Positions 1 through 64,000 of a stretch of DNA of 64,000 bases are shown here, one piece after another; position 1 is the first letter of the stretch, and every line of letters starts with the position of its first letter. A program made the translations under genes and the position numbers. Origin of the DNA: Scyliorhinus canicula (taxonomy: Eukaryota). The notes beneath the pieces are model-generated. The model did not search any database. It was given only the letters and a program-made list of their open reading frames with translations, and had not been told where the DNA came from. The DNA lies in contig NC_052161.1 in NCBI RefSeq assembly GCF_902713615.1, positions 124,952,678 through 125,016,677 of the forward strand. The letters are read 5' to 3'.

Positions 1-517
1 CGGCGGACAGCTCGACGATGTGGCGCAGGACGAAGCGCTTGGCGTTCTCGGCCAGGCCGCGGCAGGCGTAGGCCTCGGCGAATTCCTGGATCTCCAGGCA
101 GTTGGCCACGTCCAGCTGGCGCTCCAGGTAGGCGCAGCAGGCCTCCTTCACCGAGGGGAACTGGAAGAGGTCGGCGGCGCGGGCCAGCGGCTCCACGTTG
201 CCCTGCGTGACGGTCACCCGGCCGGTGTAGGAGAAATCCAGCAGCAGGCCCAGCACGTCGGCCTTCACCCCGTGCAGCTCCACCCGCTCGGCGTAGCTCT
301 CCTTCAGCCGGCCCGCGAACATGGCCCTGAAGTAGTGGCTGGCGGCCGCCAGCACCGTCCGGTGGCACGGGAAGTCCTGGCCGCCCACCGACAGGGTCAT
401 GTCGAAGAACTTGCCCTCCGCCCGCAGCTCGTTGATGCCCTGCAGGATGTTGAGCGCGTGGCCGGCGTCCGAGAAGGGCAGCACCGAGGCTTGGGTCAGC
501 GTGGTCGGCCTGTCCAT
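1..517 (-). CDS. KLHL21: Kelch-like protein 21, first coding exon (BTB and start of BACK domain), truncated by window edge
   Basis: Minus frame from ATG at 517 reads [74 protein letters not shown]...[11 protein letters not shown]...[14 protein letters not shown]...[16 protein letters not shown], matching the recalled human KLHL21 N-terminus (MERPAPLAVLPFSDPAHALSLL...). Very high GC3; synteny with PHF13/THAP3. Confidence 0.93.
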
Positions 518-544
518 CCTTCTGACCGCTGGAGCTCACACCAT

Positions 545-606
545 CTGCAAGCAGAGAGGGAAGGAGGTTATTACAGAGCTGGCGTGGGCACCCTGGCAGC
601 TTTATA
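545..606 (-). promoter_or_regulatory. Candidate splice acceptor (branch point, polypyrimidine tract, AG at 546-545) and a TATAAA at 606-601 upstream of the KLHL21 ATG
   Basis: Minus strand reads ctctgtaataacctccttccctctctgcttgcag|ATGGTGTGA, with ccctTATAAAg about 60 nt further upstream. Confidence 0.45.
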
Positions 607-866
607 AGGGAGGCCCAGTCATCCGGCAGGTTATATTTACCAGCAGCTGAGCCTGCAAATCATCTTGACATTTGCACTCAATGGATTATAAAACTTGGCT
701 GGCTGCAGGCTCTCCACAACCTGATGAGCAACCCAGTCATGCAGACACAGTCACAGCACAAACTCATGCCCTTCTCTCCATCATGGAAAAAGTGACCAGA
801 AACACCAGCACGGTTGGACAGAGTGGCCACTTCCTTTCCTGTAAAATATATGCAACTCTTGTGTCA

Positions 867-1180
867 GAGAATTTGCAGTGCAGAAGGAGGCCATTCAGCC
901 CAGCGGGTCTGCGCCGGCCCTTGGAGAGAGCACCCTATTAAGCCCATGTCTCCACCCTATCACAGTAACCCCCCCCCCCCCCCCCCCCCCAATCGCCTTT
1001 TGGGCACTAAGCAGCGATTTAGCATGGCTAATCTACCTAACCTGCACAGTTTTGGACTGCGGGGAGGAAACCCACGTAGACACGGGGAGAAAATGCAAAC
1101 CCCACAGACAGTCATCCGAGGCTGGAATTGAACCCAGGACCTGGGCAACAGTGCTAACCATTGTGCTACCATGTCACCCT
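867..1180 (-). mobile_element. HE1/V-SINE-type tRNA-derived SINE with CR1-like tail
   Basis: Reverse complement of the head, central domain and aatggcctccttctgcactg tail shared with copies at 13012 and 50797. Confidence 0.85.
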
Positions 1181-4100
1181 GGCCAGGATCACACTCTTGC
1201 CATCCAAGTGGTGAAATCTGCTCCCACTCCATATGTTCAATCACATAATCTAAGTTGGCAGTGCCGAGAGAGTGCAGCACTGCTGCAGGAGGTCTTTCAG
1301 ACAAAAGACTAAAACCAAGGCCCCATCTGTTCTCTCTCAAGTGAATGTAAAACATCCCACGGCGCTGTTTCAAACTAGAGCAGGGAAATTAATCCCTTTG
1401 GCGAAGAGAGCTGGCCAGAGGCTGGGAATTCTCCGACGGGCAACCCCCCCCCCCCGTTCCCAAAACCTGTCTACAAGGCACAAGCCAGGAAGGAGTGTGA
1501 TAGAACACTGCCCATTTGTCTGGATGAGTGCAGCTCCAACAGCACAAGCTGAACACCATCCAAAACAAAGCAGCCAGCTTTGACAAAAGGTCACCTGGAC
1601 TCAAAACATTTGCTCTTTTCTCTCCCTACGGATGCTGCCAGACCTGCTGAGATTTTCCACCATTTTCTCTTCGGTTTCATATTCCAGCATCCGCAGTAAT
1701 TTGCTTTTAGCCTGCTTGATCAACAACGTGTCTGCAGCCTGAAAACATTTACTCTCAACGACCAAGAGAAAGTGGCAGGAGGGAGTACTAGATTACAAGA
1801 TGCAATGTAGCAGCTCACCAAGTTCCCTTCAACAGCAGCTCCCTAACCTGCAGCCTCTACCACTTAGAATGACAAGGGCAGCGGACAGGTAGGAACAGGA
1901 GTAGCACCGGCAACGTCCCCTCCAGGCCACATACCATCCTGACTTGGAACTATATTGCTGTTCCTTCACTGTCAATGGGTTAAAATCCTGGAACTCTCTA
2001 ACAGCACTGGGTGTACCTGCACCACATGGACTGCAGTAGTCCAGGAAGGCGGCTCACCAGCATCACTTTCTCAAAGGCAACAAATGTTGGCTAGTGACAG
2101 TCATCCCATAAAAGAATAAAATGTCCTGGTCAATACCTATCCATCAACGAACATTACCAAAACAAATTTTCTGGTCATTATCAGTGCTGTTTGTGGGACA
2201 TTGTACATAACTCAGTTGGCTGGGTTTTGCACATTACAATAGCAGCTTAATTGCCTGTAATGTGGCCCGAGGTCATGAAAGGTGGTATATAAAAGCAAAT
2301 CTTTCATTTCTATGTTAATAGTAGTCTCATTGCAAACAAACAAAAGCACCAAACACTCAGTGCAAGCAATAGCATAGGCAGCTCAATCTGACAAACAGTC
2401 ACTGAATAAGCATGTCACCTCTTTCCTCTCTACCTTAGGTGCTCAAGACCAGGATGCCAGGAGAATTTGAATAGAGCCGCCCGATCTTTTGAAACAAAAG
2501 GAAGGCAGCACCTTGATTTGACAGCATTTCTAAACATGCAAGACTCCCTCAGTACTGCTCCAGTGTTCACCAGTTAGTGTGTCCAAATCTGAGTGGCGTG
2601 CGAATAGAAAACATTCTAAGCCAGAAATAAATGTTTTCATGTATGGAATGATCTGTCTGGACTGTATGCAGAACAATACTTTTCACTGCATCTCGGTACA
2701 TATGACTATCAAAATCGTCAGAGCAAAGATATCAATCAGAATTTACAGCACAAGACAAGGCTATGCAACCTAACAGATCACTCTTCCACCAAGACTCTAT
2801 ATAAGAGATACTGCTAGAATATTGCCCTGCACACTATGACCTATTTTCTTTTTTTAAAAATAAATATTTTTATTCTCTTTTTTCACATTGTCATCACGCT
2901 ATGAACTAATTTTTCAGGCTAGTTTTATCAATCCGATTTGTCCAATCTACATGCAGATTAGTTTCCCATGATTATTGCGGTACCTTTTATAAACTCCCCA
3001 TTTATTTCTTGTACGCTCTGTCCAACAGCATAACTACTGTTAGGGCCCTATAAACACACAAGTTACCTCTTACCTTTCTTATTTCTATCCAAACTGATTC
3101 TACATCTTGCTTTTCCAAGCTAAGAACAACTCTTACTGTTGTACTAATAACATCTTAATTAAACATGGTTCCCCACCACCTTTTCCTAGCCTCCGATCTT
3201 TCCAAAATGTTCAATACCCTTCAATATTCAGGCCCCAGCTTTGGTCACCCCACAACCATGTCTCAGTGATGGCTATCCATGCTACAGATGCCCTGTGTTT
3301 TGAGATTCAGCACTTTCTCTTTACAATTTTTGCAACCTCTGGCTTTATCTACTGCTGCCAGAGCTGCTGGGTTTTCCCAGCATTTTCTGTCTTTATTTCA
3401 TATGTTATATATTATATAATATAAATGATTGTTAATTTATTTTGTTTATTAACATTATGAAGCAATAGCACTTCAGCGCTGTCGCCTCAGCACCTGTCAA
3501 CGATGGAGGGTAAATTTTCAAACTTACGCCAGAGCTACTGCATCTGATCACTATCCAGTGCATCTGGTGACAATAGTTGAGGGTAGGATCGGATTCGCAG
3601 GCAATGGTCTGTCCTCACAGTCAAGTAGTTTAGATTTTCACATGATTAATGGTTGCTTGTGTGAGGGGCTAAACAGTGACTGGAACCATACTTCAGCAAA
3701 ACGTCAAGAATTTCAGGGAGTGGAGGAGGAAATGGTAAGAGTGCAAAAATCTGAAACTCGGATCCTTCATCTGGCAAAATTTGTCCTCCCTTTTAAAAAA
3801 TGGCTTTTGAACTTATTCACATCTTACATAGTCCTCAGCAATGAGTCATTCTGGTGTCACCAGGAACATGGTTTCATAGAGAAAAACAAAAGCATTTTTA
3901 ATCACTAACACTCAGCTATAACAAACTTAACGACTCGCCACAGGACCTACTCACAGGAACAACTTATTAAGCTTCTGTGAAGCGAGCTCCACAAGTACAA
4001 ATTTGACATCAAGCCACATAAGGAGAAATTAGGACATGTGACCAAAGCTTTAAAGAGGTAAGTTTAGGAGAACCTTAAAAGGACTGAGAGCTTTAAAGCG

Positions 4101-5667
4101 GGAATTCTGGAACTTGGGGCCCAGACACTGAAGCTACTGCTGCCCAATGGCAGAGAATTTAAAGAAAGGGATCTGTAAGAAGCCAGAACTGGAGGAGCAC
4201 AGAGATCGCAGAGGATTGTTTGAGGTTACAATGATAGGGAAGGACAAGGCCATGGAGGGATTGGACCATGATTGCAGTGGGCAAATACATGATCTTGTGT
4301 GGGGCAGAGTTGTGCAGACCAGTAGATCCTTTATTTGACTGTTGGTTGGTTAACCATCGTTACTCTGGGAAGTTGTTGTGATGTGACAATTGTTCTCAGT
4401 GCCCCGTGCTTGGGGGAGGGGAGAATTCAATCGGTCATCCAGGGTTCCCTCTCAATCACTGTCCAATGATCCAACTTTAGCAGAGAACATGGTGGGGCTC
4501 ACCTGTGAAGACCCCCAACAATGTACCCGCGTTTGCTGGCACAAATAAATAAACTGTGTTTATATTGCACTTTTCAGATCCTCAGGACATCCTAAAGCAT
4601 TTACTGTCAAATATGTACTGGTGAATTGTAGTCACTTGCAATGATGTAACTGAGGGCTGAGATAACCCCAACATATGTCAGTGCCTTCAGGTCTAAAGGG
4701 AACAAAAACATGATGGAAAGTATTCCACACATGCAACGCAGGTTAGCTGCTGAATTAGACGTGTGGGAATGTGATGGAGTTCTATGTGATGGTTCCAACC
4801 TTGACTCCTTCTCATGTATCCTAGTGATATAATTGGCACATAAAGTCTGATGTTGACTGGCATATCATGAGGGATCTTTAAAGAAGGGGGTCCCAACAAC
4901 AGCAGAGGGAAAGTGAAAAGTTGTTTTAAGGCAGCAGGTCATTTTCTTTTCATGTTGCACCATCATTGCCAAGCGTGGTTTCATTTGCCTAGATCCCATG
5001 CTCTGGAATTCACTCCCCGAAACACTTTCCTTAAAATTTCCTTCTTTGGCCAGCTTTTGGCAGTTGTCCCAATATCTGATGGTGCTACATAAATTCAAGT
5101 ACCCTCCATTGTGTTTCCAAGCTAGTTTATATAAATAGCACAAGTACAAAAAACGTGAAAACATCCGCACTTGTTCCACATAATGTTGCTTTTGTTCCAG
5201 ATCAGCAGAAAATGTGCCTCAGAAATCTGTTGTTGTTACCATGCACATTCCTGTCGCTAGGCGGCGCCACAACAGCTTGCTAGCGCAGGCAAACCATGTA
5301 GTACTGCATGCCATCCGCTTGATGGCGCAGGCACCACTGTACAGCGCCATCTATTGGCAGACGTCTTTCACTATCAAGATTCATATGGCACTGCCCCTCA
5401 GTGGCATATTCCGACGCTACAGAATGACTTACACTACAACAGAATTTCTTCTCAACAGTATTTATAAAACGCCTATCACACAGAATCAGAAACACAGAAC
5501 TCTTACAGTACAGGAGGCCATTTGGCCCATCGCGTCTGTAGCGCTCTCCAAACAAGCAACATGGCTTAAGTGTCACTTCCTCGCATCTCCGCACATTGTT
5601 TCTATTCACATAATCATTTAATGCCCTCTTGAATGCCTCTATTGAATGCCACGCCTACAAGATAACA

Positions 5668-5995
5668 CAGGTTAGCACTGTTGCTTCACAGCTCCAGGGT
5701 CCCGGATTCGATTCCTGGCTTGGGTCACTGTGCGGAGTCTACACTTTCTCCCCGTGTTTGCGTGGGTTTCCTCCGTGTGCTCTGGTTTCCTCCCACAGTC
5801 CAAAGATATGCAGGTTAGGTGGATTGGCCATGCTAAATTGCCCTTAGTGTCCAAAAAAGGGGGCGGGGGGGGGGGGGGTTACTGGGTTATGGGGATCGGA
5901 TGGTGGTGTGGGCTTCTTTAGGATGCTCTTTCCAAGGGCAGGTGTAGACTTGATGGGCTGAATGGCCTCCTTCTGCACTGTAGCTTCTATGATTC
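5668..5995 (+). mobile_element. HE1/V-SINE-type SINE
   Basis: tRNA head, core ctccccgtgtttgcgtgggtttcctcc, tail aatggcctccttctgcactgtag. Confidence 0.85.
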
Positions 5996-5999
5996 TAAG

Positions 6000-8900
6000 A
6001 TTATCAAAAGTCTTCTGAAAACCCAACTACACTACATCCACCAACTCCCCTTTATCAATTCAGTTAGTAACATCCTCAAAAAACTTCAACAGATTCATCA
6101 AACACAATTTTCCATTCCTAAATCCATGTTGATTATGCCCAACCAGGTTATTATTTAAGTGTCCATTTATCATATCTTTTATAACAGATTGCAGCATTTT
6201 CCCTTCTTAATTATGACTAACATGTCTGTAGTCCCCCTTTTTCTCACTTCTCAAGTAGTGGAGTGACATTTGCTATCTTCCAATCTGCAGGAGCTGTTCC
6301 AGAATCTAAAGAATTTTGGAAGATGATCATTAATGCATCTATTATCTCAATAGCTACTACCTCTTTCAACACTGAGATGTAGGATATCAGGTCTTGGGAC
6401 CTATCAGCCTTCAGTCCCATTAATTTCCAGCACAACCTTCTTACCAATATGAATTTCCTTCAAATCCTCATTCTCTCTTGCCCTTTGGATCTCTAATTCT
6501 GAGATTTACTGCATCTTCCTCAGTGAAGACAGACACAAAATAATCATTTAGCTTCTCTGTCATTTTTATAATTCCCATTATAAAGTCTCCTGACTCTGCC
6601 TGTAATGGACCCACATTTGTCTTAGCTATATCTTTCCTTTTTTACTACCTATAGAAGTTTTTGCAGTCCAAGTTTATGTTTCTTTAAATAAATTTAGAGT
6701 AGCCAATTATTTTTTCTTTGCCCCTTAAGGGGCAATTTAGCTAACCAGCACATCTTTGGGTTGTGGGGTGAAACCCATGCAGACATGGGAGAATGTGCAA
6801 ACTCCACATGGACAGTGACCCGGGGCCGGGATTCGGATCCGGGTCCTCAGCGCAGCAGTCCCAGTGCTAACCACTGGTCACCTGGTTTACATTCATATTC
6901 TATTCTTTTCTTTATCAGTTTCTTGGTCCTCCTTTGTTGTATTCTAAAATCCTCCCAATCCTCAGGTTTACTACTCTTTCTGGCAACTGTATAGGCCTTT
7001 TGATTTGAGCTTATACAACCTTTAACTTTCTTTGTTAGTCACGGCTGACTGACTTTTTGTTTTTAGGTTTTTGTGTCTTGGAGGAATGGAGAGTTGCTGT
7101 AAACTATGTAATAATTATTTAAAGACGGTCCATTGCCTATGAACCAACAAACCTTTTAATGTATTTTCCCAATCCAATTCAACCAAATTTCCTTTGTTCA
7201 AATTTAACACCCTGGCTTCAGATTGGACTACCTCATTTTCAAACATTCAATCATAAATTCTATCATATAACGGTCACTCATCCCTAAAGGTTATTTTACA
7301 ACAAGATTATTAATTAACCCTTTCTTGCTACATGATATCTGACCTAAAATCTGTCCTCTAGTCGGTTCCTCAACATACTTCTCTGAGCACATTGGTTAGC
7401 ATTGCTGCTTCACAGCGCCAGGGTCCCAGGTTCGATTCCCGCTTGGGTCACTGTCTGTACGGAGTCTGCACGTTCTCTCTGTGTCTGCGTGGGTTTCCTC
7501 CAGGTGCTCCGGTTTCCTCCCACAAGTCCCGAAAGACGTGCTGTTAGCTGAATTGGACATTCTGAATTCTCCCTCTGTGTACCCGAACAGGTGCTGGAGT
7601 GTGGTGACTAGGGGCTTTTCACAGTAACTTCACTGTAGTGTTAATATAAGCCTACTTGTGACAAAAAAGATTATTAAATTTCCCCAAAAAATCCCATCCC
7701 AGCCGACTCGAGCAACTCATCCTCTAAATCATTAGTGCTCATTAGATTTACTCAGCCGATATGCGGATTGAAGTCACCAATGATCACCGTATTACTCATA
7801 CTACTTTTTCATCTCCTGATTCATACTATACCCCAAACTACCATTACTGTTTGGTGGCCTATAGACAAATAGTACCAATGTATGCTGCCCCTTGCTGTTT
7901 CTTAGCTCCAGCCAAGCAGAATCCACATTTTATTGTTCGGATCGGAGATCCTCCCCTGTCAACATACCGATCCCATCCCTCAATATGAGCAGAATACCAC
8001 CTTTTCTTTTTGCCTGTACTTCCTAAATGTTGAATATCCTTGCACATCAGTCTTGGTCACCCTGTAACCATGTTTCCTTAATGTCAAATAGATCGCACCA
8101 ATCTACCTCTATTTGTGCCTTCAAATCATCTACCTTATTGCGAAAGTACCCGTAACATCCTACATTTTAAGCCTATTGATGACGGCCTTCATTTCACCTA
8201 CCTTATATTTTCACTTGCCATTTTTCTTCTTCCTATTACTAGTTTTACTTCCTTTCAATTTAAGCTACCCCTCAGGTTCCCACCCTCCTGATAAGCTAGT
8301 TTAAACACTCCCCAACAGCACTAGCAAATCTCCTGGTGAGGATATTGGTCCTGGTCCTGTACACGCTTTAACTGCCCTTGAACCAATCTCAATGCCTCAG
8401 ACATCTGATGCCCTCTCTCCTGTATCAATTCTCCAGCCACATGTTCAAGCACTCAATACTCCTGTTCCTATGTTCACTAGCATATAGCATTGGGAATAAC
8501 CCTCAGAATACTATTTTTGTAAGACCATAAGATCATATGGTCTTGAGGTCTTGCTTTTTAATTTCCTTCCCAACTCCTTAAAATATGCTTTCAGGACTTC
8601 ATCCCTCTTCCTACCTATATCATTGGTACCAATGGGAACCAAGACCGTTGGCTGTTCATCCTCCTCCAGTAGGATTTGCTGGAGCCATTTTGTGACCCTG
8701 GCACCAGGGGAGGCAACAATCATCATGGAGTCATGTTACTGCCTGTATGATTCCCTGGCCATCAAATCCTGTGGAATCCTTACTGGTGTCCCAAATGGAA
8801 AACCAATTATCAAGCAAGATAGACTCAGGGGACTCCTGCACTACCTGCATGGTTCTCTTAGAACACATGGCAGTCACCCATCCCCTCTTCGTCCGTATGC

Positions 8901-9300
8901 TCCTAACCTGTGGTGTGACCACCTCCCTAAATGTGCTATCCACATGACTCCAGCCGCTGCTCGAGTTCTGAAACCTCAAGCTTCTGCAGCTGGCGACAAA
9001 TCTTGCTGTTGTGTTCGCCCAGGACACATGGTGCATCCATGACTTCCCACATACGACAGGGGTACATTCCACGCAACCATAACTTTAAAAAAGCTCTTTA
9101 TTACAATTAGAATAACTCACCAGTTATTCACCAATCAGCTTCTTTCCTGTATTGGTGCAAGAGCCAACTGCTGGAGGCTGAAAAAGGTTTTAAACAAAAA
9201 GAACTTCCCTCACCGATCTCCCAGCTTGACACTCTGTGCAGACCAAGCAGCACTAAGTGAAAACTTTTTTTAAACTTTCAGAGTCAGCAGCTCTCAGCGC
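6000..9300 (-). mobile_element. Degraded CR1 LINE (ORF1 esterase, endonuclease, N-terminal RT), interrupted by SINEs
   Basis: ORF fragments 8511-8726 (PGARV...PTVLVPIGTNDIGRKRDEVLK, CR1 ORF1 SGNH esterase-like) and 6244-6447 (LMIIFQNSLDSGTAPADWKIANVTPL, CR1 RT); many stops and frameshifts. Confidence 0.85.
7385..7675 (+). mobile_element. V-SINE-type SINE with the alternative ggcgactaggggcttttcacagtaac tail
   Basis: Same head and core as HE1-type copies but a different 3' module; nested in the CR1. Confidence 0.8.
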
Positions 9301-11410
9301 AGGCATCAGTTCACAATTTGCCTCTGACTAGCTTGTCCCCTTGTGTTGTCACAGTGTCCCACATCTTCACTTCCTGCATGTTCTTTAATTCATTTACATC
9401 TATGGGGGAATCTCCTTATTCACCCCTTTCAGGACTACAAAGCTCTTTCCAGAGAAGGGGTGATATCTAAAGTTTTTGCTGTTGGTATCCAACACCACTA
9501 CTGCCTGTAGAGAGTGAGATGCAGTTGGAAACACATTATTGGAGGAGAGAAGGTGCAAAGTGCCTTGGCCGATCCACGTTGAATCCACATGGTTAGTTGG
9601 CTTGTAACTTGCTCAGTCCTAACCATTATTTGAGGTAGGGTCAAAAAGGAACATAGATTATCATAGAATTTACAGTGCAGAAGGAGGCCATTCGGCCCAT
9701 CGAGTCTGCACCGGCCCTTACAAAGAGCACCCTACTGAAGCCCAAGTTGAACAACAATACAATGTAAACCTCTTCATTCTATTATCCATTATGCGTAAGA
9801 GCCAGATTGTAAGTGGACAAACTGGGTCTGACAGATCACAGCTAGCTAGTGCACAGCAAGAATGATCTCCACACAAACCTCTACACAAATATCATGTCTA
9901 GTTTGGACACAAGAGATTTGTCCATTTCACCATATTCTATACAAATTGGGTCCACCATATGCTCTGCACCCAGAATGGCAAACATCCAATATATTCCATT
10001 AAAAAAAAACACTCAGAATGTCAACATAGATGGCAAGGTCTGTATTTATTGCCCATCCTTAGTCTTCCTGGAAGGTTTGATATAATTGTGTACTAAGTCA
10101 ATTAAGAGACTGGAGTCACATACAAGCAGACTGCGTAAAGATGGCAGCTTTCTTAAATGCTCAATGGGTTCACTTTATGTCAATCTGGCAGCTTCATGTC
10201 ACTTTCACCGAGACCAATTGTTTTATTTCCAGATATTAAATTGATTTTCTCAAACTGCCATGGTAGCTTGAATTTGCATTCCCTTATTTGCTAGTTCAAG
10301 ACTCCGGTTTGTTGGCCAACTAACATAACCACAGCACTACCATATTGCTACAATTCCCAATTTCAGATATGACACCAAGGAAAACACAATGTTAAACGTC
10401 CCCCATTCCCAACTTCAATGCATCTCCTAGTAGCTGATTATAATGCAATTAATAGTGAGAATGTATGCGGGCATGAAGACGGAAATATCAAATAAAGGGG
10501 ACAAGCTGCAAATGCCAGAAATACACAGTATCTGCGAAGACTACATACATGTCACGACAAGGTTTTTCTAACACTGATCCTGTGCTTGCTCCCAGCAGTT
10601 TCTGTTTTTTATAACAAAGCTGGTGTCAGCTTGACTGACTGGGTAACACTTTCACCTCTGCATCAGCAGGTTATAGGATTTGATGACCCCTACGCCACAC
10701 CCCAGGCTCACAGCCCTTTGACAACCTGGCACTCCTCCTCAGTATTGCAGAGACATTAAACGGAGACCTTCATCTGCTTTTTGACGCAGATACTCAAGAT
10801 CCCCAAGCTGTTCAGGGAACACCCCTTTCCCCAGCGTCTTGGCCACATTCACCAGCACAACAAATTTCTCCCGTGATTCAGCGCAAGCAAGCACCAATAT
10901 CAATTTCAATCAATTCATGAGAAGTACGTTGCCGTACTCCAACATCACCAGGCAGTGGGATTGCCAGGAAATGAGGCGTTCTTCAATTGACTGATTTAAT
11001 GCTCTTCTTAAATTGGCTTGAACTGACTACTTTGATCTGGCCCTGGTAAACAGTACCTGTGACCAACAGTAATGACACAGGTTCATCCTGCTCTGTTGTA
11101 ATTGATTAAATTTAGTCGACTAGGGCAGCACGGTGGCGCAGTGGGTTAGCCCGACTTTAAGCAGAGTTTAAAGAAATAGCAGCAGGAGAAACATAACCGA
11201 GCAGGCTGGTTATTGCAGGTACATGGGATTAAACACTGGATATAAGTTAGCATGGGTGCCATGCAGCTGAGGATCTGGGCTCAATGGGTGGAAACACTTC
11301 ATTTCAATCAGGTTTTGGACGGGCTTTTGAACCAATGTGTTGAGTTCGAGGAAGCAACCAAACAGGAGCGTAAGGAAACAAAAGGTTTATTGACGCAGAA
11401 CAAAAACTCT

Positions 11411-11638
11411 GGGCGGCACAGTGGCGCTGTGGTTAGCACTACTGCCTCACGGCGCCGAGGACCCGGGTTTGATCCGGGCCCCAAGTCCCTGTCCGTGTGG
11501 AGTTTGCACATTCTCCCACATGTCTGCGTGGGTCTGTCCCCCACAGCCCAAAAGATGTGCAGGGTAGGTGAATTGACCTTGCTAAATTTCCCCTTAATTG
11601 GAAAAATAAATTGGGTACTCTAAATTTATTTTTAAAAA
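11411..11638 (+). mobile_element. Short V-SINE-type SINE (tail ccccttaattggaaaa...gggtactctaaattt)
   Basis: tRNA head plus V core, short AT-rich tail; many sister copies in window. Confidence 0.85.
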
Positions 11639-12584
11639 GAATGAAAACTCCATGTACGCCGTGCCCAGCTCATACCCAGGCCGGGGGTTTTTATGTCCTG
11701 ATTAGCTCCACCGCTGATGAGGAAGCTCCACCCCACAGGTGGAGGGGGGGGGGACTCACACTCCACGAGACTTACGGGGAGCTTAATCGACCCGGCCCCG
11801 TGCATGTCACGATGAAGTGTAAAATGTGTAACTCATTCATGCTCAATACTCCACAGTCTTTATTTCTTTCTGCCCAGAGTGTTATCTGGGAAGAAGCCAT
11901 ACAGAAACTTGACTCCTTGAAATATTTATTTCCTACTTAACACGTGGTGCAGCTGCATCAGGCTCTGTTCTAATGGTTGGGAGTCAGCAGTATCTGATCG
12001 GAAGAATATGACCGGGTTTGCATGAATATAATTTCCATTCTGTGGGTCAACTGATTACACTAGTTAAATGGTCATTAACCTAAAACTTTCAATTGCAAAA
12101 TAACAGTCCTCCTCATCTCTCTCTCTGCAAACCACCCCCCCCCCCCCCCCCCCCCCCCCCATTCTCACTCAGCCCAAACCCCTCTGTAAATGGTGAACTT
12201 ACAAAAAGGGCTCTGAATTCCAGCACACAAAAAACTCAAGATCAGAGCCTATTGCTAGGATACTGGTCTATAATCCTGGACAGAGAATTCCCTGCGCCGC
12301 ATGGTTTCAGTCACAGACTGTCTGGCCTCAGTGTAAAATTTAAACCCTTCTCTCTTCAAATCCACAATTCTTTCATCGCCGATGCTCTTCCTGATTACCT
12401 CATCGTCCTAATTTCCTTCTACCCCCATCCTGCACCCTCTTCACTGCATCCTTGCTATTATAAATCGGGATGCCTCACATCCTCATCTCCCAAACCCATT
12501 GCTTCCTGGGGCTTCAAGACTGCAGAGCACCTCACTTCCCCGAGTCTCCATTCCTACTATACTCCACAGGCCTTATAGCTTAGA

Positions 12585-12895
12585 GGAGGTGGTGGTAGTG
12601 GTATTGTCACTGGACTAGATAACCAGAGACCCAGAGTACTCTGGGGTTCCAGGTTCAAATCCTGCCACTGTAGGTGGCGAAATTTGAATTTAATAAAAAT
12701 CTGGGAAAAACCATCTGGTTCACGGATGTCCTTCAGGGAAGGAAATCTGTGGTCCTTATCTGGTCAGGCCTATATGTGATTCCAAACCCACAGCAATGCG
12801 GTTGACTCTTAACTGCCCCTCAAGGGCAATTAAGGATGGGCAATAAATGCTGGCACAGCCTGCGATGCCCACGTCCCATGAACGCATAAAAAAAA
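12585..12895 (+). mobile_element. Second tRNA-headed SINE family (A-tailed); a sister copy lies at about 58150-58430 on minus
   Basis: Head ggtattgtcactggactag...ggttcaaatcc, tail gggcaataaatgctggc...cccatgaacgcataaaaaaa. Confidence 0.65.
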
Positions 12896-13011
12896 ATAAA
12901 ATCACACAGTCACTAATCAATTTACCGCCCCTTCTTTCCCAACTTGGTACTGTCCTGGGCTTCAGCCTTGACGCAAAATTCCCGTTTTTAAAATAGTTTC
13001 TCGAGCGAGAA

Positions 13012-13348
13012 GAGCGGTCGGTAGCATAGTGGTTAGCACAGTTGCTTCACAGCTCCAGGGTCCCAGGTTCGATTCCCGGCTTGGGTCACTGTCTGTGCGG
13101 AGTCTGCACGTTCTCCCCGTGTCTGCGTGGGTTTCCTCCGGCTGCTCCAGTTTCATCCCACAGTTCAAAGATGTGCAGGTTAGGTGGATTGGCCATGCTA
13201 AATTGCCCTTAGTGTCCAAAAAAAAGGTTGGGTGGGGTGACTGGGTTGCAGGGAGGGTGGGGGTGTGGGCTTGGGTAGGGTGCTCTTTCCAAGGGCCGGT
13301 GCAGACTCGATGGGCCAAATGGCCTCCTTCTGCACTGTAAATTCTATG
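13012..13348 (+). mobile_element. HE1/V-SINE-type SINE, near full length
   Basis: gtggttagc...ggttcgattccc A/B boxes, V core, tail gggccaaatggcctccttctgcactgtaaattctatga. Confidence 0.9.
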
Positions 13349-15594
13349 AGACAAAATACACACCTGCCTTGTGGCAGCTTCCACTGCAAGGAATCAGAGG
13401 GCAGATTTCAGGAAAGAGCACCGGCACTAAACAGGGAAATGACTGCAAATGCACGACCATTTTCAAACAGGAATTGGGACCGACAAAGTTTCTGACCGAG
13501 AACAGCCTTTGTTGTTAAATGTACACAGAAACCACTTTAAAGCAAAAATGCAGCACTGGTTGGCACAGTCAATCCAAGCACTCAGCCTGCACAGCACATG
13601 AAGAGGTAACAGCTTCTGACATCCAGCGCCCCTGGCAGATGTGGTTTATACTGCCCCAAAACTGATGCTGCAACACACATCATACCAGCACTTTACTCCG
13701 AATCAAAAACATCCCCATGGAGTCTGTGTGCGACCAACTGCAGCAGAACAACCAAGTTCAAGGACCCGCGACCATTCCTGAAGAATGAGCCCAGCTGAGG
13801 CGAACCCAACAACTTCCAAACCAACCACGTGAACCCGAATAAAGGCCTAATCTCACACAGTGCCGGTCACTCGAAGTTAAGGAAAGGTCATCTTGGTCGT
13901 TAGGTGTGGTTTAGTGCGGAGCCGCGTGTATTATTGCATAGAGATACAAGTCTTGTGCTGTTAATAAACTGTGTTTTTGAGCTAACATATTGGTTGTGTG
14001 GTCATTTGGTCAATATAAGAAACAGCTTGTGGTTCACCCCAAAGGAAGGCAACACCGGAGGAAACCCACACAGATACGGGGAGAAAGTGAAAACTTCACT
14101 CAGTCACCCGAGGTTGGAATCAAATCCAGGTCCCTAGTGCTGTGGGATTTCAGTGCTAACTACTGTGCCACATATAATGAGCTTGTGTTCATCTGCCTGT
14201 TTATCTGTGTTTTTCTATCCATGTGCCTGTATCTGTGTGCATTATATAACTGTGTGCATGACTGTGTTCTCTCGGTTGAGCATGTTATTACATGTGCACT
14301 TAACACTGGAGTATGATTTCAGTTATTGTTCATTCTCTTGCACCTTTCATGTGAGTAGAGCTGTTCCATCATGGAGTGTGGGAATTAGCTGACCTGACCT
14401 TACCTTCACCTGATGTATACAAACACTTTGTAGCTGGGGTCACTACATAGTGAGTACAAGCTCTGACTGATCTCCTCATCTCAAACCCAGGAATGCTGAA
14501 GTATCTTTAATGCTGAGATTAGCTTACCCAACATGGACCGGGATCCTCCTTCTCTGCCCGGCAACATTTACGGTCGCACACAGGCTGGTCCCAAAAGAGA
14601 TCGATCTCTAGTGCGCGGGGCTTTTTATCCTTCATCTCTTTCACGCCCTTTTGGGTGGTCCTTACTCCGGGTCCAATGGATCAATAGGGTTTTCGACCGA
14701 AGGGATTCTATGATTTGATATACAGAGTATTGTACCAAATGTGTTTTACACAGGACTAACTGATATATATAGTCTGAGGTGTGGTTGTTAACTTGCTCTA
14801 TCTCGTGAAGGCCAATTACAAATAGGCATGTCCAGGAAATCATAGGCATTATGGTATGCCAAGGTCAGAGGACACCTGCAGTTCCTGATAAATTTCAGGC
14901 AGCAGAATATTTTTTGTAAAAAATGGTTTTACATCTGAACCAGTCAGATGTGTTTTGGATACCAGGCACAAGACTGAATAATAGATCATAACTCAGTCAC
15001 TCAAGTTAACTGGAAATTGAAACCCTGCCGATCATCATAACCTTGGTCTAGCATCACAACCTTATTGAACGCTATGTTGCCTGGCAGCACCACAGTAGTG
15101 GCAAGGTGTCTGCTGGGGTTTCTTCCATCCCTACTTTCTCTCTTGTCAACCTAAAGTTGCCAAGAGATACATGCACTTGGACATTTTCAAAGTGCTCGTT
15201 CAGCCATTTTCAGCCTAGACAGTGAGATTTTCATCAACTCAACATTGGCAGTTGTGTCTTTAGCTGCCTGGGTCTTAAGCTCTCAAAATAACTTCCTAAA
15301 CCCTTCTGCCTCATTCTCTTTTAAGACACTTTACTTATTTGACGATTGATCACCTGTCCTAATACCTCCTATGTGACTCAATGTCAAATTTTATTTGACA
15401 ATTTCCCCTCAAATTGGTTTGAGACATTTTGCGAGGTTAAAGGCATGATATAAATCCAAGTTATGGTGATGTTGGCTGGCCATTTGGTCACAAGTGGCAT
15501 CACAGTCAACAATCCTGACCTCTCCCAGTAGGGCCCCTCCTAGATAGTCAGAAGTGGACTGATCTTTCTGCCCCTTGAAACAAAGGTATTGAGG

Positions 15595-16934
15595 ACCTCC
15601 GGCGGGCGGGAGGCAGCCGCACGTTGGGGGGGCTCCCGTTCAGGAACAGCATTGTCGGGGGTTAACCCCGGTCCTAGGGGCAGCGAAGGCAGTAAAAGTC
15701 AGGAGAAAGCACAGGGAAGGGAATTGTCGAGGATCAGTAAAAAAACGGCCGTGAAAACAGCTGAAAGTCCGTCGGGGAGTGGAAAGGTCACCCCGGGGTC
15801 GGTAAAGAAAATGGAGGCTGGAGCACCAGGGGAGGCCGCATTGCTTACGGCTGAAGAAATAACTAAGGTGATGGCCGTGGAATTCGAAAGGCAGTTCACA
15901 AAACACATGGAGGCAATGAGGAAGGAGATGGGGGCGGTTTTGAAAGTGCTGGTGGAGGAGGCGATTACCCCGGGGAGGACGGCAGTGGCGAGCGCAATGG
16001 TGGAGGTGCGGGAGCAAGGGGAGGCGCTGAAGGAAGTGGAAGAAACATTACTGCTGCACAGTGATCAACTTACCTCGATGGGGAAGGAGATGCGGAAGGT
16101 GATAGAGATCAACAAGGATCTGCAAGGCAAAATGGAAGACCTGGAAAACAAATCCAGGCGTCAGAATTTGAGGATTGTGGGGCTGCCCGAAGGAGTGGAA
16201 GGCCCGAGGCTGACGGAGTATTTTGCCAGAATGTTGGTGAAGCTATTGGGGGAGGGGGAGGATCCCTCCCGATATGAACTGGATCGGGCTCATCGGTCGT
16301 GGAGGCCTGTACCAAAGGTGAGTGAGCCGCCAAAAGTAATGACTCTGTGCTTCCGTAGGAATGGTGTAAAGGAGAAGGTCCTGTGCTGGGCTAAGCAGAA
16401 GCGGATGGTGCAGTGGGCTGGAGCTGGTATACACTTATACCAGGACTTTACGGTGCCGGGCAAGGGGGAAAGAGACCCGGGCGGGGGCCTCCACGCTGGC
16501 CGGTTTAAGCCGGCCAATGAACGGGGGTGAGGGGCTGCAGCAATCAGAGCCTGGCAGAACAGGGTCCGATGAGTCTAGCCGGGGGGGGGAAGTTGGGGGG
16601 GAAGGAACCGAGGTTGAGGGGAGGAGTTTTACAAGAGGAACTGGAGGGGAGGAGTGGGGGGGGGGGGGGGGGGGGGGGGGGCTTTACAAGTCTTGGGTGT
16701 CCTTTACGGTATTCTTTCGGAGGCTGGATGGCATCGAGTGTCGGGGGTGGGGGTGACTCTATTGGTTAATGGTGACCATGGGCGATTCCGGACTCCTTTT
16801 TCTTTTTCTCCTTTGTGTTTTTTTCCACCATGTGAGTATTTTAAGGGTATTGACTTTGTATTTGTTACCGTTTACTGCTTGTTGGTAGGATGTAAATTTT
16901 GAAGGAAAATGTGAAAATGGAGAATATTAAAAAA
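15595..16934 (+). mobile_element. L1-clade element retaining 5' end and most of ORF1, lacking ORF2; 18-bp TSD
   Basis: ORF 15589-16530 has L1 ORF1p motifs (coiled coil, LENKSRRQNLRIVGLPEG, ELDRAHRS, IHLYQDFT); A-rich end; gaaacaaaggtattgagg at 15577-15594 and 16935-16952. Confidence 0.88.
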
Positions 16935-19900
16935 GAAACAAAGGTATTGAGGCCAATTATTGTCCACACCAGCACTCACCTCACGGACTGCTGCCCCAAA
17001 CAAGAGCACTTTAAAACAGCACAGACAAGGTGCTGAACCTAGAATTTTCTGGGTGGAATTTAGTGTAGGTGATGCGAGTTCAGCCCACCAGTCATTTCTT
17101 CAAGGGCTGCCCTGCAATCAAGGTACAGTGTCAGGGCTTCCCACAGAATCAAGTCCCCAAGAGTTGCGGCCAATGAGACACTTTCAGCAGGGACTGTCGC
17201 TGGGTCCCTGGAGGCAGATGAGTATTGAGGGGTGGGAGGTCACAGGGAAGGGGTTGAATGCAAGGGTCGGGTGGCTCTCGGCAGGCACCTCCTCTTTCCG
17301 ATGTGGGGTTCCTTCATTGGGTACTAAATGTCTTTCCCCCCCCCCCCCCCCCCCCCGCGAAGAGGCCACTGGCAAAGCAGACAGAGTTTGCTTGGTGAAT
17401 TACTGAGGGCACCACATGTGATTGTCAGAATTTCTGAGCTACCCCAAAATCCTAGTGGGCTCAGAGATAATGGCCTCGAAGTGGCTCAATAATGAACCTA
17501 ATTTGCCAGCAGGCAGGATCGTTACATCGGGCAAATTCCCGCTGCTGACTAAATGGGGATTGGTTTCCCACTGGCAAGAAGGGCGGTGTGGCCTCCCCCT
17601 GATTATGTGGATCTGCCCAGCTGAGCTCCATTAAATCCAGGCCCGTGTCTTTTCCAAACAAATTAATTCTGGGACTATGGGTGTTACTGACAATACTGGA
17701 ATGTGTTGCCTGTCCCTCGAGAAGGTGGTGATTGGGTTTCTTCTTGAACTGCTGTGATATCGCTCAGTACCAAATCCCCACGATGCAATTACCCTCCCTG
17801 CCATCAGTGAAACTGACAGCTTGCACTTTTCATTATGCAACCGACGGTGAAGGTCGCCAACCCAAGAGAAAATAAACAGAATTAAATAACTGATTGCATT
17901 CTGATTGACTGAAGAGTTCAGTGTGGGTCCATCATTATAAAATTAATAACAGCACATCTCATCTGATTTGCATAACACACACCATCTGTGAGACACCATC
18001 TTTGGAACGAGTGATGGATCAGGCTCCGAATGGCTCACCAGCTTTAACAAAAACAGTTTTTCTGCAAATAGGGTGTCCAGTTATTACCATTTAATGTATT
18101 TCTTTATATGCCTGTACTAACTGCACTGCATCATTCATCAGGCAATGCAGTCATTAGCTTTTTGTTGCAGGAAGAGTGTCCGTATATAAACGCAGTTCAA
18201 GGTAGATCATCAAACATTTATAGTATACATTAGCTGATCTCCCGTGGCAATGCTCACAGTGGATGTCAGATGCTGGGGGAGATCTGGCCTATCTCATTAT
18301 TAGAAAATCAAATCCAGGGGATTATAGCAACCTACAGACTGTCTAGAGAGCACTCGTTCCTGCCCACCTCTTTTCTGCAGCCAAGTCCACACGAGGCAAT
18401 GCAAGAAGAGGAAGCTGGCAGTGTCTGCTGGTACACCCAAAGCCTTCCTTGACTGGTGGGGCCAGAGGGGCTGAATGTGTGGTGAACACCAAATAATATA
18501 AGGATTTAACTTGACAATTTTGCTTCAATTTTTATTCAAAATTTGGATGTTATTGTTTGTATTCTTTGAAAAAGGGGGCACTTTTTGTTAATTTGATTTA
18601 GATTAGAGACATGTATCATCCTCACCAACAATAGAGGACACTTGTAACCTTGGAAAGTTCAGCTTAATGACTGTTTTTATATTATTGTAAAGAGGGCTGT
18701 TCATGCAAAACACAATATTTTGTTGCTAAAATATAACCAGGTGCTCTTCTTAAAACTACAGATTATTAAATGTTGTTGACTTAGGGTGAGCCTATGCACA
18801 TGTTAATTAGGATAGTGTGGCTCCAGTTTTTCTGGAGCAGTGAGGGTTTCTCTGTATATTCCAAATGAGTGATTGTGTTGCATTAAATCACACACCCCAA
18901 AGTGGAAGAAATTTATTAGACACCGAATGATAACTAAACAAAATGCAGCTTTGTGGAAGATTTTTTTTAATTACGTAATATTTGCACTGAAAGATTACCT
19001 AGTGTTACAATATCTAATTCATTCATGTTTTAGAATATGACTTTCAAATTTAGCAATTCAATTTTTTAACTGCAGAAAATTAGGTTATCTGGTTGAGAAA
19101 CTAATAAAAACAACCCTGAAGTAAATACAATCCAAATAAGCTTGGAGTTTATTACACTTAAATGGTTGGGGCATGTTGACTTAGATGTCAACAGCAAGAA
19201 AAGGCAAAATCATAAACAGCAGGTGGGCATATGTAGCTAAAGAATAGGAGTTTGCAGTCATTCCAGTAAAGGATAAGTTATTCATGTGGTGTCCCAAAAT
19301 CAAGGAAAGGTTTGGTATTCAAAGCTAGTTCATTGGCATTTCTGCCTGGGAACTGGCCAGGTTTTTCAAATTGCCATGGAGATGGGTGGAGCTTAGTGGG
19401 ATTCTTTGGTTTGAGTTATCTTGATTTGATTTATTGTTACGTGTACCAAGGTACAGTGAAAAGTATTGTTCTGCGTACAGTCCAGACAGATCATTCCATA
19501 CATGAAAAAACATAGGACATATGATAAATATGAGATGTCGGAAGAGGACCTATGGGAGAGCTCACAGAGAGTCGCCATGCTCGGGCGCCATCTTATTTGT
19601 TTGTGAATTCAGGTAGAGCGTAACCAACAGGCAAGATTGGTTTGATGTTTGGAAACGCAGCTAAGAAATCATGCTAGCTTTGAGTCTTATGTAGTTTGTA
19701 GCCCCTTGGGAGTCAAGAGAAAAGGCTGCACCTACACGCAAGGTAGGAAAAATGCCAGATCTATCATTCATGATGCAGGCTGCGAGTGGGAGCTGGTATT
19801 CCGTATAAGACAAAAGAAGAAATCTACAGTTATACTCAATAAAAGGCAGCTATAATATTGTTGCAGTTCTGCAAATAATCAGTTTGGTTGTCGTTTAAAA

Positions 19901-20191
19901 CCACAGGGGCAGCCTATTGGAAATAAAGGATGGTTTCTGATATTTTAACATGAGTCACAGCGAGGCCCATGCTTGAACTCTGGAATCCAGAGTTGTGAGG
20001 CTGGTAAAGGAATTGGAGAGTCTCTTAGTCAAAGGTTAATGGAAGGTTCTCCCATGAAATCATGTACCATGGCTGGAACGCTGAAGAGAAACCAGAGTGA
20101 ATTCCAGTGGGCTGTGGTACACCTTTTGAATTGGTCCCAGCAGAAGTGAATGAACATTGAAGATTTTGTAAGGAAAGGGAACTCTCAGAAA

Positions 20192-21615
20192 GGGCAGCAC
20201 GGTAGCATGGTGGTTAGCATAAATGCTTCACAGCTCCAGGGTCCCAGGTTCGATTCCCGGCTGGATCACTGTCTGTGTGGAGTCTGCACGTCCTCCCCGT
20301 GTGTGTGTGGGTTTCCTCCGGGTGCTCCGGTTTCCTCCCACAGTCCAAAGATGTGCGGGTTAGGTGGATTGGCCATGCTAAATTGCCCGTAGTGTAAGGT
20401 TAATGGGGGGATTGTTGGGTTGCGGGTATGAGGTGGATACGTGGGTTTGAGTAGGGTGATCATTGCACGGCACAACATCGAGGGCCGAAGGGCCTGTTCT
20501 GTGCTGTACTGTTCTATGTTCTATGATTGTAGCACAAGTCTCAAGCTTTAATGTAAAATTATTTTTGATACACAATAAAGTTGGGCAGCATGGTAGCATA
20601 ATGGTTAGCACAATTGCGTCACAGCACCAGGGTCCCAGGTTTGATTCCCGGCTTGGGTCACTGTCTGTGTGGAGTCTGCACACCCTCCCCGTGTGTGCGT
20701 GGGTTTCCTCCAGGTGCTCCGGTTTCCTCCCACAGTCCAAAGATGTGCAGGTTAAGTGGATTTGCCATGCTAAATTGCCCTTAGTGTCTAAAATTGCCCT
20801 TAGCGTTGGGTGGGGTTGCTGGGTTACAGGGATAGGGTGGAGATATGGGTTTGGATGGGGTGCTCTTTCCAAGAGCCGGTGCATACTCCTTCTGCACTGT
20901 AAAGTCTATGAAAGTTTATTTTTGTTAAAAAAATGTAATCTTGTGGCGCACTTATGTCGGTTAATTGCTGGTTGTTTGGATTTCTTCATTAGAATGTTAA
21001 TCCGCCCCAATCAGATGTAGCACCAGTTAAAATGTAGCAGGTGAAAGAAAGTCATCTTAATTGGAGGCAGCACGGTGATATAGTGGTTAGCACTGCTCCC
21101 TCATGGCGCCCAGGTCCCAAGTTCGATCCCGGCTCTGGGTCATTGTCCTTGTGGAGTTTGCACATTCTCTCCGTGTTTGCATGGGTCTCACCCCCACAAC
21201 CCAAAGATGTGCAGGGTAGGTGGATTGGCCACGCTAAATTGCCCCTTAATTGGAAAAAATTAATTGGGTACTCTAAATTTATTTTTCAAAAAGCCCCTTA
21301 ATGAAAAATGGCAGAATCATTTTCATAATGACCCAAGACTAAACTCATGCAATGTGTGATGAAGAACAACCGCAATTAAATCACAAAATGTTACTGGCCA
21401 ATAAGCCATTCAGCCCATCAAACCTGTGCTGCCTTTCCAATACTGGGGCTGTTTAGCACAGGACTAAATTGCTAGCTTTGAAAGCAGGCCAGCAGCACGG
21501 TTCAATTCCCGTACCAGCCTCCCTGAACAGGCGCTGGAATGTGGCGACTAGGGGCTTTTCACAGTAACTTCATTTGGAGGCTACTTGTGACAATAAGCGA
21601 TTTTCATTTCATTTC
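20192..21615 (+). mobile_element. Cluster of four same-orientation SINEs (about 20192-20525, 20583-20910, 21063-21290, 21445-21615)
   Basis: Four tRNA-like heads, each followed by a different 3' module. Confidence 0.88.
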
Positions 21616-21869
21616 AGCAATCTAAATTGATTCTATAATTCCCACTTTCAACCCTGGGCATTCCTTGACATCATACGTTTCTCTAGATTATGCATTAAAA
21701 AACGACATCTTGCATTCATTTAGTACCTTTTAAACGTAGCAAATATCTCAAAGGGAAAGTGCTTGGAAAAACTCAAAGCATTCCATGTTCCAACAACCGT
21801 CAATGTAAAAGATGTTTTCTCAACGCTCTCCCCACTTGCTGAAAAGTGATAGAGGTTATATCACCCTAC

Positions 21870-22400
21870 CTGAACCCGTCGATTCAATCTCAGCCCGTAC
21901 AACTCACTCCCGGGGACAGTAACTGAGCGCCTGGATTACATCCCAGCCTGTAACTGACTGCGGGGCATCGTTATTCAATCGAGAAAATTCCACGCAACCG
22001 TCGGATCACTTTGAAAAACAATCATCATGTTGTGCGATTAATATAAAATTGGAACATATTTTCTGCCTTACACGGGTATAAACAAACCGCGCGGAGCGCT
22101 GTCACGTTTCACCACAAGTATCGACTTTCATAAAGATCTGGTTAAATTAAAAGCCAAAAATAGTCCCTCATCTGTGAGCAGGAGGGAGGGAGGGAGGGAG
22201 AGTGAATACTGGTGACGTGGGCCCCATGGAGGCTGAAACTCCCTCTCCCAGTCTCCCCGACACGTGGAAATCGCAGATGTACAAGAAAGGAGCTGGAGAA
22301 CCACTCGCCCTGGCGACACCCATTGCAAAAGCGTTGTCACTGCAAAAGGCGCCACTCCCGGACCCCGGAGAAAAAATATACACAACACCTAGAACGAGCC
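21870..22400. promoter_or_regulatory. CpG-enriched, TE-free segment, probable flank of the PHF13/KLHL21 divergent promoter
   Basis: More CpG than flanks (ccgcgcggagcgc), TGACGT at 22213, CACGTG at 22261; lies between divergently oriented genes next to the gap. Confidence 0.4.
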
Positions 22401-22502
22401 TTTGTTATTAAGTAGCAAGGGGATGAAGCATGTAACAGGGCAATTCATACCCCCCCCCCCCATTATACCCTCCGCTCCAAGGCTGGAGGTGCTGGCTGGG
22501 AA

Positions 22503-22849
22503 CGGGGGGGGGGGAGGGGGGGGGAAGAAACTAACGGAGGAGGGGGGACAGACAGGAGGAGGGGGGACAGACAGGAGGGGGGAGGACAGACAAGGAGGGG
22601 GGGGGGAGGACAGACAGGAGGGGGTGGACTGACAGGAGTGGGGAGGACAGACAAGGGGGGGGGGGAGGACAGACAGGAGGGGGTGGACTGACAGGAGTGG
22701 GGTGGACTGACAGGAGTGGGGAGGACAGACAAGGAGGGGGGGGGGGAGGACAGACAAGGAGGGGGGGGGGGGAGGACAGACAGGAGGGGGTGGACTGACA
22801 GGAGTGGGGAGGACAGACAGGAGGGGGGGAGGACAGACAGGAGGGGGTG
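22503..22849 (+). repeat. G-rich minisatellite, unit about 17-25 bp GGAC(A/T)GACA(A)GGAG(G)n
   Basis: About 15 visible copies with variable G runs, ending at the N gap. Confidence 0.92.
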
Positions 22850-22949
22850 NNNNNNNNNNNNNNNNNNNNNNNNNNNNNNNNNNNNNNNNNNNNNNNNNNN
22901 NNNNNNNNNNNNNNNNNNNNNNNNNNNNNNNNNNNNNNNNNNNNNNNNN
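22850..22949. other. Assembly gap (100 N, true size unknown)
   Basis: Run of exactly 100 N. Confidence 0.99.
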
Positions 22950-23189
22950 CCCAAGTGTCCTGATCAGTGTCCTTACACCCGAGAATAATAAATTGTTACA
23001 ACTTGTCTGATTTTGTTACAGACTACAGAAGGTTTGAAGCTTTGCACATGGTGCATAATGGGATGATGTGGAGTGGGAGGAGGGGAGAGGGTTCTCTGAT
23101 TGTTGCCAGGTGAAAATGAACCGGTCAGACAGAAGCTGCAACTCTCATAGAGACACTTATAGTGTGTACCCAGAGGTGACATCTTATTT

Positions 23190-23404
23190 TGAATAAATTT
23201 AGAGTACCCAATTATTATTTTTACGCAATTAAGGGCCAATTTAGCATTGTCAATCCACCTAACCTGCACATCTTTGGGTTGTGGGGGTGAAACCCACGCA
23301 GACAGGGGGAGAATGTGCAATCTTCACACGGACAGTGACCCAGATTCGAACTCAGGTCCTCAGCGCTGTAGTCCCAGTGCTAACCACTGCACCACGTGCC
23401 ACCC
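23190..23404 (-). mobile_element. Short V-SINE-type SINE with TSD agaggtgacatctt
   Basis: Direct repeats at about 23172-23185 and 23407-23420 flank the element. Confidence 0.88.
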
Positions 23405-23592
23405 TAGAGGTGACATCTTTGTAACTATCCAGTTAGGGGAGGATGATGGGCTTCTGAGAGAAGGATCATTGTCCCGAATTTGGTGGGCAAAAGTCCCACC
23501 TCCTTCAGCCACCACGTGTATTGCTATAATGTCACAAAGGGCGTTGAGATTTCTGTCCACAGAACAGCAGCAAATCAGGCCCAAATTTGAGC

Positions 23593-23636
<44 letters not shown>

Positions 23637-24413
23637 TACATTTTGAGTGAATAGTTGAGTGCAATCGGTTTCTTATTTCAATCCCGTTTATGGGTAGAAC
23701 TCTTTGTTTTCCTGTTGATGTTGTGGTATTCTGAGCATGTTGCTTGGAATGTGCCAATTCCCAAAGAAAACCTTGGACGTTTGGCTAAAGAAATGTTCCG
23801 TTTGACTCTGTGCAGCTAAGCTGCATCTGGAAGCTGTATCTCCATTCTGAGGTGCTGATTTTCATGGATTTCGCCAGCTGTGAGCAGCCTCTCACTGGCC
23901 AAGTCTCTGTAGAGGATAGGGCAGATACGTTCAAATAAAAGGAAAGGTTTACATTTCTCTAGCACTCATCGCAATCTCTGGATGCTCCAAAACACTTGGC
24001 AGCTAAAACTGTAATGGAAGAAATATGACAGCCAATTTGTGCACAGCTAGGTTCCAGAAGAAATTAATTAATGACCAAATAATCTATCTTTTCATGCTGT
24101 TAGTTGAGGGATAAAAAGTAATTAGCATACCAAGGAGAGTTTCCCTGATCCTCTTTGAAATAATGTAATGGGACCTTTTGTTTTCAGGTGAGGGCAGATA
24201 GGACTCTGTCCTGTCCAAACTTATGAGTGTGGCATGTCCCTCAGCACTGCCTGAGTATTAACTTAGACAATGTGCTTAAATCACTTGTGTGGGACTTAAA
24301 CCCCAAGAATGCTACCCTTTGAACCTCAGCTGACTCCTCATTATTCACTGACATGATGTGTGATGTGAAACTGTACAATTGTTTAATGATCTGCTGTCTT
24401 TCTCCTTTTTCAG

Positions 24414-26184
24414 GAGGTGCCTCTACGGGCAAGTTCCAGCCCTCCCAACAGCACAGGCAGCACTGCAGAGAGTGAACCCTGGGATCTCCCGCTCTCTGTC
24501 CCAGACACAAATAAAGGCAGAAAAACTTTCACCGGCTTCAAACGGGCCAAACCGTACTCGTTCCTGAAACATCACAAATCAGGCAGCTTCATGCTGCCCC
24601 CCTTCAACCGCAGGAAGTCTGAGAAAGTGAAAAGGAGGCATGAGGTGAGGGCAAAGGAGGGCAGCCCAAAGATAGAAGAACTCCAGGTTGAGCAGACAGT
24701 CAAGAAGGAGCCATCTAACCCGGCTGCAGAAACTAACCCAGACTCTACTGATCGGGAAGCAGAGGATGCAGCACCATCATCTATTTCACAGCGGCCTCTC
24801 GCCCAGGAGCCTCTCGCCCAGGAGCCTCTCGCCCAGCAGCCTCTCGCCCAGCAGCCTCTCGCCCAGCAGCCCCTCGCCCAGCAGCCCCTCGCCCAGCAGC
24901 CCCTCGCCCAGCAGCCTCTCGCCCAGCAGCCTCTCGCCCAGCAGCCTCTCGCCCAGGAGCCTCTCCCCCAGGAGCCTCTCGCCCAGCAGCCTCTCGCCCA
25001 GGAGCCTCTCGCCCAGGAGCCTCTCGCCCAGCAGCCTCTCGCCCAGCAGCCTCTCGCCCAGCAGCCTCTCGCCCAGCAGCCCCTCGCCCAGCAGCCCCTC
25101 GCCCAGCAGCCTCTCGCCCAGCAGCCTCTCGCCCAGCATCCTCTCGCCCAGCAGCCCCTCGCCCAGCAGCCCCTCGCCCAGGAGCCCCTCGCCCAGCAGC
25201 CCCTCGCCCAGCAGCCTCTCGCCCAGCATCCTCTCGCCCAGCATCCTCTCGCCCAGCATCCTCTCGCCCAGCATCCTCTCGCCCAGCATCCTCTCGCCCA
25301 GCATCCTCGTGCCCAGCATCCTCGTGCCCAGCATCCTCGTGCCCAGCATCCTCGTGCCCAGCATCCTCGTGCCCAGCATCCTCGCGCCCAGCATCCTCGC
25401 GCCCAGCATCCTCGCGCCCAGCATCCTCTCGCCCAGCATCCTCTCGCCCAGCATCCTCTCGCCCAGCATCCTCTCGCCCAGCAACCCCTCGCCCAGGAGA
25501 CTCTCGCCCAGCAGCCTCGCGCCCAGCAGCCTCGCGCCCAGCAGCCTCGCGCCCAGGAGCCCCTGGCCCAGGAGCCCCTGGCCCAGGAGCCTCGCGCCCA
25601 GGAGCCCCTTGCCCAGGAGCCTCTCGCCCAGCAACCCCTCGCCCAGCAATCCTTCGCCCAGGAACCTCTCGCCCAGCAGTCGCTCACCCAGGAGCCCCTT
25701 GCCCAGGAACCTCTCGCCCAGCAGTCGCTCACCCAGGAGCCTCTCGCCCAGAAGCCTCTCGCCCAGAAGCCCCTCGCCCAGGAGCCCCTCGCCCAGGAGC
25801 CTCTCGCCCAGGAGCCTCTCGCCCAGGAGCCTCTCGCCCAGAAGCCTCTCGCCCAGAAGCCTCTCGCCCAGAAGCCTCTCGCCCAGAAGCCTCTCGCCCA
25901 GGAGCCTCTCACCCAGGAACCTCTCACCCAGCCGCCCCTCACTCCAGAGCCCCTCACTCCAGAGCCCCTTGTCCAGCATCCACTCGCCCAGGAGCCCCTC
26001 ACAGACTCTCCAAGCAGCGGTCAGGACAGTCTTTTTCTGCCAACCTCTGTGACAGATGTCATGAATGAGACAATAAAATGTGAGAAAATGGAGCGACAGA
26101 GGACCGTTTTCCGCCAGGGAAAGCAGGTTGTGTTCAGGGACGTGGACACAACCGGGAATGATGAGGACATCATGGTGGATTCTG
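24414..26184 (+). CDS. PHF13: PHD finger protein 13, penultimate coding exon (1771 nt), expanded by a pentapeptide repeat
   Basis: Acceptor ctttttcag|GAG; reads EVPLRASSSPPNSTGSTAESEPWD...KRAKPYSFL...RTVFRQGKQVVFRDVDTTGNDEDIMVDS G|gtaagt, matching recalled human ELPLRSSPSPANSTAGT...RTIVRQGKQVVFRDEDSTGNDEDIMVDS. Frame open throughout. Confidence 0.93.
24795..26003 (+). repeat. Coding minisatellite, 80 x 15 bp (CCTCTCGCCCAG(C/G/A)A(G/T)) encoding PLAQ(Q/E/H/K)
   Basis: First unit starts at 24795 and the 81st, partial unit at 25995, exactly 80 x 15 nt later. Confidence 0.97.
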
Positions 26185-28514
26185 GTAAGTGAACATTTCG
26201 AACACCAAATAATTGCCTGCCACAAACTGTTGTACTTGGATGTGCATCTATAATGCAGACTCAATGTGAGCTCCCTGTGACTCGGTTTAATTCCCTTTCC
26301 AATGAGGCACTGCGTTGTGCGGACAAGAAATTTTCAGGTTTGATCAGTGGTGCATGCAGGGTTAAAACTGTTCACTTGAGCTAACAAAAGGTCTGTCACC
26401 AATGACCCGTAATCATTAATAACTCCATTGCCGTGTTAATGTAAGCCTACTTGTGACACTAATAAAGATTATTATTATTATACTAGTAACAGATTGCAAT
26501 GAGCATGGCAACAAGCTGACTAATGGACACGGTTAGAGACAGCTCCATTCTGGTGGCAATACTGACAGACCTGTAATCATCAAAACTAGCAACCAACCAC
26601 CAGGTAGTACTAGTGTCAGCCTCTAAGCACCAGGTTTCTAACTGCCAGGACTAGTGATGGATGATAATCACTAATACTAGTGACACACGTGTACCCACTA
26701 GGACTAGTGTCAGAGGATAGCATCCAGAACACCGAGGTACTGGTAATCTCCATGACTTGACCCTAGTTTCGTCAATCTACAATCCTATTTCATTGTTCAA
26801 GGAGATATTGTATAGAAATATCACACACCTACAATAAATTGAAATTCTGGGGGCAGTACTCACTATTTATTCCTGATCGGCTCGGGCTCGGTCAATCTCC
26901 CTCGTCGAACACTCTACAATCACATGCACAGAATAAACTGCTGTCTGTAGAACTCCCCACATATTAACCCTGTTTCCCAGTGTACACCTTGCAGTGAATT
27001 AAATAATGACTTTTGTAATATCTAATACACCTTTCTTTTCCAACATTTCCAAGACTATTTCTTCCTCCCATTACTCTTGAAATGCTGAATGATGTTGGGG
27101 TTTGAATCTATTGCTCCCAGATGGCCTTCAATACATCCTGTCCGTTACCATTTCTTCATGTGAGTCTTGATGGTGAGCATCAGAAGGCTAGTGTCCCCAG
27201 GCCATGTGGGGCATCCCATCAAGCTTTAATACAACTGTTAAATTTACACTCACTTTCCAGAAGAGAGCATTCTGCTTGATTTTCCCCTGCCTACTTCAGG
27301 GATTCTGAGGTGAATTGTAGCTGCCCCTAATGCCACACTTGCTGTGGTCATCAAACTCAACAGTAACAAGGGACCCTCATGATTTGTATGTCTCAGTATC
27401 TGCATTTGTAAACTAAGCTATTTCTTCACTGACTAGAAACAGCTACTATGCAGGAGTCCTTTCCAGCTTCCTACTGTTTTAAAAAAAACAAAAAAAACAT
27501 TTCGAGTACCCATTTTTTTTTACAATTAAGGGGCAATTTAGTATGGCCAATCCACCTATCCTGCACATCTTTGGGTTGTGGGGGTGAGACCCACGCAGAC
27601 ACGGGGAGAATGTGCAAACTCCACACGGACGGTGATCTGGGGCTGGGATCGAACCTGGGACGTCAGCGCCATGTTGAAGGGATTATAGTTGCATTGCAGA
27701 TTTGAGAAAGCCAAACTGTTTTATGGACTTGTATTCCCTTCAGTTTCAAAGATTAGATCTGATAGTTTCTCATTATCTACCCTGAACTATTTCCTCAGAT
27801 GGAGGAGTCCAGAATAAAGGCTTAATCTAAAAATTGGAAAAAGGTAAATCGGGGTCAGGATATCAGGAAACACGTTGTCGCTCGAGGGTAGTCCAAATCT
27901 GAGTACTGCCCCCAGAATTTCAATTTATTGTAGGTGAAAAGCTGATGAGGCTGGGGTCAACTGAAAATTTCCAACCTGACATCAAGCGGTTTTTGTTGGG
28001 CAAGACTATTACGTATAATAAAGATCTAATTAAATGGCAGAACATATTCGAGGGGCTAAATTATGTCTCACTGTCTTCTATCCATCTGTATCTATCTCCA
28101 TCTCTATCTGCATCTATCTCCATCTATCAATCATACAACCTGAGTCATGCTCGGTCCCGTTCCAAAACAGCAGAACGCCATAGACGTTAAGTGCCACTCG
28201 TACTGAGGTAAATAGCAGATTGCTGAATGATCAAACAAGGGGTGCTTTTTTGACCAAGGGACTGAGAAACGCCGATGTCTTTGGTCATGAGTTACAATGA
28301 AGTTTGGGGCCACTGTTGACACTGAAGAGGGGCGCCAAGCTTTGCCTTGTTCACATGTTCTTGGCTGTCTGTTATTTAGTTGTAAGCATTTCTTGTACGT
28401 CTCAAACCACCAGCTTCCTTCTAAAACTCGGAATTTCCTGACATCCACTTGGTACAAGTTCTGCCCACCTTGCACTACCTCATCCAAATGGTCATTCATC
28501 ATATGTGCTTACAG

Positions 28515-28915
28515 CTATAGCTCAGTGGTTGGCACCCTTACCACTAGCCACAAAGTCTGTGGGTCCACTTCCCACTCCAGTGACCTGAGCACAGAATCCA
28601 GGCTGACACTCCCATGGCAGTACTGAGGGAGTGGTGCATCATCAGAGATGCCTCGTTTGGATGAGACATCAAACCAAAGCCCCATTGGCCCCCCTCAGGT
28701 GGATATAAAAGATTCCAAGGCCTTTATTTCACAGGAGATTGGTGAGTTCGCCCCGAAGACCTGGTTAATGTTTATCCTCGATCAAATAAGTTATCTAGTC
28801 ATTATCACATTGTTCTTTGTGGGATTTCACTGTGCACCAATTAGCTACTTCTACTCCTATGTTACAAAAATGATCTCTCTGAAAGATGAAAAGTCCTGTG
28901 GACATCCTGAGCTTA
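28515..28915 (+). mobile_element. Old DeuSINE-like (SacSINE1/AmnSINE-type) SINE in PHF13 last intron
   Basis: tRNA-like head then tactgagggagtggtgcatcatcagagatgcctcgtttggatgagacatcaaacc...caggtggatataaaagattcc, resembling the recalled Deu-domain. Confidence 0.6.
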
Positions 28916-28985
28916 TGAAAAGTGCAAATGCAAATTATTGTTGATCTGATTTGTGATTGACCATTCAATCTTCTTCTTGGAACAG

Positions 28986-29212
28986 ATGATGATTCCTGGG
29001 ACCTGGTGACGTGTTACTGCATGAAGCCCTTTGCTGGCCGGCCAATGATTGAATGCAACGAGTGCGGTACCTGGATCCATCTGTCCTGTGCCAAGATCCG
29101 CAAGTCCAATGTCCCAGAGGTGTATGTCTGTCAAAGGTGTCGAGATTCCAAATACGACATTCGGCGATCGAACCGATCCCGAACCGGCTGCAGAAAGCAC
29201 TTCCTTGACTGA
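28986..29212 (+). CDS. PHF13: PHF13 last coding exon, PHD finger (C4HC3)
   Basis: aacag|AT completes the phase-1 codon; [75 protein letters not shown], near-identical to the recalled human C-terminus. Confidence 0.97.
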
Positions 29213-32200
29213 GGTGTTGAAGTCTTTCTTTCCTTCCTTCTTGGTTTTGTTTTGTTCAGGGGGAAAGCAAGGAGAACTTTGAAATGACAACGGGTCAACA
29301 GGAAAAACAAAATAGTTTGATGATGCACTAGTTTGGAGAGTTCCATCTGTTTGCACAGGGGTTGCCTGTTTTTTGACTCTCTGTCTCTCCCTTCGCCCTC
29401 TCAGCCCAAGAGATCAAGACAGGTTAAGTCTATCTTTTTGTTCCTGCACCTGGGTAAACCAGCACAAAGGGGATTAGGTGCCTCGGGCTATTTGGGGGAG
29501 GAGAGGGAGTGAACCTGTTGACTACTATAAACTGAATTTTCTTTCCCTCTCCTATGGCTCTTACTCTTCATCCCTTGCATCTAAAAGGTCTTGATCCACT
29601 AAGGTCTCCAAAGATGACAATAGGAGCCTCATCTGGTGTCTCTCATTTTCCTTTTTGTACAATCCCTACAATGCTTGCTTCTAATGGAGCTGCAAGCAGA
29701 CACATAGGGCCCTGTGCAATAGACGAAGGCTTCAAACATCAACATTATTGAAAGGAACAAGAAGGGAAAAGGAGATTGTCAGTACCTAGTGGCATTTAAT
29801 AACATGCAATAAAACCAGATAGTGCTGGAAATACACCACCATTCTGTCAATATCTGAGTCGGTAAAAGTAAGTTAATGTTTCAAGAGTTCTGACCAAGGG
29901 TAATGAACCTGCCTTCGCTCTATACGTGTGCTGACTAACTTGCTGTGTATTGCTAGCATTTTCTGATTTTATTTCAGGATAGCCGACATTTTCAGTTTCA
30001 AATGACAATATTTACTTTGGTCAAAATGAGAGTAACCAATGCCTTCTGTTTCCTCTGCACTTTTCTTAAACATTGCCGCAATCACAACCCAGGCAAGTCC
30101 AACAATTCTTTGCAGAAGCTAGTTGACAAAGGGTTAAAACCCGCTGGGAGAAGTGTGGTAACATTCTCGGTTAATTCGTTGGGGTTGACTGTTGCTATTA
30201 AAAGGTTTTGGGTTACACCAACAATTTATTTACAATTTTGCTTTGAATATTTCACTTGAGGAGACCGTCGCAGTTTCTATGCCTGAAATTCAGTATTTTA
30301 AACCAAACTTAGTACTGCAGCTAGAAGGAGGAAAGAAAATCCTTAAGTGCCAGGACTGCGGCGCTTAAATTTAAAATGATCAGTTCTTTAGCTCTCGGTC
30401 TCCTCTACTCAGCCTCTTCTATGCACCTGAGCAATTGTTTTACGAGCTGTTCAAAGATCTGGACAGAGAATTCTGCTAAAAAGTCAGCAATCCAGATTCT
30501 TTGGTGGTGGGCGGTTGGAATCCTATCCATTACTTTAAGTCTTTTTGATCCAAACTTGGCACCATGTGCAATACATTGAGGACAGTAATCTGAAAGCCTA
30601 AACTGAAGAGTTGGGTGAGGGCTGAAGGAGATCACCTTCGTCCCCCTGTGCCACCTTCTATTCCTTACTCTGCACGTCACGATACATGAAGATATTGTGG
30701 ACACGTTGACAGTAAGGAACATGATTATGCTTCCCAAGGTGTGCCGCACCCATTCAATGGACCTCTTGTGTGGCGGGTTAAATGTTCTGTGGTGATGTCA
30801 CTTCAGTTGGACAACCTCTTGTGGGTCACCTGTCTGTTTCATGCACAACGTGTGACTAAGCATTGGAATGGATGCAGACACTATTGTTTTGTGCGTCATT
30901 AACCTAGAGTCTTCATCATTTTGACCCCTTCCACAGAAATAAGTTGTGGGGAGAAGAGGTGGTATCCCCATTCAACCGTCCAACGTTGTATATTGTAAAA
31001 TATATATTGCCATAAAAATATTGCTGATGTATTTTTGTTCTCAAATGTCTTATCCCATCAATATTTGCCAAGTTGGTTCTCCTCAATTTGATGTTTCGCA
31101 GTGACAGGAAAGAACTCAGTACATGGAATAAGAAGCCTTTCACTTGTCTTCCTTTCCACGCTCTTCCCCTCCTCAAATTATTCTCTTTCCCCTTTAACCA
31201 AGGGTTACCTTGGTTCCAGGTTACCTCAAACCAGCAATATTTTCTTCTCTTCTGCAACAATTGGCTTTTGGAGGTGATAGGTTAGAGACATAGCAAGCAC
31301 TTACAAAAATGTCTGACAATCAAGCAGCATCCCCATCACCACCATCAAACGCAAGGAGTTAATTGGCCTCCTCAGCCACCCAAATTCAAATAATAGAAAT
31401 GTAATCTTGCTGTCGAGAAATGATTTTGACCTATTTTCCCTCTAGCAAGAGTATGCAATCTTGTGGTCTCTCACTTGTCGATAAACAGTTACCCTTCAAA
31501 TTTTCTACATGGGTGGAGGGGAGAAGGGGAAAGATAGAAGTGGTGGGGTAGCAAGATGCAGCCTAGCGTGCATGTAAAATTACCATCAGAAAGCAGCCAG
31601 GATTCCCATTTTTGATCAATATCCTGTGATTCCTGATGGGAACATGTGGACACTGAGTGAGGGCAGAATCATGCTCAACTTACTAACCACAGTGAATTAA
31701 CTGGTTGACACATACTTTCAAGACACATGTATGAAGAACAGCTGCTGGGACCAGCAAGGGAAGGATGACTTCCCTGTGGAACTGGAGAGTCGCTCTCTTC
31801 AGAAGAGGAGAAAAACCTTAGCCACCATCGGTCAACCTAACCTCCAAAAGGCCCTGGATATCCATCCTATGTAAAATAACAATTAAAACATTGGTAATCT
31901 GATCTTCATTACATACTCAAAGCTCTCTCTGTCTCTAGCCTATTCTTTTGAGGAATGCTTGTCTTTTGACTTTTAAATTATTTTATTGAAAATGAGGGTG
32001 AATTGTTATTTTACAAAGCAGCGTTGTGATATTTCAAGCACCAGTGTTGCTCTTGCTCCTGACGGGAATATCTGCTCAAGATCATCAAGAACATGTAATA
32101 AGTCTCTGACTCTGAAACTGTGTTCAGTGATGTTGCCAGGAATGTTGGACTGTCTCCTTGGAAGGATCGTTAAAGTGGAACAAAGAAAACCTTGTTTCTG

Positions 32201-32237
32201 TGAAACTTTGTACATGTATATCGGAAGTTATTTTGTA

Positions 32238-32273
32238 AATAAAGATTTAACTATTGGTATTTTAAATAATAAA
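32238..32273 (+). terminator. Probable PHF13 polyadenylation signals (two AATAAA)
   Basis: AATAAA at 32238 and 32268, preceded by TGTA motifs, at the end of about 3 kb of SINE-poor UTR-like sequence. Confidence 0.55.
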
Positions 32274-33659
32274 CCTGCTGTAACTTATTTCCCCACCTAT
32301 CTTCTGCACTTCAGGATATAAAAGACATTGATAAAGTGCAGAATGGGTTGATACAGAGAGATATATTTCTCATCAAGAATCCAGGTCAGGTATGGAACAG
32401 TTAGATGTAGAGTAGACTTTGTATGCCCCAACCTCAGAACAATGCCCCCTGCTGAAGTACTGAGATATTTTCTGGATGGCCATGACTGAATAATTTGAAT
32501 AGTTTCTATTGCCATTCTTTGTTGCTACCCAGTGAACCCCCGTTCAGGGCCCCAGCCCTCAAAGAGCTCAATATTCACAGCCTAATTCGTAGAATAACCA
32601 GATTGCTTCATACAGCAGAAAATAAAGGGCACCAGAATGTAATTGGTGCTGGGATTGATAAAATGACTGCAGGAAGAAGTAGTAGTCTATTCTTTGTTCA
32701 GCTCACGTGAGGTAGGTCATTGCGGCTCCAAGAGCCATTCCATCCGTGGGTTGGCACTCCAGCGCGGATGGTGTGCTACATTATCCGGGTCACTGTCATT
32801 TGGGCGAGACTTTTAACTGAGGTACAATCTGTCGATTCAGGTAGACATTAAAGCGTTTTAACATAGAGTTCTCCCTGATGGCCTGACCATTTGTTCCTCA
32901 ATATGTACCATCAAACTATTCATTTATCTCATTACAGTATGTGGAGCCTTGCTGTACACCAATTGGTCATCAATACCATGGTTCCTGCACTAGTGCCATG
33001 TTGAAATGTCCTGAGGATGTGAAAAAACAAAAGAACAAAGAAAGATGCTATTAAAATGCAAATGTGTTCTTTCTTTTGGAAACGGGAAGGGATGACAGTT
33101 CCAGAGAATGGAGCCATGGTATCAGAAAGCAAAGGGCATAGGGAATGTGTAGAACTAGTGCTGTGGGCAGTGTCAAGTAGGGATATAAAGTTAAAGGAAG
33201 AATGGTAGCTCAAATGTATGGAAATATTTAAAGATGAGGAAAAAAGATATTGCAATTGTTGTGATAGTGGAAGCCAGTGACACTCTGAGGTGACCGTCCA
33301 GGCAAACAGATTCTAGATGAGTTGCATTTGGTGAAAGATAGAAGAGGAACTAAGGGAGCAATAGAGGAACCCAATATAAATAAATAAATTCTGGACAAGC
33401 AACATTAGTAGAGAGGGTAAAAGTTAACATTTCAGGTGGAGAATCTAGTGCTGTATTGAGAGATTGGTGTTGTTCTTCGAACTTCCATTGAGCTTCAATG
33501 AAATGGTGGAGGATGCCAAGAATGAAGAAGTAAGAATGGGAGTGGGGAAGAGAATTAAAATGGGAAGCTTGGTCAAGCTTGAGGAATTAATAAATTGAGG
33601 CCTTTGTCAGAATAATCACCCAACCTCTGTTTGGACCTTGCAATGCGGTCTTCTAGACT

Positions 33660-34260
33660 GCATGCCTCGATTCAGGGATGGCATCTACTGAGGGTTATGG
33701 ATTTCTGCCACGGGTCTTCATGTGACTGAACCGGTTGTCTCCAAACCCACAGAACTTTCCTGGATGTCCATGAGGTAGCACGGGAATTGCTTCCTTTTCT
33801 TTCCTCCTCTGCTGCCGCTCGGCCTCCTCATTAAGACATTGTGACCCCGAGCATGAAGGAGCTCCCCAGTGACCTGCCAATTTTGTGACCTGGTGGTGTC
33901 CATGCACCATGTTTATGTTTTGTGTCCTAGGTTGCATTCCCTATTTGGTTTCTTGACAACGTTGTTGTTGAGGTTTTGTTTGCACTTCAGCCCCACGCTC
34001 CTGATCTACGGGCATCCGGGGTGGGGGGGGGGGGGGCAGGGAAGGCGGAGGACCTCCTCATGAACCTGCACCTGGCCAAACTTGCCATAAAAAGGTCCAG
34101 GCAGCAGGCGACCGAGGGGGTCATCCAACCTACTGTCCCTCTTCCGCAGCCTCATTCGCAGCCAGGTGTCCCTGGAAAGGGAGCACGCGGTGTCCCGATG
34201 GGCACTGCAGGGGTGGGACTGCTTTATTGGCCCCGATTTCCACATCTTGGTTTGATGGTT
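33660..34260 (+). mobile_element. Tx1-like LINE 3' fragment
   Basis: Fragments HVYVLCPRLHSLFGFLTTLLLRFCLHFSPTLLIYGHP and EDLLMNLHLAKLAIKRSRQQA resemble the Tx1 ORF2 C-terminus. Confidence 0.65.
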
Positions 34261-34629
34261 CTTAAGTTTCCGTTCCCTCTTTATTCCCTTTGGGCTGAGC
34301 TCCGTTTGTTCTTTGGGAGCGGCCCGGTTTTTAAATTGTCCACTGGATTCCAATGGAATTGTGTTCTTCCATTTAGTTGACTGGGCCCCAAAAAAGGTAC
34401 AGACCACTTCATGGACAACCGGTTGCCACCTTGAGCAAGTGGTAACAAGACCCTCCCAGCCATTAACTTCAAGGAGAGCTTCAAAGTGTCTTTGCAAGGT
34501 TTTATACCTCCTCTCTTGGAATTCTGGCCACCTGAGAATTGGGGGGAAAAAAACAGGACCTGGTTGGGAAGAAACTGTTCCTTCAAAAAAAGGTGTACTT
34601 TGTCCATCCAACCCTTCCCCACAGCAGCC

Positions 34630-35025
34630 AAGCCAATTCAATGCACCTGCATGTGACGTCACCACGCACGCCGTGACCACGCCCACCGTACGCACTGAAG
34701 TGTCACCGAGCTTCCCCGCCCCCCTCGGAAAACAATCCCAGCAGCGCTTGCGGTAAAAGGGCTCACACCTAGGAGAATTTTAAAATATATATATATATGT
34801 GTGTGCAGTATTCAATCTTCCTCCGTAAATTAAACGCGCGAGGAGCTCCTTCGACCGCAGTTTGGATTTTTAAAACCTGCCATCCTAATCTCTGCATTTT
34901 TCGGCTGGTCGGATGTGTTGGCTGTGCCGCCAAGCAACGGCGCCATTTTGTTGTGAGGGGTCGCGGCGGGCCGGGTGTTGCCGCGAGGCCGCCATTATTG
35001 TGGGGGGCAGAAGCGGGGCTGGGTC
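34630..35025 (+). promoter_or_regulatory. THAP3 CpG-rich promoter and 5' UTR
   Basis: CCAAT at 34633, perfect CRE TGACGTCA at 34654-34661, YY1-type CGCCATTTT at 34941 and GCCGCCATTA at about 34988; high CpG just upstream of the ATG. Confidence 0.7.
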
Positions 35026-35099
35026 ATGCCTAAGTCGTGTGCTGCCTATAACTGTACCAACAGGTACAGCAGCAAAAACAAGGAGCTCACCTTCCACAG
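35026..35099 (+). CDS. THAP3: THAP domain protein 3, coding exon 1
   Basis: MPKSCAAYNCTNRYSSKNKELTFHR, donor AG|gtaaat; recalled human MPKSCAARQCCNRYSSRRKQLTFHR. Confidence 0.93.
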
Positions 35100-36616
35100 G
35101 TAAATCAGCCAGGTGCCTCACCATGTCAACATATGCTGGGATTGAACAGTCATGGTACAAAATAGTAAGACCTTTTCACATCAATCAATATCAATAATTG
35201 ATGTACACCAGTACTGTTTATCACCATCATCCCATCTGGGGCAAGTAACTCTCACCTGTCTCCCAGGTAAATCTGACAGGGAGCCCGAACAGAGAATGCA
35301 GGGGAAAATACGGTGGGCCTGGCAGCATCTGTGGAGAGAGAGAGAGACAAGAGTTAATGTTTCGAGTCCAATGCCACTCTTCTTCCAACAGTCCCATTGG
35401 CCAAAAACTTTAACCCTGTTTCTCTCCCTCCACAGATGCGGCCAGAACTGCTTGAGTTTTTCCAGCACTTTGGTTTTTTTTCCAAACTCCAGCATCTGCA
35501 CTATTTTACTGTTATATATGTACTGAGAGTGAAAGGTTATTTCATATCCATAACTAATCAGTGTGTATCGATAAATATCATAACTGCCAACAGCATATTG
35601 GGGACTGGTAACTCACCTGTCAACAGGTAACTCAGACAGGGACCCAGAAAATCAAAGTATATGCTGAATAGTCATTTTTTGAAAGACAAAATATGATAAT
35701 TTTATATAAATAATTCGTCAACTAATGTGTTAAAGCAATGGTATAACTTCTCAATAGCACAAGTAGCTCATGTCACTGATAAATAAGCCAGTGGTCCTGA
35801 ATATTACTAATCAAAAGTTGCATATATTGAGAATTAGGTCGTTTCATATAATTATTTTATGCAGTATTATGATCTGGCCTGCACGCCCTGAAAAGGGGTT
35901 GGAAGCAGACTAAATCGTAAATTTCAAAATAATTTTTTAAATATATACTCAATGAGGGCAAATCTGTAGTGTAATGGGAAAGATTGGGGGAGTGGAACTA
36001 ATTGGATAACTTTTTCAAAGTGCAGGCGCAGCCAGGATGGGAAAAATGGCCTCTTTTTTGGCTTGTATGATTCAATGAATTAATGAGTAAAAATACAATA
36101 TAGCTACTAACAGTGTGAGTGGCTTTGAAACTGAGAAGGAGCAGCCTTTTATGTAAATACATAATTAATCAATTAATTATTTAACAATAATTTATAACAC
36201 TTCTGAGACAAAGAGCCTACCTTCCACAGGTCAGTCAGCCTGGATTGTCGAAGATTAATAATGTATGTACTGAGGGTGAGCAGCCACTGATGTAATTAAT
36301 TAATTTGTAAACTATCAACATCAGGAAGTGGGGAGTTAAACTTCCATAGGTCACTCAGCCAGGAGCCCAGAATCATGATTACCGTAGATCCTGAGAGTTG
36401 GTAGCGAGTTACATAATTAATATGAGAGACTCCCTTGGAAATGAGACAAATAATATGGGGTGGCTATAACATGCTGTGAGGGGGATAACTTGGTACAGAA
36501 GTTGGGAGGGAGAAGGAGCTAACCCGGTCTCCGATACGTGGCAGGAGGAGACTGCAGACTTGCTGTTTAACATTGGGCTTTGTTTCTTTCCTTGATGTTC
36601 TTTCACTGTTACTCAG

Positions 36617-36809
36617 GTTTCCCTTCAGTAAGCCGGACTTATTAAAACAGTGGATGAACAATGTTGGAAGAGCAGAGTTCAAACCCAACCAACACACAGT
36701 CATTTGCTCGGAGCATTTCAAACCAGAGTGTTTCAACACTTGGGGCAACCGAAAAAATCTGAAGCATAATGCTGTACCCACGGTTTTCCGCTACTCAGAG
36801 ATTGTGAAG
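36617..36809 (+). CDS. THAP3: THAP3 coding exon 2 (rest of C2CH THAP zinc finger, AVPTVF box)
   Basis: ctcag|G TTT...; FPFSKPDLLKQWMNNVGRAEFKPNQHTVICSEHFKPECFNTWGNRKNLKHNAVPTVFRYSEIVK|gtacag; phases fit (74+193=267 nt). Confidence 0.96.
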
Positions 36810-36962
36810 GTACAGTATGAATGTAATTCTAGCCTCTCGCGCAGTCCCAATTTTAATTGCTCCACCAGTGGTGACCATGCACAGATTCGAAGCTCTGGAA
36901 TTTACTCTCTAAACCTGTTTATCTCTTCACCTCCATTTTCTCCTTGAAGGTACCCCACAGTA

Positions 36963-37490
36963 GGGGCAGCATGGTGGTACAGTGGTTAGCATTGCTGCCT
37001 CACGGCACCAAAATCCCAGGTTCAATCCCGGCTCGGGTCACTGTCCGTGTGGAGTTTGCACTTTCTCCCCGTGTCTGCGTGGGTTTCGCCTCCACAACCC
37101 AAAGATGTGCAGGGTAGGTGGATTGGCCACGCTAAATTGCCTCTTAATTAGAAAAAAATGAATTAGGTACTCTAAATTTATAAAAGAAAAGATACCCCTC
37201 AGTGGTTAGCATTATTGCTTCACAGCGCCAGGGACCCGGGTGCGATTCCTGGCTTGGGTCACTGTCTGTGCGGAGTCTGCACGTTCTCCCCGTGTCTGCG
37301 TGGGTTTCCTCCGGGAGCTCCGGTTTCCTCCCACAAGTCCAGAGACGTGTTTGTTGGCGAATTGGACATTCTGAATTCTCCCTCCGTGTACATGAACAGG
37401 AGCCGGAGTGTGGCGACTAGGGGACTTTCACAGTATCTTCATTGCAGTGTTAATGTAAGCTTAGTTGCGACACAAATAAAGATTGTTATT
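36963..37490 (+). mobile_element. Two tandem V-SINE-type SINEs (short-tail and ggcgactagg-tail types)
   Basis: Heads at about 36963 and 37200 with the respective tails. Confidence 0.85.
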
Positions 37491-38857
37491 AAAACTATGT
37501 CGCCACCTGTCCTAATATCACCTGTACAAATCGGTGTACAATCCTGTTTGATAATGTTTCCCTGAAATGATCTGGGATGTTTCAAATACGTTGTACACAT
37601 TCAAGTTTTTGAAGTAGAGACGGGTGTGGAGGGGCTGGGTGGCTCAAGGGAGTGAAAACAAGCCTTTCACCTCTGGGACCTTTTATAATTTAAACTCCAT
37701 GAGGTGAAAGCTTCCGCTGGCTGCAAGGGTCCTGAGGGAAATGAAGTTGGTTGTCTCAACCCAGTCCCCAAGAGGCCCATTGCGAGTCTGTCGAGGGCAG
37801 ATGTGCAGAAATGAGTGCTTCACTGAGCCTGGGGGGTGCTGAGGCAGCAGAACAGAGGGATGCTGGATTCTGCATTGGCAATGTAGCCCAGAGTGTTCAA
37901 TCTTGTTGCTGACAACTCTGATGAGAGATTTTGCCATTTTTTTATATCTCAGTGTCCTGTGGAATGGTTGCCTCTCTCTCGGCAGTCCCACCTATCACCC
38001 TTCAATGACTATTGTAAATGTATTGTGTGAGGATAGACAGGGATGGTGGGGGTGGGGTGGGGTGATGATGCTGAGACGGGGGAATGTGCAAACTCCATTA
38101 GGACAGTGACTCAGGTGCTGTGACTGAACCTTGATCCTCCACGCCGTAGGCAGCAGTGCTAACCACTGTGCCACCGTGCTGCCCCAATCGGTAGCTTTTA
38201 TATTAAAACAAACTTTATTCTTAACACAGGATTAAACACATTAAAATCGCAGAAAATAGCTTTTCAATTAACATTTAAACAACTCCTAAAATAAAAGGAA
38301 ACCCTTTTAACCACTAACTTATCGTCTCTATCTCAAATTAAACAAAGCACATTACAGGTCAAAAAACCACTGGTGAATAAAGTTAGCAAACACATGGTTA
38401 CTTCCGGTACACTGGGTATAGAGATTTCTTGAAAATACTGCTTGAAGAACGAAAGAGAGTCCCTTTCAGGAAACAGCCTGCAGATTCTTCTGTCTTTGGT
38501 AGACTACTGCTTAACCTGACAGTCTTTGGCAAAAGCTGCCGCCCAATTTAAAGCTCCTAGCAGACTCCAAGCTAAACTTCCTGGGTCAGACCCGGCTCCT
38601 CCCATTAATCACATCATCTTTATCCCACTTAGATCGCCTGACATGCTTACCTAAGTCTAAACACAATGTGTCGAATTACCTACTCTCCAGGGAATCTCCA
38701 ACAATCATAACAAAATTCCACTAGGCCATATGTAGGTAAACAATTACATGGTTGGATTGAATGATGATCTCATGTTTATGACATCTTAATTGCACCTTTT
38801 GCAAACACAGAGACGGCCTGTAAGTTAAACCAGAATTTAAAAAACAATTACTGCAAT

Positions 38858-38894
<37 letters not shown>

Positions 38895-39346
38895 GAAAAT
38901 CTGAAAATTGCTTATTGTCACAAGTAGGCTTCAAATAAAGTTACCGTGAAAAGCCCCTAGTTGCCACATTCCGGAGCCTGTTCAGGGAGGCTACGGGAAT
39001 GGAACCGTGCTGCTGGCCTGTCTTGGTCTGCTTTAAAAACCAGCTCTTTATCCCTGTGCTAAACCATATAAAATATATATATAGAAATATATAACCCAGG
39101 CTTTTAATAACATTACTGCAACATATATATATATATATATATATACTAATATATATATATACATATATAATACATATAAATGTTTTACATTCATCAGAAG
39201 TGAAGAATGTGTTTTTGTAAGGTGCCTAGAGAATGACAGTGCCTGTGGAATCCACTTCTGAGTCAATCATTACGTCTGTGAGATTTTGCACAATGATCCT
39301 GTAGCTAAAGATATGGTTCAAGATGTGATCTTGTTTGTTATTTCAG

Positions 39347-39427
39347 CAGAGACATCGGGCAAGGAAAAAGTTGAAAATGTCCACAGATATAACAACTCCT
39401 GAAGTAACTGAGGAAAAGGTGGAGACG
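39347..39427 (+). CDS. THAP3: THAP3 probable coding exon 3 (basic linker)
   Basis: ttgtttgttatttcag|CAG...; QRHRARKKLKMSTDITTPEVTEEKVET|gtaggt; 81 nt, phase 0-0 compatible with neighbours; low sequence conservation. Confidence 0.7.
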
Positions 39428-40251
39428 GTAGGTATTTGGTTTAGATGGAGCATTTCAACCCAAGAGTGTTTTGACACTCGGAGGAGTCAAATACTCATCC
39501 AGGAGGGGAAACAATACTCAGATTTGATTCTGTGCAGTGGTAGCACTGTCATCCCTTTGAACCAGAAAGTCATGGGTTTAAGTCTCATTCCAAAGATTTT
39601 AGAATCCAGGATGACACTCCAGTATTGTACAGGAGAGGGCGCTGCACTGTCAGAGGTGTAGTCTCCGAGATGAGGTGCCTTCACTCTGTTGGCCAATAAT
39701 TACCCCTCAACCATTGTCATTGAAAGGAAATATTTTGGTTATTATCACAGTGCTGTTTGTGGGATCTTGCTGTGTACAAATTGGCTGCCACATTTCCAAC
39801 ATTACGCATTTGAGGTCTGGTGGACATGAAGCGCAGCACATAAATGAAAGCCTTTCTTTACTTGTTTTAACTCACGGTGTGCCACACCAGGGTGCCTGCT
39901 GAGGATTCTCCACACTGTGAACTAGTCACACCAGCTATGCCATCGAGGGAGATTCCAAGCAAAGGCTTAATGGGGAAGGGAGAGCAATCTGAAAGTGTGG
40001 GTCCCTATTGTTCGTCCTTGTGCTGGGCACAGCTGCAGCAACAAACTCAGGCAGCTTGGTTCTATGTACACTTTAAATCCTTTCCCATTAGTTTACCTGT
40101 TTGAATATTGCGGGCTCTGTTTAGCTGACATCTCATTGGTGGATAAATTCTGTTACACCTGATCGTGGGTGTATTCATGTGAACACGATTTACCTCTGAT
40201 ATCCGGTGGCTAGTCACATTATTACAGTGCTCTAATTCATTTTTTTTTTTT

Positions 40252-40466
40252 AAATTTAGATTACCCAATTATTTTTTCCAATTAAGGGGCAATTTAGCGT
40301 GGCCAATCCACCTACTCTGCACATTTTTGGGTTGTGGGGGCGAAACCCACGCAGACACGGGGAGAATGTGCAAACTCCACACGGACAGTGACCCAGAGCC
40401 GGGATCGAACCTGGGACCTCAGCGCCGTGAGGCGGTTGTGCTAACCACTAGGCCACCGTGCTGCCC
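40252..40466 (-). mobile_element. Short V-SINE-type SINE, copy A
   Basis: Full head to tail; identical by eye to copy B. Confidence 0.9.
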
Positions 40467-40962
40467 TAGTACTCTTAATTCATAATAAGCAAGTTCGTCC
40501 TCTGTGGTGTCATGTTTTCACATTACATGCAATCACAGAAACAAGGGAATTCAACCCAATGGTCCATGCCAGTGCTTATGCACCTTACCTCCAAACCCTC
40601 TTCATCTCGCCCAGTCAGCGCATTCTGCTGTCATTTTCCCCTTATTTAACTTGCCCTTAAATGTATCAATGTTATTCATGTCATTTTAGCTGATCGTATA
40701 TTATATATCCTCCAAAATCCATTGAGTGAGGCTGCTGAATTATGTCAAATGCGCCTTTTGAATTCTTGTCCCCTGCGAGATTAAGCGAAAGTTTATTTCA
40801 CTTTCAGCAGCCAAAGACGCGAGGAACCCTTCATTCCACGTGGCGGGGCTGGATTTAAACACAGCTTCCAAGGATGCAAAAGGCACTATTGTTTTTAGTT
40901 CCACTCTGTCCTGCAGCCTTGTTTAAATTGCAGTCATTGCTTAGTATAGACTTTTTTTAAAA

Positions 40963-41177
40963 AAATTTAGATTACCCAATTATTTTTTCCAATTAAGGGG
41001 CAATTTAGCGTGGCCAATCCACCTACTCTGCACATTTTTGGGTTGTGGGGGCGAAACCCACGCAGACACGGGGAGAATGTGCAAACTCCACACGGACAGT
41101 GACCCAGAGCCGGGATCGAACCTGGGACCTCAGCGCCGTGAGGCGGTTGTGCTAACCACTAGGCCACCGTGCTGCCC
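40963..41177 (-). mobile_element. Short V-SINE-type SINE, copy B, perfect TSD cttagtatagact
   Basis: TSD at 40940-40952 and 41178-41190. Confidence 0.9.
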
Positions 41178-41769
41178 CTTAGTATAGACTCTTAACACCC
41201 ACCTTGCTTAGTGGCAATTCGACGGCCTTAAGTACCCGAAAGATAATAGAGCGTCATTGGAGATCTTAAACGTGATACTGTGGATGCTGGAAATCGGAAA
41301 CAGAAAGTAGAAAATGCTGGAAATACTCAGCAGGTCCGGAGACATCTAATCATAATAATCTTTATTGTCACAAGTAGGCTTACATTAACACTGCAATGAA
41401 GTTACTGTGAAAAGCCCCTAGTCGCCACACTCCAGCACCTGTTCGGGTACACGGAGGGAGAATTCAGAATCTCCAATTCACTTAATCATCTGGAATTGAA
41501 CCCCGGTGCCTAGCGCTGTGAAGCAACAGTGTTAACCACCGTGCCGCCCTGCAAGAGAGAAAAAAACAATGTTTAATGTTTCAGATCAGAGATCTTTCTT
41601 CACAAGGTGTTATTTACATATTACTGACATATTGATTTAAATGCATCCTAAAAAGGTGCAAAATAGTGAGTGAACACATTGTTTCTCCCGGAAATAAGCG
41701 ATGCATTTAATACCTCACAAATGGCAACTTCGAAGTTGACAGTGATGTGATTGGTTAATGTTATTTAAA

Positions 41770-42158
41770 AAATAAATTTAGAGTACCCAATTCTTTTTTT
41801 CCCCAAATATGGGACAATTCTAGGGCTGGTTTAGCTCAGTGGGCTAGACAGCTGGTTTGTGATGCAGAACAAGGCCAGCAGCGTGGGTTCAATTCCTGTA
41901 CCAGCTTAACTGAACAGGCGCCAGAATGTGGCGACTAGGGGCTTTTCACAGTAACTTCATACTTGTGACAATGAAAGGTTATTATTATTGTTATTTAGTG
42001 TGGCCAATTCATCTACACAGCACATCTTGGGGCCGTGGGGATGAGACTCACACAGGCACGGGGAGAATATGCAAACTCCACATGGACAATGACCCGGGGC
42101 TGGGATCGAACCTGGGCCCTCGATGCCGAAACAGCGGCGCCAACCACTGTGCCACCAT
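41770..42158. mobile_element. Nested SINEs: minus-strand short V-SINE interrupted by a plus-strand gggctggtttagc-head SINE (about 41822-41990)
   Basis: Host tail (41770-41820) and host body (41993-42158) are separated by the insert. Confidence 0.8.
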
Positions 42159-42525
42159 GTGATTGGTTAATGGTTGGTGCTGTTAATCCAATAGAAGTGA
42201 ATGAAGTGTTGGGGACTGTCTGTGTAAATTAATGCAATGTGATGTAAGTTTTATTACTGAGCCTCCAAGATCCCAGTGCACCCCGGTTGGGTGCTCCCAG
42301 ATTAAGGACACGGTATTCATACCATTGGAATCATAAGGAGGGAGGGTCACGCACCTCTGCAGGGGGCAAGTGGCCATGCATGATTTCAAGGGACCACGTG
42401 TCATGCACCTCTGCAGGGGTGTGAGTTGGTCACCCGTGACGGCGGGAGAGCATGTGGTCATGTGTGTCAGCCCGGTTGATGAGCATTTATTACAATAGCT
42501 CAGTCTCCGCTTTCTTTTCCCTCAG

Positions 42526-42846
42526 GTGCCCCTGCCCGCTCTTAGCGTAGGAGAAGAGAACTCTGTGCTAGCAAGTCCAGAGAAAGGTGCTCCGCCCGAG
42601 GGCACTGCTGACCACACTTATGCTGCTACCAACCTGGGCATGATGAAGAAGAGGCTGTTTTCGGCCCTGGAGAAGAACGAGAAGCTGAGGAAACGGCTGA
42701 AGGTAAAGCAGGAGGAGATGAGGAGGATGATGAAGAAGTGGCAAGCGGTGAAGGACGAGCTGGAGGACCTGAGAGCCAAGAGTCTGTTGACAGCCAGCGG
42801 ACTGAACCTCGCAGGCATAACCCAGCTACAGCGCTGTATGAACTAA
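42526..42846 (+). CDS. THAP3: THAP3 last coding exon (HCF-1-binding motif DHTY and coiled coil)
   Basis: tttcttttccctcag|GTG; ADHTYAATNLGMMKKRLFSALEKNEKLRKRLKVKQEEMRRM versus recalled human SDHSYALLDLDSLKKKLFLTLKENEKLRKRLQAQRLVMRRM; TAA ends at 42846. Confidence 0.93.
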   Translation: MPLPALSVGEENSVLASPEKGAPPEGTADHTYAATNLGMMKKRLFSALEKNEKLRKRLKVKQEEMRRMMKKWQAVKDELEDLRAKSLLTASGLNLAGITQLQRCMN

Positions 42847-43632
42847 GTCACTGATTGTTTGGAGGACAATGAGGTGGTGAGTGAGGGGACAACTTGCAGA
42901 GTCGCCATGTGGTCCACAAGTTAAAACTGGCAATGCAAACAAACGGCAGCAAATGAACAGTTTAACGGTGGAAGTACAGACAGTCGCTCTTAATCCAGAA
43001 GTGATGGCAGGGATGTAAATCAAGCTGGTCGCACCACGACTTGTCAACCCCCCCACCCCTCCATGGTTGTAACCTGCCCCCTCCCTACTCCACCCCATGG
43101 TTGGAACCTGCCACGTTGTCCTTCGGATCCCAGGAAGCTTCTCAGCAATGGAGGCAAAACAAATTCTAACTGTGGACTGCCGCAGGCCACCATGAGTCAG
43201 GGGAGAGACCTGTGATGACAGCACGCTTGGGATCACGAGTCACATGACCTTTTTGGACTGCATTGTTTGTCAGTAAGAAGCCTTGACATTTAAATTGTGC
43301 CGTGCTTGCCGTGCCAGAAATCAGGTTTACTTTATGTGTGAGGTGCCTGATGCCCAAACGGTCAGTTCCTTTATTGCTCTTGTGTATTATCTCCCAGTTT
43401 AATTCCTTCTGCAGGCTCCTGCGCTGTTAATGTATAGCAGCAAACCCCTCGGGTATTGACTAGTAGCAGTAAGGAAATCTCTACATTGTACATCAGTTCA
43501 AGGTACAGATACCAAGCAGTTTAGCTGGGCCTATGTTTTTTAATTGCGATCTACTGTACTGTCGCTGGTATCAATCGTGTTGGAACACGATTTGGATGCT
43601 GTCTAGTGCCATCCAGATCAAACTTAATGAAG

Positions 43633-43638
43633 AATAAA
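43633..43638 (+). terminator. Probable THAP3 polyadenylation signal
   Basis: First AATAAA seen downstream of the stop (about 790 nt), followed by T-rich sequence. Confidence 0.5.
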
Positions 43639-43939
43639 CTCTTTCTATATTGTCCTTATAAATGCTGCTGACAGGCCAGTTGCCTAGGTCCTGGTGTTCT
43701 GTATCTGGGACGTGAATTCAAACCAAGCCCAGATTAATAGGCTGAAAGACTCCTCTAATTGCAGGCTCCAGCTAGTCCACCTTGAACAGTGATCTACAGC
43801 AAAAACTGCCCCAAACTTAGCAAGAGTTCCACGCTAAGCTGTTACATTTACTGTGAAAGGCCATCAGACAAGGATGATTATTGTACAAAACTTATCAGAT
43901 TGGTGCAATTGGGGTAGTCTATCAGGATCTGCACCGTAC

Positions 43940-44490
43940 ATATACCCAGTGTACCAGGAGCTGTACTCTGTATATACCCAGTGGACCAGGAGCTGTACTC
44001 TGTATATACCCAGTGTACCAGGAGCTGTACTCTGTATATACCCAGTGTACCAGGAGCTGTACTCTGTATATACCCAGTGTACTAGGAGCTGTACTCTGTA
44101 TATACCCAGTGTACCAGGAGCTGTACTCTGTATATACCCAGTGTACCAGGAGCTGTACTCTGTATATACCCAGTGTACCAGGAGCTGTACTCTGTATATA
44201 CCCAGTGTACCAGGAGCTGTACTCTGTATATACCCAGTGCACCGGGAGCTGTACACTGCATATACCCAGTGCACCGGGAGCTGTACACTGCATATACCCA
44301 GTGCACCGGGAGCTGTACACTGCATATACCCAGTGTACCAGGAGCTGTACTCTGTATATACCCAGTGTACCGGGAGCTGTACACTGCATATACCCAGTGC
44401 ACTGGTAGCTGTACTCTGAATAAACCCAGTGCACTGGTAGCTGTACTCTGTATAAACCCAGTGCACTGGGAGCTTTACTCTGTATTTAAC
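43940..44490. repeat. 32-bp minisatellite (TATATACCCAGTGTACCAGGAGCTGTACTCTG), about 17 copies
   Basis: Directly visible; explains the 32-aa-period ORFs on both strands. Confidence 0.95.
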
Positions 44491-44662
44491 CTGTGCTTTA
44501 CTCAACCTGGGAATATTTTATGTTGACCCTGGCACTGGGTACACAAAATGAGAAACTATTTCATTTCCTGACACTAAGTATCCTTCATCTTGAATGTAAC
44601 ACGACACATCTAAAATTGGTAATTAACAAAGAAAACAGTTAAAATGAATTGAACAAATTATG

Positions 44663-45589
44663 TGTTATGGACCACGGTTTAGAGAACTCCAAAGTATATC
44701 ATGGAGATCACCTGACCCACGACTTTTACTAGATTGTGGTATGGGGAGCACACGACCCACTCTACAGGTGTGGTACAGCAGAAATGGAAAAGTATTTTTT
44801 AAAGCAAAACAATATTTATTCTATGAACTCAATTAACCTTTTTAAAACATACAGTGAATATCTCAGCAACTATCAATTTAAATACACCCCACAAAGAATA
44901 CAACACTCTAAGTAATCCTTAAACTTTCCTTTTAATATTCATAAGACAAAAAGCCTTTTTACAGAAGCACATCAGGTTTAAATTCTTTACTGAGAGCAGT
45001 TATCACTCTGAATTCACCAAATGATCTAGAGATAGTCTTTAGATGGCAGAGAAATTAGAGGGTAGCATGGTGGTTAGCATAAATGCTTCACAGCTCCAGG
45101 GTCCCAGGTTCGATTCCTGGCTGGGACACTGTCTGTGCGGAGTCTGCACGTCCTCCCCGTGTGTGCGTGGGTTTCCTCCGGGTGCTCCGGTTTCCTCCCA
45201 CAGTCCAAAGATGTGCGGGTTAGGTGGATTGGCTATCCTAAATTGCCCTTAGTGTCCTAAAAAATAAGGTTTTGGGGGGGGGGGGGTTGTTGGGTTACAG
45301 GTATAGGGTGGATACGTGGGTTTGAGTAGGGTGATCATTGCTCGGCACAACATCGAGGGCCGAAGGGCCTGTTCTGTGCTGTACTGTTCTATGTTCTAAA
45401 TCAAAATTACACCTGCTTTGGCTGGCTTCAGCTCCAACACTAAAACAAAACTAAAAAACACAGACACACCCAAGCTTTTCCTCAAAGCGAAACTAAAAAG
45501 TAGAGCCAGAGCTCAGCTCCACCCACACTCTGACATCACTGCAGCCACTTGAGCAGGCAAACATTTCTTAAAGTGACATTCCCATGTCA
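44663..45589 (-). mobile_element. Probable solo LTR carrying a SINE insertion (about 45059-45397, plus strand)
   Basis: Termini TGTTATGG...CCATGTCA (imperfect inverted repeat), flanks tatg/taag (4-bp TSD with one mismatch), minus-strand AATAAA at about 44815. Confidence 0.6.
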
Positions 45590-48500
45590 TAAGTTATTGC
45601 ATTTGTGAATTAATGCAGTGTGAGTGTGTGTGCTGTGACCAGTGGGTTACAGACTCTGTTACTTATCTGGGCTGATTCAGCTTTGGGCAGCAGTAGCCCC
45701 CCACTGGCATGGGGGCTGCCATTAGCCTCAGCACCGTGGGGGAGTTCAATTACATATCACTATCCAGTGACTCGTGCTTGAAAATGGGTGACCATCAGAA
45801 TCAGTATGATTGAACAGCGTGAGGGTGGGTATTCACTGTCTAGGCTGATGGGGAAAGTTACCGGGGGGAGCACTCCCGGCTTGAGCTGAAACGTTCAGGA
45901 GATGAGGGGTGAAAAGTGGGAAAGAAAGTAAAACTGAGCAAATATGAGGACTGTGAGGCAGTTGCTGTTAACCTCCCAGCATTGCTCAGTCACTGTCTTA
46001 TGGTATCAACCTGAAGGTATAGATCTCTTCCCAATTCAATGTCGGTCAGAGGAAGGATATGTGGATGCGGTTGCTAACTCTGGAGAGACTCCAAAGTTTT
46101 ATTGCTTGACCTTCCACTGCCATCAGTTCCACCCCCCCCCCCCCCCCCCCCAAACCTCCTGCCATTGCTTATTGAAATTGAGGTCCTTCTTCTTGGCATC
46201 CCAGTTGCACTGGGAGATGGTCGAGTGGCTGGATTAAATCAAATGGCTGCCTTTTGCAATATTTATCTGATTCCCTTTTGAAAGTTACTATTAAAATCTG
46301 TTTCCATCGCCCTTTCAGGCAGCGCATTCCAGATCGCAGCATAAAAGATGCCCTCATCTTCCCTCTTGTGCCCAGTAGAAACAGTTGCTCCTTGTTTACC
46401 CTATCCAGGTGCCTCATAACGTTGAGCCTCTGTTAACTCGGGGGAGAACTACCCCAACTTCTCTGGTCACTCCACGTGGCTGAAGTTCCCACATTCCTTG
46501 TAAATCACCTGAATTCTCCAAATATACCCCAGATCAAGTACTGGTGTAATCCCTGATCTGCCCCCAGCTCACTAATCTTGGCCTGGCAGCTGTTATTTTG
46601 CTAAAACGATAGAACTGTTCCCCGATGAGAGAATGACCGCCTTCCGGAAAATCTGCATGATTGGCAGTCAGACGAAACCAGTGTCAGGATAAGCTGCGAT
46701 GCGCCCCATGGAAGGGGCAGGCCGAATCGGTGACTGGAGAGGGAAGCATAGCCCATCCCACTTTCCGGAGCTGTGTGGAAGGAGCTGGGACCAATTCAGT
46801 GTGATTGGGCCAAATGGACTGCACGGTTATGATTGTCTGATTTATTTACTGACAGACCTGTGACTAAAACTTCAATCACCGCAGTCAGCGCATACCTAGA
46901 AATATTCAAATCCAAATGAAGATGTGTGACTCCAGTTGTGTATTCCTGTCGGTGGGCTGGCTCAGTGGAATTGGGAATCGGTGAAATAACATTTGAGGAA
47001 TCAATTGAGTTTTGGCTGGTGTCCACTGGAGGGTGCTATTATCTTGCTGCAGACCTCAAATTGATCACCAGATGGCGCTTGATCACTGCTTTCATCTCGA
47101 ATACCATTAGGACTGAATCTCATTTAGACTTAATAAAAATAACCTAATTTGACGTTTATCAATCTAATAGGCACAGCTCTGAGCTCTTGTAGGTATATGC
47201 AGAGGTCCAGATATGAAATGAAGGTAGAAAATGCTCAGCGGATTTGATAACACCTGAAAGTGGGAATAGATCAGCTAATGTAAAAGCAAAATACTGCGGA
47301 CGCTGGTGATCTGAAATAAAATGGAAAATGCTGTAAAATCTCAGTCGGCCTGGCAGCATCTATCGGGAGAGAAGCAGAGTCAACGTTTCGAGTCCAATGT
47401 GACTTCTTCAGAACTGGAGAAAGGCGGGGATGTGATGGGTTTTATCCTGCTGAATAAAGGGGAGGGGCAGGTGGAGCAGAATGGAAGGTCAGGGAGAGGT
47501 TGGAGGACAGAAGAGATTAAATGGCAGTGATGTTATGGAACACAAGACAAAGGGAGCAGTAATGATGGTATTAAAGACTAATGGTGTGATTTACTGGCCG
47601 CGTGCCACCTTGGTGACACAACGAGGCCGTTGAATCTCACGAGAAGCCTCTTACAAGATTTAACCGAACCTGGGTGGGGTGGGGGCACCTGCGAGGCCAC
47701 TAGAGACCCCCAGGTAGTCGGGCATTGGGCAGCCTGGAACACCTGTGGGCACCTTGGCATTAACAGGGTGCCCAGGTGGCATGGCCGGGTTGGCAGTGCC
47801 TAGTTACCCATTCTAGGGGTTGAGCCTGGTGTGCCTTGCCCATATGAGGGGGGGCTCGAGGACCCAAGAGGTGTTAAGTTGGGTGCAGTGGGGGGGGGGG
47901 GGGGGGTTTAGGAGGCCACTGAGGGGGTCGTAAGATTGGGGCTGCCTTTAAAAATGACGCCCCGATCCATGATTACTCTTTTTAAAATTTAGTGTAAGGG
48001 GCAATTTAGTGTGGTCAATCCACCTAACCTGCACATCTTTGGGCTGTGGGGGTGAGACCCACGCAGACGCGGGGAGAATGTGCAAACTCCACACGGACAG
48101 TGACCCAGAGCCGGGATCAAACCCAGTTCCTTGACACCGCGAAGTAGCAGTGCTCACCACTGCACCACCGTGCCACCCTTATCCGTGAGTAATCTTGATG
48201 TAAGTGACCGCGATGGAGCATTCCAAGCCAAGGCCAAAAAAGGCAAAGTGGCGTTGAATAGTGGGGTATTTCTTAATAATAATTTTTGTCACAAGTAGGC
48301 TCACATTAACATTGCAATGAAGTTACTGTGAAAAGCCCCTGTTCACCACATTCGGGTACACAGAGGGAGAATTCAGAATGTCCAGTTCACCTAACAGCGC
48401 GTCTTTGGACTGTGGGAGGAAACCGGAGCACCCGGAGCAAACCCACGCAGACACTGGGAGAACGTGCAGACTCCACACAGACCAGGATCGAATCTGGGAC

Positions 48501-48619
48501 CCTGGAGCTGGGACACAACAGTGCTACCCACTTGGTGCTGCAGGTGCCGAGAAACACCCCATTAAACACGCCCGAAAACGGACTCCATTTTCTTCCGGTT
48601 AAATCTCACTTTAAAGCTT

Positions 48620-49715
48620 TGGTCCAGAGTAGGTGTTAATATAAGAGCAAAGGACAGTGCAGTACAAAAGCAAAAACATGAGAACAAGGTATAGATAGGC
48701 ACTAAGGGGGGAAATTCAATACGGAGGACAGAGTTCATGGTCTGAAGTTGCTGAACTCAGTGTTAAGTCAGAACGTTGTAAAGTGCCTAATTGGAAGATG
48801 AGATGTTGTTCCTCCAGCTTACCTTGGGCTTTACTGGAGCAAGTCAAGGACAGAAATGAGGGAAAGGTGGTGAATTGAAATGCAAGTGACAGGAAGGTTG
48901 GGTCTGTGCTTGTGGGCTGAGCGAAGGTGTTCTGCAAAGTGGTCACACATTCTGCATTTAGTCTTCCCAATGTCAAGGAGACCTCATTGCCAGCAACGAA
49001 TACAGACGACTAGATTAGAAGAAGTGCAAGTGGAACGCAGCTTCACCTGGAGGGAGTGTTTGTGGCCTTGGATGGCGAGGATGGAAGTGGTCAAGGGGCA
49101 GGTTTTGCACTGTATACGTTTGCAGGGGAAGGTGCTGAGAATGATTGAGGAATGGACCAGCCAGTGTGTCAGAGGTGGAATGGTCTCTTTGGAATGCGAG
49201 GAGAGGAGGGGAAGATGTGTTTAGTGGTGACGTTATGGTGCAGTCGGTGGAAATGACAGAGGGTGATTCTGAATACAGAGGCTGGTGGGATGGGAAGTGA
49301 AAACAAGGTGCCCTTGTCATTGGCTGAGGAAAAATAAATAGCTATGCCATTGTGGAAGGGAGCATTATCAGAACAGATGTGATGGAGAAACTGGGAGACT
49401 GGGATAGAGTCCTTGGAGGATTCTAGTTGAGGTAACTATGAGAGTGGGCTTGTGATTAATACTGGTAGATAGTCTATCACTAGAAATGGTGACTGAGAAG
49501 TCAAGGAAAGGGTAGAAAGTGTCAGGGGTGGACCATGTGAAGGTGAAAGTGGAATGGAAATTGAAAGGAAAAGCTGATGATTTTTTTCCAGTTCTGGACA
49601 AGAGCAAGGAACTGATGTACAGGAAAAACAGTTGTGTGAGGGGGACTGGAACAAGGAATGTTCCACATGGCTCACAAGAAGACAGGCATAACCAGGGCCC
49701 ATGCAGGTTCCCATA
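48620..49715 (-). mobile_element. Penelope-like element, degraded RT and GIY-YIG 3' portion
   Basis: MGTCMGPGYACLLVSHVEHSLF (Penelope RT motif), PFLDFSVTI...KPT, and KLEEQHLIFQLGTLQ (endonuclease C-terminus). Confidence 0.8.
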
Positions 49716-49825
49716 GATTAGCTAATACCTGTGTTTGTGACATTGGAAGGAGCAAGAGGCTTTGAACAACTTCAAAATGTGAGGAAAAAACATTATTTAT
49801 GTCGCAATTTACACATCTTTCAGAC

Positions 49826-52060
49826 TGTAATAAACTTCAAGAATTGGCTTCACCAGTGAACTTAAGAAATATCGATTTATTCCAACTGTAAATAACTATT
49901 TGCACAGTGTTTGAAAATGACCTTTCCATATTTGTGATCGAGGGTCCAACACCTGGGTCAAGTCCCAACATTCCAGTGAATTCCCAACTCCTTAAAAGGG
50001 CCTAGCTACTACATCTCTCTTCTTTAAGTTCCCAATTACACATGGAAAAAATTAAATGACACAATTGCCAGAACAGTAACGATCATGAACATTTTTATGT
50101 TCGTCCACCAATAACTCAGTCTGCCCGGTGATGCCTTCTTTCTCGTAGAGCGACGTAGCTCCAGTGACTGAGGTTCTGAGGTAGTTACTGTTGGCCTTAT
50201 TCCACAAGGATTCCCTCCTGGTACCGCTCTTTTTGCCTTTCTCTTTTTCTTGGGGGCTAAAACTTTGGCCAGTTATTGGCTGATCCAACAGTTCACTCCA
50301 TGGGCAACCCACAATGCTTCCTGCTGGCACAATTGGATCAGGTTCCTGTAGCATTGGCTCTCGGGGCGGCTCTCCTCCACGCAACTGGCTCATGTACTTA
50401 TTTAAAATATTGTCCTTTAACCTCATGGGTCGCCGGCCCTGTTCGGCCACAACAACTCCTGGAACCCAATTTGGTCCATTACGGAAATACTCCACAAACA
50501 CTGGATCCTCTATCTTGAACGCTCTTGTACTTTTAAATAAATTGTGGTTCCTCTGGCTTGTCTCTACCCTCCCCGCTAAATTTGGGAACACCAGGTTTAA
50601 CCTGGTCCTCATTCGATGACCCACCAGCAGCTCAGCTGTAGAGACTCCAGTGGTAATATGCAGGGTGTTCCAGGAACCTCATCAACTTGCCGTTAAAAAT
50701 GCAGGCGGTTGCTTCTTCAAGCCAGTCCTGAAAGTGCACTTCCATCAGCCAGCCCATTGATGAAGGATGAAATGGTGCCATTCTGATATGTTTTATGGGC
50801 TGCATGGTAGCACAGCGGTTAGCACAGTGGCTTCACAGCGCCAGGTTCGATTCCCGGCTTGGGTCACTGTCTTTGCGGAGTCTGCACATTCTCCCCGTGT
50901 CTGCCTGGGTTTCCTCTGGGTGCTCCCTGTTTCCTCCCACAGTCCAAAGAAGTGCAGGGGTAGGTGGATGGGCCATGATCAATTGCCCTTAGTGTCCAAA
51001 AAAGGTAAGGTAGGGTTACAGGGATAGGATGGAAGTGTGGGGATAGGGTGGAGGTGTGGGCTTAGGTAGGGTGCTCTTTCCAAGGGCTGGTGCAGACTCG
51101 ATGGGCCGAATGGCCTCCTTCTGCACTGTAAATTCTGTGTGATTCTGTGATTCAAAAGTCACAGACTTCTGAAACTCTGCACTGGTAAATGCCGTTCAGT
51201 TGTCCGAAACGAGAATCTCGGGTATCCCATGGATTGTGAAACATTAGCAGTTTCTCAACTGTGCGTAAGCAGTTGTGGATCTCACCTCAAACTGCCTTCA
51301 CTTAGAATGAGCGTTCACTAACACCACGACCCATAAACAGTCCCATATAGTTGATGAGGCCCCTAAACCATGGTCGACCTGGCCATTCCCATGGATGTAA
51401 CAGAGCTGCAACAGGTAACTTCTTCTGAAATTGGCACTCTTTCAATTACAGAGCAGTTGCCAGGCCAGCACATGTAGCTTCTCACCTGCATCATCACCTT
51501 AGACACGCCTGGATCAGCATTATGTAACTCTTCCAGTAATACTTCTCTTCCTGGTCTGCAGATTACCACTCTCGATCTCTAAAGGAAGGTGTTATCCTCA
51601 CAGCTGAGCTCATCTTTCCCGATCTGGTAAGGATTCATTTCCTCTGAAGCTCTCTCGTTCTGCCAGCCACACAATGTCATCTGTTTCACCTTCTACAACA
51701 CTGGGTCTCTGTCCAGTACTTAATCTGTTGAGCCAACACTGGCAAAGCATCTAGAAAATGTATAGCCGTTCTTATCTCTTCTGGCAGTGTGGGAGGTGCC
51801 GCTTTGTCTGGTAAAGGAATATGTCTCGGGTGTCTGCGTTGGCTATTTGTGTCTCTGGGTGATGTTTAATGGTGTACTCATAAACCAACAGGAACACCCT
51901 CTGCTGTATCCGGGCCAAAGCTATTGGTGGAAAGGCCTCATCTTCCTTGAATAAACTCAACAGTGACTTGTTGTCTATCACTGAAGTGAAATGTCTCCCG
52001 AATAGATATTGGTGGAACTTTCTGATGCCACAGGTGACATCTAGGCCTCTCTTGATTTAT
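49826..52060 (-). mobile_element. Degraded Gypsy (K02A2.6-like) LTR retrotransposon: RNase H and integrase plus 3' LTR (about 49826-50013); SINE inserted at about 50797-51150
   Basis: IDNKSLLSLF...ARIQQR...YEYTIKHHPETQIANAD; LLEELHNADPGVSKV...RSYMCWPG; GHRMRTRLNLVFP...WVPGVV; polypurine tract aaagaagagaga followed by TGTAGTAG...TTATTACA. Confidence 0.85.
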
Positions 52061-52099
52061 GATTAGTTATTTACATCTGTAAGGGTTCTGGACGTAATA

Positions 52100-52660
52100 A
52101 ATAATAATCTTTATTATTGTCACAAGAGGCTTACATTAACACTAATGAAGTTACTGTGAAAATCCCCTGGTCGCCACATTCCGGCGCCTGTTCGGGTACA
52201 CAGAGGGAGAATTCAGAATGTCCAATTCACCGAACAAGCAAGTCTTTCGGGACTTGTGGGAGGAAACCAGAGCAACCGGAGGAAACCCACGCAGACACGG
52301 GAAGAACGTGCAGACTCCACGTAGACAGTGACCCAAGCCGGGAAACGAACCTGGAAACCTGGTGCTGTGAAGCAACAGTGCCAACCACTGCCACAGGTCT
52401 CTCCGAACCATCATCCATTCTGTGGGATAAAACTGCCCCAGCACCATATGGGGACATGTTAGTACTATCTTCTTGGAGGCGGCATGGTGCCGCAGTGGTT
52501 AGCACCGCTGCCTCATGGTGCCGAGGACCCGGCTCCAGGTCACTGACCATGTGGAGTTTGCACATTCTCCCTGTGTCTGCGTGGGTCTCACCCCCACAAC
52601 CCAAAGCTGTGCAGGGTAGGTGGATTGGCCATGCTAAATTGGCCCAAATCTAAATTTCAG
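52100..52660. mobile_element. Two head-to-head SINEs (about 52100-52395 minus, 52477-52660 plus)
   Basis: V core in both orientations. Confidence 0.8.
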
Positions 52661-53289
52661 CACGTTAGTACGTAAATGATAAGTCCAAATACGCAAAATA
52701 AGAAAAGTCCCTTAATGATAATTCCTGTGCCACCCATTCAATTGGAAAGTCAACCCCAATAAGTGTAATCAAAGGGTTGGTCAAGATGTTTTGACTTTGT
52801 ATTGGATGTGAATTGCTAAGTCTTTGACATCTTCTGGATTGTTCACAAAAGCTTGTAGAAAGGGTTAATTTTCCTGCAGAGACAAAAAATGCTTATAGTG
52901 GGTGGATAACTTGGAATGATGCCATTTGCATATATATGTCATATGTGTCACTCAAATGGACTGGGAGTAACAGTTGGATTGCTGCCAAATTCCTGCTATC
53001 AAATGTCTTTGAACGATGTGTTCTTTTGGAATATAGATTTGCTTTTAGTCAGAGTTTTTTTTAAAGAAACCAGCTTCCACATTGCTTGAAGTTTTAATTT
53101 CCAGACTAATTTTAAACATTTATTTTAAAATATCAAACACAATAACTTATTGAATATATGCCTGAACCAATCTTGTGCTGTATCTTGGTTTCCTGTAGAT
53201 GAATTTGTCGATTCTATTAAAGAAAGCACAGCTAACAAGATTTGTTAATTTCTTTAAATTAATAAAGCAACATTCAGAATAATGACAGT

Positions 53290-54881
53290 TTTCTCAAGTT
53301 GACAGATCTTGGCAACTTTGTAGCGATACGTGACTTGTCCCCTATCCCTGTAGCCAGGAGGCGGGCTTTCATCATAGACCAGTCTGCAACCATGAAATCT
53401 GAAACTCGCAAAATGGTCATCTACAACACAAGAAAGGAATCTTCTGGAATTCTTTTTTGAAGTGAATGCAAGGGTTGGATTTGTTGTTAACAGAGGAGGA
53501 GAGGCAACGATTGACGTGCCTTTGTTAGCAGTTGAGGTTTAGGACTGAGGTCTGGGTAGGATCAAGTTTAAAGCTGCGGGGTGACACAGTGGCACAGTGG
53601 TTAGCATTGCTGCCTACGGCGCTGAGGACCCGGGTTTCAATCCCGGCCCTGGGTCACTGTCCGTGTGGAGTTTGCACATTCTCCCCGTGTCTGCGTGGGT
53701 TTCACCCCCACAACCCAAAGATGTGCAGGTTAGGTGGATTGGCCATGCTAAATTGCCCCTTAATTGGGAAAAATAATTGGGTACTCTAAAATTTGAAAAA
53801 AAAAGTTTAAAGCTGCAGACAGTTCTGGTGGCTGTTTGGTGCTTAATGGGTTAAGTTGTATTACATTTGTTTGCCACTAGGCTCGTCTCTTAACCGAACA
53901 GGCTTTTCTGGTTTAAAAATCTCAGTCTATTAAAGCTGCCATGAGAGGCTTTTGGATCATGGCCAGCAGCATTTCTTGGTCGGTCTCAGAATAAGATAAC
54001 TTTGTTCTGGGGTAAAAGTGTCCTTGACAGATAGTTCATTTGGGCAGACCCCCCCTTGTGGAACTTTGATCAGTGTATTCATTGTTTTCATGTCAGTAGC
54101 AGCTTGCAATAATGTAAGATTTAATTTAGTTATCACTGGTACACCTTGGGTCTTAGTTAATATCATTTCGAATTGTCCGTTTGGTAGCGCTGATTTAAAA
54201 AAAAACAGATTTGAAGTCTCTTGTGCTGTTAATTTGTCTGTCAGTAATTTGTTACGACATTTCAGGGTGTCCATGTCACTTTCCAAAATACATTTTTCCT
54301 CAAGTAACTGGAAATTTTGACTTTTGATTTGCTCAATTTCTGTTTGTAACTGTTGGTATTTTGACTCTGATTCAACAGCTTTACGTGGCAATTCTCCATT
54401 TTGAAATGATAGTTGTTGAACCTTAAAAGATTTCATTTTCCAACAATGTTTTAATCTGATCACATTGTTCAAGTTTAGATTTTGCATCTCGTACTTCTTC
54501 AATAACTGCTGCTAGTTGGTCTTTAGCGGACTTAAGCTCATGATCGAATTTAGTTTTTGCAATTGTCTCTTGATGCTTTTGGAGCTGTGCCGTTAGTGCA
54601 AAAGATCATTTCATGCATTTCCCACCATTTAACCCTGTGGTTTTCCCCCATTCCTTCTTGATATTATCAAGGGACCATTGTCCTTTGGGGATATCATATT
54701 TTGATTCCATTTTTGTGGCAACTTCAGACAGTCCAAATTGTCTACAAATCAAAGATCCAAGATCATCCAATACATCGTCAGTGGAGACATCCGGTACAGC
54801 ACGACCTCCCTTGCACGTTGTGGGAAGTAGTTCTCTACCATTTGAAGGTTCTGAATCTATTTTAGGAGTCATTTCCTCCAT
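53290..54881 (-). pseudogene. Disrupted intronless coiled-coil ORF, possibly gag-like retroelement relic; interrupted by a SINE at 53578-53802
   Basis: ORF 54881-54606 continues in frame past TGA (SFALTAQLQKHQETIAKTKFDHELKSAKDQLAAVIEEVRDAKSKLEQCDQIKTLLENEIF), then shifts frame into KVQQLSFQNGEL...KYQQLQTEIEQIKSQNFQLLEEK. The SINE has TSD aagtttaaagctgc. Confidence 0.45.
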
Positions 54882-55399
54882 AAACTCAGCCTTACACCCA
54901 ATTTTGTGGTCGCCAACTGCTTTTGTGTATCTGTGTACACTACCGTGACTATTTTTTCAGTCCCGTTTTATTTTAGTTTCAATGACTGGCACCTTTAACA
55001 CAGTCTATAAAAAGGTCCTTTCTAAGGGGTCGAAGCACTGCTTGATGCGGCTTTAAGAATGAGCGACACGGTGCAACTAACTGGATAACGATAACAATTC
55101 GAAAGAGCCACCACAAACATGATGGGCTGAAGAGCCTCCTTCAGTGCTGTAAGATTCTGTGCCATTCCTTTAGACAAGACTATTCAAAGCACATTTGGCT
55201 AGCCTCCCATTCTCCACCTTCCGGGAATTTGAGATCAATCATCCGTGGTGTTCGTGCCTTTTTTAAAAAATGTATTTTATCCCAAACTCATGTAAGGTTA
55301 TAAAACATAAACAATTCAGAGAGAATACTCTCCAACCCCCTCCACCCCCCCTCCCAAACCCCCCCCCCCCCCCCCCCCCACGGCGACAAACAGCTCTGT

Positions 55400-55625
55400 G
55401 GGACTGGTTTAGCACAGTGGGGCTGCTTTAGCACAGGGCTAAATCACTGGCTTTTAAAGCAGACCAAGGCAGGCCAGCAGCACGGTTCAATTCCCGTACT
55501 AGCCTTCCCGAACAGGCGTCGTCGGAATGTGGTGACTAGGGGCTTTTCACAGTAACTTCACTTGAAGCCTATTGTGACAATAAGCGAGTTTCATTTCGCT
55601 CCATTTTCATTTTCATTTCATTTCA
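55400..55625 (+). mobile_element. gggctggtttagcacag-head SINE with (CATTT)n tail
   Basis: Sister of copies at 21445, 38905 (minus) and 41822. Confidence 0.8.
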
Positions 55626-56548
55626 AACACGGCCACAAACATTCCCCACCCAGCCTCAAAACCTCTACTGAACCCTTTAATTGGTACATGCCCTTTTCCA
55701 GCCGAAGAAAGTCATATAAGTCAGCCAGCCAGGGAAATCATGGCAAAAATGGAGGTGACCCATTCTGGTGCAGACCTGATGGAGTGGCCTTACACAACTG
55801 AACTTGCCAGACCATTACCCAGAAATGGGAGGGTTTAATTTTTCAGACCTTCACGTCAGAAGACAACTATGAGTAGGGTTGCCAAATGTGATTAAGTGTA
55901 TTCCAGGAGGCGTCATCACATGGCTTGACCTTAAGCTCCGGCCATTCATTGGCCAACACATTCATCCTTGTGACATACGAACCAATGGGAAGCAAAAAGA
56001 CTCATCACCCAATTGGATGAATCTTGACTGTCCGCCAAACAGACCTTTTCTGTCCATTTTCAATATTTTCATACCTGGTAAAGAGTAATGTTCAAAGAAA
56101 ATGACAAACAAAACACAATCTTCTGAAAGTCCCGACAATTTTCCTCTTGGTTTGTAAACAGCAGTACCGTGGAGATTGCTTTTCAATTCTGAAGACTCAA
56201 TGCCTGGGGATTGGCAACTCCAGCAATCAGGCAAGTGTTGAGAGCACACCTTGACTGCCCTGAAAACAGGGAGAAACTGATATACTGGGGCCAGCGCAGG
56301 GAAAATTTAGCAGAGGTCACGAATATAATAGAAAACAACAAAGGTTTAACTGCAGGAATGATATGAAAAGTTAATTTTTACATATGAATATCCAAGTTAG
56401 GAGCTGGAGTAGGCCACTTGGCCTTCAAATCTGCTCTGCCATTCACTAAGAGGGATCAACCCTGGCAGGACAAATGACACCAGGAATATAATTCAACAGC
56501 ATTCAACAACAACATATTTATATAGCAGCTTTAAAATCATAAAATGTC

Positions 56549-57017
56549 GGGGCAGCACTGTGGCACAGTGGTTAGCACTGCTGCCTCACGCCACCAAGGA
56601 CCTGGGCTCGATCTCGGCCTTGGGTCACTGTCTGTGTGGAGTTTGCACATTCTCCCCGTGTCCGTGTGGGTCTCATCCCCACAACTCGAAGATGTGCAGG
56701 GTAGGTGGATTGTCCACGCTAAATTGCCCTTCAATTTTGAATTTAAAACAAATCCTACAATGTCCCAAGACACTTCATAAAAGCATTATTTTTTTTTTTT
56801 TATAAATTTAGTGTACCCAATCATTTTTCCAATTAAGGGGCAATTTAGAGTGGCCAATCCACCTAGCTTGCACCTTTTTGGGTTGTGGGGGCGAAACCCA
56901 CGCAAACACGGGGAGAATGTGCAAACTCCACACGGACAGTGACCCAGAGCCGGGATCGAACCTGGGACCTCGGCGCCGTGAGGCAGCAGCGCTACTCACT
57001 GCGCCACCGTGCTGCCC
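56549..57017. mobile_element. Inverted pair of short V-SINE-type SINEs (plus 56549-56745, minus 56790-57017)
   Basis: Second copy has TSD ttcataaaagcattatt. Confidence 0.88.
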
Positions 57018-57070
57018 TTCATAAAAGCATTATTGATTGAAATATGATGCTGAGCCACATACGAAGATAC

Positions 57071-57379
57071 AGGGAAGGATTCTATGCTGCCGATGTCGAA
57101 ATCGCCTTTGCGATCCGGTGGGGAATCCCTTTTGACACCGAAATTGGGGCTGTGCCTGTTTTCGAATGCTCTGCCCCCTCCTAAACGACGGTGAATACGC
57201 CGCATGCCGTTGGGACGGCCTCAGGACGTCACCTGAAGGCCCTCCACCGATGCTCCACCCTTAATGGGCCGACATCCTTACGGCGTGGGTCACTTATGGT
57301 CTGAGTTTTCGTCAACCCTGTGTGTCAGCTGCCGACTGTGTCCAGCGCTGCCACAGTCAGGGGGCAAGCCGCTCCGCTG

Positions 57380-57412
<33 letters not shown>

Positions 57413-57737
57413 CTTTGGCGGGGGCTCGGTGGACTGGTGGTGGGTGGTCCAGGGGTGGCTAGCGGTGTGAAAGAGGGGCACTATCTGGCAGGCCGGATCT
57501 GCGTGTGGCCGGCGCCATGTTGTACTGCGCGACCGCTGCAGGTCATTGTCGTATGCATGCACTGCCAGGGACCCAGCAATGTCCCGACCATTTCTGTCGG
57601 GAACACTGGGGGGGGATTTACGTGGAGCTGCTGCCAGCCCCCCACGTGGCGGATCATTGGTGCAGGGGCAGCGCCGACTTTTTCATCGTAAGACTATGTT
57701 CCTCCGGACATGGCCTCAAAATCGGAGACTCCAGCCC
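57071..57737. mobile_element. GC-rich MITE-like non-autonomous DNA transposon
   Basis: Imperfect terminal inverted repeats gggaaggattct / ggagactccagccc; CpG-rich interior; no coding signal. Confidence 0.5.
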
Positions 57738-57881
57738 ATAAGATGATCAAAAAGCATTTGGTAAAAGTGGAATTACCGAAAGGAAGATAGAGTGAACGAA
57801 GATAAAGGCAGGTCTTGGGGTCCAGGCAACAATCTTAGTTCAAGGGCTGTTCGTGATGAAGTTTTAAAAAAGTAGCTGAAC

Positions 57882-58108
57882 AGGTGGCACGGTGGCACAG
57901 TGGTTAGCATTGCTGCCTACGGCGCTGAGGACCCGGGTTTGAATCCCGGCTCTGGGTCACTGTCCGTGTGGAGTTTGCACATTCTCCCCGTGTTGGCGTG
58001 GGATTCACCCGCACAACCCAAAAGATGTGCAGGCTAGGTGGATTGGCCACGCTAAATTGCCCCTTAATTGGAAAAAAATAATTGGGTAATCTAAATTTTA
58101 AAAAAAAG
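57882..58108 (+). mobile_element. Short V-SINE-type SINE
   Basis: Flanking direct repeat gtagctgaa. Confidence 0.85.
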
Positions 58109-58429
58109 GTAGCTGAAGACACAGCCATTAATTTTGAAAAACAAAGATTCATTCATCACCTATGGGCCTACATTTGTTGCCCATTCCTAATTCAGGGTCT
58201 GGAGTCATATATGGGCCAGATTTCCTTCCCTAAAGGGCATTACTAAACCAGATGGGTTTTTATGACAATGGCTGCAAGGTCATCATTAGGCTTTTAGTTC
58301 CAGATTTTTTAATGGCATTCAAATTTCACCATCTGCCCTGGTGGGATTTGAACCTGGGTCCCCAGAGCTTTGCCCTGGAGTCACTAGATTACTAGGCCAG
58401 TGAGAATACCACTACACCACTGCCTCCCT

Positions 58430-59050
58430 TTAAGTGACTGGAGCAATGAAACTCAGGGCTGCTCAAGGGGCCAGAATTGGAGGGGTGCAGACACGTTGGT
58501 GAGTTATGGGGCTGGAGGAGATTATGGAATTCTCTGACGATGATTAGATGGATAAGAATGGAACCAGGTGAAAGGAGTCCCACCCAGCTGGACGAATGTG
58601 GAGAGGCATTAGAGCTGGATGGTATGGTCAACTGTATCAAAGGCTGCACACTGGCTGAGGACAACACTGAGGACGAATTGTCCTTGTCACAGTCATATAC
58701 GATGCCATTTGTTGCTTTGATAAGAGCTGTTGTGGTACTGTGACGGGCGGAATTTGTTTGAAGGGGTTCAAACATGGAGTTAGCTGCATTAAAGATGGTA
58801 ACAGATTTGGGGGGCGCCCTTTGGCGAGAAAGAGAGGTTGGAGCTGCGGTGGTAGTTTGCAAAGATGGTGGGGTCAAGAATTGCTTTTTGAGGAGAGGGG
58901 TGATAATGGCAGATTTACAGAGAAAAGAACAATGCCCCTAGAGAACCATAAACAATATTTGGCTAATGTGAGGTCCAAGAGGGGAAGTTTGGTGATCAAG
59001 AGCTTTGTGGACATAAGTTCGACAGAGCAGGGTGTGGGTCATAAATATAT
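58430..59050 (-). mobile_element. Degraded L2 LINE RT fragment
   Basis: HSTTTALIKATNGIVYDCDKD resembles the L2 HSTETAL.KV.ND motif. Confidence 0.65.
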
Positions 59051-59091
59051 ATAATCTAACGGAGCAGCTATAGAAGTGAAGATGAGACAAT

Positions 59092-60328
59092 TAGAACATA
59101 GAACATGGAAAAGTACAACACAGTACAGGCCCTTCAGCCCACGATGTTGTGCCGACCATTTATCCTAATCTAAGATCAACCTAACCTACACTCCTTTAAT
59201 TTACTGCTGTCCATGTGTCTGTCTAAGAGTCGCTTAAATGTCCCTAATGACTCTGACTCCACCACCTCCGCTGGCAGTGCATTCCACGCACTCACCACTC
59301 TGTGTAAAGAACCGACCTCTGATATCTCCCCTATACCTTCCTCCAATCACCTTTAAATGATGTCCCCCCCCCCCCCCCGTGACAGCCATTTCCACCCTGG
59401 GGAAAAGTCTCTGGCTATCCACTCTATTCATGCCTCTCATCACCTTGTACACCTCTATCAAATCATCTCTCTTCCTTCTTCACTCCAGTGAGAAAAGCCC
59501 TAGCTCCCTCAACCTTTCTTCATAAGACATGCCCTCCAGTCCAGGCAGCATCCTGGTAAATCTCCTCTCTACCCTCTCCAAGGCATCCACATCCTTCCTA
59601 TAGTGAGGTGACCAGAACTGGACACAATATTCCGTGTGGTCTAACTAGAGTTTTATAAAGCTGCAGCAAAACCTTGCAGCTCTTAAACTCAATCCCCCTG
59701 TTAATGAAAGCCAACATACCATATGCCTTCTTAACAACCCTATCAACCTGGGTGGCAACTTTGAGGGATCTATGTACGTGGACCCCAAGATCCCTCTGTT
59801 CCTCCACACTTCCAAGAATCCTGCCTTTAACCTTGTATTTAGCATTCAAATTCGAACTTCCAAAATTAATCACTTCACGTTTATCAAGGTTGAACTCCAT
59901 CTATCACTTCTCAATCCAGCTCTGCACCCTGTCAATATCCTGCTGTAACCTGCAACAACCCTCAACACTATCTACAACTCCCCCAACCTTCGTGTCATTG
60001 GCTAACTTACTAACCCACCCTTCCACTTCCTCACCAAGCCATTTATAAAAACCACAAAGAGCAGAGGTCCTAGAACAGAACTTTGCGGGACACCGCTGGT
60101 CACTGACTTCCAGGCGGAATACTTTCCATTCACTACCACTCATTGTCTTCTTTTGGCCAGCCAATTCTGTATCCAGACAGCCAAATTTCTCTGTATCCCA
60201 TGCCCCCTAACTTTCTGAATGAGCCTACCATGGGGAAGCTTATCAAATGCCTTACTGAAATCCATATACACCACATCCATTGCCCGACTTTCATCAATGT
60301 GTCTCATCACATCCTCAAAGAATTCAAT
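59092..60328 (-). mobile_element. CR1 (HER1-like) LINE, 3' portion of RT to tail
   Basis: [61 protein letters not shown]; tail ends in (ttctatg)-type repeats. Confidence 0.93.
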
Positions 60329-62504
60329 GAGGCGACTTCCGGTGGTGGCTATGAGGGAGTAAGTCGCACATTTGGTGGCTCCCGCTCTGGCCGGACTTTT
60401 GGACTCTTTTTCCCCGGCTTTTTTGCAGTTTTGAGCACTGGCTTTGAAGGTGAAGACAATTTGGCACTGGATCCACACATTGGTGTATGGAACGAAGAAC
60501 CCCAAGGGATCGAAAGGGGAGAAATAAGAAGATAAGCAAGGGCTGGGTGGAGGTTGCGGCTGAAGACAATATGGCTGATGTTTGGACCCCTGCTGTGACG
60601 GCCCAACCATCAACGGAGGAGCTGATGCAGGTCATCCAAGAGGGCTTTGCTAGGCAGAAACGGGACTGTCTTGACCCGATAAAGGAAGCGATCGATCGGC
60701 TGGAGGGCAGGCTGGATGCCCAGAATCGGACGATTCAGAAGCTGGAGAAAGCGTTGGCGGACCAGGATATCACCAAATGGTGATGGAGATGGAGGTGGGG
60801 ATGCTGAAGGATCAGAAAAAGGGGATGCTGGAGAAGGTGGAAGATCTGGAGACCAGAGCTCGCCGGCAGAACTTTAGAATTTTTGGTCTCCCGGAGGGGG
60901 CTGATGCTGGCGCGTTTCTGGCGAGTATGTTTCAGAAGCTTCTGGGGAAGGGGGCTTTTCCCAGACCGTTGGAGGTGGACAGGGTGTACAGAGCGATGGT
61001 GAGGAAGCCGTGGCCGGGGGACCCCCCAAGGGCGATGGTGGTCCGGTTCCACGGGTTTTTGGATAAGGAGTGTGTTCTCCAGTGGGCCAAGCGTACGCGG
61101 AGCTGCAAATGGGACAATAGCATTTTGCGTGTTTATCAGGATCTGCACAGTAAGCCAACACCAGGTTAAAGTCCAACAGGTTTGTTTCAAACACTAGCTT
61201 TCGGAGCGCTGCTCCTTCCTCAGGATCTGAGCATGGAGGTGGCCAGAAGGAGGGCAGGCTTCAATCAAGTTAAGGCGATCCTGTTCAAGAAGAAGGTGAA
61301 ACTGGGCTGCTATACCCGGTGCGTCTTTGGGTTATGCACGAGGACCAGCACCATTATTTTGAATCGCCTGAAGACGTGATGGACTTTGTCAAGAAGAAAG
61401 GGCTGGTGCTGAACTGAGAACTTTTTGTTTTAAGTTGTAACTTTTTTGAGTGACGTTTATATGTTTTGATTGTCGTTTCTCTTCTGCATTTGAGTTTGGT
61501 TGAAGATGGGGGAAGTAAAAGTTATTTGGTTTCTATGGGTTTTCGGTGTTTTAGTGGGGGTTTTTACTTTTGATGACGTTGATTTCATTATTGGGGTTTT
61601 TTTTGTGGGTTTTTCATTTTGGGTTGTCTCTTACGTTAATTGGGCGATTGTTTGGGGTCGGTATGATGAGGGAAGTGTTTTCGATGGGCGGGGGGAGGGG
61701 AGTAGGGAACAATAGGTGGGAGACTTCTTGACGCCGGAGGCGAGGGCCACCAGGCTAGCTGGGTGAGCTAGTCTATGGAAGCACAGTGGGGGGTGTGCAT
61801 ATGATTAATATATGGCAGGGGCTAGGTTACAAAGTGGTGTTGCTGGGGGGGGGGGGGGGGAGAGTTACTCTGCTGACGAGGGAGGGACTTTCGGGACAGA
61901 GAGGAGATTGGGGTGGGGGCTGCCAGGAGGCGGGCTGATGGAGAGATGGCGCAAGGGCTGGAGGCGGGCGTAGGAAAGGGGATGGCTGATCGGCATGGGG
62001 GGGGGCGTGGTGCCCCCCAACTAGTCTGATCACCTGGAATGTTAGACGGTTGAATGGGCCGGGCAAGAGGGCACGTGTGTTCGCGCATCTGAGAGCTCTG
62101 AAGGCGGACGTGGTAATGTTACAGGAGACACACCTGAAAGTGGCGGATCAAGTCAGGCTAAGGAAGGGTTGGGTTAATCAGGTCTTTCATTTGGGAGAGG
62201 ACTCCAAGACTAGAGGGGTGGCAATTTTGATCAACAAGTGGGTGCAATTTCAGGTGGGCAGTATAATCTCGGACGGGGGGGGGGGGCCGTTGTGTCATGG
62301 TTAGTGTTAAGCTGGAGGGGAGGAAGGTAGTCTTGGTTAACGTGTACCCGCCAAATTGAGACGATGTGGAATTTATAAAGAGGTTCCTGGGGAAGATACC
62401 TGATCTGGACTTGCACAAGCTGGTTATGGGAGGGGATTTTAGAACAGTCATCGACCCGGCCTGGACCGGTCGTGTTTGTAAACGGGGAGGGTGGCAGCAA
62501 TGGC

Positions 62505-62535
<31 letters not shown>

Positions 62536-63444
62536 TGACCCATGGAGGTTTAGGCAGCCGACGAGGAAGGATTTTTCTTTTTATTCGCATGTTCACAAGG
62601 TTTATTCCCGGATTGATTTTTTCATTTTGAGCAGGGATTTACTGGCGGGGGTGGTGAACACGGGGTACTCGGCTATCACTATTTCAGATCATGCCCCACA
62701 TTGGGTGGAACTGCAGGTGAGTGAGGAGAGCTTCCAGCGCCTGCAATGGAGGTTGGATGTGGGCTTGTTGGCGGACGAGGCGGTGTGCGAGAAGCTGAGG
62801 AAGTGCATGTAGAATTACCTGCAGGTTAATGACACGGGGGAAGTCTCAGCTACGGTGGTCTGGGAGACGCTGAAGGCAGTGGTGAGAGGTGAGCTGATCT
62901 TGACCTGGGCTCATAGGGACAGGACGGACAGGGCAGAGACGAACCAACTGGTTAAGGAGATTCTACAGATAGACAGAAGGTATGCGGTGACCCCGGGGGT
63001 GGAGCTCTTAAGGGAACGTCGGAGGTTGCAGGGCGGAGTTCGGGGTGCTGTCCACAGGTAAGGCAGTGGAGCAGCTTAGAAAGGCGAGAGGTACGTTTTA
63101 TGAACATGGGGAGAAGGCCAGCAGAATGCTGGCACAGCAGCTTATGAAGAGGGAGGCAGCCAGGGAAATAGAGAGGGTGGTGGATGAGGATGGGAATTTG
63201 GTCGGGGAATTGGCAGGGATAAACAGGGCGTTCAGGGATTTTTACAGCAGGCTCTATCGCTCGGAACCCACCACGGGGCCCAAGGGGATGAGACACTTTT
63301 TGGACGGACTGACCTTCCCAAGGGTGGGTAGGGAGCTGATAGATGGGCTAGGGGCCCCGATTAGGGCTGAAGACATAGTTGAGGGCTTGAAGGCAATGCT
63401 GCCGGGTAAAGCCCCGGGGCTGGACGGGTATCCCGAGGAGATCG
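60329..63444 (+). mobile_element. L1-clade LINE with intact 5' end, frameshifted ORF1 (about 60570-61417) and partial ORF2 (endonuclease from about 61982)
   Basis: Starts gaggcgacttccgg; ORF1 LETRARRQNFRIFGLPEG, LRVYQDL; ORF2 LITWNVRRLNG...MLQETHL, GGDF, YSRIDFF, SDHAP, GKAPGLDGYP. Confidence 0.93.
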
Positions 63445-64000
63445 AGTGAAGGCAAGCATCCAGCAGAGAGCAGCAGAGCAGAGCTTCTGATTGGCTGTTC
63501 CGGGGAGATTTGCATACGTGCAGTACGGTCAGCGTAAGTTGAAGGTGGTCTGTGAAGGGGCTGTTCTCGAGTGACAGCTTTACCCGAAACACTACTTACG
63601 TAGTGTCTCCCACCCATCCTCCTCCTGTAACCAAAAAAAGTTTTGGAGCTGGATGAACTTCGGATCATTCGGAAGGCGGAGGGGGTTATTGAGAGGAGTT
63701 ATAGGGAGGTAGTCACACCTCAGGTAAAAGAAGAAAGTGGATGGGTTACCGTCAGGGGAGGGAGAGGGAACCGGCAGGCAGTGCAGGGATCCCCTGTGGT
63801 CGGTTCCCTCTATAACAAGTATACCGTTTTGGATACTGTTGCGGGGGATGACTTACCAGGGGTAAGCAATGGGGCACAGGTCTCTGGCACAGAGTTTGTC
63901 CCTGTTGCTCAGAAGGGAAGGGAGAAGAGGAACAGAGCACTTGTTATTGGGGACCCCATAGTTAGAGGAACAGACAGGAGGTTCTGTGGGAACGAAAGAG
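63445..64000 (+). mobile_element. CR1 LINE 5' UTR and ORF1 fragment, running off the window
   Basis: LELDELRIIRKAEGVIERSYREVVTP...WVTVRG...NKYTVLDTV...RALVIGDPIVRGTDRRFCG (GDS esterase block); collinear with the ORF1 relic at 8731-9072. Confidence 0.85.

What the first reader, a model, noticed from the sequence alone, without database searches (positions are those of the whole stretch)
24795..26003. PHF13 carries a 400-aa in-frame pentapeptide repeat (80 x PLAQ[Q/E/H/K])
Seen: 80 tandem 15-bp units with no net indel or in-frame stop, inside an exon whose two ends match PHF13 and have canonical splice sites; the exon is 1771 nt. Known: mammalian PHF13 is about 300 aa, an H3K4me2/3-reading PHD protein with a disordered PEST-containing middle and no such repeat. 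Inference: this PHF13 is roughly 700 aa, with a Pro/Gln-rich spacer between the N-terminal/NLS region and the PHD finger that could alter reach, turnover or condensate behaviour. CAG, GAG and AAG codons are each one substitution from TAG, yet no stop occurs in about 150 such codons despite many other substitutions, hinting at translation under constraint. Likely a coding VNTR.
Basis: partly seen in the sequence, partly recalled or inferred. Interest (0 to 1): 0.85.

Follow-up and report, generated by a model that had tools for sequence, protein, structure and literature searches.

The report
Giant coding repeat in catshark PHF13
A catshark's copy of the chromatin-reader gene PHF13 carries 80 in-frame copies of a 15-base unit that more than double the protein's length. 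The same five-residue motif sits at that spot in all sampled sharks and rays at 2 to 51 copies, so this is the extreme case of a lineage-wide unstable coding repeat, not a one-off.

Summary
Tandem Repeats Finder reports 80.8 copies of a 15-bp unit at 24789-26000, with 91% matches and no indels. The array lies in frame inside a 1771-nt exon (24414-26184) with AG/GT boundaries.

The gene is PHF13. The next coding exon (28986-29212) is a PHD finger that matches solved human PHF13 at E 7e-29. Both exon flanks are 92-94% identical to a Scyliorhinus torazame protein that carries the same array at 51 units.

The array is not a private novelty. Every shark and ray PHF13 retrieved has PLxx[E/Q] units at this position. 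With one exception, a LOW QUALITY model with a frame error, their linker lengths differ by exact multiples of five residues (2 to 81 units). A chimaera model, a frog, bony fishes and mammals lack the motif.

The array sits between the polybasic NLS and the conserved RTVFRQGKQVVF-PHD module. In human PHF13 that interval is the disordered PEST2/IDR3 region. AlphaFold2 gives no structure for it.

Five of six frames are stop-free, and the chance expectation of no stop is P = 0.30.

Best reading: an ancestral elasmobranch coding minisatellite, hugely expanded in catsharks and translated as a disordered spacer. Transcript evidence, copy-number accuracy and the missing 5' exons remain untested.

The parts
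24414..26184 (+). Large internal coding exon of PHF13 (1771 nt). It enters in phase 0 and leaves after the first base of a codon.
   Evidence: AG at 24412-13 and GT at 26185-86. There are 590 open codons. The first residues, EVPLRASSSPPNSTG, align with PHF13 orthologs from the exon boundary on.
24414..24794 (+). N-terminal flank (127 aa): conserved SSSPPNSTGS motif, KPYSFLKHHK, and the polybasic patch RRKSEKVKRRHEVRAKE (24609-24659), which corresponds to the NLS/DNA-binding IDR2 of human PHF13.
   Evidence: 120/127 residues identical to S. torazame and 59-87% identical to other elasmobranch PHF13. Alignment A1. IDR2 definition from PMC12214034.
24795..25994 (+). 80 tandem 15-bp units with consensus CCTCTCGCCCAGCAG (PLAQQ). 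72% G+C, 51% C, one CpG per unit. Variant types are blocked: a Q/E block, then an H block, then a PRAQH block, then an E/K block.
   Evidence: AlphaFold2 single-sequence model: pLDDT below 50 and no secondary structure across the array.
25995..26009 (+). Terminal, non-expanded unit PLTDS. It is shared with other sharks (rays read PLTDF or PLMDI) and marks the 3' edge of the repeat.
26010..26184 (+). C-terminal flank of the exon: PSSGQDS...NETIKCEKMERQRTVFRQGKQVVFRDVDTTGNDEDIMVDS. This block is conserved across vertebrates (IDR4 region of human PHF13).
   Evidence: 58/63 residues identical to S. torazame. 98 PHF13 proteins were retrieved with this block. Invariant columns in A1.
28986..29212 (+). 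Last coding exon: completes the Asp codon (G|AT), then DDSWDLV, the PHD finger, the basic tail and a TGA stop.
   Evidence: AG at 28984-85. PDB 3o70 PHF13 E 6.7e-29, against PHF23 at 2e-24. Pfam PHD, PHD_5 and PHD_2 all above cutoff.

Best explanation
This is the PHF13 ortholog of a catshark very close to Scyliorhinus torazame.

Its large exon contains a 15-bp coding minisatellite of 80 units plus the ancestral terminal unit. The array is translated in frame as about 400 residues rich in Pro, Gln, Ala and Leu, and this stretch is intrinsically disordered. It lies in the variable linker between the polybasic NLS/DNA-binding patch and the conserved RTVFRQGKQVVF-PHD module. By position, that linker is the PEST2/IDR3 region of human PHF13.

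Origin (inferred): the unit descends from a short PLxx[E/Q] motif of at least two copies that was already present in the common ancestor of sharks and rays. It has since grown and shrunk by whole units, through replication slippage or unequal exchange, independently in several lineages. Catsharks are the extreme case.

Why the frame holds: the unit is exactly five codons. In addition, any frameshift or stop would delete the strongly conserved PHD finger downstream.

Constraint and effect (inferred): copy number and most residue identities appear only weakly constrained. The likely effect is a longer, more Q/P-rich IDR3. In human PHF13 this segment promotes liquid-like self-association and weakens chromatin binding.
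For: Array and frame.

PHF13 identity:
- PHD exon matches 3o70 and Pfam PHD.
- Flanks are 94% and 92% identical to S. torazame XP_072334181.1.
- A THAP-domain gene lies downstream on the same strand. From memory, this matches the human PHF13-THAP3 order.

Ancestral, unit-wise dynamics:
- In 12 elasmobranch sequences the distance from KPYSF to RTVFRQGKQ is 121 + 5n residues, with n = 0, 0, 3, 3, 5, 7, 11, 13, 15, 26, 49 and 79.
- The only exception is a LOW QUALITY model with a frame error.
- The chimaera model (120) and a frog (115) lack the motif.

Rapid turnover: the window has 81 units and S. torazame 51. The edge units are shared, but 35 window units and 14 torazame units are of private types.

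Treated as coding elsewhere: both S. torazame RefSeq isoforms keep the whole array.

Disorder: mean pLDDT 39.7 with no secondary structure in the array. There is no Pfam pentapeptide hit.

Position relative to human domains: alignment A1, plus IDR2 at aa 105-135 and IDR4 at aa 190-230, with PEST2 = IDR3 between them (PMC12214034).

The linker is expansion-prone in general: salamander and Rana PHF13 carry unrelated repeats at the same place.
Against: - No transcript or protein evidence is available for this species.
- The two 5' coding exons (MWENLL...[21 protein letters not shown] in S. torazame) are not in the readable window. An assembly gap lies 1.5 kb upstream of the exon at 22850-22949, so an intact full-length gene is not shown here.
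- No protein from this genome's own annotation appeared in the searches.
- The exon holds a good in-frame donor-like site at 24645 and 57 in-frame acceptor-like sites within the array. Partial removal by splicing therefore cannot be excluded.
- Copy number rests on a single assembly.
- The AlphaFold2 run used no alignment, so its low confidence is weak evidence for disorder.
Confidence: 0.8

Rival explanations
1. The array is a selected functional module. Each PLxQ[E/Q] unit acts as a short linear motif, and copy number tunes multivalent binding or the condensate behaviour of PHF13. On this reading the catshark expansion is adaptive rather than tolerated.
For: - Pro-Leu at positions 1-2 and Glu/Gln at position 5 are kept from rays (PLAPE) to sharks (PLAQE, PLTPE).
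- Synonymous variant states are over-represented within the array: 8 of 11 possible against 12 of 34 non-synonymous, Fisher p = 0.04.
- The array lies in the region that in human PHF13 is the strongest driver of liquid-liquid phase separation (PMC12214034).
- The same linker expanded independently in salamanders and a frog.
Against: - Copy number ranges from 2 to 81 among species with an otherwise near-identical protein.
- Congeners differ by 30 units, and many units are of private types.
- Position 5 freely takes Q, E, H or K, and position 2 takes R in 12 units.
- The synonymous excess is marginal and is confounded by copying of variants and by mutation bias.
- Common descent with concerted evolution explains the shared motif without invoking selection.
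Confidence: 0.12
2. Most or all of the array is removed from the mature mRNA, either as an in-frame internal intron (exitron) or by use of an alternative acceptor. The main protein would then be close to the usual 330 aa.
For: - GAG|GTGAGG at 24645 is a near-consensus donor in phase 0.
- 57 units present YYYYYYGYYYAG followed by a phase-0 codon, so any such splice would keep the frame.
Against: - Both RefSeq isoforms of S. torazame retain the whole array and differ only in the first exon.
- The units lack a T-rich tract and an obvious branch-point motif (read directly).
- The donor-like hexamer simply encodes the conserved residues E-V-R of the NLS region found in all sharks.
Confidence: 0.08
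3. The copy number, or the intact frame, is an assembly artefact. The real array would be much shorter, longer or frame-broken.
For: - An assembly gap and G-rich and C-rich low-complexity tracts lie 1-2 kb upstream.
- The Chiloscyllium plagiosum model of the same gene is flagged LOW QUALITY and reads part of its array out of frame. This shows that such arrays do get mis-assembled.
Against: - The array is only 1.2 kb and has a rich internal variant structure: 25 distinct units in ordered blocks and no indel. That pattern is not what collapse or artificial expansion usually produces.
- An independent assembly of a congener has 51 units at the same site.
Confidence: 0.06

Closest known systems
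Human/mammalian PHF13 (SPOC1), an H3K4me2/3 reader of 300 aa
   Same: - Same PHD finger: 3o70 at E 6.7e-29, near-identical over 49 residues.
- Same RTVFRQGKQVVFRD..GNDEDIMVDSDDDSW block, SSSPPNSTG motif and polybasic NLS.
- Same order of ordered and disordered segments as described in PMC12214034 and PMC4915813.
   Different: Mammals have a fixed 142-residue span from the NST motif to the RTIVRQ block and no repeat. The catshark has about 400 extra residues in the PEST2/IDR3 interval. The N-terminal dimerisation domain could not be seen in the window.
Scyliorhinus torazame XP_072334181.1 / XP_072334179.1, annotated 'uncharacterized protein' (581 / 619 aa)
   Same: Orthologous gene with the same 15-bp-derived PLAQ[E/Q] array at the same site, the same first and last units, and the SFAQE landmark unit. 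Flanks are 92-94% identical.
   Different: It has 51 units rather than 81. It has no PLAQH, PRAQH or PLAQK blocks, but has private PSLQQ and PLARE units.
Other elasmobranch PHF13 (Mustelus, Carcharodon, Heterodontus, Stegostoma, Chiloscyllium, Pristiophorus, Heptranchias, Mobula, Narcine, Amblyraja, Rhinoraja)
   Same: PLxx[E/Q]-type pentapeptides at the homologous position. Linker lengths differ by multiples of five residues.
   Different: These species carry 2-28 units, or about 57 in Chiloscyllium if its flawed model is trusted. Their units are more degenerate. Secondary expansions use other variants: PLAPE in skates and 10-aa PLTVEARVQQ in Chiloscyllium.
Salamander and Rana temporaria PHF13 (Pleurodeles 612 aa, Lissotriton 641 aa, Ambystoma 542 aa; Rana HLKMSPP x ~8)
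   Same: Independent large insertions or repeats in the same NLS-to-RTVxRQ linker.
   Different: Their sequences are unrelated. The salamander insertions are degenerate Ser/Thr/Leu/Glu-rich repeats of about 13-15 aa, and the Rana repeat is a heptapeptide. None is a near-perfect array.
Pentapeptide repeat proteins (Pfam PF00805, right-handed quadrilateral beta-helix)
   Same: Only the five-residue period.
   Different: The consensus A(D/N)LXX is not matched. There is no Pfam hit. Every unit contains a proline. The model shows no strands.
Coding minisatellites in disordered protein regions in general (for example MUC1 VNTR or DRD4 exon 3 VNTR; from general knowledge)
   Same: The unit length is a multiple of three. 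Gain and loss occur by whole units. Variant units cluster in blocks. Copy number differs greatly between close relatives.
   Different: Here the host is a chromatin reader whose affected segment has an assayed role in phase behaviour. Polymorphism within the species has not been examined.

Membership tests
PHF13 (SPOC1) orthologs | C-terminal PHD finger closer to PHF13 than to its paralog PHF23 | tested here: met
   3o70/3o7a PHF13 at E 6.7e-29 and 1.3e-28, against 6wxk PHF23 at 2e-24. Pfam PHD families score above cutoff.
PHF13 (SPOC1) orthologs | Conserved RT[VI][FI]RQGKQVVFRD..GNDEDIMVDSDDDSW block immediately before the PHD finger, split by a phase-1 intron | tested here: met
   Present at 26100-26184 and continued at 28986. 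The columns are invariant in A1. 98 proteins were retrieved with this block; most are named PHF13 by their sources and the rest are unnamed or generically named.
PHF13 (SPOC1) orthologs | Polybasic NLS/DNA-binding stretch (IDR2) and SSSPPNSTG motif in the large exon | tested here: met
   RRKSEKVKRRHEVRAKE at 24609-24659 and SSSPPNSTGS near the exon start, both aligned in A1.
PHF13 (SPOC1) orthologs | N-terminal domain with the dimerisation helix ([10 protein letters not shown][AV]YAGYIP) | tested here: inconclusive
   tblastn of the S. torazame and Carcharodon N-termini finds nothing in the window at E < 10. An N gap lies at 22850-22949 and the window starts 24 kb upstream.
PHF13 (SPOC1) orthologs | Conserved gene neighbourhood (a THAP-domain gene downstream on the same strand) | tested here: met
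   THAP domain at E 2.8e-14 in an exon around 36609-36800, with MPKSCAAYNCTNRY at about 35026. That the human neighbour is THAP3 comes from memory.
Coding minisatellite / VNTR | Head-to-tail units, length a multiple of three, in frame within a coding exon | tested here: met
Coding minisatellite / VNTR | Copy number varies between individuals of the species | not testable with these tools
   Only between-species variation is shown: 81 against 51 units in congeners and 2-28 elsewhere.
Pentapeptide repeat family (PF00805) | Match to the A(D/N)LXX profile | tested here: not met
   The Pfam scan at E <= 1 returns only two low-complexity hits: Extensin_1 (92.9 bits, below its cutoff of 105) and HC2.
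Pentapeptide repeat family (PF00805) | Beta-helical fold | tested here: not met
   The AlphaFold2 model has no strands or helices in residues 128-530 and pLDDT of about 35-45. This was a single-sequence run, so it is weak evidence.
PEST2/IDR3 segment of PHF13 | Lies between IDR2 (NLS, human aa 105-135) and IDR4 (aa 190-230) | tested here: met
   In A1 the elasmobranch units fall in the gap-rich columns between the polybasic block and the RTVFRQ block. Domain limits come from PMC12214034.
PEST2/IDR3 segment of PHF13 | Controls half-life and promotes liquid-like self-association | not testable with these tools
   Shown for human PHF13 only (PMC12214034). Nothing is known for the shark protein.

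The most novel reading that the evidence does not exclude
The length of the PHF13 IDR3 linker is a selected tuning knob for chromatin compaction and phase behaviour. It has been lengthened repeatedly and independently in catsharks, bamboo sharks, sawsharks, skates, salamanders and a frog. The 400-residue catshark array would then shift PHF13 from chromatin-bound, polymer-bridging behaviour toward liquid-like condensates, or extend its reach between the DNA-binding patch and the H3K4me3-reading PHD finger.
Probability: 0.1. Interest if true: 0.7.

Novelty: new variant of a known kind. Interest (0 to 1): 0.45.

Why it matters
- Natural length series: PHF13 is a compact, highly conserved H3K4me3 reader. 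Recent work assigns opposing roles to its ordered and disordered parts: chromatin bridging against liquid-like condensation. Elasmobranchs offer 2 to 81 units in exactly the disordered segment (PEST2/IDR3) reported to be the strongest driver of condensation, with the rest of the protein almost unchanged. That makes the effect of IDR length on reader behaviour directly testable.
- Annotation: the S. torazame ortholog is labelled "uncharacterized protein" and the Chiloscyllium one "MDC1-like". Both are PHF13.
- Method: absence of stops in a GC-rich, recently expanded array is not evidence of coding constraint.

Tried and rejected
- Stop-codon constraint: rejected.
- Pentapeptide-repeat (beta-helix) family: rejected.
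- Upstream exons: regex and tblastn found nothing in the window. The N gap was not filled.
- Ortholog DNA for a unit-by-unit nucleotide comparison: S. torazame and Rhinoraja proteins are not on record, and the Mustelus file is too large. Common descent of the units therefore rests on protein sequence and register only.
- This genome's own annotated protein: none appeared in three word-indexed searches covering lengths of 132-1032 aa.
- Exhaustive representative search with Heptranchias PHF13: it returned the PHF13/PHF23 family but collapses the elasmobranchs into one cluster, so it added little.
- Earlier scan notes: none for this place.
- Literature: no paper on shark PHF13 or on a PHF13 coding repeat.
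- Other long ORFs upstream: Pfam scans found no domain, so no upstream neighbour was identified.

Full report
**1. The observation**

- Tandem Repeats Finder reports one array at 24789-26000: period 15, 80.8 copies, 91% matches, no indels, score 1578.
- A two-unit probe allowing three mismatches hits 60 times, all inside this array, against zero in 100 shuffles.
Its 590 codons contain no stop.
- Cutting from 24795 gives 80 repeat units plus the terminal PLTDS unit. There are 25 distinct DNA units and 16 peptide types: PLAQQ 25, PLAQE 17, PLAQH 10, PRAQH 8, PLAQK 6, and rarer ones.
- The title formula PLAQ[Q/E/H/K] fits 58 of the 80 units. Twelve units carry Arg instead of Leu. The last dozen or so units are the most degenerate (PLTQE, PLTPE, PLVQH and others).
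- Variants are blocked along the array. Units 1-28 are mostly Q/E. Units 29-45 are all His-ended, with PRAQH at units 35-42. Further Arg-containing units follow at 49-54. The last twenty units mix E and K. This is the signature of local duplication.

**2. Gene identity**

- The next coding exon begins after AG at 28984-28985. It completes the split codon (G|AT = Asp) and reads [55 protein letters not shown]... to a TGA at 29210-29212.
- It matches the solved PHD finger of human PHF13 (3o70, E 6.7e-29) better than that of PHF23 (2e-24). It passes the Pfam PHD models.
- The 127-residue N-flank of the big exon retrieves shark and ray proteins named PHD finger protein 13. The best hit is a 581-aa Scyliorhinus torazame protein at 94% identity. 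Flank identities are 120/127 and 58/63.
- A THAP-domain gene follows on the same strand. From memory, this matches the human PHF13-THAP3 order.
- The window is therefore the PHF13 locus of a catshark close to S. torazame.
- The two short 5' coding exons seen in S. torazame are not in the readable window. A 100-N gap sits at 22850-22949 beside a G-rich 19-bp array. I did not try to fill it.
- Exons 3 and 4 encode 665 aa. With about 66 N-terminal residues, as in S. torazame, the protein would be about 730 aa.

**3. The repeat is not private to this genome**

- Every elasmobranch PHF13 retrieved carries PLxx[E/Q]-type pentapeptides at the same position.
- The distance from the conserved KPYSF to RTVFRQGKQ is listed below.

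| Species | KPYSF-to-RTVFRQGKQ distance (residues) |
|---|---|
| Heptranchias | 121 |
| Mobula | 121 |
| Amblyraja | 136 |
| Heterodontus | 136 |
| Carcharodon | 146 |
| Mustelus | 156 |
| Stegostoma | 176 |
| Rhinoraja | 186 |
| Unnamed EukProt shark | 196 |
| Pristiophorus | 251 |
| S. torazame | 366 |
| This window | 516 |

- Every value is 121 + 5n. The single exception is Chiloscyllium plagiosum (395). Its model is flagged LOW QUALITY and visibly reads part of its array in another frame.
- All length change in this linker has therefore occurred in whole pentapeptide steps.
- The Callorhinchus model (120) and a frog (115) have no such motif. The linker sequences printed for a primate, a mole-rat, a gar, Polypterus and a sardine show none either, and mammals hold a constant linker length.
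- The simplest reading is a motif of at least two units in the shark-ray ancestor, followed by independent expansions. These occurred in catsharks (Mustelus, of the same order, has about 9 units), in Chiloscyllium, in Pristiophorus and in Rhinoraja. The ordinal placements come from general knowledge.

**4. Turnover is fast**

- The window has 81 units and S. torazame has 51.
- The two arrays share the first unit, the SFAQE landmark and the ending PLVQH-PLAQE-PLTDS.
- However, 35 window units (PLAQH, PRAQH, PLAQK and others) and 14 torazame units (PSLQQ, PLARE and others) are of types absent from the other species.
- Both RefSeq isoforms of S. torazame differ only in the first exon and keep the whole array as coding. 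They are named "uncharacterized protein".

**5.

- The array is stop-free in five of six frames.
- The coding frame has 140 one-step stop opportunities among 3627 possible changes. One antisense frame has 281 of 3618 and is also stop-free.
- Variants spread by copying, so I counted distinct variant states rather than cells. Twenty of the 45 possible single-step states from the consensus are seen, and neither of the two stop states is among them. The chance of that is 0.30. Absence of stops says nothing here.
- A weak sign of protein-level constraint does exist. Eight of 11 possible synonymous states are present, against 12 of 34 non-synonymous ones (Fisher p = 0.04). Mutation bias and non-independence make this tentative.
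- The stronger argument for an open frame is indirect. The PHD finger and the block before it are encoded downstream and are nearly invariant across vertebrates. Any stop or frameshift in the array would remove them.

**6. What the peptide is**

- Composition is Q 27%, P 20%, A 18%, L 17%, E 6.5%, H 5%, R 3%, K 1.5%.
- A proline at every fifth residue is incompatible with regular helices or sheets.
- Pfam gives only low-complexity hits and no pentapeptide-repeat match.
- A single-sequence AlphaFold2 model has mean pLDDT 39.7 and no secondary structure across the array.
- In alignment A1 the elasmobranch units fall in the gap-rich interval between the polybasic NLS and the RTVFRQ block.
- In human PHF13 the NLS/DNA-binding IDR2 is aa 105-135 and IDR4 is aa 190-230. 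The segment between them is PEST2 = IDR3. It regulates half-life, is predicted to be the strongest driver of liquid-liquid phase separation, and its deletion increases chromatin affinity (PMC12214034).
- The catshark array therefore enlarges that segment roughly eight-fold. What this does to the protein is inference only.

**7. The linker is expansion-prone more widely**

- Searching with the conserved C-flank for long PHF13 proteins found salamander proteins of 542-641 aa. They carry about 300 extra residues of degenerate repeats in the same interval.
- Rana temporaria has about eight HLKMSPP heptads there.
- The mammalian interval is fixed at 138-143 residues, and at 142 in most species sampled.
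- The catshark array is the longest and most regular case found, but the phenomenon is recurrent.

**8. Rivals**

- Splicing. The exon contains a near-consensus donor-like site, GAG|GTGAGG, at 24645 in phase 0. It also has 57 acceptor-like YYYYYYGYYYAG sites within the array, all in phase 0. An in-frame internal intron is therefore conceivable. Against it, the S. torazame models retain the array and the units lack T-rich tracts.
- Assembly error. This cannot be excluded without reads. However, the array is short, richly structured and indel-free, and a congener's independent assembly shows a large array too.
- Adaptive function of the units. This is possible but not required by the data.

**9. 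Known or new**

- I found no paper on shark PHF13 or on a PHF13 coding repeat, and no earlier scan note for this place.
- The orthologous sequences are public but mis-named.
- I rate this a new variant of a known kind: a bona fide PHF13 carrying an extreme, lineage-specific expansion of an ancestral coding minisatellite in a functionally studied disordered segment.
- Interest is moderate. The array itself is ordinary repeat biology. It does, however, provide a natural length series for testing how IDR length affects a chromatin reader.

Noticed in passing
window 24645 and 24795-25994: Near-consensus donor-like site GAG|GTGAGG at 24645 (phase 0), plus 57 acceptor-like YYYYYYGYYYAG sites inside the array, all in phase 0. 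Any such splice would stay in frame, so a possible exitron.
   Followed up: partly
window 24795-26003: The array is a CpG-dense body-of-gene feature: 78 CpG, observed/expected 0.61, against 0.37 in the next 3 kb. CpG is lost mainly in the 3' degenerate units, where GCC (Ala) has become ACC (Thr), consistent with those units being the oldest.
   Followed up: partly
window 22496-22949 and 23596-23636: A G-rich 19-bp tandem array (about 15 copies) runs straight into the 100-N gap, and a run of 41 C lies 650 bp further on. The PHF13 5' exons are missing from the readable sequence, so the promoter region may be what failed to assemble.
   Followed up: no
window 20192-20262, 20583-20653, 21065-21135, 21102-21264, 23214-23344 (-), 27515-27673: Several copies, in both orientations, of an interspersed element whose head looks tRNA-derived (GGGCAGCACGGTAGC...GGTTCGATTCCCGGCT). 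Probably a SINE family.
   Followed up: no
window 43940-44485: A 32-bp tandem array, 17 copies at 95% identity, open in several frames. It gives spurious weak Pfam hits.
   Followed up: no
window ~35026-35100 and 36609-36800 (+): THAP-domain gene downstream of PHF13: MPKSCAAYNCTNRY..., then FPFSKPDLLKQW...CSEHF, with Pfam THAP at E 2.8e-14. Probably THAP3 by position.
   Followed up: partly
P0099, P0100, P0101, P0097, P0073 (not in the window): Salamander PHF13 proteins (542-641 aa) and Rana temporaria PHF13 carry unrelated repeat expansions in the same NLS-to-RTVxRQ linker, while the mammalian linker length is essentially fixed (138-143 residues, mostly 142).
   Followed up: partly
P0001/P0243 and P0006 (not in the window): Public annotation errors. 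S. torazame PHF13 is named 'uncharacterized protein'. Chiloscyllium plagiosum PHF13 is named 'mediator of DNA damage checkpoint protein 1-like', and part of its repeat is read out of frame.
   Followed up: yes
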